Part shown: in pieces, positions 1 to 32,331 of the stretch
Layout: each line of letters opens with the position of its first letter
How positions within the stretch are numbered: the first letter of the stretch is position 1
Source of the DNA: a virus
Reading direction: 5' to 3' (one strand)
Length of the DNA stretch: 32,331 nt
UHGV virus genome: UHGV-0737708
The notes under the pieces: model-generated
Database searches by the model: none
Told to the model about the DNA's origin: nothing
Seen by the model: only the letters and a program-made list of their open reading frames with translations
Position numbers and translations under genes: made by a program

Positions 1-60
1 AGAATTTTCTCTTTATAAATAATATTAGATTGATTCACTTTCTTTTTAGAGGATACCACT

Positions 61-519
61 ATGATCAATACTAAAACTCCTTTCGTACTTCTGGGTCTGA
101 ACTCTGAAAACTACGGTAACTTCCATATGCTAGAAGTTTTCGCTAATCGTGGTTATAACATCATTCGTCATTCCGAAGACTCCAACTACTCAACTGCTTT
201 CTACGCTTTAAAACGAAATGGTCGTCCTACTGTGATCATCGACTGTCTTACTGATGAAGGTCGTCTTCAATACAACGATATTCCAGCAATTATTGTTCGT
301 GATGACCTTCCGTTTGATGTTCGTGAATACGATGTTGATTTAGGCTCTTACTATGGGATCGCCGATCTTGACCAGATTATGGCTGATTACGGTAAAGAAA
401 CCGCTCAGGAAGCCCCAGAAGAAGATGAACAAGACGAAGATGACGACGACTACGCACCAATCTGTTTTTCTTCTCAGAATGGCTTCTACGGTTACGATGA
501 AGGCTTAGATATGCTGTAA
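61..519 (+). CDS. Hypothetical strongly acidic protein (152 aa); C-terminal third is a run of Asp/Glu
   Basis: ATG at 61 with GAGGA Shine-Dalgarno 8 nt upstream; open frame to TAA; E. coli-optimal codon choice (cgt, ctg, ggt). No recognisable catalytic motif. Confidence 0.6.
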   Translation: MINTKTPFVLLGLNSENYGNFHMLEVFANRGYNIIRHSEDSNYSTAFYALKRNGRPTVIIDCLTDEGRLQYNDIPAIIVRDDLPFDVREYDVDLGSYYGIADLDQIMADYGKETAQEAPEEDEQDEDDDDYAPICFSSQNGFYGYDEGLDML

Positions 520-554
520 GTTAGGTCAACCCTTTGGCGTCTTGTCAAGGGGTA

Positions 555-583
555 TTGACAAAATTTTATGACTTTTTTATGAT
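555..583 (+). promoter_or_regulatory. Sigma70-like promoter: -35 TTGACA (555-560), 17-nt spacer, -10 TATGAT (578-583); overlaps palindrome TTGTCAA(542-548)/TTGACAA(555-561)
   Basis: Consensus hexamers with canonical 17-nt spacing read directly; about 55 nt upstream of the ATG at 640. Further TTGACA (592-597) and TTGACC (611-616) follow. Confidence 0.5.
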
Positions 584-639
584 TATCGCACTTGACAACT
601 TTGAGACTATTTGACCTAGATTTGTAAAGAGGATGTAAC

Positions 640-972
640 ATGAAAGAATTTACCATCACTAAATCCCTGTATGACTGGACTGTTAAAATCTCCGGCAAAA
701 CCGTTTCTGTAACCCCTAGCCATGTAGAAAATGATTGGGGTGTATCCCGTGAAACTATCTCCCGTAGTATGCATGTTCCGTTTGATCTGATGTCCTTAAC
801 TGGTATTCATGCAATGCTGGAAGTTCGCGAGCAATTCGAAGCTGGTAATCACAATGCAACTCCAGTTAGCAATCACCTTCTTACTAATGAAGAACGTGAA
901 ATCATCGAAAACTGGCGTTATGAATATGCGATTCCTTATTATGAAGAAGACCAAGTAGAAATCGATTGGTGA
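640..972 (+). CDS. Hypothetical protein (110 aa)
   Basis: ATG with AGAGGA Shine-Dalgarno; sits downstream of the promoter-like cluster; no recognisable motif. Confidence 0.6.
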   Translation: MKEFTITKSLYDWTVKISGKTVSVTPSHVENDWGVSRETISRSMHVPFDLMSLTGIHAMLEVREQFEAGNHNATPVSNHLLTNEEREIIENWRYEYAIPYYEEDQVEIDW

Positions 973-1060
973 TAAATTTCTATTATAAATAAAATTGTTC
1001 CGGTTGAGATGCCGGAACTAGGAGGATCAATCACTAAACCGTTTAAGGGGAATTAATACT

Positions 1061-1891
1061 ATGAATACTGTTACCGTTATGAATACTGCTAAAACTGCTT
1101 CCGTGTCTCTGGTTGTTGATAACACCAAACCGCTGACCATGTCTTCTCGTCAGATCGCTGAATTTACCGGAAAAGAACACCACAAAGTTAAAGTTGATAT
1201 AACTAAGATGTTGAATGCTCTAGGTTATGAAGATCACGCGAAGTTTCGCGTCATCTATTTTGACCAATACGGACGCGAACAAAACGAATATCAACTAGAC
1301 GAAGAAATGACTCTGACTCTTGTCACTGGTTACGATGTTAAGCGTCGAATGGTTGTTATTCAGGAATGGAAACGACTGAAAGAAGAAAATGAAAAACTGC
1401 GTTCTCAGCAAGTCAATCCATACGCAAACATGACTAAGCTCGATTGGATTCGCGAGGCAATGGAACTGGAAGCTGCAAACGAACAACTGATTCAGGAAAA
1501 GAATCAGTTGGTTGAATTGCATGTTCGTAAAGCTATCGACACTCACAGCTTAACCCGTCTTTTGGGCGAAAAACGAGGCTCTACGAAGGTACAAATGATT
1601 CTGAAAGGATTGTGTGCGGCTGGTGTTCTTGAGCGTCGTCTGGATGCTTCTGGTAAGCCTAACGGCTATGATCTGCTTCCTCCTGGCTATATGTTCGCTC
1701 GTATGTCGGCACACGGTCAGATCGAGTTCACTGCTGATGCCATCCCGCATCTTGTAAAACTCGGATTGCTTGAAGAAGAAAAGGCCGCAACTTTGAAATT
1801 GCCACAGCCGAACAACTCACGAGCAATCGTCAATAATACTGCTTTGCTGATTCGTCAGAATGCTGGATCACTGGAACACTTCGGACTGTAA
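1061..1891 (+). CDS. Rha-family phage regulatory protein / antirepressor-like (276 aa)
   Basis: N-terminal region (SRQIAEFTGKEHHKVKVDI ... LTLVTGYD) matches the Rha-domain pattern as I recall it; coiled-coil middle; AAGGGGA ribosome-binding site; terminator follows. Confidence 0.6.
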   Translation: MNTVTVMNTAKTASVSLVVDNTKPLTMSSRQIAEFTGKEHHKVKVDITKMLNALGYEDHAKFRVIYFDQYGREQNEYQLDEEMTLTLVTGYDVKRRMVVIQEWKRLKEENEKLRSQQVNPYANMTKLDWIREAMELEAANEQLIQEKNQLVELHVRKAIDTHSLTRLLGEKRGSTKVQMILKGLCAAGVLERRLDASGKPNGYDLLPPGYMFARMSAHGQIEFTADAIPHLVKLGLLEEEKAATLKLPQPNNSRAIVNNTALLIRQNAGSLEHFGL

Positions 1892-1899
1892 TAATTTTT

Positions 1900-1925
1900 G
1901 CCCCTGAATTTCAGGGGCTTTTTTG
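1900..1925 (+). terminator. Rho-independent terminator (GCCCCTGAA/TTCAGGGGC stem plus T run)
   Basis: Perfect 9-bp stem followed by TTTTTTG immediately after the stop of the 1061..1891 gene. Confidence 0.75.
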
Positions 1926-2063
1926 TATCTGTAGATGCGCTGAAAGTTAAGCACATCCCCTCAATTTTGAGGGCATCCCTCCAGATTTGGATGCATCTAT
2001 AGATCAGTCCAGATTTGGACTCAACTTAGAGATGAGCGCAGTTTTGCGCCGATTGTTTTACAT

Positions 2064-2089
2064 ACAAAAAAGCCACTCCGAAGAGTGGC
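2064..2089 (-). terminator. Rho-independent terminator for the leftward gene ending at 2105
   Basis: On the minus strand: GCCACTC-TTCG-GAGTGGC hairpin followed by TTTTTTG; lies just 3' of the minus-strand gene 2105..2335. Confidence 0.7.
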
Positions 2090-2104
2090 AAAGAGAATCA
2101 AAAC

Positions 2105-2335
2105 TCAAAAACCTGTTGCTTCTACGATCTGACCATCACCGATCTGAACATAGAATTTAATGTCTAACTTCTTCATATTCTTATAGAATTGGGCGATTGA
2201 GATCCCATGTTCACTAAGAATCTGTTCTTTCGCTTCCTTACCACGATCCGCTGTATAGTAAGCGTAGGCAATATCAGCCATCTGTTCTTGAGTGAATCGT
2301 GCCGGACGACCGCGAGTAGCTTTAGTCATAGTCAT
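2105..2335 (-). CDS. Small putative DNA-binding protein (76 aa); basic N-terminus KATRGRPARF plus helix-turn-helix-like segment
   Basis: ATG preceded by AGGAGA; basic AT-hook-like N-terminus; terminator downstream on the same strand. Confidence 0.5.
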   Translation of the reverse strand: MTMTKATRGRPARFTQEQMADIAYAYYTADRGKEAKEQILSEHGISIAQFYKNMKKLDIKFYVQIGDGQIVEATGF

Positions 2336-2365
2336 TTTCTCCTAAACAATAGTGATTTCTCAATA

Positions 2366-2968
2366 TTATTTAGAGGACTTAGATTTTATCTTGAACATGG
2401 GTGAGTCGTCAACCGACATAAAGAACTCTGCCTTAATCCCGTACTTCTTCAACCGTGAATAATATGTACCCCGACTTATATCAACCTTGCGAAGCACTTC
2501 AAAGAAGGATTTAGGATCGTTGTAATAGTGGCTGTACTTCACGTTAGCGAGTTCAACGAATAGTTCCCTTGTATCACCATAGCCTTTCTTAAAAGCTATG
2601 TTACGATAGCGTGTAATAGCGTGATTCAATCTCTTCTGTTTCAACACTTCTCGGATCGGCTTCCACTGCAACCGATAGATAGGACCGTCATCAATGCGAT
2701 AATAACGCTTGATATCAAAATCAAACCAATCTCGGACTCTCCGAAACTCTGTATGTGATGTTCTATGCTTCTTAAAGAAGTTGTGAACGTCTGTATAGCC
2801 ATTATCACGGTAAAATTCTATTAAAATCTCTTTCGCTTCCTCACGGCTAAAACCGGATGTTGTGTAATCAGTCTTTAAGTGCTTATGTTTTACTGGCAAA
2901 CGATATTCATGATCGGTACAAGACAAGGCTAATTCTAATTCATCTCTTTGTTGCTGATTAATTAGCAT
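2366..2968 (-). CDS. Hypothetical protein (200 aa), basic, function unknown
   Basis: ATG at 2968 preceded by AAGGGGG ribosome-binding site; co-oriented with 2105..2335; no catalytic motif recognised. Confidence 0.55.
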
Positions 2969-3055
2969 ACAACCCCCTTAAATCTTAATACCCGTATTTA
3001 TCAAAAAATCAACAATTTAATAAATACCTTCATATTTCGTAATGAGGGTAATTAC

Positions 3056-4963
3056 ATGAAACTAATTTCTAATAAGGCCAAATTAAAAAAGATTCTCAAA
3101 AATGCAGCCAAATATATTACGCCACCGCCTAAACTACTTCCATCGGAATGGTGCGAAGCGAATATGGTGCTGGTAGATGGTCCTCAAGCTGGGGATAAAG
3201 TTAAATTGCTGTCATTCCAGAAAGGCATGATTGATGCTCCTTTCCTTGAGAATAAGAAAAAGTATGTTCTGATGACCAGTGCGCAGATCGGAAAGACTAC
3301 CATCCTGAACGGTATCCTGTTTAACCAGATGGCTAACGATCCATGCAATATGATTATCGGACAATCAACCGCTAAAGAAATGTCTCAATATCTCGCTGGT
3401 AAGATCCGACCGTCTATCGAAGCATGTGATGCATTAAAAGACGTGGTTACAGACAAGAATGATCGCAATTCTGTTAATAACAACAATCAGCTCCAGCTCA
3501 AATCAAACCACTTCCTTTATATGGTATCGCTTACTAGTCCATCAACCCTGCGCGGTAAGACTGCAAAGGTCGGACTACTAGACGAAATCGATGCTGCTAC
3601 AGCCTCAGAAGAAGGTGATCCGGTGGCACTGGCTGCTAACCGTTTAACTACCTTTGGTGATGAAGGCCGATTAGTCGTATCCAGCACCCCGACCAGTAAG
3701 CTCGGAAGCATTAACCAGCAATGGTTATCAAGCGATATGCGTATGTTTTTTGTTCCGTGTCCTCATTGCGGTAGACACCAGGTGATCGAGTGGGAAAACG
3801 TTCAATTTGAATGGCGTAACATCGATGGTAAGAACTTACCCGATCCTGATACCGCTCGTTATATTTGCCCCCACTGTAAGCAATCATGGACAGAAGGAGA
3901 GCGGATCAGGGCGGTAGCTGCTGGTGAATGGCGAGTAACGAGAGAAAGCGAGGTAGCAGGATTCTGGATCAGCCGTCTGTATTCACCTTTCAGCACGATC
4001 CGCGCTTGTGTGGTTGATTTTAGTCATGCGTGGCAATCCTTTGATTTACAATCATTTTATAACACAGTGTTAGGCAAGGTATACGACGATCAGGACACGG
4101 CAGTAGAAGCAAATGAACTGGAACAACTCAAAACAGATGTTTCTATCGAGAATATCCCTGATGACGTGATTTTCTTGTGCTCAGGAATTGACCAGCAATT
4201 GGACCGCGCAGAATCTACCATCTTAGGTGTAGCGAAAGATAAGGTTTACATTCTGGATCACCGCAGCTTTTACGATCATAACTGTGAACGATATGAATCA
4301 CCTGTATGGGATCGTCTGGTTAACTTCAAGAAAACCAAATTCTATAACGTTAATGGTGAACGTGTACCAATGCTCGCCAGCTTCCTTGATACATCGAACG
4401 GTCGATTCACTCAAGCCGGATACCGTATTTGCGGCAAGTGGAAGAACCTACACGCTATCAAAGGTAGTTCATCTGGTAATGCTCCAGTGATTCCGGTTAA
4501 ACCGACCCGCACAGGTGGTCATGAATTGCTTATGCTGGGTGTTAACGTTGGGAAATCCGCTGTTCGTGAAATGCTGGTTAGAAACCTGAAAGACAATCCT
4601 CACATCGGCTTAGAAATATCAGAAACCGTTCCTGATGATTATCTCGATCAGCTTTTGAGTGAATCCATCAAGCGTACTACTACTGGCGTGCGTTGGGTGA
4701 AAAATCCAGGTAGTACCCGAAACGAGGCTCTCGACTGTCTGGTTTATAGCTATGCTGCTTCTCGCTACGTTCTTTCAAAAATGTCATGGGATAAACTCAT
4801 TGCAATGAAAGACAGCTTAAACCGTGTTGTCGAAGAACCCGTAGAAGCTCCTAAATCGCAATCTGACGAGCAAATCGAAGAAACTAAGCCAATCACACGA
4901 CCGCAACGTAAAAACATCGCCAGACGCCCAAATAGAGGCCGTAGCTGGGTAACATCGTTCTAA
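3056..4963 (+). CDS. terL: Terminase large subunit, lambda GpA family (635 aa)
   Basis: Walker A-like SAQIGKT; paired zinc-ribbon cysteines CPHCGRH ... CPHCKQ; C-terminal [13 protein letters not shown] matching the lambda gpA nuclease region as recalled; followed by a portal gene. Confidence 0.88.
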
Positions 4964-5035
4964 TAACTCGCCGTCCTTCGGGGCGGCTTACTCCTAAATA
5001 TTGTTAATCCAATAACAATTAAATAAGGGGTAATT

Positions 5036-5533
5036 ATGAGTTTAGAACTAATTCCCTTAGTAATTCGTAAAGGCGAAAAAATCACGCTGGCGAATGAAGA
5101 GGGTGTAACAATTCAGGTAGGAAATAATAATAAAGGTATCATCTATCAGGTTGATGATTCTCCGGCTAATCACGAGATTAAAACCTTAGATTTTGCCGAA
5201 GGTAAATATACCATCGTAACCACTTTGGAAGATGAACTGGTGTCAATGCAGGAATTAACTGTATTGCCAGTATTCGCCAAACAATCCAAAAAAGAATATC
5301 TGCGGGAAACTATCGCCTTAATAGAGCAAGTTATTTTTGCCCGTTTATCTGGGGACGAAGCCGCATTATCTCAAATGACCGTGAAAGGGAATACTTTCGC
5401 CTATGAGTCAGTGGCTGTTCTCCAGCAATTAAAGACTGATTATGAACGTCAGTTATCTAAAGTAATTCAAGCCGAACGACGTAAACAGGGAATTAGCCCG
5501 ATTAAAAATATCAAATTACGTCTTACGCGATAA
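5036..5533 (+). CDS. Hypothetical protein between terminase and portal (165 aa)
   Basis: ATG with TAAGGGGTAAT motif upstream; lambda gpW-like position, but no sequence evidence for a function. Confidence 0.55.
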   Translation: MSLELIPLVIRKGEKITLANEEGVTIQVGNNNKGIIYQVDDSPANHEIKTLDFAEGKYTIVTTLEDELVSMQELTVLPVFAKQSKKEYLRETIALIEQVIFARLSGDEAALSQMTVKGNTFAYESVAVLQQLKTDYERQLSKVIQAERRKQGISPIKNIKLRLTR

Positions 5534-5543
5534 GGGGTAAATC

Positions 5544-7055
5544 ATGTTTAATCTTTTTCGACGCAAAAAGGCGGTAGAAACTCCAGTTAAAACTAATCAC
5601 CGCCAGCAACAACAAAAAATCTTTATCGACAAACAAGTAGAAAAATTCCAGAAAGATTTGTCTAAGCGTTCTTTGGGCTTAGTCGGTGATCGAATTGATG
5701 GTGCACTTCAACAAGATACCATCACAGGAACCTTCAACAAGGCTCTCAAATCAAACGGTAAGCGCCTTTATGATCAGGGTCGTACTCTGGCTATAAACAA
5801 TGCTGTAGGTAAGCGATACAAGCAGTATATCGTTGACCAAGTTGTTGGTACGGGGCTTGATCCGAAGCCATCAATCGTTAAATCAAATGGCAAACTTGAC
5901 ACCGCACTGAATAAGCAGATCGAGAATGCTTTCTGGAAGTGGGCGCAGAGTGCTAAACGCTTCTCTCGCAACGGTCGCTTTAACTTCCGTGAAATGCTGG
6001 CAATGGCAGAATCTGAACGTGTTCAGGGTGGAGAATGCTTCATCGTTTTAACCAAAGAAAACAATGAGTTACAAGTTTCTATTCTGTCTGCTGATAGGTG
6101 CGACTGGTCGCTTAGTCGTGAAATAAGCAAAGACCGCGCGATCTATCAAGGGATTGAGTATGACGTAGACACAATGCGCCCTGTAGCATACTGGTTTAGA
6201 AAAATCAATCTACTGACTCAGACCTACACTGGCGAAAATTATCGCGTAGATGCTTCTCAGGTGTGCCACTACTACCAGCCACTGTGCGCGGAAAGTTTAC
6301 GTGGTGTGACTGACTTCCTGCCAGTGATTAAGGATATTGCGCATCAAGAAGCGTTCCGCGAAACCGCGATCATCCAGAAACGTATTGCAGCTAGCTCTAT
6401 GGGCTTTATTGAACGTCCGAAAGATTCTGGTGACGATTTTGATACTGGTGAAGAGGATGAACAATATCAAGCGCCGGAAGTAGTACAGGACTTTGCACCG
6501 GGTACTATTCAGGAATTGCCGGAAGGGGCAACGATCAAGAGCATCCAGGCGACGCAAAGCGGTGATGATTTCAATTCCTTCAATGATGCGATGTTTACTA
6601 GCGTATCAATGGGCTTAGGCGTGTTCAAACAGGGCTTAACAGGAGATTGTTCACAGATCAACTACTCAGCCGCACGTTTTGGGGAACTAACCCAGCGTAA
6701 CCGTGTTAAAGCACTGCAAAACAAATTAATTGAAACAGTGGTATTGCCAATTTTCGAAGCATATCTACGCCATTATTCCGCGCGTGGTATTGTTCCGATT
6801 CGTATTACTGCAATTCCGCATATTATCGATAATACAACTATTATTCGTCCGCGTTTTGAATCCGTCGATCCTATTAAAGACGTAAACGCCGAGATTGCTT
6901 TAATTCAAAATGGTCTTAAATCACGTACTGCCGTTATATTAGAACGTGGTGATGATCCTGAAAAAGTATTCTCAGAGATTCAAGCCGAAAAGAGCGCACT
7001 AAATATTATCGTTAATGGCGAGGGTGAAGAAAAAAATTCCCCAGCCGATCCCTAA
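5544..7055 (+). CDS. Portal protein (503 aa)
   Basis: Size and position directly between the large terminase and the prohead protease/capsid gene; acidic segment near the C-terminus; TAAGGGGTAAA ribosome-binding site. Confidence 0.72.
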   Translation: MFNLFRRKKAVETPVKTNHRQQQQKIFIDKQVEKFQKDLSKRSLGLVGDRIDGALQQDTITGTFNKALKSNGKRLYDQGRTLAINNAVGKRYKQYIVDQVVGTGLDPKPSIVKSNGKLDTALNKQIENAFWKWAQSAKRFSRNGRFNFREMLAMAESERVQGGECFIVLTKENNELQVSILSADRCDWSLSREISKDRAIYQGIEYDVDTMRPVAYWFRKINLLTQTYTGENYRVDASQVCHYYQPLCAESLRGVTDFLPVIKDIAHQEAFRETAIIQKRIAASSMGFIERPKDSGDDFDTGEEDEQYQAPEVVQDFAPGTIQELPEGATIKSIQATQSGDDFNSFNDAMFTSVSMGLGVFKQGLTGDCSQINYSAARFGELTQRNRVKALQNKLIETVVLPIFEAYLRHYSARGIVPIRITAIPHIIDNTTIIRPRFESVDPIKDVNAEIALIQNGLKSRTAVILERGDDPEKVFSEIQAEKSALNIIVNGEGEEKNSPADP

Positions 7056-7100
7056 TAACCAACGGGGGCGCAATGCCCCCAATTAATTAAAGGTGATTAA

Positions 7101-9104
7101 ATGCTTAAATTTCGCCGCGATCTTAACGGTTACGGTGGAGTTATTAACGAAGGGCATAACGATCAATACGAATTTGAAATTGCTTTCTCCAGTGAACAGC
7201 CTTATCAGCGCCAATTCTGGGATGAGCAAAATCAAGAAATGGTGGTATTAGATGAAATTCTGGTACATACACCGGAAGCGGTTGATCTGTCTCGTCTGAA
7301 TAATAACGCTCCGTTGCTGTTTAATCATAATTTCGATAATCACATTGGTGTCGTTTGTAACGCTCGAATCGATGCGGATAACGTAGGTCGTGCTCTGGTT
7401 AAATTCTCTAAGCATGGCACTTTGGCTAATGATATTCGCAATAAAGTCATTGAAGGTACGATGGAAAAAATTTCTGTCGGTTATGACATTAAAGAATATC
7501 ACATCGACTACACCAAAGGACAATTGATTGTTACTAAGTGGGCACCATACGAATTAAGTTTCGTTACCGTTCCTGCTGACGATACGGTCGGTTTAAATCG
7601 CTCTCTAAATACTATCACAGTTAATTTGGAGGCTAAACGCGATATGACTAAAGAACAAATCGAAGAAATCAAAGAAGAACAAGAATCCGCTCAGGTTGAA
7701 GAAACTCCGGTAGAAGAAAATAAAGAATCGGAAGTTGAAGAAACTCAAGAGCGCCAAGTTGAAGAGAATAAAGAAGATGAAAATCTCGAAGACGGAAAAG
7801 ACGCTGAACATCCTGAAAGTGTTGATGATGATAGTTCAACTGTTCGGGAAGCAGAAGAAGTAAAAGAAGAACGTGAAGCCGCTCCGGTTGAAGAAGAAAA
7901 AACCGAGGAAGTGGCTGAACGTTCCGAAGAAGACGAATTAGAAATTCGCGAAATTGCACGCGAACTAAATATTGACGACGAAGAATTAAAACGCGCATTG
8001 GCAGTTAAAGATATGACGCCGGAAGCATTCCGCACTAAGGCACTAAATAACATTACCAATGCTCAACGTAATAACGAACAAATTAATAAGGAACAAATCA
8101 TGGAAAAAACTTTCGATCTTAATAACGTAATCCGCTCCCTGGTAGATGGCGACGTGCTCGGCGCTCATGAAGCTGAATATTCCGCAATGGCTGCTACTGC
8201 AACTATGCAGCGTGGTCGTGCTGCTCGTGGTGGCTCTGTATTCGTTCCTGCTGCTGCTATGCGTGCTGCTGCTGCTGGTAACACCAAAGCTGACCTGACT
8301 GCTATCACCGACGAAAAACTGCTGACTGAATCCTACATCGAAATGCTGATGCCGGAATCCGTTCTGGGTCGTCTGGGTGTGACTGTTTACAGTGGCTTGA
8401 CTGCTCCGACCGCTATTCCAAAAATGACTAAATCCAGCGTTGACGCTTTCGGCTTCGTTGATGAAAACGGTGCTGCACCGGAAGGCAAAGCTGAATTTGC
8501 AAACGTGAAACTGTCTCCTAAGACTTTTGCTGGTGGCAACCCGATCAGCCGTCAGAGCATTAAAACCGTTCCGGGTATCGCTACCCTGATCACTGATCAC
8601 ATCAACCAGGCTGTTCGCATCAAACTGGAACAACTGATTCTGTCTGACAAAGACAATGAGCGCGGTCCTGCTGGTCTGGTTAAACAACTGGTTGATGCAA
8701 GCCGTGTTACTAAGAAAGCCGCTTTCAGCTACAAAGACTTCCTGAAAGAAATTGCAGCACTGACCGACGCTGGCGTTCCTGCTCAGGCGATCAAGTTTGC
8801 GATGAGCGGTGCAACTGCTGCTGAACTGGAATCTACCCTGAAAGATAATGGTGTTTCCGGTTATATCATCGAAAACGGCAAACTGGCTGGTTACGATGTA
8901 GTTACTTCTGGTGTTATCCCGGCAGATCACATCGTTCTGGGTGACTTCTCCGGTATTACTATCGGTGAGTGGGGCGGTCTGGAACTGGATATGGACGACA
9001 CCACCTACCGTGCACAGTCCGCTATCGTTCCGCGTATCTGGGTAGATCTGGACTATGTTGTAACCCAGCCGGAAGCTCTGAAAGTTCTTCACATCTCCGA
9101 ATGA
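7101..9104 (+). CDS. Fused prohead protease (HK97 family) - acidic scaffold-like linker - major capsid protein (HK97 fold), 667 aa
   Basis: N-terminus carries prohead protease signatures (PLLFNHNFDNHIGVV, ISVGY, ELSFVTVPADD); residues ~190-330 are Glu-rich low complexity; C-terminal ~330 aa is Ala/Gly-rich with very strong E. coli-optimal codon bias, as expected for a major capsid protein. Confidence 0.85.
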   Translation: MLKFRRDLNGYGGVINEGHNDQYEFEIAFSSEQPYQRQFWDEQNQEMVVLDEILVHTPEAVDLSRLNNNAPLLFNHNFDNHIGVVCNARIDADNVGRALVKFSKHGTLANDIRNKVIEGTMEKISVGYDIKEYHIDYTKGQLIVTKWAPYELSFVTVPADDTVGLNRSLNTITVNLEAKRDMTKEQIEEIKEEQESAQVEETPVEENKESEVEETQERQVEENKEDENLEDGKDAEHPESVDDDSSTVREAEEVKEEREAAPVEEEKTEEVAERSEEDELEIREIARELNIDDEELKRALAVKDMTPEAFRTKALNNITNAQRNNEQINKEQIMEKTFDLNNVIRSLVDGDVLGAHEAEYSAMAATATMQRGRAARGGSVFVPAAAMRAAAAGNTKADLTAITDEKLLTESYIEMLMPESVLGRLGVTVYSGLTAPTAIPKMTKSSVDAFGFVDENGAAPEGKAEFANVKLSPKTFAGGNPISRQSIKTVPGIATLITDHINQAVRIKLEQLILSDKDNERGPAGLVKQLVDASRVTKKAAFSYKDFLKEIAALTDAGVPAQAIKFAMSGATAAELESTLKDNGVSGYIIENGKLAGYDVVTSGVIPADHIVLGDFSGITIGEWGGLELDMDDTTYRAQSAIVPRIWVDLDYVVTQPEALKVLHISE

Positions 9105-9244
9105 ACTAGCGTAGAACCTTCTGTACCTTCCCCCGATTTGGGGGAAGAAAATCTGATTCCATCTCAGGAAGAAGAATCCCAGACGGTTACGGCGAAAGCC
9201 ACAGCTAAAAAGGTGGGACGTCCACCGAAAGCAAAATAATAATT

Positions 9245-9272
9245 AGCCCTGCCTAACGGTGGGGCTTTTTTG
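9245..9272 (+). terminator. Rho-independent terminator (AGCCCTGCC-TAAC-GGTGGGGCT plus T6)
   Basis: Hairpin plus TTTTTTG read directly; near-identical copy at 15108..15137. Confidence 0.7.
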
Positions 9273-9301
9273 TATGTAAATACTCCATAAAGGGGGTAAC
9301 T

Positions 9302-18772: not shown

Positions 18773-19333
18773 ATGTTCAAATCCAAGAATATTAAAATCA
18801 CAGATTTTACTCTTAAATCAAAACAGCCTTTCTTCAAGGCGCAATCTATTTCTGGTAAGTTCCAGCGTCGCTTTACTGGTATTCATTTTTATGAAGCAGA
18901 ATTTACAGCTAATTTCATGGCTCAGGATATTAACGAAGTAAAAGAATTTGTAGCACGTCACCTTTTTGGTCGTCCTTTTAGTGTGCCACTGTCTTACTTT
19001 TCAAAATATACAGGTGATGTACGCCAGATGGTAACGGCTGCTGCTGGTACTGCTCGCGGTGGGCGTAAGGTGAGAATCTCCAACTTCACCGGAACACTGA
19101 AAGCGGGAACTGTCATCCAGTTTGAGAACCACAAGAAAATCTACACGATCACCGAAGACGTGAAATCAGGTGGTGAAATGAAACTCTTCCCTAACTTGCG
19201 TCAGAACGTCCTGGCGGGTGAGGTGATCAAGTATCAGAACGTAGAAGGTGAATTTGTTCTCAAAACTGAAAACATCGATTGGAAGATCGCCCAGATTGGC
19301 AAGATGAAATTCGAATTAGTGGAGAATGTATAA
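18773..19333 (+). CDS. Minor tail protein (186 aa), distal tail / gpM-like by position
   Basis: Immediately after tape measure; function inferred from synteny only. Confidence 0.5.
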   Translation: MFKSKNIKITDFTLKSKQPFFKAQSISGKFQRRFTGIHFYEAEFTANFMAQDINEVKEFVARHLFGRPFSVPLSYFSKYTGDVRQMVTAAAGTARGGRKVRISNFTGTLKAGTVIQFENHKKIYTITEDVKSGGEMKLFPNLRQNVLAGEVIKYQNVEGEFVLKTENIDWKIAQIGKMKFELVENV

Positions 19334-19986
19334 TGGCAACTATTCAGGAATCATTCAGCAAACTATGCACTAATCTGGACTTCATCGAGGTCTACAACGA
19401 TCAGACAGGTCAGAACGTGTCTAGATTGACGCTACCGCAGCTTTTTTCCACTGGATCGATGTTTCACATTATCGAAGTGATAACAGCGTCAGGGGACGTT
19501 CTACGGCTTACAGATGGGTATTTCGATTTGGACTATAACGGATTTACGTATCTCGCAACGGGTGATTTTCTTCAAATCTCATCGAATACCGAAGAGAAGG
19601 AGATCAACAACAACGGGATCAACGTAACTGTTTCTAACGTTCGCGAAGAATACATTACCCTGATTCGTAACAAGCAATTCGATAAATCAGATGTGAAAAT
19701 CGAGATGGTTTTCCTTAACCCCAACACGGGCAAAGTTGAAACCACTTACCCTGTTTTCCGTGGGGTAGTCGATTCCATCGGGATTAACATCGAACATGAA
19801 GATGATGAGTGTAAAAACGAATCAGAATTTCAGCTTAATAGTATCTGGGAAGTTCTAGATAAAAACGCTCGTAGTCATGCCTCCGATGGTATCCACCGTT
19901 CCTATGTTGGAAACGAGAACGATCTATTCTTCTCCCGTGCCGGGAAGTGGAACTCAGAAAGCAAGTGGCATTCATCGAAGAAATAA
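19333..19986 (+). CDS. Minor tail protein (217 aa), gpL-like by position; start at ATG 19333 overlapping the upstream stop (TAATG)
   Basis: ATG at 19333 is translationally coupled to the upstream stop; the track ORF 19279 begins in the upstream gene. Confidence 0.5.
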   Translation: MATIQESFSKLCTNLDFIEVYNDQTGQNVSRLTLPQLFSTGSMFHIIEVITASGDVLRLTDGYFDLDYNGFTYLATGDFLQISSNTEEKEINNNGINVTVSNVREEYITLIRNKQFDKSDVKIEMVFLNPNTGKVETTYPVFRGVVDSIGINIEHEDDECKNESEFQLNSIWEVLDKNARSHASDGIHRSYVGNENDLFFSRAGKWNSESKWHSSKK

Positions 19987-20032
19987 TCCCTTCTCCCTAA
20001 GCCTAGTAAATAACAGCATGGAGGTATTCAAC

Positions 20033-20452
20033 ATGCTAAAAACTAGGCTTATCACCGATTACATCAATTCTTTAATAGGTCAGGAGTTCGTTCAAGGCGA
20101 GAATGATTGCAATCTAATTGCATGTAAGATCATCGATATTCTCGCTGGTACTGACCTATATAATTCTCTTTATAAAAAATATTCAACTAAAGAAGAAGGC
20201 TTGAAAATCTGCAAAGAATTAAGCGGGTATTCAAATATCCTTCAACCAATTAAGAAACATTTCAAATTAGTCACTGATGATTTACAGGACGGCGACTTAC
20301 TGGTCACAGCCCACAAATTAGGAAACCGTAATTATTATTCCGTAGTTCCTCATTATTCCGGTTATGGCCTCGTTGAAGAAGATGGTATCTGGATGACCAT
20401 TCCTGTTTCAGACATTGACTATGAACAAGTTTATAGATTCGGGGGTGAATAA
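20033..20452 (+). CDS. Tail assembly protein, gpK-like (140 aa) with NlpC/P60-type Cys motif (GENDCN)
   Basis: ATG at 20033 with GGAGG 8 nt upstream; its stop overlaps the start of the tip protein gene (TAATG). Confidence 0.5.
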   Translation: MLKTRLITDYINSLIGQEFVQGENDCNLIACKIIDILAGTDLYNSLYKKYSTKEEGLKICKELSGYSNILQPIKKHFKLVTDDLQDGDLLVTAHKLGNRNYYSVVPHYSGYGLVEEDGIWMTIPVSDIDYEQVYRFGGE

Positions 20453-23400
20453 TGGGATTTGAAATATTAGTAGGCGCGGTTATTGCTGGTGCGTCTGCTG
20501 GGATGGCTGCTGCTGCAACATTTTCTGTTATGACCGCAGTCGCTATCGGTATGGCTGCTGGTGCAATGACCTTGATCGCTTCCACTGTAGGCGCACCAAA
20601 AATACCTAAAGTACAAAGCCCAGATAATGCGGTGACACTAGGAACATCAAACGATCCGAAAGCGGTGATACCAGTCGTTTTCGGTACTACCCGCACTGGC
20701 ACAAACTGTGTTTACAAAGCAGTTTCTAAGCAAGAAAACAATAAGCTAGTGCAAATCTTCTCTGTAGCCGAGGGTGAAATCGACCATTACAAAGCACTCT
20801 TTATTGATAATAAAAATGTTCTTGTTGGTAAGAACATGACGATCCGTGATGGTATTCTCGATAAGGGCAACATTAAAGAAGAATATCGTAAAGTATTAGA
20901 AGTCGAGTTCCGCACGGGCAAGAATCCTAACACCGCTTTGTCGCTGGCAAAACGTCATTTAGGGTCAGACTGGAACGACAACTACAAAGGCAATGGTATT
21001 GCAACCATGTGTATTGTGTTGCGTCGCGATGACAAATCTCTTGCTGCTGGTGTTGATATTCTCCAGCCAAATAGCCAGGTAGCAGTAGACGTTTGCGGCC
21101 TTAAAATCCGTAACCTTGAAACCAATGCTATTGAGGCTAGCACTAACGGCGTGGATCAGATTTTCCACTACCTAACAAATGAAAAATATGGCTTATCCGT
21201 ACCAATTGAAAACATTAACGTTGATTCATTCCTGAAAGTACGTAAACAAGTACGCCAGATGGATCTACATTCAAACGGTGCATGTGATCCGAACGCCAGC
21301 TTTAAAGAGAACTTGACTAGCCTTATGCAGACTTTCGGCGGGGTGATGTTCGAATCCTTTGGACGTATTACGCTGAAACTGGATGCTCCTGATATTGTTA
21401 AGCATACCTTCAATGAAGACAATATCATGATGGGTAAGGTATCACTGAAAACAGGTGGCACTAACGGTTATTTCAATACCATTAACGCGATGTATCAAGA
21501 ACCATCAATTGACTATTCAGAGCAAATGCTACGTTATCCGGCTGATGCTGAAAACGATGCTACTGTTCGTCAAGATGGTCGAATTATTGCTAAGGATGTA
21601 GAATATCGTTTCGTTAAGTCTAAAGATCAGATTGATAAACTTGCGAGTATTGAACGAAATAAATCTCGTATCACTCAGGTTATCAGCTTTATGACTACTG
21701 ACGCATTCACTGCCGAAGTTTGGGACGTTATCAGCGTAACCTATGATGAATTGAAACTGAATAATTCACTTTGGCGTATTACTGCAATTGATCGCTCGAT
21801 TGATTCTGGTATTGCTGGGATGATGACTATCACCGCTACAGAATATAATTCTCAGGTTTATACTGACCTGAACTATGCGGCTAACCCAGATAACCGACCA
21901 AGTGGTTTACCGGATTCAATGACAGTACAGAAGCCTACTAATTTCAGAATTAAGGCAACTGGCGAGACGATTTACGGTAAAAATGTTACTTTGACATGGG
22001 ATGCACCGGAAGATTTTAACCGCTACGGCTTCCAGATTGATTACCGTGTAAGCGGATCACCTAACTGGATTAAGCTCGGTCAGACTTCACAGCAAATTTT
22101 CAGTGTCAATGCACTGGCTAAAGATCGCTCTTATGATTACCGAGTTTGTGCTTTCGGTATCATCGCTCGATCCGATTGGGTAGAACTGGTTAACCAGAAT
22201 CCGACTGTTACCTATGAATTGCCGACTCCGGTTATTCGAATCAAAAATCAGGGTAGCACGCCTGGTACTTTCGAAGGCAATGATCTGATTATCGAATGGG
22301 AAAATCAGCAACAATTAGATGTGATGATCAACGGTGAAGCTAACAAGTTTAGTGACCTGTTTGAAGCATACATTATCAAGGTGACTAACAAGGCTGGTAA
22401 GTCTATTCAGTACCGTACCCGCGATCCTGAATCATGGACTTATACGCTTGATATGAACCAGTTTAACGGCCTTTCGCGTCAACTGACGGTAGAAGTATCA
22501 GCTAAGGGCTATAACAACTCAGAGAGCGCCCCAGCGCGTTTAGTGGCTATCAACCCACAACATAAGCCAATGAAAGGTTTTAGTGCGCGTGGTGGCTTTA
22601 ATACTGCGTTTGTTAGCTGGGCGGATGACGTAGAACATGACTATGCAGGGTCAATCATCCAGTATGCAACCGACAACACTTTCTCAGATGCAAGGGCAGT
22701 AAGCACGAATAGTGTTAGCCATACTTCCTTTGATATTGCTGACGGTGATTATTATATCCGTGGTGCTCACTACGATATTTTCGGTATGGATGATGCTGTT
22801 TGGTCTGAACCGTATTTCATGCAAATGAAATCTACCATTAGCTGGGACGATCAGGACAAAGAAGCACTGGAAGACCTGATCGGTTTACAAGATCGATTAG
22901 ATGAAACTATCGCGGATGCTATTAAGCAAGCTGGCGCTAATGCCGATGCTAAAATTGATGCAATGCATAAGCAAATCACTACCGAAACAGGGCAGACGGT
23001 GCAAGCCTCAGCCAATACCTTAAAGAGTCTGATTGCTACCAGCGAGCAAGCTAGCTCCACTAAGATTGATCAGGTTAAAGCTGAACTGAAAGGCGATATC
23101 ACCAAAGAAGTTAGTGCATCTGCTACTACCCTGAAACAAGCAATTGCTACCAGTGAGGCAGCAAGCGCAAGCAAGATTGATCAAGTTCGGGTAGAAATGG
23201 ATGGCAAGATTGCTGGCGTGAATCAGGAAGCAGATGTAAAAATCGATGCTTTGAAGGGAACCATTAACAGCAAATATAATCTGGCGGTTAATGCAGATGG
23301 TCGCGTGGCTGGTATTCACATGAGCGCAACCAACGATCCGGCGCAACCGACGAGAATCATCTTTAATGCTGATAAAATCGCGGTAGCTCCACAGAACGGA

Positions 23401-24228
23401 TCGGAAGTATGCCCGTTTGGTATCGAAGGTAACAAGGTTTATCTCGATAATGCGATGATTCGTAATGCTGCAATTGGTACAGCCCAGATTAATGATGCGG
23501 CGATTACCACGGCTAAAATCGGCAATGCTGCAATTAACAGCGCGAAGATTCAGGACGGGGCAATCACTAACGCGAAGATCGTAAACGGTGCAATTGATAA
23601 CGCTAAAATCGGTAACTATATCCAGTCTTCCAACTGGAACGGATCGACCGGATGGCATATCAACAAGAACGGGTCCGCTACGTTCATGAATGCAACCGTT
23701 AAAGGTAATATCACTGCCGATTCTGGTACTCTGAACAACGTCACGATTAACTCTAGCTGTGTTATTAAGGGTATGCTTGAAGCTACTCAGGTTAAGGGTG
23801 ATTTCGTTAAGGTGATTGGACGTAAGTTCCCGCATCGTGATGTTAACGTTGATAATGGTTATGCTGGTTATCCACAGGGAACGGTCACTGTTCGCGTTGA
23901 AGATGATCACAAGTTCGATCGTCAAATCGTTATTCCGGCAATTAGTTTTGGTGGATTGCGAGCGCGTGAAGGGTCGAACAATAATACCTATTACGACACC
24001 TGTCGCCTGATTGTTCGTAAGAATGGGTCAGAGTTGTATAATAGGGCGTATGGCGGTAATACTGGTCTTTACTCAGGTGTTATTGATATGCCAGCGGGTA
24101 AAGGTGCTGTGACCTTGACCTTTGAAGTGCAATCAAGCGCAATCAACAACTGGACGCCTAGCACATGGATTAGTGATTTAACAGTAATGGTAACTAAAAA
24201 AGCCACTACTGGTATTACTGTTTCTTAA
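20452..24228 (+). CDS. Tail tip / central fibre host-specificity protein, lambda gpJ family (1258 aa)
   Basis: Position after K-like gene; fibronectin-III-like middle; C-terminal ~200 aa (GTLNNVTINSSC ... DDHKFDRQIVIP ... IDMPAGKGAVTLTF) resembles the lambda J receptor-binding C-terminus as recalled. Confidence 0.82.
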   Translation: MGFEILVGAVIAGASAGMAAAATFSVMTAVAIGMAAGAMTLIASTVGAPKIPKVQSPDNAVTLGTSNDPKAVIPVVFGTTRTGTNCVYKAVSKQENNKLVQIFSVAEGEIDHYKALFIDNKNVLVGKNMTIRDGILDKGNIKEEYRKVLEVEFRTGKNPNTALSLAKRHLGSDWNDNYKGNGIATMCIVLRRDDKSLAAGVDILQPNSQVAVDVCGLKIRNLETNAIEASTNGVDQIFHYLTNEKYGLSVPIENINVDSFLKVRKQVRQMDLHSNGACDPNASFKENLTSLMQTFGGVMFESFGRITLKLDAPDIVKHTFNEDNIMMGKVSLKTGGTNGYFNTINAMYQEPSIDYSEQMLRYPADAENDATVRQDGRIIAKDVEYRFVKSKDQIDKLASIERNKSRITQVISFMTTDAFTAEVWDVISVTYDELKLNNSLWRITAIDRSIDSGIAGMMTITATEYNSQVYTDLNYAANPDNRPSGLPDSMTVQKPTNFRIKATGETIYGKNVTLTWDAPEDFNRYGFQIDYRVSGSPNWIKLGQTSQQIFSVNALAKDRSYDYRVCAFGIIARSDWVELVNQNPTVTYELPTPVIRIKNQGSTPGTFEGNDLIIEWENQQQLDVMINGEANKFSDLFEAYIIKVTNKAGKSIQYRTRDPESWTYTLDMNQFNGLSRQLTVEVSAKGYNNSESAPARLVAINPQHKPMKGFSARGGFNTAFVSWADDVEHDYAGSIIQYATDNTFSDARAVSTNSVSHTSFDIADGDYYIRGAHYDIFGMDDAVWSEPYFMQMKSTISWDDQDKEALEDLIGLQDRLDETIADAIKQAGANADAKIDAMHKQITTETGQTVQASANTLKSLIATSEQASSTKIDQVKAELKGDITKEVSASATTLKQAIATSEAASASKIDQVRVEMDGKIAGVNQEADVKIDALKGTINSKYNLAVNADGRVAGIHMSATNDPAQPTRIIFNADKIAVAPQNGSEVCPFGIEGNKVYLDNAMIRNAAIGTAQINDAAITTAKIGNAAINSAKIQDGAITNAKIVNGAIDNAKIGNYIQSSNWNGSTGWHINKNGSATFMNATVKGNITADSGTLNNVTINSSCVIKGMLEATQVKGDFVKVIGRKFPHRDVNVDNGYAGYPQGTVTVRVEDDHKFDRQIVIPAISFGGLRAREGSNNNTYYDTCRLIVRKNGSELYNRAYGGNTGLYSGVIDMPAGKGAVTLTFEVQSSAINNWTPSTWISDLTVMVTKKATTGITVS

Positions 24229-24247
24229 AATTTAATTTTAATAATAA

Positions 24248-24287
24248 ATCCCGCTTAATTCTTTTGAGTTAGGCGGGATTATTTTTA
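24248..24287 (+). terminator. Rho-independent terminator after the tip protein gene
   Basis: ATCCCGC ... GCGGGAT stem followed by TATTTTTAT. Confidence 0.6.
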
Positions 24288-24333
24288 TCTAAATAATTTT
24301 GCCATTAAACTATATAAAAATATCGGGGGCGTA

Positions 24334-24612
24334 ATGACTGAAATTATATATGGCGGTATCGGTGTTATCGCCTTAATTTGCGGTGGTCTTTGGAGACTTC
24401 ACCGAAATCAATTAGCCACAGAAAATAGATTGTCGAAATTGGAATCCAGCGACGCATTGTTAAACCAGAAGTTTGAGACGATGCAAAGTAACCATGACCA
24501 GATCGCCGAGAGAGTTTATCGCATGGAACAAACACTACACGGTATAGAGAAGAAAGTGGTTGCGATGGACGCCAAATTTGACCAAGTTCTCGACATACTC
24601 AAACAAAAATAA
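24334..24612 (+). CDS. Small membrane protein (92 aa): one N-terminal transmembrane helix plus coiled coil; possible lysis accessory protein
   Basis: Hydrophobic residues 5-21 then charged coiled-coil; GGGGGCGTA ribosome-binding site; located in the cluster upstream of the endolysin. Confidence 0.45.
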   Translation: MTEIIYGGIGVIALICGGLWRLHRNQLATENRLSKLESSDALLNQKFETMQSNHDQIAERVYRMEQTLHGIEKKVVAMDAKFDQVLDILKQK

Positions 24613-24630
24613 TAATAAAGGGGTGAATAT

Positions 24631-24801
24631 ATGAAGAATAAACTTAAGAAATATTTTGGTTATCTCTTGATTATCGCCCTCACTTATAACGTAGCAATTA
24701 GACCTCTGCTAACGTCCTTTGGGCTTGAACTCCCGGCTATGACCGTGGATGAACAATTGCTAAGGACACTGGCGGGGGTCTTTTCGTTATTAGGGGGCTA
24801 A
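24631..24801 (+). CDS. Small hydrophobic protein (56 aa), holin-like candidate; not in the supplied ORF track
   Basis: Translated by hand: MKNKLKKYFGYLLIIALTYNVAIRPLLTSFGLELPAMTVDEQLLRTLAGVFSLLGG; AAAGGGGTGAATAT ribosome-binding site; stop overlaps the next start. Confidence 0.35.
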   Translation: MKNKLKKYFGYLLIIALTYNVAIRPLLTSFGLELPAMTVDEQLLRTLAGVFSLLGG

Positions 24802-24802
24802 C

Positions 24803-25486
24803 ATGGCAACCAGTACCAATAAACGAAACGCTCTAAGGACTAAGAAAGCGTTACGGCAATGGTCTGAAAAGGCAACCGATACATTCGAAAGGGCGATAGG
24901 GGAAGGGGCGATCTTTGCTGCTCGTGCACTACAGAAGAAGATTAACAAGAATGTTGATAGACCTACTCGCTGGACTCAGCAAGCTGTAGGTAATACCAAC
25001 TACAAGAACCGATCAGGGACGAGACACCAAATCTTCATCAAGGGCGCAAGGGATAAGGACAAGAAGATCGGCAGTCAGGATGACTATCTGAAACACTATT
25101 TCGATGGTGGCAAAATCAATAAGCTAGTTCCAATCGCTAACGGCAAGGTCTTAGACGCCCACGGGAACATTAAGGCCATCAAAGGCGGTAAGATGATGCG
25201 TAACATCGAAAATGGCAACTTCATCAAGGTAGAGAACCAGGAAGGGACTTTTATCATGAAGAAGTACAAGCCTAAGAAATCCCGAACCAAACGCGCTAAG
25301 AATGGATCGGCGGTGGCAAAACGTCGCTTAGAGAAACGCATACAGAAACAGAGTAAGCGAATTGTTGCCGTTAAGTCGGATAAAATTTCTACTCGTTATT
25401 CGACGCTAGGATCGTGGGAAAGCAACGAAGCAATGATGCTTAAGAACATCAATAAGCACATTAAATCGCGCATGAAATACGTTTAA
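24803..25486 (+). CDS. Highly basic Lys/Arg-rich protein (227 aa), function unknown
   Basis: ATG overlapping the upstream stop (TAACATG); composition extremely basic. Confidence 0.55.
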   Translation: MATSTNKRNALRTKKALRQWSEKATDTFERAIGEGAIFAARALQKKINKNVDRPTRWTQQAVGNTNYKNRSGTRHQIFIKGARDKDKKIGSQDDYLKHYFDGGKINKLVPIANGKVLDAHGNIKAIKGGKMMRNIENGNFIKVENQEGTFIMKKYKPKKSRTKRAKNGSAVAKRRLEKRIQKQSKRIVAVKSDKISTRYSTLGSWESNEAMMLKNINKHIKSRMKYV

Positions 25487-25524
25487 TCCATAAATACCCT
25501 CATAGAAACTTATGGGGGTATAAC

Positions 25525-25872
25525 ATGGCTAAAAATATTTTTACTGAATTTCCTACTTATCCGGTCGATCAGCTTTCCGGTATTTTTATTAATGGCATTA
25601 GCCCAGAATCAATGACTTATGATTTTGCGGCGAAGAGAGTTAAACATAAACAATATAAAGAATGTATCCGCGATCATGAAAAAGGGACCGTGTTTTGTGT
25701 CGCTACATTGGCTAAACGTCCTAAGTATCGTTTTCGTGTAGGACAAGAAGTTGATGTGGTTAATCCTTATAGCTTTAACTGTCTGGGTGATGCACGCGCG
25801 GTGTGTGTAGGCACTGCTCCTTATTATATCAAGGGTATGCGCTTTATTGGTTATATCTTCGAAATGATCTAA
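25525..25872 (+). CDS. Hypothetical protein (115 aa)
   Basis: ATG preceded by TATGGGGGTATAAC; open frame. Confidence 0.55.
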   Translation: MAKNIFTEFPTYPVDQLSGIFINGISPESMTYDFAAKRVKHKQYKECIRDHEKGTVFCVATLAKRPKYRFRVGQEVDVVNPYSFNCLGDARAVCVGTAPYYIKGMRFIGYIFEMI

Positions 25873-25881
25873 GGGGGTAAT

Positions 25882-26235
25882 ATGTTAAGTAAGCATTTTT
25901 CTCGCAAGGAATTTAAATGTAAATGCGGAAAATGTGATTATGATACAATCGACGCTGAATTACTGGTAATTCTTGAGGATGTACGAGAGCACTTCGGTAA
26001 ACCAGTGATTATTAACAGTGGCAACCGTTGCCCGACTCATAACAAGAATGTAGGCGGTGCAACCAACAGCTATCACGTTCGAGGCCGTGCGGCTGACATT
26101 GTGATCAAGGGTGTCTCCCCTGATATTGTCCATGCTTATCTTGATGGGAAATATCCTACTCAATACGGCTTAGGCAAATATAAAACCTTTACGCATATCG
26201 ATTCCAGATCGAAAAAATCACGATGGAATGGATAA
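25882..26235 (+). CDS. Endolysin, peptidase M15 family (L-alanyl-D-glutamate endopeptidase type), 117 aa
   Basis: Zinc-binding signature SGNRCPTHN ... SYHVRGRAADI ... H characteristic of small M15 phage endolysins; TAAGGGGGTAAT ribosome-binding site; strong terminator follows. Confidence 0.8.
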   Translation: MLSKHFSRKEFKCKCGKCDYDTIDAELLVILEDVREHFGKPVIINSGNRCPTHNKNVGGATNSYHVRGRAADIVIKGVSPDIVHAYLDGKYPTQYGLGKYKTFTHIDSRSKKSRWNG

Positions 26236-26240
26236 AATTA

Positions 26241-26267
26241 AAGCGCCTCTAGTGGGCGCTTTTTTTG
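26241..26267. terminator. Bidirectional terminator between the convergent endolysin and helicase genes
   Basis: AAAGCGCC-TCTAGT-GGGCGCTTT with TTTTTTT on the plus strand and an A/T run on the other side. Confidence 0.7.
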
Positions 26268-27758
26268 TTATATAGCAATTGTTTTAGTTGCATAGCTGAA
26301 CTTGTCGGTCAAATAATAGCGGATTCTCTCAAGTGCATGTTTTACCGCATAATTTTTATGCTTGACTTTTCCGTTACGACCGAATATACACAGATGATCT
26401 ATAAGATCCCAGACCGTTGCAATATCCTTAGAACCATGTTTACGCAACGCACGACCGATACTCTGACGAACGATAGTTGATTCCTTCACTGGATGACCGA
26501 AAATAACATGATGCAAGTTCTTGATGGAAACACCAGTAGAGAACACACCATAAGACGCAACACAGATGAAGCCAGTGTCACCTTCCGCCATTTTCTTAAA
26601 TTCATCACGTTCTTCTGTCTTAACTCCACCATCAATATAATAAACCTTGTCGTGTACCTTCTGTAACGCATCATACATAAGTTTTCCGTGCTTAGTATTG
26701 CGGAACATCAGGAATACGTTTTCGCCCTTCTTAGCGAGTTTTAGCGCCAAATTGCAAGCAAACTTATTACGTCGTGGGTTAGATGTAATATACTTGATCT
26801 CTTCCGCATATTCTCTCCCCTTAACCGCGCTACATTCCTCATCGGTATAACGAAGGAAAAGACAGTTAATTTTCAGTTTCGTAACTTGACCTTCTTCCAT
26901 CAGGCGGTCAATACTCACGATCTTAGAAATATCACCGAAAAGCCCGACATACTGCATTAAATGGCACTTTGATTCTTTCGGGGAACCAGTCATACCAATT
27001 TTAAACTGGCAATGATTCATTCCGTTAATGATATTGGTAATATTTTTGGCACTAGCCTTATGTGATTCATCAACTATCAACATTCCATATTGTTTGAACC
27101 ATTCAGGAGGCATCTTGCAAGCTGATTGCCAGGTACTAACCGTGATTAACCTGTCTCCCGGATGTTTCCCGCTACCACTCATCATTGTATGAATTGCTTC
27201 ATAAGGGAATAGCCTATAATCGATGAAATCATCCCTCAGTTGAACCACTAGCGATGTAGTCGGAACAATGATTAGAACTTTTCCGGTGTAATGCTCTAAG
27301 TACCAACGAGACAGCATACAAGCAATCAATGACTTACCCGCACTGGTAGGAAGAACCAGCATTCTACGGCGATTATGGATACCCTGAAAGACTGCCTCCC
27401 TTTGATACCAATAAGGATTGATTTTATTGCTACCGGAATACACTTCTAAGGAATCAATCCATTCATTAATCGCGTCTTTGGTTACATCTTCCTTCTCAAG
27501 CAATCTGGGGTCAATCCAGACTGAATACCCCATATTTTTAACAAAGACACCCAACGTTTTTAATAGTCCAATTGGTAGGGTGTTTTCATGCGTAAACAGT
27601 CTTATTCGTCCATCCCAGCCAGAATACTTGTAACGGGGGCTAAACCTAGCCCCTTCAACCTCAAACGAGAAATAATCTCTTAATTCCATTCCGATAGAAG
27701 GAGAGCAATCAACCTTAACGAAACTGTAATCTTGAAAATGAATTTTAATATCTTGCAT
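26268..27758 (-). CDS. uvsW: SF2 DExH-box helicase resembling T4 UvsW (about 496 aa from ATG at 27758; the track start at 27767 is a GTG)
   Basis: Motif I LPTSAGKS, motif II DESH, C-terminal helicase motifs; N-terminal region resembles the UvsW DNA-binding domain as recalled; start ATG overlaps the upstream gene's stop. Confidence 0.78.
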   Translation of the reverse strand: MQDIKIHFQDYSFVKVDCSPSIGMELRDYFSFEVEGARFSPRYKYSGWDGRIRLFTHENTLPIGLLKTLGVFVKNMGYSVWIDPRLLEKEDVTKDAINEWIDSLEVYSGSNKINPYWYQREAVFQGIHNRRRMLVLPTSAGKSLIACMLSRWYLEHYTGKVLIIVPTTSLVVQLRDDFIDYRLFPYEAIHTMMSGSGKHPGDRLITVSTWQSACKMPPEWFKQYGMLIVDESHKASAKNITNIINGMNHCQFKIGMTGSPKESKCHLMQYVGLFGDISKIVSIDRLMEEGQVTKLKINCLFLRYTDEECSAVKGREYAEEIKYITSNPRRNKFACNLALKLAKKGENVFLMFRNTKHGKLMYDALQKVHDKVYYIDGGVKTEERDEFKKMAEGDTGFICVASYGVFSTGVSIKNLHHVIFGHPVKESTIVRQSIGRALRKHGSKDIATVWDLIDHLCIFGRNGKVKHKNYAVKHALERIRYYLTDKFSYATKTIAI

Positions 27759-28327
27759 TAGTTCCACTCCACACTTGCAATATTCTTTATATTGTTTAGT
27801 GATTTATTGCAGTAGTGGAATGTTTCAGTTTTGCCGTATTCAATCCCGCCTATACCCACATCCAGTAATCTCTTTATTGCTCTTTCAGTGGCTAAAGCAT
27901 GTTTCATTGATGGCATTTCACCAGCAAAGACAATATCAAAGTTATGACCGGGATTGCGTACACCCAGATTAATGCGTCGCTTGATGATTGACTTTGTTAC
28001 ACCAAATTTACCAATATCCCCTGATTTCATTACATAGAGATAAGGCACACCCGCTTTATATTGAAAGTAATCACTTTTGAGACATGCACAGCGTTTACCT
28101 TCATTAAGCAGGTTGGTAGCTGATTTGTCGGCTCTATTGCCGCATCGGGTACATGTAAGAGCAATTCTTGAATGAAGCCCTTTAAACTCACCCAGAAAGC
28201 CATGAAAGACTAACGGTAAGTCCTTCTCTTTGATGTGAGTCAGAATGCGTTGTTCTAATGCCGATGGAGTTACAGCACGGGAGGATTTAGGAGTAAAAAC
28301 AATATCTTTAGCCATCACTGGAATCAT
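27758..28327 (-). CDS. Zinc-ribbon plus GIY-YIG-like (T5orf172-type) domain protein (189 aa)
   Basis: CTRCGNR ... CAC cysteine cluster; YLYVMKSGDIGKFGVTK ... RR ... ATERAIKRLL resembles the T5orf172 / GIY-YIG-like pattern; GTGAGGT ribosome-binding site. Confidence 0.6.
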   Translation of the reverse strand: MIPVMAKDIVFTPKSSRAVTPSALEQRILTHIKEKDLPLVFHGFLGEFKGLHSRIALTCTRCGNRADKSATNLLNEGKRCACLKSDYFQYKAGVPYLYVMKSGDIGKFGVTKSIIKRRINLGVRNPGHNFDIVFAGEMPSMKHALATERAIKRLLDVGIGGIEYGKTETFHYCNKSLNNIKNIASVEWN

Positions 28328-28480
28328 ATAGACCTCACTTTTTAACTTATAGGCATAACCTCAATATGGTTGGTTTGGGATTTAGGGTCGCGTATTATAC
28401 ACATTCAGATAGAGAATGCAATAGTAAGACAATTTTCTCTAATAAATAGTAGTGAGCTTATTATTTTAGAGGAAACTACT

Positions 28481-29656
28481 ATGAAACTTGCTTACGCTGC
28501 CGAAATTCCTTTTGTTAAGAAAACTCGCGGTTTATCGCCGGAAGAGTACCAACAACGAATCATCGCTAAACTGGAACCTGCTTTCGTATTTGGTGGATTT
28601 ATCCTACCGTGGAAGGGTAATCACACTTACTTTCGAATCTACAATTTAGACACACAAGAATATAAGGACTACAAATTACGCAAACTGGAAGATACTAACG
28701 GGGGTGAGTTATTCCAGACTGAAAAGGCTGTATGGTTGAAAATGGAATCTCGTTGTAATGAGAAGGGAAAGAAATTCCTCGGATGGCAAGGAGAATGGAA
28801 AGGGCGAAATAGAACGAAAGCCCGTGTTTTGTGCCCTGAACACAATCAAATCATGACGCCATCTCTATTACATGCTCTCAAAGATGATTTCGATTTTGAT
28901 TGCAAAATCTGTATGGCTGAAAAATCCCAACGGGTAAGAAGTGGCAAGACTTTTGATGAAGTTATTAAGGACAAAGAGACAATCATCAATGCACGTTGCG
29001 AGAGTACGCCTTACACCTTCAAAGGATTCATCATAAACACCCCACACCTAAAGGATGTTAAATTTAAAACTCATTGCAAGACACATAACCACGAATGGGA
29101 ATCTCATTTAAGATGTGCTGATTCTTTCACTTGTCCGCTTTGCATTAAAGACCAACTGGTGCAACTGTCTAGCCGGACTTATCAGGGTAAGGCTAGTTTC
29201 TACATTCAATTATTAGATGACAAATTTATTAAATTTGGAATCACTACCCGGAAACCAGAAGAACGAATGAGAGAGCAAACCAGAAAGAGCAACTTCACTC
29301 ACCGCTTAATCTTTACTCATGAGTTTGAGGATGGTTGGAAAGCCGTTGATTTAGAGCATGAAGTAAAACAACGCTTCAAGACTCATGCAGCACCCTACAA
29401 AGATTTCAAGGATGGATGGTCGGAAACTCTGACTATTGATGAGTTGCCACACTTACAGCAACTGGTTTATGACTACCTAACCAATCAACCGGACGAGGCT
29501 AATATGTGGGTATCCCCGAAAGATGTATTTGATGACGATACATTCAAGCTACATACTCACTTCTACGGCATCAATAAACCGGAATTTTTCTGTATTGATG
29601 ACGACAGTCCTGATTTAATGGATGAATACTTTAATGCTCTCTTAGACGCTGCCTAA
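28481..29656 (+). CDS. Zinc-ribbon plus C-terminal GIY-YIG-like (T5orf172-type) domain protein (about 391 aa from ATG at 28481; the track start 28370 is not an ATG)
   Basis: AGAGGA ribosome-binding site before ATG 28481; Cys pairs CPEHN ... CKIC and CKTHNHEW ... CPLC; FYIQLLDDKFIKFGITTRKPEERMREQ ... LEHEVKQRF matches the same domain pattern as the 189-aa protein. Confidence 0.6.
   Translation: MKLAYAAEIPFVKKTRGLSPEEYQQRIIAKLEPAFVFGGFILPWKGNHTYFRIYNLDTQEYKDYKLRKLEDTNGGELFQTEKAVWLKMESRCNEKGKKFLGWQGEWKGRNRTKARVLCPEHNQIMTPSLLHALKDDFDFDCKICMAEKSQRVRSGKTFDEVIKDKETIINARCESTPYTFKGFIINTPHLKDVKFKTHCKTHNHEWESHLRCADSFTCPLCIKDQLVQLSSRTYQGKASFYIQLLDDKFIKFGITTRKPEERMREQTRKSNFTHRLIFTHEFEDGWKAVDLEHEVKQRFKTHAAPYKDFKDGWSETLTIDELPHLQQLVYDYLTNQPDEANMWVSPKDVFDDDTFKLHTHFYGINKPEFFCIDDDSPDLMDEYFNALLDAA
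28671..28724 (+). repeat. 54-nt segment inside the 28481..29656 gene, exactly repeated at 32278..32331
   Basis: Base-by-base comparison: ACAAATTACGCAAACTGGAAGATACTAACGGGGGTGAGTTATTCCAGACTGAAA at both places. Confidence 0.9.
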
Positions 29657-29684
29657 CGCAATTAAATTAAAAATGGGTACAGAT

Positions 29685-29700
29685 GTACCCCTTAAAGTGT
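29685..29700. terminator. Perfect palindrome GGGTACA-GA-TGTACCC between convergent genes
   Basis: 16-bp dyad read directly; A/T-rich on the minus-strand downstream side. Could alternatively be a recombinase site. Confidence 0.4.
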
Positions 29701-29729
29701 TTAGCTCGTTATACGTCGATTTAGGCCGC

Positions 29730-31409
29730 TTAAATTCCAAATTCCTGTAATGGACCTGGTATTTCTTCCACTGGTTTCCAGTTCTTATCTGTCAGCATGT
29801 CTAAACATGGATGCAGAACAAGCCCGTTGCTCTCCAGAATCTGCCTATCATTGATAGTCTTCAAATCGACAAATATTTGTCCTTTCCTCGTTCCTCTTGA
29901 ATTTTCTATTACAACTCTCTGGGTCTTTCCATCGATGTATTCCAGTACAAACAAGTTTTTGTTTCTGTCAATCCTGCTACACCCGATCCGCTTTAGAGCT
30001 TGCTTAATCTTAAACCGGACCTTTAGTCGTTCCTCGTTGTAAACATCTTCTAAATCAAATTCTGCGAGCTTCTCCCAGCCTTGAGAGTCAACAGAATACA
30101 TTTCCTCTTCTGCCATCTTGATCTGATTGTAGAGTGTTTCACGCTCGCTATTGAGGGTAGTAATCTGATCGGCTAGCTCCTTCGTTGCTCCTGTCATAGC
30201 AGAAAGGGCAATCAGGTTATCAATCTTGCGTGATATTTCATCAACCTGTACTTTCAACGCCGGAACCGGATTAGCCTTGTCCTCAGCAATCCAGATTTTA
30301 TCAGCCAGCAATTGCAATACAGCTTTCTCTAATTGATCACCTCGAAAACTCCAGTTTGGATGCTCGCAATCAAGTCTACGTGAACGGGTCGCATCACATG
30401 TATAACGATACTGGTCAGAACGTTTGTTCGTTCCCTTCACTTTAACCATAGCGCAACCGCAATGATCACATTTCAATAGGCCAATACCACTAAGCAGGGG
30501 GATCGGTTTAACTTCTTCCTTGTCTCCAAAGTTCCATGCTCTAGCACCAATATTTTTCTTAAGGTGATAGAACGTAGGGTCATCAATAACACGAGGGTAA
30601 TAATCCTTTAACTCATAGTTAACGCCATCTACAGAGACCTCCTTGATACCAATCAAAGCGCGGGTATGAAACAACCTTTCAACCATTGCCCGTGACCATT
30701 TTGAATGCTTCTTGTTGCTAACCGCTGGTGGCGGTGTATAAGTCTCGTTAAGGTGATCCAGTATTTCGGCGGTTGAACGTCCATTCTTCCGTAATTCCAC
30801 AATCTCCTGAACAACAGGGAAGTACACCGGATGAGGCAGCACATAACCGGAAGTGGTATCCGTCCACCACATATTCTTTCCAACTTCCTCGATTGCCACT
30901 GCCGGATTCTGGGGATTTTCTTGATGGGCTTTAATCTTAATCAGTGCGCTTGAGTTAGTACGATTGCGCTTAGTCTGGCTTTCCTCATTACCACGGATGA
31001 ATAAAAGGATGGAGAACATCAGGTCCATCGGATTAGCGGTAACAGTATCCAGCGAGTAGATCTTGTTATCCATGCCAGTAACAATGGTTATTCCCCTACG
31101 GATGATTGAAAGGAATAACTCCTGCGCACTGACAATATCGGCACGGGATAAACGGTCCAAGTTTTCGATGAATAGCCAGCTACCAACAGGAACGGATCTA
31201 CCTATTGCATCAAGGAAACGAGATAGCGCCCCTGTTTTGGAGTTAGCACCTTTAAACGCAGATACACCCAGATCCTGATAATCATTTACCAGTTCTAAGT
31301 CATACTTTGCCGCAATCTCTCTCGCCATCCTGATTTGTCGTTCATAACTCGAACCATCACTCTGACGCATAGACGAGAAGCGAATATACGAATACAGTTT
31401 AGTTTTCAT
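29730..31409 (-). CDS. Large serine recombinase (about 559 aa from ATG at 31409; the track start 31424 is a TTG)
   Basis: N-terminal resolvase-type catalytic domain (YSYIRFSSMRQSDGSSYERQ with the R-x-S nucleophile context, ENLDRLSR); central recombinase domain; Cys cluster CDHCGC ... C ... C; C-terminal coiled coil. Confidence 0.8.
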   Translation of the reverse strand: MKTKLYSYIRFSSMRQSDGSSYERQIRMAREIAAKYDLELVNDYQDLGVSAFKGANSKTGALSRFLDAIGRSVPVGSWLFIENLDRLSRADIVSAQELFLSIIRRGITIVTGMDNKIYSLDTVTANPMDLMFSILLFIRGNEESQTKRNRTNSSALIKIKAHQENPQNPAVAIEEVGKNMWWTDTTSGYVLPHPVYFPVVQEIVELRKNGRSTAEILDHLNETYTPPPAVSNKKHSKWSRAMVERLFHTRALIGIKEVSVDGVNYELKDYYPRVIDDPTFYHLKKNIGARAWNFGDKEEVKPIPLLSGIGLLKCDHCGCAMVKVKGTNKRSDQYRYTCDATRSRRLDCEHPNWSFRGDQLEKAVLQLLADKIWIAEDKANPVPALKVQVDEISRKIDNLIALSAMTGATKELADQITTLNSERETLYNQIKMAEEEMYSVDSQGWEKLAEFDLEDVYNEERLKVRFKIKQALKRIGCSRIDRNKNLFVLEYIDGKTQRVVIENSRGTRKGQIFVDLKTINDRQILESNGLVLHPCLDMLTDKNWKPVEEIPGPLQEFGI

Positions 31410-31430
31410 ACCATTTCCAAACAAAAACGC

Positions 31431-31460
31431 CCCTACCGCGTATTATAACGATAGGGGCAT
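31431..31460 (-). terminator. Hairpin terminator after the leftward gene ending at 31475; its loop contains TATAAT
   Basis: Minus strand: GCCCCTA ... TAGGGGC stem followed by GTTTTTGTTT; the loop TATAAT could serve as a -10 for the recombinase gene. Confidence 0.45.
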
Positions 31461-31474
31461 TGGTTAGTAAGTCA

Positions 31475-31720
31475 TTAATATTTCTTTCCAGTTAGTTTTG
31501 CATCACGTTTATTAATATCCTCGATATGACTCCATACACACGCAGTAATAAAGTCGTCATCGTCACCAACTCCGGCAACCTGTGCTAATTCAGTACACAG
31601 TTGATTTAAAGAAGGTGCAACGGCAGCACGCTTGACACTATCACCCTGTACATATTGTTCGGCATTTGCAGCACCAACCAAACCCAGAGCAAGAACGATA
31701 CCAGCGATAATCTTTTTCAT
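31475..31720 (-). CDS. Small secreted protein with cleavable signal peptide (81 aa; predicted cleavage after ANA)
   Basis: MKKIIAGIVLALGLVGAANA-EQ signal peptide; AGAGGA ribosome-binding site. Confidence 0.5.
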   Translation of the reverse strand: MKKIIAGIVLALGLVGAANAEQYVQGDSVKRAAVAPSLNQLCTELAQVAGVGDDDDFITACVWSHIEDINKRDAKLTGKKY

Positions 31721-31749
31721 AATAGAATCCTCTTTGTTATTTGAATTAA

Positions 31750-32091
31750 TTAGTCTTTGAAGTCGATGGTCACGTTACCTTTAAGGGCAAGTTCCATTAA
31801 ACAACTGCGCTCATCCTTCATGCTCTTACACAATTTCATCCCGTAAACAACGAGATTATCTTTCTCTTTCCAATATTTTTGTTTATCTGCATAAACCTCG
31901 CTATATTCACTGTCTTTGAGTGAGAGAGCATTTTCTAACTGGCTAATCTCCTGATTCAGATCCTTAATCTCGGCCTTATTTGACCGGATAGTCTCTTGAT
32001 GTTGAGTATCGGAATAGTCATACCCACAAACAAATCCACCGATGCCACCAACACACACAGAAACAATAATTGCGTAGATAGTCTTTTTCAT
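31750..32091 (-). CDS. Small membrane-anchored protein with periplasmic coiled coil (113 aa)
   Basis: MKKTIYAIIVSVCVGGIGGFVCG hydrophobic N-terminus; AGAGGA ribosome-binding site nearly identical to that of the downstream gene. Confidence 0.5.
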   Translation of the reverse strand: MKKTIYAIIVSVCVGGIGGFVCGYDYSDTQHQETIRSNKAEIKDLNQEISQLENALSLKDSEYSEVYADKQKYWKEKDNLVVYGMKLCKSMKDERSCLMELALKGNVTIDFKD

Positions 32092-32132
32092 AATTGAATC
32101 CTCTTTGAATGAATTACGATATATTTATATCG

Positions 32133-32258
32133 TTAAAAGTTGATGCTGATTACCAGACCAAACACAACCGCACCAATCAAATCAATCCAGTTAATACACA
32201 ATCCGCTATATTCTTTCTTGAATGTCTTAGATGAAATGCCATCATGAAATTGTTTCAT
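32133..32258 (-). CDS. Very small hydrophobic protein (41 aa), not in the ORF track
   Basis: Hand translation of the minus strand: MKQFHDGISSKTFKKEYSGLCINWIDLIGAVVFGLVISINF; GGGGTGAGCA ribosome-binding site; co-oriented with the two downstream small genes. Confidence 0.3.
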   Translation of the reverse strand: MKQFHDGISSKTFKKEYSGLCINWIDLIGAVVFGLVISINF

Positions 32259-32277
32259 TGCTCACCCCATACTAACG

Positions 32278-32331
32278 ACAAATTACGCAAACTGGAAGAT
32301 ACTAACGGGGGTGAGTTATTCCAGACTGAAA
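32278..32331 (+). repeat. Window-terminal 54-nt exact copy of 28671..28724
   Basis: Exact identity read directly; sequence upstream of 32278 is unrelated to that upstream of 28671. Confidence 0.9.

Follow-up and report, generated by a model that had tools for sequence, protein, structure and literature searches.

A conserved UGA-A cassette behind the major capsid and tail-tube genes of an uncultured family of Escherichia coli prophages: a candidate for stop-codon readthrough

A small share of the major capsid and tail-tube proteins of the virus UHGV-0737708 is probably made longer by readthrough of a UGA stop codon, a reading to which a probability of about 0.7 is given. The window, that is, the whole 32,331-nucleotide stretch of DNA that was analysed, carries at the 3' ends of the two most abundant virion genes a portable cassette composed of UGA-A, 28-45 codons, a TAA (TAA TAA after the capsid gene) and an intrinsic terminator 6 nt further on. 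The anatomy of this cassette, its invariant UGA-A, the preservation of its frame, a constraint on its peptide and the portability of the module were all established in the present analysis. The carriers form an uncharacterised and uncultured family of E. coli prophages.

The protease-scaffold-major capsid protein ORF (positions 7101-9104, plus strand, 667 aa, UGA-ended) was recognized by Pfam Peptidase_S78 and Phage_capsid and by the PHROG major head protein; its mature capsid domain begins at about the ATG at 8100, from where on the codon usage is strongly biased, and among solved structures the protein matches only 8gta. A renewed reading of the sequence agrees with the preliminary description that this ORF ends at the UGA at 9102-9104 and that 44 in-frame sense codons lead from there to a TAA. 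The UGA lies in the candidate leaky-stop context GAA UGA ACU AGC (9099-9110, plus strand), whose +4 base is A. The extension itself (9105-9236, plus strand) is in frame with the capsid ORF and reads TSVEPSVPSPDLGEENLIPSQEEESQTVTAKATAKKVGRPPKAK, in which an acidic Pro/Glu/Ser stalk (9105-9185) is succeeded by a VTAKATAKK core and a Lys/Arg tip. It is closed by a tandem TAA TAA (9237-9242, plus strand; 9237-9239 and 9240-9242), the commonest style of gene end in this phage, and the GCC of the terminator starts 6 nt after the first of these TAA codons. Both shifted frames, as had been stated before, are closed past the capsid UGA, where a shift at the stop adds only 2-4 residues. The terminator said to follow the UAA was likewise found, with its stem-loop at 9245-9266 and a T-run (together 9245-9272, plus strand, 9-bp stem; terminator scan and consensus structure in relatives). 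The codon usage falls at the UGA from +0.35, the highly expressed type, to -0.30, the ordinary type, which fits a rarely translated tail.

A second module stands behind the tail-tube gene. The tail tube (major tail) protein ORF (14509-14982, plus strand, 157 aa) was assigned through the PHROG major tail protein and weak Pfam matches to lambda-like tubes, while no solved structure matches its product. It is terminated by the UGA at 14980-14982, with GGA UGA ACU AAC as the surrounding sequence, past which 39 in-frame codons (14983-15099, plus strand) reading TNEELPEPEPQPEHEAVVIPEVEEVTVKATAKRGRKAKN extend to a TAA (15100-15102, plus strand). A rho-independent terminator nearly identical to that at 9245-9272 was found by terminator scan and alignment at 15107-15137 (plus strand; stem-loop 15107-15131), so that the homologous module announced behind the major tail gene was recovered in full, with TGA, 39 codons, TAA and terminator. 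The two best plus-strand terminators between 7000 and 16500 are precisely those after the capsid module and the tail-tube module, and a G+C stem with a U-run is present at both sites. Common to the two modules is a 24-nt core, GTTACGGCGAAAGCCACAGCTAAA (VTAKATAK; 9186-9209, plus strand), detected as repeat family D13 and in alignments. From base composition, the chance that the extension frames of both capsid and tube genes stay open is about 0.005, and conservation among relatives places the pattern well beyond chance.

For the comparison with relatives, 54 viral and 20 metagenomic stretches with the core motif were assembled, which contain 84 modules, 66 of them distinct. TGA+A stands in frame before the extension in 84 of the 84, immediately behind an ORF for either the capsid (660-691 aa) or the tube (161-166 aa), and the codon after the TGA is ACT or AAT in every module; TAA, TAG or a sense codon occupies the stop position in none of the 84. 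The usage of stops in the window is quite different in general, for 28 of its 32 ORFs end at TAA and only four at TGA, among them the capsid and tail-tube genes, and the TGA TAA at 970-975 is an instance of TGA serving as a true stop elsewhere. It has been reported that UAA is normally favoured by highly expressed genes and that a UGA with A as its next base is liable to be misread by tRNA-Trp (PMC5289835). The leaky context of A1-type readthrough in phage Qβ, a UGA with A at +4, is thus found throughout the modules.

The reading frame between the stop and the core is preserved. The TGA-to-core distances amount to 33, 54, 63, 72, 78 and 81 nt, all six of them multiples of 3, and indels within the extension measure 3 or 6 nt, whereas those in the terminator loop and the downstream spacer measure 1-2 nt. 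The extension is open in all relatives, with 28-45 codons; hence the case that had been named beforehand as contrary evidence, a retained nucleotide module with an interrupted frame, was not encountered among the relatives examined. The alternative frames hold 80 and 121 stops over 36 aligned variants. The synonymous bias after the stop for which the preliminary description had proposed to look was indeed present: the frame 0 steps comprise 30 synonymous and 43 non-synonymous changes, that is, 41% synonymous versus 23.7% expected (binomial p = 7e-4, from counts in related, mosaic sequences that are not fully independent), against 25% and 24% in the other two frames. GRPP, for example, is written GGA/GGT CGT/CGC CCA/CCG CCG among the variants. 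The zero-frame ORF therefore displays substitutions and indels of the protein-coding kind, the pattern to be expected of A1-type readthrough. The constraint on the peptide is modest, with 41% synonymous versus 66-72% in the upstream capsid and tube coding sequences that were used as controls.

The module is portable, and the control genes without it end differently. A capsid allele only 38% identical to that of the window bears the same UGA-A module; a short capsid variant resembles the tube-type module, and in one tube module the extension is kept with a different terminator. Tube alleles 86-98% identical to that of the window all possess TGA+A and 36-41 in-frame codons, while the 57%-identical tube allele of sister phages ends at TAA with no extension and with the terminator directly after the stop, so that the tube extension is dispensable in the sister phages, a point against the readthrough reading. 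None of the distant capsid relatives (33-43% identity) has an extension, and 43 of 45 end at TAA, with TGA in the remaining two (L046, and L077 as TGA TAG). In the viral collection, capsid relatives show either at least 86% or at most 43% identity, with a gap between. Matches are present in 60 complete E. coli genomes, and the strains GN4741 (NZ_CM177112.1) and PSJ-22 are among the lysogens. In searches of the phage collection with DNA and protein, the capsid identity of cultured phages did not exceed 42%; among 100,044 species-representative genomes none contained the core DNA pattern, and RefSeq carries no annotation on the capsid or tube extension region. A word-indexed protein search for versions with a sense codon, whose query joined the capsid C-terminus through W to the extension, returned four partial capsid proteins matching in the capsid part alone, among only 12 candidates and at poor sensitivity. 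In no relative does the extension appear as ordinary coding sequence, which counts against the readthrough reading.

At the RNA level, an 8-bp G+C hairpin, CUUCCCCC/GGGGGAAG, is predicted by RNA folding at 9127-9147 (plus strand; arms 9127-9134 and 9140-9147), 22 nt 3' of the UGA, exactly as first described. It is invariant among the long capsid variants. However, neither the tail-tube modules nor the short capsid variant possess it, the latter having another hairpin instead, and for this reason readthrough cannot depend on it in general. The hairpin of the short variant shows one compensatory pair change, which indicates some selection at the RNA level. The terminator stem is also kept in relatives, with one compensatory pair. 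The core and the terminator are almost invariant in nucleotides between both modules, third codon positions included; as a signal of RNA-level selection, the third-position invariance of the core was rejected as not significant, with only about 6 synonymous sites and a sample partly retrieved by the same pattern. Consensus folding of the region from core to terminator returned only the terminator and a 3-bp mini-hairpin, and an Rfam scan gave chance-level results, none at E <= 5. The spacing from the final stop to the terminator is 6 nt in 62 of 64 modules.

The conserved in-frame extension had been interpreted from the outset as the mark of a minor readthrough isoform rather than of a mere 3' UTR, and this interpretation has gained support from the TGA+A in 84 of 84 modules, the kept frame, the synonymous excess in frame 0, the 38%-identical allele, the association of module with TGA versus no module with TAA, and the Qβ-like UGA-AC. 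An untranslated 3' UTR cassette, acting as an mRNA-stabilising or processing element, as a 3'-derived small RNA or as a recombination junction, with an open frame that is incidental, is considered unlikely. It could draw on the near-invariance in nucleotides, third positions too, of the core at 9186-9209 and the terminator across both modules, on the hairpins past the UGA with the compensatory change in the short variant, on the movement of the whole module between capsid alleles 38% identical, and on the unremarkable codon usage of the extension. Nevertheless, it would leave unexplained why TGA+A is universal among the modules of an otherwise TAA-using phage and why the extension ends in TAA TAA; nor would an incidental frame be expected to keep six stop-to-core distances in multiples of 3 with indels of 1-2 nt just downstream, to confine the synonymous excess to frame 0, or to survive the replacement of the terminator, and the region yields neither an Rfam match nor a consensus fold beyond the terminator and the mini-hairpin. 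Regulatory readthrough, which is judged improbable, would exploit the same leaky stop in another manner: a ribosome that passes the UGA would stop 6 nt before the terminator and, when coupled to RNA polymerase, mask the 5' arm of the stem, thereby allowing transcription into the downstream head-tail and tail genes, with the peptide as a by-product. The constant spacing of stop and terminator and the position of both modules directly before strong terminators inside the late operon are in keeping with it, but it does not need the peptide signal, namely the synonymous excess, the acidic-then-basic layout and the VTAKATAK core that the length variants have in common, and a stop near a terminator is the usual gene end, found likewise in the TAA-ended sister tube genes.

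That the extension is an independent small gene with a start codon of its own, a 33-aa ORF from the in-frame TTG at 9138-9140, is very improbable, even though P0005 (MGEENLIPPQEEESQTVKAKATAKKVGRPPKAK) is a called protein in a public collection. The TTG is part of the 8-bp hairpin, and no Shine-Dalgarno sequence accompanies it; the start codon is not conserved, since in the short capsid variant the position holds TTG, TTA or TCG and in the tube modules CTT or CAA, and the codons from the UGA to the TTG are conserved in frame as well. Other forms of recoding, in which the UGA would encode selenocysteine by way of the downstream hairpin or be read by a phage suppressor tRNA, or in which the longer product would arise by frameshifting, are extremely improbable. 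The G+C hairpin past the UGA of the capsid modules would suit selenocysteine, yet no SECIS or other Rfam match was obtained at E <= 5, and the hairpins change from one capsid variant to the next and, in the tube modules, are lacking or inconsistent. As for a suppressor, ARAGORN calls one tRNA in the window, but this sole call, a 91-nt tRNA-Glu(ttc), falls within an ORF of the opposite strand, which leaves none that is credible, and TGA is a true stop elsewhere, as in the TGA TAA noted above; frameshifting is opposed by both alternative frames, which stop within 2-4 codons.

The peptide that readthrough would add is of low complexity, with 28-45 aa, and no Pfam or PHROG domain, including an Ig-like or folded decoration domain, was found in it. 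The preliminary description had seen in it an acidic Pro/Glu linker with an AT-hook-like tail, of which the acidic-then-basic layout stands and the AT-hook is a weaker candidate. In the window, the tail of the capsid extension is KKVGRPPKAK, a G-R-P core with basic flanks, and the AT-hook model (Pfam PF02178) scored 13.2 bits against a cut-off of 17.4 (E = 0.088), in the capsid extension only. After VTAKATAKK, the variants of the basic tip read GRPPKAK, ERKTKAK, QRKTKE, RGRKAKN and RSRKAKD, and the last four are without GRP, so that the GRP tail belongs to one variant and basic character alone is conserved. When 1.84 billion protein representatives were searched exhaustively by HMMER for the 44-aa extension, the only matches were the 33-aa ORF call from this module and a repeat protein that is unrelated, and the search likewise gave no homology to the Qβ A1 readthrough domain.

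From these features we infer readthrough, its rate, the insertion of Trp, surface exposure and an adhesive role, as follows. Most ribosomes would stop at the UGA via RF2, while a few per cent would take Trp-tRNA(Trp) there, as at the UGA-AC of the Qβ coat gene, and run on to the TAA, so that a C-terminal tail would be borne by a constant, minor fraction of the capsid and tube subunits. With Trp at the UGA, the predicted junctions are ...VLHISE-W-TSVEPSVPSPDLGEENLIPSQEEESQTVTAK in the capsid protein and ...QEVFTAG-W-TNEELPEPEPQPEHEAVVIPEVEEVTVK in the tube protein, and the extended forms would be heavier by about 4.7 kDa and about 4.4 kDa, respectively. The tail, with the peptide VTAKATAKKVGRPPKAK, is predicted to be a disordered acidic Pro/Glu stalk with a short Lys/Arg tip. 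Capsid protein 10B of T7 lies on the exterior of the particle, as do the C-terminal domains of lambda gpV and of SPP1 gp17.1*; by analogy with these, the peptide tails would stand out on the surface of the phage head and tail, in roughly 5-20 copies per head and a few per tail. As polycations, they may bind weakly to polyanionic surfaces, for example LPS, capsule or mucus. Termination at UGA may be more efficient in natural strains of E. coli than in K-12, and the yield of the extended form could consequently be very low.

Among the known systems, the coat/A1 gene of Qβ (Qubevirus) shares several features, in that a major capsid gene ends in UGA-AC (TAT TGA ACA in Qβ, GAA TGA ACT here) and the in-frame extension opens with a Pro-rich flexible linker. 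A1 is a low-abundance component of the virion, which arises when tRNA-Trp misreads the UGA, about once in 15 times, and Trp is inserted (PMC8067240). In contrast, Qβ is a ssRNA phage with another capsid fold, and its extension is folded and of about 196 aa, versus the 28-45 aa predicted to be disordered here; moreover, the cassette described here also follows the tail-tube gene, is immediately succeeded by a transcription terminator, and shares no sequence homology with A1. In T7 (gene 10A/10B), T3, Lactobacillus phage A2 and the Listeria phages A118, A500 and PSA, the major capsid gene gives two products with a common N-terminus and different C-termini, and the minor, fixed proportion of extended subunits is determined by recoding; the Listeria phages obtain a long form from their major tail gene as well (PMC5009743). 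These phages, however, rely on a -1 or +1 frameshift at a slippery site, whereas the extension here lies in the zero frame behind a stop, with the other frames closed. The T7 extension, as here, is not an Ig-like domain, while many other known extensions are Ig-like and no domain was matched in ours. Background UGA readthrough in E. coli, for instance of nudL, in which the Trp-tRNA(Trp) ternary complex competes with RF2/RF3 to give a C-terminally extended product, varies with temperature, cAMP and growth state (PMC10570021). The tails of such background readthrough are not conserved, whereas UGA-A, frame and peptide are conserved here across alleles and two genes.

No precedent for readthrough in the structural genes of tailed phages was found in the literature, whose coverage was incomplete, so that this absence is no proof. 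The odds appear slightly better than even that the cassette represents the first programmed stop-codon readthrough in a tailed dsDNA phage and that it is a mobile element, which recombines onto structural genes that are unrelated (a tail-tube allele and two capsid alleles with 38% identity) and puts a few copies of the same surface peptide on the head and tail, as a minimal, domain-free counterpart of the Ig-like decorations added by frameshifting.

If this were true, structural-gene recoding in tailed phages would not be limited to frameshifting, and annotation that stops at the first UGA, as that of RefSeq does here, would miss virion components. Highly expressed phage genes ended by UGA-A in otherwise UAA-using genomes would furnish a search rule, and the cassette could serve as an existing scaffold for low-copy display on head and tail alike. 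The family would offer a compact natural E. coli system for studying how the proportion of two virion isoforms depends on the context of the UGA, a proportion that could link the composition of the particle to host physiology, since UGA readthrough changes with the temperature, cAMP and growth state of the host.

The capsid open reading frame (7101-9104), a protease-scaffold-major capsid fusion of 667 aa, terminates in GAA TGA (TGA at 9102-9104), past which the same frame translates to TSVEPSVPSPDLGEENLIPSQEEESQTVTAKATAKKVGRPPKAK and then reaches TAA TAA at 9237-9242. The remaining two frames are shut after 2-4 codons, and an 8-bp hairpin lies 3' of the UGA at 9127-9147, so that the extension, the closed alternative frames and the hairpin announced in the preliminary description were all borne out. 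Its second, homologous module after the major tail gene was likewise recovered, the tail tube gene (14509-14982) having the same layout of GGA TGA ACT AAC, 39 sense codons (TNEELPEPEPQPEHEAVVIPEVEEVTVKATAKRGRKAKN), TAA and a terminator almost identical to that of the capsid gene. The chance of both extension frames staying open was estimated from base composition as about 0.005. The capsid extension ends in TAA TAA, the usual gene-end style of this phage, with the terminator beginning 6 nt past the stop, and 9245-9266 and 15107-15131 are the strongest plus-strand terminators within 7000-16500. Judged from sequence comparison, both extensions are probably translated through UGA readthrough (probability about 0.7).

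The window represents the late region of an Escherichia coli prophage. Matches at about 90-93% identity, chromosomal every time, came from 60 of the 5,426 complete E. coli genomes; in the phage collection, capsid identity to cultured phages does not exceed 42%. The region encodes a lambda-type large terminase (3056-4963), a portal (5544-7055), the capsid fusion, small head-tail genes, a tube-like protein of 277 aa (10008-10841), a long T4-like fibre (10919-14452), the tail tube, a gp38-like adhesin (15151-15657) and a tape measure protein. The 277-aa protein combines a tail-tube-like N-terminal domain with a weakly fibre-like C-terminus and precedes the T4 gp34/gp37-like fibre, while the adhesin follows the true tube gene, and the fibre module is therefore split around the latter. 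Within the fusion, codon usage is ordinary over 7101-8099 (-0.22) and strongly biased from the ATG at 8100 onward (+0.35), a sharp switch which suggests a high-level internal start near 8100 that yields the capsid protein alone. A 57-nt direct repeat (98% identical) occupies 28668-28724 and 32275-32331, the second copy being cut by the window end. The RefSeq annotation is empty from the capsid stop to the next gene, and likewise after the tube stop.

Searching viral contigs with the capsid protein yielded 78 loci. The 33 close relatives (86-97% identity) all carry TGA followed by A, with the frame open for 28-45 codons to a TAA; the 45 distant ones (33-43% identity) are without a comparable extension and stop at TAA in 43 cases and at TGA in two. 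At two of the distant loci (L034 and L036, 42% identity), the frame past the TAA reads as a Lys-rich stretch (EKQKQKRKRKLK…) that runs into the terminator and is probably an A-rich spacer. Scans with the 24-nt core shared by the two modules found matches confined to this phage group, at most two per contig, and for all 84 instances (66 distinct sequences) the upstream walk in the core frame meets TGA+A, which is the stop of an ORF for either the capsid (660-691 aa) or the tube (161-166 aa). The core itself (9186-9209 and 15055-15078) is near-invariant from the capsid module to the tube module, third codon positions included, and holds a GGC-GAAA-GCC mini-hairpin; with few synonymous sites, this invariance could be due to gene conversion or RNA-level constraint. 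In the window, TAA ends 28 of 32 ORFs, often as TAA TAA, and TGA only the capsid gene, the tube gene, one TGA TAA tandem and one TGA-T. Highly expressed genes prefer UAA (PMC5289835), and the safest stop would be expected for the capsid and tube proteins, as the virion's two most abundant components. The context likeliest to be misread by tRNA-Trp in E. coli is a UGA with A after it, according to a statement in PMC5289835 that cites Engelberg-Kulka 1981.

The distance from TGA to core takes six values (33, 54, 63, 72, 78 and 81 nt), every one a multiple of 3, and gaps inside the extension measure 3 or 6 nt, with indels of 1-2 nt occurring in the loop of the terminator and in the spacer past it. 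When substitutions were counted as single-nucleotide steps on per-column minimum spanning trees, the capsid frame gave 30 synonymous versus 43 non-synonymous steps (41% synonymous; expected 23.7%, p = 7e-4), whereas the two other frames behaved as neutral (25% and 24%) and the upstream coding control of capsid plus tube at 66-72%. This pattern indicates a peptide under loose constraint, as a disordered tail would be. The frame kept at six distances and the synonymous excess in the capsid frame alone thus uphold the earlier view of conservation as a peptide, beyond a mere 3' UTR. Codon usage falls from +0.35 in the mature capsid domain (all 44-codon windows at least +0.13), a value typical of highly expressed genes, to an ordinary -0.30 in the extension, which fits rare translation.

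The extensions share a conserved architecture of (T/N)x(V/E)E(P/L)(S/P), an acidic Pro/Glu stretch, 'IP', further Glu, V(T/K)(A/V)KA(T/P)(A/V)K(K/R) and, at the end, a basic tip 6-10 residues long. A search of 1.84 billion protein representatives returned no homologue besides a 33-aa ORF call from the same module, and no PHROG or Pfam domain was matched. As for the AT-hook-like basic tail first described, its basic charge is conserved, but it is an AT-hook candidate in the GRPPKAK variant only, with a match below threshold; the conserved property of the tip is charge, not a GRP core. A minus-strand protein of 76 aa (2105-2335) starts MTMTKATRGRPARF, a true RGRP AT-hook core similar to the capsid-extension tail KATAKKVGRPPKAK; the terminator and flank of its gene (2057-2080) are 92% complementary to 9257-9280.

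Natural variants serve as controls and point to a portable module. The second tube allele of sister phages (57% identical) has a TAA stop with the terminator directly after and no extension, and window-type tube alleles carry TGA+A plus 36-41 codons without exception; since the sisters dispense with it, the tube extension may have an accessory role and not be essential for assembly. Another capsid allele, at only 38% identity, bears the same UGA-A module at all four of its loci in the viral collection. The short capsid variant (NNEELPEEIPVVTAKATAKKVGRPPKAK) resembles the tube-type module with an in-frame internal deletion, which indicates exchange between the capsid and tube positions. In the tube module near 7926 of metagenome contig ERZ781272.77 (L142), the extension (…KRGRKTK, TAA) is followed by an unrelated terminator, AAGCCATCCTTCGGGGTGGCTTTTTT, and extension and terminator are therefore separable.

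Several other routes to, or readings of, these modules were considered. Frameshifting would add merely 2-4 residues, and no SECIS or other RNA family was matched. No credible suppressor tRNA was detected, the sole ARAGORN call being a 91-nt tRNA-Glu(ttc) on the minus strand (9763-9853) inside the opposite-strand ORF 9528-9998, probably a false positive. An independent small gene was predicted once by the gene caller, as a 33-aa ORF from an in-frame TTG, which lies inside the hairpin without a Shine-Dalgarno sequence and is not kept in other variants. The main rival is an untranslated RNA cassette, and three observations speak for it: the near-invariant nucleotide sequence of core and terminator, the invariant 8-bp hairpin of the long capsid variant, and an 11-bp GAAA-loop hairpin 12 nt past the UGA of the short variant, kept via a compensatory T-A to C-G change. 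However, tube modules have no consistent hairpin, and such a cassette leaves unexplained the invariant UGA-A, the preserved frame and the frame-specific synonymous excess, the very features that support the minor extended isoform of the preliminary description as the likely product. The hairpins may tune either readthrough or the stability of the mRNA.

One step of the mechanism has good support, in which a minority of ribosomes would read UGA-A, probably as Trp, and thereby place a tail on capsid and tube subunits. In E. coli, the Trp-tRNA(Trp) ternary complex competes with RF2/RF3 at UGA, which sets the level of readthrough, and this level changes with temperature and cAMP (PMC10570021). At 1-5% readthrough, a T=7 head would bear about 5-20 tails. 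T7 10B and the C-terminal domains of lambda gpV and SPP1 gp17.1* are surface-exposed, and by analogy the tails would be exposed on the particle surface, where they may make weak electrostatic contacts to polyanionic surfaces of the host or the environment.

UGA readthrough of the capsid gene is characteristic of the Qβ-like RNA phages. The Qβ coat-gene stop, read directly as TAT TGA ACA CTG with a Pro-rich linker after it, shares the UGA-AC context with both stops here, and A1 is made about 1 time in 15 with Trp inserted (PMC8067240). Known minor long forms of major capsid or major tail proteins arise via -1 or +1 frameshifting, as in T7 and T3 gene 10, Lactobacillus phage A2 and Listeria phages A118, A500 and PSA, the last three having both capsid and tail genes affected within one phage (PMC5009743). 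In contrast with these systems, readthrough would replace frameshifting here, and in contrast with the Qβ-like phages, the host of the cassette is a tailed dsDNA prophage that carries the same small cassette on two genes. A literature search, incomplete in coverage, returned no reported readthrough on the capsid and tube genes of a tailed dsDNA phage. The locus would join two known themes, namely the minor long forms of capsid and tail proteins and UGA readthrough.

Follow-up and report, generated by a model that had tools for sequence, protein, structure and literature searches.

A uvsW-like gene of apparent T-even origin and an abutting endonuclease-type gene in the accessory arm of an enterobacterial prophage

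Organization of the Locus

The stretch of DNA analysed here (the window; 32,331 nt, virus genome UHGV-0737708) is a temperate siphophage prophage integrated in ycdX of E. coli and Salmonella. The rightward late operon ends with an endolysin gene, which forms the left border of an accessory region, and the far side of this region is bounded by an integrase gene that marks the prophage end abutting ycdX (a truncated ycdX adjoins it in the E. coli genomes). Between these borders lie a helicase gene and a gene for a 189-aa nuclease-type protein, both convergent with the endolysin gene and set apart from it by a terminator hairpin, followed by a divergent gene for a 393-aa nuclease-type protein (Table 1). 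The 393-aa gene occupies a hypervariable slot beside the integrase, where the alleles of other prophage variants are only 26-30% identical to it. The uvsW/nuclease cassette is part of the prophage's variable accessory arm and is missing from 41 of 58 related prophages. An island signature in base composition was looked for in the region and none was seen, with ~40% GC throughout. An IS1 lies near the cassette in one copy.

Table 1. Features of the uvsW/nuclease locus, in window coordinates.
Feature	Position	Strand	Basis or remark
M15 peptidase endolysin gene	25882-26235	plus	Pfam Peptidase_M15_3 1e-27; phrog_894 endolysin
Terminator hairpin, bidirectional, intrinsic type	26240-26262	both	Terminator-like site scan
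Helicase gene uvsW, 496 aa	26268-27758	minus	Start ATG 27758, stop 26268-26270
Recombination patch in uvsW	26390-26960	minus	Sliding-window identities; BLAST boundary 26391
TAATG stop/start overlap	27756-27760	minus	Plus strand CATTA; TAA of 189-aa gene 27760-27758, helicase ATG 27758-27756
Last 35 codons of 189-aa gene	27758-27865	minus	Carry the uvsW Shine-Dalgarno GGAG
189-aa nuclease-type gene	27758-28327	minus	CapR-type zinc ribbon and T5orf172/GIY-YIG-fold domain
Divergent intergenic region	28328-28474	both	Conserved; putative back-to-back sigma-70 promoters
Putative sigma-70 promoter	TTGCAT 28421-28416, 16 nt, TATAAT 28399-28394	minus	Putative, by eye only
Putative sigma-70 promoter	TTGGTT 28370-28375, 17 nt, TATTAT 28393-28398	plus	Putative, by eye only
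393-aa CapR and T5orf172/MUG113 nuclease-type gene	28475-29656	plus	Pfam CapR 1.3e-10, MUG113 3.9e-6; phrog_681 2e-43
Large serine recombinase (integrase) gene	29730-31424	minus	Pfam Recombinase, Zn_ribbon_recom; phrog_95 integrase 2e-63

The Helicase

The helicase matches the Pfam families UvsW_N (PF21241, 2.1e-34), ResIII (1.3e-19) and Helicase_C (5e-11), and aligns over its full length with the structure of T4 UvsW (PDB 2OCA), residues 3-494 falling on 2-500 with an E value of 2.7e-182. Its sequences PTSAGKS, VDESH and QSIGRALR align with the T4 helicase motifs, and motifs I GK(S/T), II DExH and VI QxxGRxxR are all intact. At the nucleotide level the gene is 80-86% identical overall to uvsW of the Krischvirus phages. 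Synteny with T-even uvsW is also preserved, as uvsY is adjacent in the sister prophages L002, L015 and L022-25. There the captured T-even segment runs on collinearly into uvsY, which is a fragment in L002 and full length in the others, and then into the start of baseplate gene 27. The sister prophages hold 5′ fragments of gene 27, one of them 98% identical to phage Whisky. The prophage segment is trimmed T-even DNA, consisting of uvsW and sometimes also of uvsY and gene-27 fragments. Judged by alignment and synteny, the gene is a true uvsW orthologue, encoding an SF2 helicase and of T-even phage origin.

The listing of open reading frames runs the helicase up to a GTG at 27767. We place the real start at ATG 27758 because the homologues, including RB49 UvsW, all begin with MQDIK, and because PGAP annotates the 1-nt overlap with the upstream gene in a 98%-identical genome. 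The helicase is intact in 21 of 21 copies, each giving one full-length tblastn match, and all 8 of the translated prophage alleles are free of internal stops. Its dN/dS lies between 0.03 and 0.2, with a value of 0.028 for the window against L003.

The 189-aa Nuclease-Type Protein

The 189-aa protein is composed, as predicted from profile matches, of an N-terminal CapR-type Cys4 zinc ribbon that would bind DNA and a C-terminal putative nuclease domain of the T5orf172/GIY-YIG fold. The CapR domain (PF21817) reaches 25.2 bits against a cut-off of 24.2 and is matched by all 12 family members, and the four cysteines C59, C62, C80 and C82 are invariant in the family. The T5orf172 relationship emerges at the family level, with matches in 11 of 12 members (best 1.9e-5) and GIY-YIG matches in 6 of 12 (best 2.7e-4), but the window protein alone stays below threshold (13.6 bits against a cut-off of 20, E 0.1). 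It also matches phrog_681, an "endonuclease", at 6e-19, and conforms to the alpha/beta fold of GIY-YIG proteins. No variation is seen at Y96, Y98, K107, G109, R117, E148 or T167-E168-T169-F170 among alleles with as little as 42% identity; catalytic roles are assigned to these residues by analogy only. The protein has a single CapR domain, and T5orf172 endonucleases are typically about twice as long. Homology to SegE was sought and none was found. The 189-aa and 393-aa proteins were also considered as paralogues and rejected as such, with only weak similarity between them (E 1e-4 on an N-terminal motif).

An earlier note on this DNA had named a UvsW-like helicase and a T5orf172-type protein, placed convergently after the endolysin gene as an accessory module. 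The placement and the accessory status are borne out, as are both identities, the first by UvsW_N and 2OCA and the second by CapR above its cut-off and by the T5orf172 matches of the family, if not by the T5orf172 score of the window protein itself.

The family comprises 16 protein clusters, all in the ycdX prophage family and always at this locus. It is absent from sequenced T-even phages and from IMG/VR outside these prophages. A profile scan of viral contigs and a scan of metagenomes led back to these prophage loci alone, and neither the 189-aa family nor the helicase was found in one-genome-per-species bacterial contigs. Occurrence of the same gene in differing genome backgrounds, a mark of homing endonucleases, is therefore not seen in this family. 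The 189-aa gene is intact in every copy examined and under purifying selection (dN/dS 0.07-0.36). Comparison of its allele classes shows the greatest divergence in the DNA-binding part (28-32%; nuclease domain, 41-48%).

The state of both genes bears on whether the locus is a functionless relic, a piece of T-even DNA that entered the prophage through illegitimate recombination and is now in decay. The progressive trimming in sister prophages, where uvsY is truncated, gene 27 is reduced to fragments and both nuclease genes are deleted, is consistent with decay, as is the IS1 near one copy. Full-length helicase copies with open reading frames and intact motifs and the low dN/dS of helicase and nuclease alike argue in the other direction, and in prophages of both E. 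coli and Salmonella the genes have persisted to the point of synonymous saturation. We consider a relic very unlikely.

Gene Overlap and Expression Signals

The TAATG overlap between the two genes, confirmed here at the position given in the earlier note, is itself not unusual in the window. The same 1-nt overlap occurs at a second gene pair (19877-20452 and 20452-24228), and neighbouring genes are mostly 1-10 nt apart. In the Salmonella copies the two genes are separated by a gap of 9-12 nt, with no overlap. The helicase has its own Shine-Dalgarno sequence, GGAG, 8 nt before the ATG and inside the 189-aa gene. The last 35 codons of that gene, which carry this signal, are 98-100% conserved between E. 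coli alleles that are otherwise 44% identical, and are the sole part of the gene retained in deletion variants.

Where variants have swapped or lost the nuclease genes that flank it, the divergent intergenic region is still 92-95% conserved. The two putative promoters within it are not listed by a promoter scan, since their −35 elements match at 3 of 6 positions only. A T4-late-promoter-like TATAAAGA 30 nt before the uvsW ATG was rejected as a signal, because it is coding sequence for a conserved NNIKN motif and is not retained in the Salmonella copies. RB49 has a true TATAAATA at the corresponding position before uvsW.

Association of the Two Genes

For every 189-aa family member whose context was examined, uvsW is adjacent, and this adjacency is kept in E. 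coli and Salmonella across alleles as low as 41-51% identical. Such constancy, along with a common transcription unit, the TAATG overlap of the E. coli copies and purifying selection on both genes, is what might be expected of a co-expressed nuclease-helicase machine acting on branched DNA in the temperate phage's own replication and recombination. The behaviour of the alleles points elsewhere. Following deletion of the nuclease gene, the helicase is intact in 4 of 17 E. coli genomes and in 4 of 11 IMG/VR loci. When the window is compared with L015, the nuclease proteins are 44% identical between flanks that are 95-100% identical, and L002 and L015 have the helicase in common (93-100% nucleotide identity per 100-nt window) while their nuclease alleles differ. 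Nuclease alleles reassort independently of helicase alleles, which argues against co-adaptation, and the nuclease gene acts as an exchangeable cassette between conserved flanks. Additionally, T-even orthologues such as that of RB49 work without a partner of this kind, the overlap is not conserved in Salmonella, and CapR is a sequence-specific DNA-binding module of homing endonucleases rather than one for recognizing junctions (PMC8096241). A dedicated machine thus appears improbable.

The earlier note had argued for just such a partnership, reading the overlap as a sign of co-expression and "not a free-standing homing endonuclease". This part does not stand, as the helicase outlives its neighbour, the alleles reassort and the slot 5′ of uvsW is the SegE site in T4 and in the Krischvirus G5211. 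Helicase homologues that lack the nuclease, which would speak against the proposed pairing, are the rule among T-even uvsW genes, RB49 being one example. The note had also suggested looking for the same pair in other phages; uvsW adjoins each 189-aa family member whose context was examined, all of them in ycdX-family prophages, and no sequenced T-even phage has a copy of the 189-aa gene.

Mosaic Structure of uvsW and Exchange with Lytic Phages

The flanks of uvsW hold endonuclease genes in several phages. In T4, segE lies 2 nt upstream of uvsW. SegE is a free-standing GIY-YIG homing endonuclease whose insertion site is the inh(hoc.1)/uvsW intergenic region; its homing is close to 100% efficient and is accompanied by co-conversion (PMC2988022, PMC2330249). 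Among Krischvirus records only 4 have a SegE homologue, placed 4 nt upstream of uvsW as in G5211, and in RB49 the slot is empty. On the other side, Whisky and JK32, also of Krischvirus, have a 361-aa T5orf172 gene between uvsW and uvsW.1, and among phage homologues of the 393-aa protein of the window its product scores best (29% identity, E 9e-42). The 189-aa gene likewise adjoins a conserved gene and fills a site left unoccupied in relatives.

The uvsW gene of the window is composed of three parts. A patch of ~570 nt (~26390-26960) is 94-100% identical to RB49-type Krischvirus uvsW, with up to 98-100% identity to RB49. The 5′ ~800 nt, only 57-77% identical to RB49, go with the divergent allele of the prophages, and the final ~125 nt resemble neither. 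Krischvirus uvsW is itself mosaic: between RB49 and G5211, identity is 57-81% over the 5′ part of the gene and rises to 95-99% over the 3′ part. The mosaic flanking sequence that is characteristic of homing endonuclease genes is thus seen at uvsW both in the prophages and among the Krischviruses. A 96% match of 26391-26877 to phage G37-3 was considered as a prophage patch disrupting the phage uvsW; this was rejected because G37-3 is ~97% RB49-like throughout, with an internal 195-nt tandem duplication. Upstream of the pair no inh sequence was found, and T-even homology is confined to the uvsW side.

We favour, at a probability of roughly 0.6, the reading in which the pair is a T-even uvsW joined by a free-standing T5orf172-family gene of homing-endonuclease type in the classical slot 5′ of uvsW, the two exchanging DNA with lytic phages. 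Both genes would be read from one promoter in 28328-28474, and translation of uvsW would probably rely on the Shine-Dalgarno of its own that lies within the tail of the nuclease gene. The TAATG overlap would then reflect how closely the endonuclease gene was fitted in on insertion, as at T4 segE-uvsW. When a Krischvirus-like phage and the temperate phage meet in one cell, the nuclease may cut endonuclease-free genomes at or near the uvsW 5′ end. Repair of the break by homologous recombination, with the uvsW copy as homology arm, would then generate mosaic uvsW alleles on both sides. UvsW is probably an active branch-migration helicase (predicted), kept for recombination-dependent repair or replication with no need of the nuclease partner. 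What counts against this reading is that the family is confined to ycdX prophages, with no sign of movement of the 189-aa gene between genomes or sites. Canonical two-sided homing into Krischvirus is also not obviously possible, because there is no inh sequence upstream, and the small size of the protein and its single CapR domain are atypical of T5orf172 endonucleases. Purifying selection and invariant catalytic-type residues in the absence of visible homing would be equally compatible with a domesticated function and with an active selfish gene.

A Role in Interference with Lytic Phages

One such domesticated function would be an anti-phage or interference module, in which the nuclease damages or represses superinfecting Krischvirus genomes at the uvsW locus. 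It could, by analogy, act by binding alone, as does CapR of the PLE satellite. T4 UvsW unwinds origin R-loops, and UvsW made early from the prophage could disturb T-even replication, for example in this way. The lysogen would gain protection from such a module, or the temperate phage an advantage in mixed infections. Its location between lysis genes and integrase is typical of prophage accessory or defence cargo; both genes are intact in all copies with low dN/dS, the catalytic-type and zinc-binding residues are invariant, and the 189-aa family is confined to prophages. The strong divergence of the DNA-binding part is expected if target specificity changes, and one-sided homology to the phage means that a cut could be a dead end for it. 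There is also precedent in a T5orf172-derived CapR protein directed against a lytic phage (PMC8096241). Weighing against interference, PADLOC defence models match neither nuclease-type protein and recognize the helicase only as a generic SF2 enzyme (PbeA 1e-11, partial), most related prophages (41/58) do without the cassette, and some lineages have lost the nuclease gene and retained uvsW. The low dN/dS may also come in part with gene-conversion patches from phages. Overall, we regard an interference module as unlikely. A bolder form makes the cassette a prophage weapon against lytic Krischvirus: the domesticated homing-type nuclease would recognize the uvsW locus of the incoming phage and cut or block it, one-sided repair would abort the phage genome or drag prophage DNA into it, prophage UvsW may also disturb the invader's replication, and the 98-100% RB49-like patches would be the footprint. 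This is, if anything, slightly more doubtful. If true, it would be homing-endonuclease-based interference across the temperate/virulent divide.

Free-standing homing endonucleases and marker exclusion are understood mainly from lytic T-even crosses. Our literature searches turned up neither prophage-borne uvsW or uvsY nor this gene pair. Here, uvsW and an abutting endonuclease-type gene reside in a temperate E. coli/Salmonella prophage, with patches up to 100% identical to contemporary lytic phage. The locus makes the flow of recombination genes between virulent and temperate phages concrete and open to testing, and nuclease genes mark the boundaries of the exchange. Should the nuclease act on Krischvirus genomes, the locus would show, in a simple form found in nature, a prophage competing with a lytic phage through a homing-type nuclease. 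If the nuclease is inactive, the locus would be an ordinary mosaic, with the genes correctly identified and the stop/start overlap over-read.

Comparison with Known Systems

The prophage helicase resembles T4 UvsW (PDB 2OCA, 1RIF) in its UvsW N-terminal domain, its SF2 motifs, its full-length alignment and, in sister prophages, its synteny with uvsY. It differs in its setting, an accessory position beside the integrase of a temperate siphophage, and the prophage locus has no uvsW.1 gene or extension.

In the T5orf172 homing endonucleases of vibriophage ICP1, a Cys4 CapR domain that binds DNA precedes the T5orf172 nuclease domain, and DNA binding by CapR requires the four cysteines (PMC8096241). 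The genes for these enzymes are located at the edges of stretches exchanged between phages (PMC10448857). The 189-aa protein has the same domain architecture (PMC8096241, PMC10448857), although the similarity is remote and at the profile level only. CapR of the PLE satellite is derived from a T5orf172 endonuclease and is used against the lytic phage (PMC8096241). In both cases a chromosomally integrated element carries a relative of a lytic phage's endonuclease. While CapR is the DNA-binding domain alone, the 189-aa protein keeps the nuclease domain, and its host element is an enterobacterial temperate phage and not a satellite. No evidence of repression or defence was found for the 189-aa protein.

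Whisky and JK32 share with the prophage a CapR/T5orf172 gene abutting uvsW. There it lies downstream of uvsW, in the prophage upstream, and its product has no BLASTP similarity to the 189-aa protein.

The closest parallel in gene order is T4 segE-uvsW. The 189-aa protein lacks sequence similarity to SegE, its T5orf172 domain and N-terminal CapR zinc ribbon differing from the classical Seg architecture. The host is a temperate prophage instead of a T-even phage, no inh flank lies upstream, and the spacing is a 1-nt overlap as opposed to 2 nt in T4. In both, a small gene of the GIY-YIG superfamily stands directly upstream of uvsW on the same strand and contains the signals of the downstream gene (PMC2988022), its presence is polymorphic among related genomes, and the flanking uvsW is mosaic.

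Junction and identity of the two genes

Plus-strand CATTA at 27756-27760 gives a one-base overlap between the TAA of the 189-aa gene and the ATG of the helicase gene, bearing out the TAATG overlap described in an earlier note; the pair also converges with the endolysin gene, as stated there, with a terminator hairpin in between (table). The ORF listing offers GTG 27767, upstream, as an alternative helicase start, and we place the start at ATG 27758 because every homologue begins MQDIK and the PGAP annotation of a 98%-identical E. coli genome has the identical 1-nt overlap. A GGAG belonging to uvsW lies 8 nt before this ATG. The overlap is real but unremarkable; 1-10 nt separate the structural genes of the window, and a TAATG of exactly this kind joins one pair of them (20452). 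Many late genes of the window are preceded by a recurring intercistronic motif, TAAGGGG(T/G)(A/T)A and then ATG (e.g., 5534-5546, 9999-10010, 25873-25884), and the Salmonella nuclease/uvsW junctions are of this style in place of TAATG.

Features of the window and of related loci
Feature	Locus	Position	Strand	Remark
189-aa ORF	window	27758-28327	-	ORF listing and sequence
Helicase ORF (uvsW)	window	26268-27758	-	ORF listing and sequence
M15 endolysin gene	window	25882-26235
Bidirectional terminator hairpin	window	26240-26262
gp37-like gene	window	10919-14452	+	1177 aa; phrog_1699, 3e-135
Major-tail-protein-like genes	window	10008-10841, 14509-14982		flank gp37-like gene
Integrase-side gene	window	28475-29656	+	393 aa
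Integrase-side gene	L002	6712-7725
Integrase-side gene	L004	4704-5702
Integrase-side gene	L015	1526-2776
Extra 348-aa gene	L002	9506-10552	-	three CapR repeats and T5orf172 (CapR 1e-28)
First small ORF	window	31475-31720	-	signal-peptide-like N-terminus
Second small ORF	window	31750-32091	-
361-aa CapR/T5orf172 gene	Whisky (L026), JK32 (L027)	3501-4586 in both		between uvsW and uvsW.1
Gene 27 5′-end fragments	L022	8573-9121		two, tandem; L023 similar
uvsW	vB_EcoM_G37-3 (L006)	2866-4479

On sequence grounds the helicase is a uvsW orthologue: it has Pfam matches to UvsW_N (2e-34), ResIII and Helicase_C, aligns over its whole length with the crystal structure of T4 UvsW (2OCA; E = 2.7e-182), motifs I, II and VI included, and shares 80-86% nucleotide identity with uvsW of Krischviruses (RB49-like T4-type phages). 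All 21 copies gave a single full-length tblastn match, eight translated prophage alleles contained no internal stops, and dN/dS was low for both genes (helicase, 0.03-0.2; nuclease gene, 0.07-0.36), though part of this signal could stem from conversion tracts acquired from phages. With reading frames intact and dN/dS low, it is very improbable that the pair is a dead relic.

In the 189-aa protein a CapR homology domain scores 25.2 bits (cut-off 24.2), whereas the C-terminal T5orf172 match of this protein alone is below threshold (E = 0.1). Across 12 members of its family, CapR was detected in all, T5orf172 in 11 (best 1.9e-5) and GIY-YIG in six, in line with the proposed T5orf172/GIY-YIG relationship. 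The protein matches PHROG 681 ‘endonuclease’ (6e-19), and among phages its closest relatives are putative homing endonucleases from T5-like phages (25-28% identity). Invariant in the family down to 42% identity are C59, C62, C80 and C82, together with the GIY-YIG-type residues Y96, Y98, K107, G109, R117, E148 and TETF167-170.

Exchange and loss of the nuclease gene

The window is a temperate siphophage encoding terminase, portal, head, tail, tape-measure and tip genes, integrated into ycdX of E. coli via a large serine recombinase; Salmonella copies adjoin ycdY/ycdZ homologues. The segment from endolysin to integrase is variable among the prophages compared. Two small ORFs lie between integrase and attachment site, the second with only weak PADLOC matches (E ~5e-4) to N-terminal regions associated with reverse-transcriptase defence systems. 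Of the 5426 complete E. coli genomes screened, 58 carry the prophage arm and 17 carry uvsW. Thirteen of the 17 hold the pair; in the other four uvsW remains but the nuclease gene is reduced to its final 105 nt. The nuclease gene was never found without uvsW in these genomes.

In the related prophage L003, the equivalents of 27866-28399 and 28505-29645 are gone, and with them both nuclease genes; deletion of the nuclease gene recurs in L016-19 and in the four complete E. coli genomes mentioned above. The helicase of these variants is intact (dN/dS 0.028 for L003 against the window). Alleles also reassort. The nuclease proteins of the window and of prophage L015 are 44% identical between flanks that are 95-100% identical (the intergenic region on one side, the last 35 codons and the uvsW start on the other), with the DNA-binding part most diverged (28-32%), while prophages L002 and L015 combine nearly the same helicase with different nuclease alleles. 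Salmonella copies have a gap of 9-12 nt in place of the overlap. The nuclease-helicase partnership that the earlier note read from the overlap is disfavoured by helicases kept without the nuclease gene, by this reassortment and by the non-conserved overlap, and we consider it quite unlikely.

In every case the integrase-side slot is occupied by a gene of CapR/T5orf172 type. This slot too is hypervariable, its flanks being conserved while its alleles share only 26-30% identity, and it is also found in prophages without uvsW. Prophage L002 has an extra gene of this kind beyond the integrase, and such genes accumulate at several sites in this prophage family. No non-coding stretch of the accessory arm is better conserved than 28328-28474, where candidate back-to-back promoters, their -10 elements overlapping, were picked out by eye; in L003 the putative minus-strand -10 is swapped for TATAGG via microhomology (GATGTG..GTATA).

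The flanks of uvsW and probable exchange with Krischviruses

In T4, segE precedes uvsW by 2 nt in the same orientation; its product has been proven to be a free-standing homing endonuclease. The gene is inserted at inh/uvsW and homes into RB30 with nearly 100% efficiency and co-conversion of flanks (PMC2988022, PMC2330249); segE contains promoters serving the downstream gene (PMC2988022). A SegE homologue lies 4 nt upstream of uvsW in Krischvirus G5211 and is found in only four Krischvirus records, and the same site is empty in RB49. The 361-aa gene of the Krischviruses Whisky and JK32 marks a second endonuclease site at the other flank of uvsW, and is the best phage homologue of the divergently transcribed 393-aa gene (29% identity, E = 9e-42). 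Given these cases, tight juxtaposition with uvsW is the usual look of a free-standing homing endonuclease gene, and the overlap does not support the earlier note's exclusion of one.

T-even homology runs on collinearly in sister prophages: L002 has part of uvsY, L015 and L022-25 have all of it, and in some variants gene 27 (baseplate) fragments 98% and 78% identical to Whisky lie between uvsY and the endolysin gene. By windowed identity, the window uvsW is a mosaic: its 5′ ~800 nt are 82-97% identical to the divergent L015 allele and 57-77% to RB49, ~26390-26960 is 94-100% identical to RB49, and the last ~125 nt match neither. Krischvirus uvsW is also mosaic (RB49 and G5211, 57-81% over the 5′ 1000 nt and 95-99% over the 3′ 500 nt). 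A second region in common with Krischviruses is the T4 gp37-like long-tail-fibre distal subunit gene (73-79% nucleotide identity to gene 37). The uvsW of Krischvirus vB_EcoM_G37-3, annotated only as ‘similar to helicase’, has an internal tandem duplication of ~195 nt, a length not divisible by 3; this gene is probably a pseudogene.

The best-supported reading, at a probability of roughly 60%, is that the 189-aa gene is a homing-endonuclease-type gene at the 5′ site of uvsW, within a stretch of T-even DNA that has been captured and trimmed and still recombines with Krischviruses. The overlap would then be a product of compaction, and UvsW would be independent of the nuclease. Against this, the T-even homology is one-sided and phage, viral-contig and metagenome searches placed the 189-aa family solely in ycdX-type prophages. 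Both points are also compatible with the pair having been domesticated for use against Krischviruses, which we regard as unlikely. None of the PADLOC defence models fits.

Our literature searches turned up no account of a temperate prophage carrying uvsW or uvsY together with endonuclease-type genes. The components are of already known kinds, namely UvsW, a T5orf172 endonuclease and a segE-type slot. The 189-aa protein has the same architecture as the T5orf172 homing endonucleases of ICP1, the source of the PLE protein CapR (PMC8096241, PMC10448857), and the window and T4 both place a nuclease gene abutting uvsW, with a 1-nt overlap in the former and a 2-nt gap in the latter.

Follow-up and report, generated by a model that had tools for sequence, protein, structure and literature searches.

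A large serine recombinase gene at the right end of an Escherichia coli prophage and its proposed attachment sites

Near its right end, the virus genome UHGV-0737708 carries a gene for a large serine recombinase that is bracketed by two hairpins. What this enzyme does for the virus is the question raised by the locus. A preliminary description, made from the window alone (the whole stretch of 32,331 nucleotides analysed here), had proposed integration or another site-specific rearrangement, in an otherwise lytic-looking gene set. The best explanation of the evidence as a whole is that the gene product is the integrase of a temperate siphovirus of the lambda-terminase type with a prophage of about 37 kb, a reading to which we assign a probability of roughly 0.88. 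The phage lineage has been little studied and is without a cultured relative, the closest terminase being 43% identical.

The recombinase gene and its product

The open reading frame lies on the minus strand and extends at most over positions 29730-31424, which corresponds to 564 aa if translation starts at a TTG codon. Translation likely begins with the ATG at 31409, as in all public gene calls, giving a gene at 29730-31409 (minus strand) and a protein of 559 aa. The product is a genuine large serine recombinase (LSR), in agreement with the serine recombinase of about 560 aa described from the window, and the catalytic, recombinase, Cys4 zinc-ribbon and (predicted) coiled-coil parts are all present. 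Its layout comprises a catalytic domain (residues 1-125), the aE helix (127-164), a recombinase domain (about 196-292), a Cys4 zinc ribbon (about 312-371), a coiled coil (382-438) and a beta-rich domain (472-533).

Pfam searches placed Recombinase (PF07508) at residues 198-287 (E 1e-8) and Zn_ribbon_recom (PF13408) at residues 310-368 (E 1e-10). Resolvase (PF00239) was absent from the list of the full-length scan and was recovered with an E value of 3e-15 when residues 1-153 were scanned separately; it is also recorded publicly for an identical protein. The gene product further matched PHROG 95, "integrase", with an E value of 6e-63. The catalytic region reads YIRFSSMRQ...ENLDRLSR and was aligned to the RVST motif of 3GUV. 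Among 31 homologues, R10, Q16, D85, R86 and R89 were invariant, as were the zinc-ribbon residues C314, C317, C338 and C348, while S12 was conserved in at least 90%. The catalytic Ser-Arg context (Arg10/Ser12/Asp85-Arg86/Arg89), the loss of which had been named beforehand as an observation that would speak against the assignment, is thus intact, and by analogy with other LSRs we infer that catalysis proceeds through Ser12.

A search of PDB sequences with the integrase yielded a weak N-terminal match only, and a fold search was therefore performed on the predicted structure. The AlphaFold (AF2) model (pLDDT 81.6) contains the long aE helix at 127-164, and antiparallel helices predicted at residues 382-406 and 410-438 form a two-helix coiled coil. 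The top Foldseek matches in the PDB were 9dxd, 9dxf, 9rah (PhiC31), 9iu2 (Bxb1) and 4kis (LI), with E values from 3e-17 to 5e-9 and alignments spanning 550-650 columns; the TM scores were low (0.2-0.35), which is expected of a flexible multidomain protein.

Integrases of the PhiC31, Bxb1 and LI type are thus the best full-length structural matches, at 13-17% identity in the structural alignments. Together with TP901-1, PhiC31, Bxb1 and A118/LI have the same domain order (catalytic, aE, recombinase, Cys4 zinc ribbon with a coiled-coil insert) and the same set of catalytic Arg/Ser/Asp-Arg/Arg residues. These known integrases belong to phages of Actinobacteria and Firmicutes, whereas the present host is a member of the Enterobacteriaceae; the targets (ycdX and hicB, see below), the AA core and the extra C-terminal beta-rich domain (472-533) also set the present integrase apart from the PhiC31/Bxb1 type. 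Among sequenced phages, a megablast search with the region gave no match, and tblastn with the integrase recovered relatives of at most 34% identity. The nearest full-length relatives from isolates include proteins of the Burkholderia phages JC1, Bcep22 and Bcep176 (28-30% identity over 85-94% of the integrase), which are annotated as serine recombinase or integrase and likewise located at the genome end, but these phages differ from the present one in type and host and the identity is low.

Prophage junctions and attachment sites

Near-identical copies of the integrase were found in 57 of 5,426 complete E. coli genomes (about 1%), at 59 places, all of them chromosomal and each at a prophage's right end. 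The same integrase, or one that is 87-99% identical, is carried on many chromosomes of E. coli and Shigella, and more distant ones were found in Salmonella and E. fergusonii (70-77% identical) and in Edwardsiella (60%). The impression of a lytic-looking gene set was thus misleading, since the element is found as a prophage in the chromosomes of E. coli, Shigella, Salmonella and Edwardsiella.

The prophage splits ycdX in strain PSJ-22 and hicB in OkiPb01713, and both sites are present in empty form in K-12. A search of bacterial genomes for prophage junctions, which the preliminary description had suggested as a check, identified attR junctions at ycdX in 25 E. coli genomes and at hicB in 35, which together explain essentially all of the 59 integrase places; two double lysogens, BS74R-D and UTME-9, carry both. 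Junctions of the same kind were observed in the ycdX homologues of Salmonella, Edwardsiella and one further relative. With precisely joined integrated copies so abundant in E. coli genomes, integration is supported as the function, and with junctions abundant and the catalytic context intact, neither of the two observations that had been named as counting against the proposal was made. The copy in the window itself probably targets ycdX, since its closest relatives (97-98.5% nucleotide identity) use ycdX.

By comparing attL, attR and empty sites, we reconstructed attP as an imperfect dyad of 54 bp (26 + AA + 26) with 16 of 26 positions symmetric and the arms GTTATTGTGGGTACATGATATTAGGC-AA-CCCGAACGTAGTCAACCCCCAATAAC. 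All that is common to attB, attL and attR at both ycdX and hicB is a 2-bp AA, located exactly in the middle of the dyad (partly counted by hand). The junction sequences place the crossover at this AA dinucleotide, within sites that are imperfect dyads without a long common core. The ycdX attB, the main one, lies within the codons of the conserved HPGNPKY motif and reads CCGGA-AA-TCCCAAATATG. The hicB attB, TTGGC-AA-ACCTAAACAGG, is a look-alike of the ycdX site and is used as often, and one P arm was seen joined to ycdX in one lineage (L012) and to hicB in another (L042). Alignment to relatives puts attP about 375 nt past the right end of the window, and it is for this reason missing from it. 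The site adjoins the last gene of the phage and is separated from the integrase start by about 1.3 kb on the upstream side; the distance from the integrase gene to attR is about 1.3 kb in E. coli and about 0.2 kb in Edwardsiella.

If the enzyme works like the serine integrases that have been characterised, its dimers would bind the 54-bp attP together with an attB located in a host gene, cleave the two sites at the AA in their centre via Ser12 and exchange strands by subunit rotation. After integration, the integrase gene would lie at the prophage's right end. For excision, a recombination directionality factor is expected to be required; family searches identified none among the phage genes. 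An attP of about 50 bp with imperfect dyad symmetry, a short intragenic attB and a non-palindromic central dinucleotide are features shared with the PhiC31 and Bxb1 systems. The derivation of attP and attB from attL and attR at prophage boundaries follows the same logic as the computational LSR catalogue of Durrant et al. 2022 (PMC10083194), in whose scheme the present family would rank as "relatively site-specific" (1-3 target gene clusters). The att sequences and the integrase N-terminus were not found in the searched supplementary files of that catalogue, and a literature search for serine-integrase prophages in ycdX or hicB retrieved nothing relevant.

If the recombinase were an accessory enzyme, be it a resolvase, an invertase or a passenger like YbcK of lambdoid phages, integration would have to rely on another system. 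The closest proteins in E. coli phages are indeed of the YbcK type ("recombinase family protein" of the lambdoid phages 4A7, D2, Perceval and others; 31% identity over 80%, same host species), and a PHROG "DNA invertase" family gave a weak match (E 2e-11). Lambdoid phages integrate with a tyrosine integrase, and their YbcK-type genes lie inside the phage genome, whereas the present gene is always at the attR end of the prophage and, in Edwardsiella, directly beside the junction. No tyrosine integrase or other integrase-family gene was seen in any gene list of the prophage, and the 2-bp core with dyad arms is typical of serine integrases and not of tyrosine integrases, which have a longer identical core. 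The full LSR architecture of 559 aa with recombinase and zinc-ribbon domains also contrasts with Hin/Gin/Pin-type DNA invertases, which measure about 190 aa, have a C-terminal HTH and act on inverted sites of about 26 bp. An accessory role is accordingly very improbable. It is unlikely, too, that the element is a defective, domesticated prophage with an integrase that is a relic and no longer moves it. Such a relic would fit with the lack of circular or otherwise excised attP-containing forms, or virion forms, in IMG/VR and the JGI metagenomes, with cultured phages being no closer than 43% (TerL) or 31% (integrase), and with the lack of recognisable repressor or replication genes in the prophage. 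Against it, the structural, lysis and packaging modules are complete with intact reading frames, and the integrase reading frame is intact in hundreds of cluster members. Moreover, recent mobility is suggested by the patchy distribution (1% of genomes), the two attB sites, the double lysogens and an attB common to three genera.

The preferred reading settles the identity of the gene and supplies the att sites that are missing from the window. Native E. coli serine integrases for which attP and attB have been defined are useful tools, and the present family provides two natural targets (ycdX and hicB) with an AA core. About 1% of complete E. coli genomes have ycdX inactivated or the hicB antitoxin gene shortened by this prophage, with possible effects on the host. 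The biology is otherwise ordinary and leaves the understanding of serine integrases unchanged.

Hairpins on both sides of the gene

Downstream of the integrase gene, the perfect 7+2+7 palindrome GGGTACAGATGTACCC (equal to GGGTACAnnnnTGTACCC) is located at 29675-29690, 10 nt further left than the 29685-29700 given previously. It is followed on the minus strand by the tract AUUUUUAAUUU (29660-29674), and a terminator scan and an RNA fold (-10.3 kcal/mol, z -2.1) both indicate an intrinsic terminator at 29660-29690 (minus strand), between the convergent GIY-YIG and integrase genes. The scan called both hairpins on the minus strand, with 5 terminator-like sites in the region versus 2.2 +/- 1.4 in shuffled sequences. 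A 9-bp stem with a U-tract is also present here in the E. coli and Salmonella relatives, while in Edwardsiella an unrelated GC hairpin with a U-tract takes its place. Judging from these sequence features, the palindrome is best read as an intrinsic terminator that serves the integrase gene.

The preliminary description had offered two views of this palindrome, a crossover core or just a terminator, and only the latter has held. That the palindrome, or the upstream hairpin, could be the site of the recombinase, with a 2-bp centre as crossover core and a cassette that is locally inverted or excised, is barely credible. The perfect palindrome does adjoin the integrase gene, its 7-mer GGGTACA recurs in the attP P arm of some lineages, and the hairpin loop is flipped (ATCT versus AGAT) between close relatives. 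However, the attP reconstructed from attL and attR lies elsewhere, with an AA core and no extended similarity to the palindrome, which rules out the palindrome as an att site. GGGTACA is not kept in the P arms, being replaced by GGGGGCA in the hicB type and by GGGTGTA in Salmonella, and GGGTACA/TGTACCC occurs 7 times in the window. Two substitutions, or template switching inside the palindrome, can account for the loop flip, and both the U-tract that follows in the integrase sense and its counterpart behind the unrelated Edwardsiella hairpin argue for termination. Local rearrangement with inverted flanking segments, also raised earlier, did not materialise: the gene order around the palindrome is collinear in all copies inspected, and no segment near the integrase gene is bounded by long inverted repeats, so that an invertible segment is ruled out.

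The second hairpin, directly upstream of the integrase start, has the stem GCCCCUAUCG/CGGUAGGGGC and a U-tract at 31420-31428. It had been correctly recognised as a minus-strand terminator, with coordinates (31431-31460) that need correction to 31429-31458. The fold is more stable on the minus strand (-23.7 kcal/mol, z -3.4) than on the plus strand (-14.9 kcal/mol), and the lineages of E. coli, Salmonella and Edwardsiella keep the position, while 3 stem pairs have changed in a compensatory way. The scan, the fold and this comparison of lineages point to an intrinsic terminator for the 81-aa gene that precedes it.

The loop of this hairpin contains TATAAT (31442-31447, minus strand), a candidate -10 element for an integrase promoter. 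A promoter embedded in the terminator loop is plausible because TATAAT is invariant across five lineages in which the stems and flanks differ. To this extent the coupled terminator-promoter suggested earlier stands as a hypothesis; on the other side, the -35 element at 17-bp spacing is poor (TTACTA, matching at 3/6 positions in the window and 3-4/6 across lineages, read by hand), and a consensus promoter scan called none at this hairpin. A transcript initiated from TATAAT would have its first nucleotides in the 3' arm of the hairpin, leaving it unable to form the terminator.

The integrase gene may thus be a transcriptionally insulated unit between two terminators. The strong upstream terminator would block transcripts from the small variable genes beside attP, the gene itself would probably be transcribed from a weak promoter with its -10 TATAAT in the terminator loop, and the palindrome would end the integrase transcript. 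That a promoter within a shielding terminator, shared by E. coli, Salmonella and Edwardsiella, goes together with a single attP type that naturally uses the unrelated ycdX and hicB is a tentative proposition, which we regard as possible but on balance doubtful. If true, the hairpin would be a compact insulator-promoter, at which upstream transcripts stop and from which transcripts begun inside escape, and the integrase would be a native dual-site E. coli enzyme with a ready-defined 54-bp attP and attB sites.

Neighbouring genes and the end of the window

Between the integrase gene and attP, the window contains two small genes on the minus strand. The 81-aa protein encoded at 31475-31720 has an N-terminal sequence resembling a signal peptide (MKKIIAGIVLALGLVGAANA) and no family match in Pfam, PHROG and further family searches; its gene is variable, being present or absent among relatives. 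The 113-aa protein encoded at 31750-32091 has an N-terminal hydrophobic segment, a coiled coil and a weak Rz-like spanin match (PHROG, E 0.002). Its gene is missing from several close relatives and has been deleted between 63-nt direct repeats in three lineages (L031, L035 and L045).

On the other side, a gene for a CapR-domain/GIY-YIG (T5orf172, MUG113) endonuclease (28481-29656, plus strand; Pfam; PHROG 681, E 2e-43) is convergent with the integrase gene and occupies a variable cargo slot, which is filled by different genes in FXCREC043 and by Kiwa KwaA/KwaB in L030. The Rha-like regulator noted in the preliminary description is real, an anti-repressor-like gene at 1061-1891; beyond it, searches of the left arm and small reading frames with Pfam, PHROGs, NCBIfam and PADLOC gave nothing convincing for repressor or replication genes. 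An Rfam search of the gene-free 1.3 kb was likewise without a match. The phage layout is unusual in that the small terminase gene adjoins attP, an iteron-like repeat array is present and repressor and replication genes are not recognisable.

The last 54 nt of the window (32278-32331, plus strand) repeat 28671-28724, a segment of the CapR/GIY-YIG gene, without a mismatch (direct repeat D4); their junction with the true sequence reads ...ACTAACGACAA|ATTACGC. At this point the sister contig NODE_11 and every E. coli copy have a different continuation (...GACAATATAAGAAAG...), and the junction is absent from IMG/VR and the JGI metagenomes. These 54 nt are probably an assembly artefact and not the right end of the phage. 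Over the 12.5 kb of the right-hand part that was compared, NODE_11 (ENA ERZ1024471) and the window differ at 2 bases, in addition to the end.

A serine integrase in a siphovirus-type phage

The window is the genome of a siphovirus-type phage, with genes for a large terminase of the lambda GpA type and a portal of the lambda type, a protease-capsid fusion, a tail tube, a tape measure, a tip resembling gpJ and a fibre resembling T4 gp37/gp38, as well as an M15 endolysin, a UvsW-like helicase and a Rha/anti-repressor-like regulator. Megablast against sequenced phage isolates gave no match; the closest large terminase was 43% identical and the best integrase match in such isolates at most 34% identical. 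Many E. coli and Shigella chromosomes carry integrases 87-99% identical to that of the window; more distant ones occur in Salmonella and E. fergusonii (70-77%) and one in Edwardsiella (60%). Of the 5,426 complete E. coli genomes searched, 57 contained the integrase region, at 59 places that were all chromosomal. The sister contig NODE_11 of ENA ERZ1024471 (36,108 bp) aligned with 0 mismatches over 11.9 kb on the left and 2 mismatches over 12.5 kb on the right. Gene calls checked with Pfam, PHROGs, NCBIfam and PADLOC identified no repressor or directionality factor, and no gene list of the prophage contained a tyrosine integrase.

One long open reading frame in 29657-31474 lies on the minus strand and spans 29730-31424 from a TTG start or 29730-31409 from the ATG at 31409, the latter giving the 559-aa product found in all public gene calls. 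Pfam placed Recombinase at residues 198-287 and Zn_ribbon_recom at 310-368 of the full-length protein. Resolvase was unlisted in that scan, which could wrongly have implied a missing catalytic domain; it was recovered when residues 1-153 were scanned alone (E = 3e-15), and a public record of this exact protein lists it too. Across 31 aligned homologues with identities down to 28%, R10, Q16, D85, R86, R89, C314, C317, C338 and C348 were invariant and S12 was conserved in at least 90%, and the motif YIRFSSMRQ...ENLDRLSR has the Arg/Ser and Asp-Arg/Arg catalytic context of resolvases. The AlphaFold2 model (mean pLDDT 81.6) consists of a catalytic domain (residues 1-125), a long aE helix (127-164), the recombinase domain followed by the zinc ribbon, a coiled coil of two long antiparallel helices (382-438) and a beta-rich C-terminal domain (472-533). 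Its top matches among solved structures were full-length serine integrases (E = 3e-17 to 5e-9), including the integrase-RDF complexes 9dxd/9dxf, PhiC31 (9rah), Bxb1 (9iu2) and LI (4kis). The domains, coiled coil and catalytic context named in the preliminary description were thus all recovered, and by every criterion that could be tested the protein is a large serine recombinase (serine integrase).

Characterised serine integrases are nevertheless distant, with 13-17% identity in structural alignments. Among the nearest relatives in phage isolates are the recombinases of Burkholderia JC1/Bcep22/Bcep176 (28-30%) and, in lambdoid phages of E. coli, YbcK-like proteins (31%), whose genes are interior to those phage genomes.

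Attachment sites in ycdX and hicB

In the E. coli lysogen PSJ-22, ycdX is split by a prophage of about 36.8 kb, and we derived the attachment sites by comparing its junctions with the intact ycdX of K-12. The host site attB reads CATCCCGGA-AA-TCCCAAATATG, the left junction attL CATCCCGGA-AA-CCCGAACGTAGTCAACCCCCAATAAC and the right junction attR GTTATTGTGGGTACATGATATTAGGC-AA-TCCCAAATATG, from which attP is reconstructed as GTTATTGTGGGTACATGATATTAGGC-AA-CCCGAACGTAGTCAACCCCCAATAAC. The AA dinucleotide is the sole crossover that fits attB, attL and attR together, and lies at the exact centre of two 26-nt arms that form an imperfect inverted repeat (16 of 26 positions symmetric by hand count), with outer blocks GTTATTGnGGG and CCCnCAATAAC. 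The same kind of prophage splits hicB in OkiPb01713 at TTGGC-AA-ACCTAAACAGG, a site similar to both attP and the ycdX attB near the core (GGn-AA-nCCnAAA).

The preliminary description had proposed a search of bacterial genomes for prophage junctions, and integrated copies were found when short junction queries were run against complete E. coli genomes. Junctions of the attR type were present at ycdX in 25 genomes and at hicB in 35, with both in BS74R-D and UTME-9, and explain essentially all 59 integrase places; the remaining genomes matched the host half only and hence carry empty sites. An identical P arm of attP is joined to ycdX in one relative (L012) and to hicB in an IMG/VR locus (L042). 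The ycdX homologue is also the target in Salmonella (L019-L021, L029), in L030 and in Edwardsiella (L022), the insertion falling in the codons of a conserved HPGNPKY motif with GG(C/G)-AA at the junction. Two further targets were a glycosyltransferase gene, entered at its 3' end (L006), and a gene resembling cytosine permeases (L028). In each of these insertions the integrase is the last gene before attR or nearly so, 1.3 kb from the junction in E. coli and roughly 0.2 kb from it in Edwardsiella. These comparisons are strong evidence that the protein serves as the integrase and acts in the manner of serine integrases. Neither IMG/VR nor the JGI metagenomes contained the excised attP form.

By alignment with PSJ-22, the attachment site lies outside the window, about 375 nt beyond its right end. 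Since the copies nearest in nucleotide sequence (97-98.5%) are located in ycdX, this gene is the likely target of the window's copy as well; the examined copies at 95% and 91% are in hicB.

A literature search retrieved no paper on a serine-integrase prophage at ycdX or hicB, and the sites were absent from the searched supplementary files of the large serine-recombinase catalogue of Durrant et al., under whose scheme (PMC10083194) the family would rank as "relatively site-specific". The nature of the integrase is unsurprising; the usefulness lies in the sites now defined.

At hicB, integration cuts about 39 codons from the end of the antitoxin gene and leaves hicA intact (junctions in the relatives' loci L017 3260-3568 and L016 4541-4660). 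If the C-terminal part lost in this way carries the DNA-binding domain of HicB, toxin-antitoxin control could change in the 35 hicB lysogens.

Hairpins flanking the integrase gene

Both hairpins previously reported to bracket the gene are real, although the downstream palindrome GGGTACAGATGTACCC lies at 29675-29690 rather than at 29685-29700. It had been read as either a crossover core with a 2-bp centre or just a terminator. The motif GGGTACA does occur in some P arms, without being conserved there, and it or its complement occurs 7 times in the window; a role as the core is contradicted by the location of attP elsewhere, with its AA core. In the integrase sense the palindrome is followed by AUUUUUAAUUU, and a scan called it a minus-strand terminator. 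E. coli and Salmonella relatives have a 9-bp stem (AGGGGUAC-loop-GUACCCCU) and a U-tract, of which the window's stem is a slightly eroded version (6-7 bp, -10.3 kcal/mol, z = -2.1), and Edwardsiella has an unrelated GC hairpin with a U-tract at the same position. The U-tract, the scan call and the retention of the position with an unrelated hairpin identify the palindrome, at the level of sequence, as the integrase terminator, common also to the convergent GIY-YIG gene. Its 4-nt loop (29681-29684) reads ATCT or the reverse complement AGAT between identical stems in the window and L012, L013, L016 and L028, which looks like a loop flip as from template switching in palindromes.

The upstream hairpin (31429-31458) had been suggested to couple a terminator to a promoter, and the terminator half of this proposal holds. 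It was called in the integrase sense and folds at -23.7 kcal/mol (z = -3.4), compared with -14.9 on the other strand, a difference due to G-U pairs; by these predictions it is a strong terminator ending the transcript of an 81-aa gene. The stem differs in each of five lineages (GCCCCUAUCG, two variants in Salmonella, ACCCUCG and GCCCUGC), with compensatory changes at 3 base pairs, yet TATAAT is retained in every loop and precedes a U-tract, a Shine-Dalgarno sequence and the ATG. Against a promoter, the -35 element at 17-bp spacing is poor (TTnnnn, 3-4 of 6 positions) and the consensus promoter scan made no call at the hairpin. A transcript starting 6-8 nt past the TATAAT would begin in the 3' arm and so be unable to form the terminator, and the integrase would be shielded from upstream transcription yet weakly expressed. 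We consider such a loop-embedded promoter behind a shielding terminator a candidate with slightly less than even odds.

The window end and neighbouring genes

The last 54 nt of the window (32278-32331) exactly repeat 28671-28724 inside the CapR/GIY-YIG gene, and are joined at ...ACTAACGACAA|ATTACGC with a 4-nt microhomology (ACAA). A real 3.6-kb duplication or a circle is a possible source of such a repeat. Past the join, NODE_11 and every E. coli copy read on differently, and 54 nt is the k-mer overlap expected of a k=55 assembly, so that the end is likely a chimeric graph join rather than genuine phage sequence. NODE_11 has Illumina adapter sequence at both ends (L001 1-48, L027 1-49); it begins 24 nt into the small terminase gene and ends at the equivalent of about 32318, with about 750 nt around attP missing. 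Broken contig ends with untrimmed adapter could account for this, or it may hint at defined DNA ends.

The small terminase gene (L027 35-580, outside the window; PHROG 57, E = 6e-15) comes first at the left end of the prophage, about 365 nt from the attL core, and about 6.2 kb of regulatory-looking genes separate it from the large terminase gene (3056-4963). Its position near attL suggests that cos probably adjoins attP, in which case the virion and prophage maps would be nearly collinear. Outside the window, about 570-750 nt to the left of its position 1 (L027 2990-3175), at least 8 direct copies of TTTTGCCCCTGAAA are spaced by 21-29 nt in a gene-free 1.3-kb stretch between divergent genes, for which Rfam gave no match. 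The array resembles a set of iterons, operators or terminase-binding sites, and the same motif makes up the terminator after the Rha gene (1898-1908).

Apart from a 76-aa protein (2105-2335, minus strand) and a 59-aa protein (L027 2305-2484, minus strand), nothing in the phage is repressor-like. By eye the two are paralogue-like, with the common pattern ...RFT.E....A..Y.......L.E.GI....F.K..K..DIK, and each of their genes has a larger unannotated neighbour on its own strand (200 and 314 aa, respectively); they are possible regulators.

The slot between endolysin and integrase (26268-29656; L013 4608-6024; L030 5858-7500) holds variable cargo: a UvsW-like helicase and two CapR-domain proteins, of which one carries a fused GIY-YIG nuclease, in the window, different genes in FXCREC043, a UvsY-like gene in Salmonella relatives and the Kiwa defence genes KwaA/KwaB in one relative. 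Upstream of the integrase, two small genes have a common 63-nt start region (31674-31736 and 32045-32107, 75% identical) with the identical end ...CATAAT(A/T)GAATCCTCTTTG. Several close relatives precisely lack the 113-aa gene, as though recombination between the 63-nt repeats had removed or added it.

Follow-up and report, generated by a model that had tools for sequence, protein, structure and literature searches.

Exact repeats at the end of an assembled phage sequence can arise in several described ways. One is the contig-end overlap of de Bruijn-graph assemblers, which is exact, runs to the last base, has the length of a common k value minus one and has no counterpart in related genomes; the repeated word usually comes from a true repeat (an IS element or an rRNA operon, for instance) or from the other end of a circular contig. 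By the convention in which k = 55 gives overlaps of k-1, the longest repeated terminal word is 54 nt. Chimeric reads, formed by template switching during library preparation or whole-genome amplification (e.g. MDA), join loci a few kilobases apart on one molecule through short microhomology. Tandem duplications that arise through microhomology in bacterial or phage DNA have junctions of duplication-type geometry, again with short microhomology. Finally, direct terminal repeats of phage contigs, the signature of circular or terminally redundant genomes, put one exact sequence at both contig termini.

The sequence analyzed here, referred to as the window, is a stretch of 32,331 nt from virus genome UHGV-0737708, and it is a lambda-like Escherichia coli prophage, integrated in ycdX. 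A first-pass annotation had pointed out that its last 54 nt (32278-32331) copy an internal stretch, 28671-28724, and direct comparison within the window confirms that the two are identical. The repeat shares with the de Bruijn overlap its exactness, its reach to the last base of the window and the lack of a counterpart in relatives, and its length would agree as well if k was 55; unlike in the usual overlap, the word here comes from single-copy coding sequence, 3.6 kb further upstream on this contig. We estimate a probability of roughly 0.7 that the terminal 50-54 nt are not phage genome at this position but short-read de Bruijn-graph contig-end junk. The repeat is true of the sequence but most probably not a feature of the genome. 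The features needed to follow the argument are:

28481-29656, plus strand: GIY-YIG (MUG113/T5orf172-clan) nuclease gene with CapR-homology domains (Pfam MUG113 and CapR; PHROG 681 'endonuclease')
28671-28724, plus strand: internal original of the 54-mer, in frame in the nuclease gene (residues 64-82 of the 391-aa product)
29730-31409, minus strand: large serine recombinase (prophage integrase), 559 aa in the annotation of relatives (Pfam Recombinase and Zn_ribbon_recom; PHROG 95 integrase)
31475-32091, minus strand: two small genes with related 5' ends, of 81 aa (31475-31720) and 113 aa (31750-32091)
32133-32258, minus strand: unannotated hydrophobic 41-aa ORF, with ribosome-binding region GGGGTGAG (minus strand) just left of the join
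32262-32281, minus strand: 3' end of a conserved small ORF (MLAFISFVGGSLTTMISLSYIVVSM... in relatives), truncated in the window by the join
32278-32281, plus strand: 4-nt ACAA microhomology (native ACGACAA/TATAAG against internal ACTACAA/ATTACG)
32282-32331, plus strand: terminal 50 nt foreign to this position, identical to 28675-28724; alignments of relatives all end at 32281

The gene set (from Pfam and PHROG matches) includes a lambda-type gpA terminase, a lambda-family portal protein, a J-like tail tip protein and a UvsW-like helicase, together with a 189-aa CapR-domain fragment, the GIY-YIG nuclease with its CapR domains and the large serine recombinase, for which a Resolvase domain is also reported. 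The nuclease gene is variable cargo, present in some relatives only, and RefSeq annotates its homologue in E. coli PSJ-22 as a GIY-YIG nuclease family protein. In PSJ-22, the prophage is ~36.8 kb long and splits ycdX. Mapping attL and attR in that strain against K-12 places the att crossover inside ycdX (attB ..CCGGAAA/TCCCAAAT..). Relative to these ends, the window begins ~4.1 kb inside the left end of the prophage and stops ~430 nt short of the right end. The right-hand 2.7 kb of the window is carried by 57 of 5,426 complete E. coli genomes, and a megablast search of an isolated-phage collection returned no phage that is similar at the DNA level. Close relatives occupy at least two other chromosomal sites, one adjoining a GntR/aminotransferase gene and one adjoining hicAB and a peptidase U32 gene.

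The 54-mer, ACAAATTACGCAAACTGGAAGATACTAACGGGGGTGAGTTATTCCAGACTGAAA, is present in the same orientation at both places, and a search of the window for its reverse complement found no copy. This pair is the sole exact repeat of at least 20 nt in the entire window, where ~1.6e-24 chance 54-mer pairs would be expected in 32 kb. The internal copy lies inside the nuclease gene, where the first-pass annotation had placed it (in a 391-aa gene of T5orf172 type); it is in frame and encodes (Y)KLRKLEDTNGGELFQTE(K), residues 64-82, also written YKLRKLEDTNGGELFQTEK. At the far end, identity continues to the final base of the window (32331). At the near end, the two copies are preceded by different bases (G at 32277, T at 28670), and agreement resumes at the next two positions 5', for 56/57 identity over 32275-32331; apart from this, the 300-nt stretches upstream of the copies are unrelated, in keeping with the earlier remark that unrelated sequence precedes the two. 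An abrupt start of the copy at 32278 is therefore right as to the upstream sequence, but the exact position needs correction: relatives show that the native sequence reaches 32281, and ACAA is common to both partners, so just 50 nt (32282-32331) are foreign to the position. As aligned, the two partners place the crossover inside ACAA.

Related genomes can be used to see what normally follows position 32281. The exact 48 nt directly left of the repeat, used as a query against IMG/VR, found 24 contigs. In all 24, the sequence after ...CATACTAACG is a native continuation, ACAATATAAGAAAGACTAATCAT... or ACAAGATAAG... (ACAA/TATAAG or GATAAG), and none of the 24 continues into nuclease-gene sequence; BLAST alignments of the window with these loci always end at 32281. 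A join probe of 120 nt spanning the join was likewise searched against the 5,426 complete E. coli genomes. It matches 57 genomes, always only to probe base 70 (window 32281), and in no place in the 5,426 genomes does its coverage reach 80%. Where the 2.7-kb query appears to be fully covered in a genome, the last piece is that genome's own nuclease gene 3.6 kb away; among the complete-genome matches listed, the 54-mer matches the nuclease gene only. Three public contig collections (viral, metagenome and species-representative genome) do not contain the join sequence either. In the search for a longer contig reaching past 32331, the exact helicase protein of the window had no entry in the protein index, and a pattern specific to its helicase allele had no match among the viral contigs. 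In the relatives, the native right-hand sequence continues from the join for ~430 nt to the prophage end, by way of the conserved small ORF. The native sequence missing from the window, as seen in PSJ-22 and in the native continuation of the 24 loci, encodes this small hydrophobic minus-strand ORF, which is conserved. The join cuts the ORF and falls ~430 nt short of the prophage end, and so coincides with no natural boundary. Hidden homology between the PSJ-22 native sequence right of 32281 and the internal region is not apparent either: their local alignment scores 23, within the range of shuffled sequence, which averages 20.9 (sd 2.5).

A 5'-truncated paralogue and a homing junction were among the origins first suggested for the repeat. 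In this reading, 32281 would be followed by a real second nuclease gene lacking its 5' part, placed there by ectopic homing or illegitimate recombination, and the window would hold its first 54 nt. The nuclease gene is variable and presumably mobile cargo in the prophage family, and the terminal copy is in frame with an ATG at 32244. That ATG, however, has no ribosome-binding site, and the copy begins at codon 64 rather than at a gene or cassette boundary. Relatives differ across ~26270 to ~29660, and the presence/absence boundaries around the nuclease region lie at ~26270, ~27865, 28400/28504 and 29630-29662, with none at 28671 or 32281. Moreover, the native sequence at 32281 is kept in L017, L019, PSJ-22 and NODE_11 (described below), all of which have the same nuclease gene as the window, and nuclease sequence is present at this site in 0 of the 24 + 57 relatives. 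We therefore consider a truncated paralogue very doubtful, and a homing junction is unsupported. A homing-endonuclease insertion junction in particular was rejected as a candidate, the join coinciding with no cassette boundary of the relatives that lack the endonuclease.

The position of the repeat, near the integrase gene and no more than ~430 nt from the right prophage end, might also suggest a natural genome-end or integration feature, such as a terminal redundancy, cos or an att-related repeat. We give this family of explanations almost no weight. Direct terminal repeats share with our case an exact repeat at a contig terminus, but here the partner copy is internal, 3.6 kb off, rather than at the opposite contig end, and the start of the window has no copy of it or any other repeat of at least 20 nt; for these two reasons terminal redundancy is excluded. 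As for a serine-recombinase att site, the attR crossover inside ycdX is ~427 nt past 32281 and its sequence shares nothing with the 54-mer, so this candidate was rejected as well. The cos region is probably in the left arm, outside the window, along with a Nu1-like small-terminase gene.

That Nu1-like gene is ~370 nt from attL, with the gpA large-terminase gene ~6.7 kb away. A GC-rich string (rc of locus L026, ~10376-10393) precedes the small-terminase gene by ~100 nt, and its reverse complement, CGAGGCGGGGAAAG, may resemble the P2/186 cohesive end. Immediately left of window position 1, relatives have no called genes across 1.1-1.4 kb (e.g. 2485-3802 in L054). The start of the window itself is collinear with relatives and free of junk sequence.

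The most informative relative is a second assembly. The exact nuclease protein of the window occurs in one indexed contig only, NODE_11_length_36108_cov_22.28 of ENA ERZ1024471 (NODE_11 below), an accession for which a literature search was without result. NODE_11 is also the nearest relative of the window, with 0 mismatches over 1-7891 and 2 over 24481-32281 (~15.7 kb compared). In this independent assembly of nearly the same genome the join is absent: past 32281, NODE_11 takes the native path for 37 nt (…GTTGTGAGACTACCTCC), followed by 48 nt of Illumina TruSeq indexed adapter, and there it ends. At its other end, 49 nt of adapter are joined 24 nt inside the Nu1-like small-terminase gene. Since NODE_11 stops in adapter 37 nt later than the join, the second assembly, too, ends in non-genomic sequence at this spot; the native path is therefore lost in both assemblies, which represent nearly the same phage, at points no more than 40 nt apart. 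Adapter junk and a chimeric internal copy are one class of artefact, in which an assembler without a competing path extends by the furthest-reaching read.

Some further details of NODE_11 can be given. The adapter is untrimmed Illumina TruSeq index-6 at both ends (L041 7839-7886; L054 1-49). From the native ends it is 392 nt to the attL crossover and 390 nt to the attR crossover, and the missing 782 nt are centred almost exactly on attP. An inverted repeat between the prophage arms was considered as a cause of these symmetric dead ends and rejected, as the arms form none.

The contig-end explanation can be given as a series of steps. Observed are the repeat itself, a join seen nowhere else, the native continuation of relatives and the adapter at the end of NODE_11; how the assembler proceeded, which k it used and that the join came from a chimera are what we infer. 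The native path would lose read support near 32281. One or more chimeric reads would then join ...ACTAACGACAA to ATTACGCAAAC... (...ACGACAA to ATTACGC...), a template switch on the ACAA microhomology being their probable source, and the chimeric path would be the assembler's only way forward. On reaching a word already in the graph, the 54-mer of 28671-28724, the assembler would stop. A stop at a word already used would give perfect identity, reach to the last base and a length of 54 nt, which is k-1 for k = 55 if, as we assume, the assembler follows that convention and 32331 is a contig end. SPAdes at K55 leaves an overlap of 55 nt, one more than the 54 nt here, and the name NODE_11 suggests SPAdes. 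That the first copy (28671) was passed unbroken and the halt came on re-entry would fit a join with no read-pair support beyond it.

The sequence around the join bears on how it was made. Microhomology of at least 4 nt (ACAA; 6 of 7 as AC.ACAA) is found in 1.7% of random joins in the window. Within 40 nt of the join there are also two short repeats, one direct (9 nt) and one inverted (8 nt), which occur together in 0.02% of random joins, by a test devised post hoc. With that proviso, these figures point to a homology-guided template switch rather than blunt ligation. Chimeric reads share with the join its short microhomology and the few kilobases between its partners on one molecule, and the nearby short direct and inverted repeats suit a homology-guided join of that kind. 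MDA chimeras are mostly inverted, whereas the join here is direct, and amplification of the source DNA would be an assumption.

The same features also fit a microhomology-mediated rearrangement in vivo, and this tells against an artefact. A segment of 3,607 bp (28675-32281), which comprises the nuclease gene without its 5' third, the integrase and the small genes, might really have been duplicated in tandem, or have given a circular by-product, by microhomology-mediated strand switching at AC(T/G)ACAA; the assembler would then have merged both copies and come to a halt when it met the repeat again. In orientation and geometry the join matches a tandem-duplication junction, the low frequency of such microhomology among random joins applies equally, and an assembler meeting a true repeat would likewise end the contig k-1 nt in. 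Known microhomology-mediated tandem duplications agree in geometry and short microhomology; here, in contrast, no second full copy is visible, and there is none in relatives. The join is found in 0 of ~80 related prophages, including the one with 2 differences in ~15.7 kb, and is missing from all collections scanned. The segment has no functional logic, as its ends fall at codon 64 of the nuclease gene and within a small ORF. In addition, a native exit path would coexist with the duplication, and an assembler stop at 32281 would be more likely. On this evidence we regard a tandem duplication as rather unlikely.

Taken together, the chance that the join is real, whether as a tandem duplication of the 3.6-kb integrase and partial nuclease segment or as an ectopic copy of the nuclease, microhomology-guided and near the genome end, seems to us low. 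The first-pass annotation had named four possible origins for the repeat, and the assembly join is the one now favoured. It had also taken exact identity as a sign of a recent event, which is unsafe, because an assembly graph yields exact identity up to a contig's last base by construction.

The choice of reading matters for how the sequence is used. A flush-ended exact repeat of k-1 length at a contig terminus is best treated as an assembly signature until reads contradict it; were this one taken for a duplication, a homing junction or a terminal redundancy, a spurious structural variant would enter the annotation of a prophage family that is widespread in E. coli. A real join would amount to an ordinary rearrangement mediated by microhomology, and its interest would be modest; as a true duplication or ectopic copy, it would be a nuclease-associated rearrangement caught shortly after it occurred.

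Several other observations were made on the window. The region from the M15 peptidase gene to the serine integrase (26236-29729) is a cargo hotspot. It holds the UvsW-like helicase, the CapR fragment and the GIY-YIG nuclease in the window; in relatives it holds an IS1-disrupted helicase, a Phage_Inh_N protein, unknowns of 332 aa and 345 aa, or almost nothing. The 667-aa 'major capsid protein' (7101-9104) has an S78 prohead-protease domain fused to a capsid domain, according to Pfam hits of the homologues in relatives. In the 1,177-aa tail-fibre gene, a 93-nt direct repeat (11140-11232 and 11293-11385, 77% identity, 153-nt spacing) indicates a putative internal repeat unit of the fibre shaft.

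The 113-aa gene varies in presence among relatives, and most are without it. It has in common with the 81-aa gene a 63-nt 5' region (31674-31736 and 32045-32107, 75% identity) that covers the ribosome-binding site and a signal-peptide-like start, and its loss in most relatives has apparently come about by recombination between these 63-nt repeats. Over ~54 nt, the same 5' region (31688-31741) also matches a hypothetical gene of RB49-like (Krischvirus) T4-type coliphages, at 85-88% identity. The motif TATAAATA was considered as a T4-late-promoter motif and rejected, its 3 matches against 2.2 expected giving no enrichment. Its copies, at 14-21 and 984-991 on the plus strand and 32122-32129 on the minus strand, each precede a gene start on the correct strand by 30-75 nt and are probably -10-like promoter elements.
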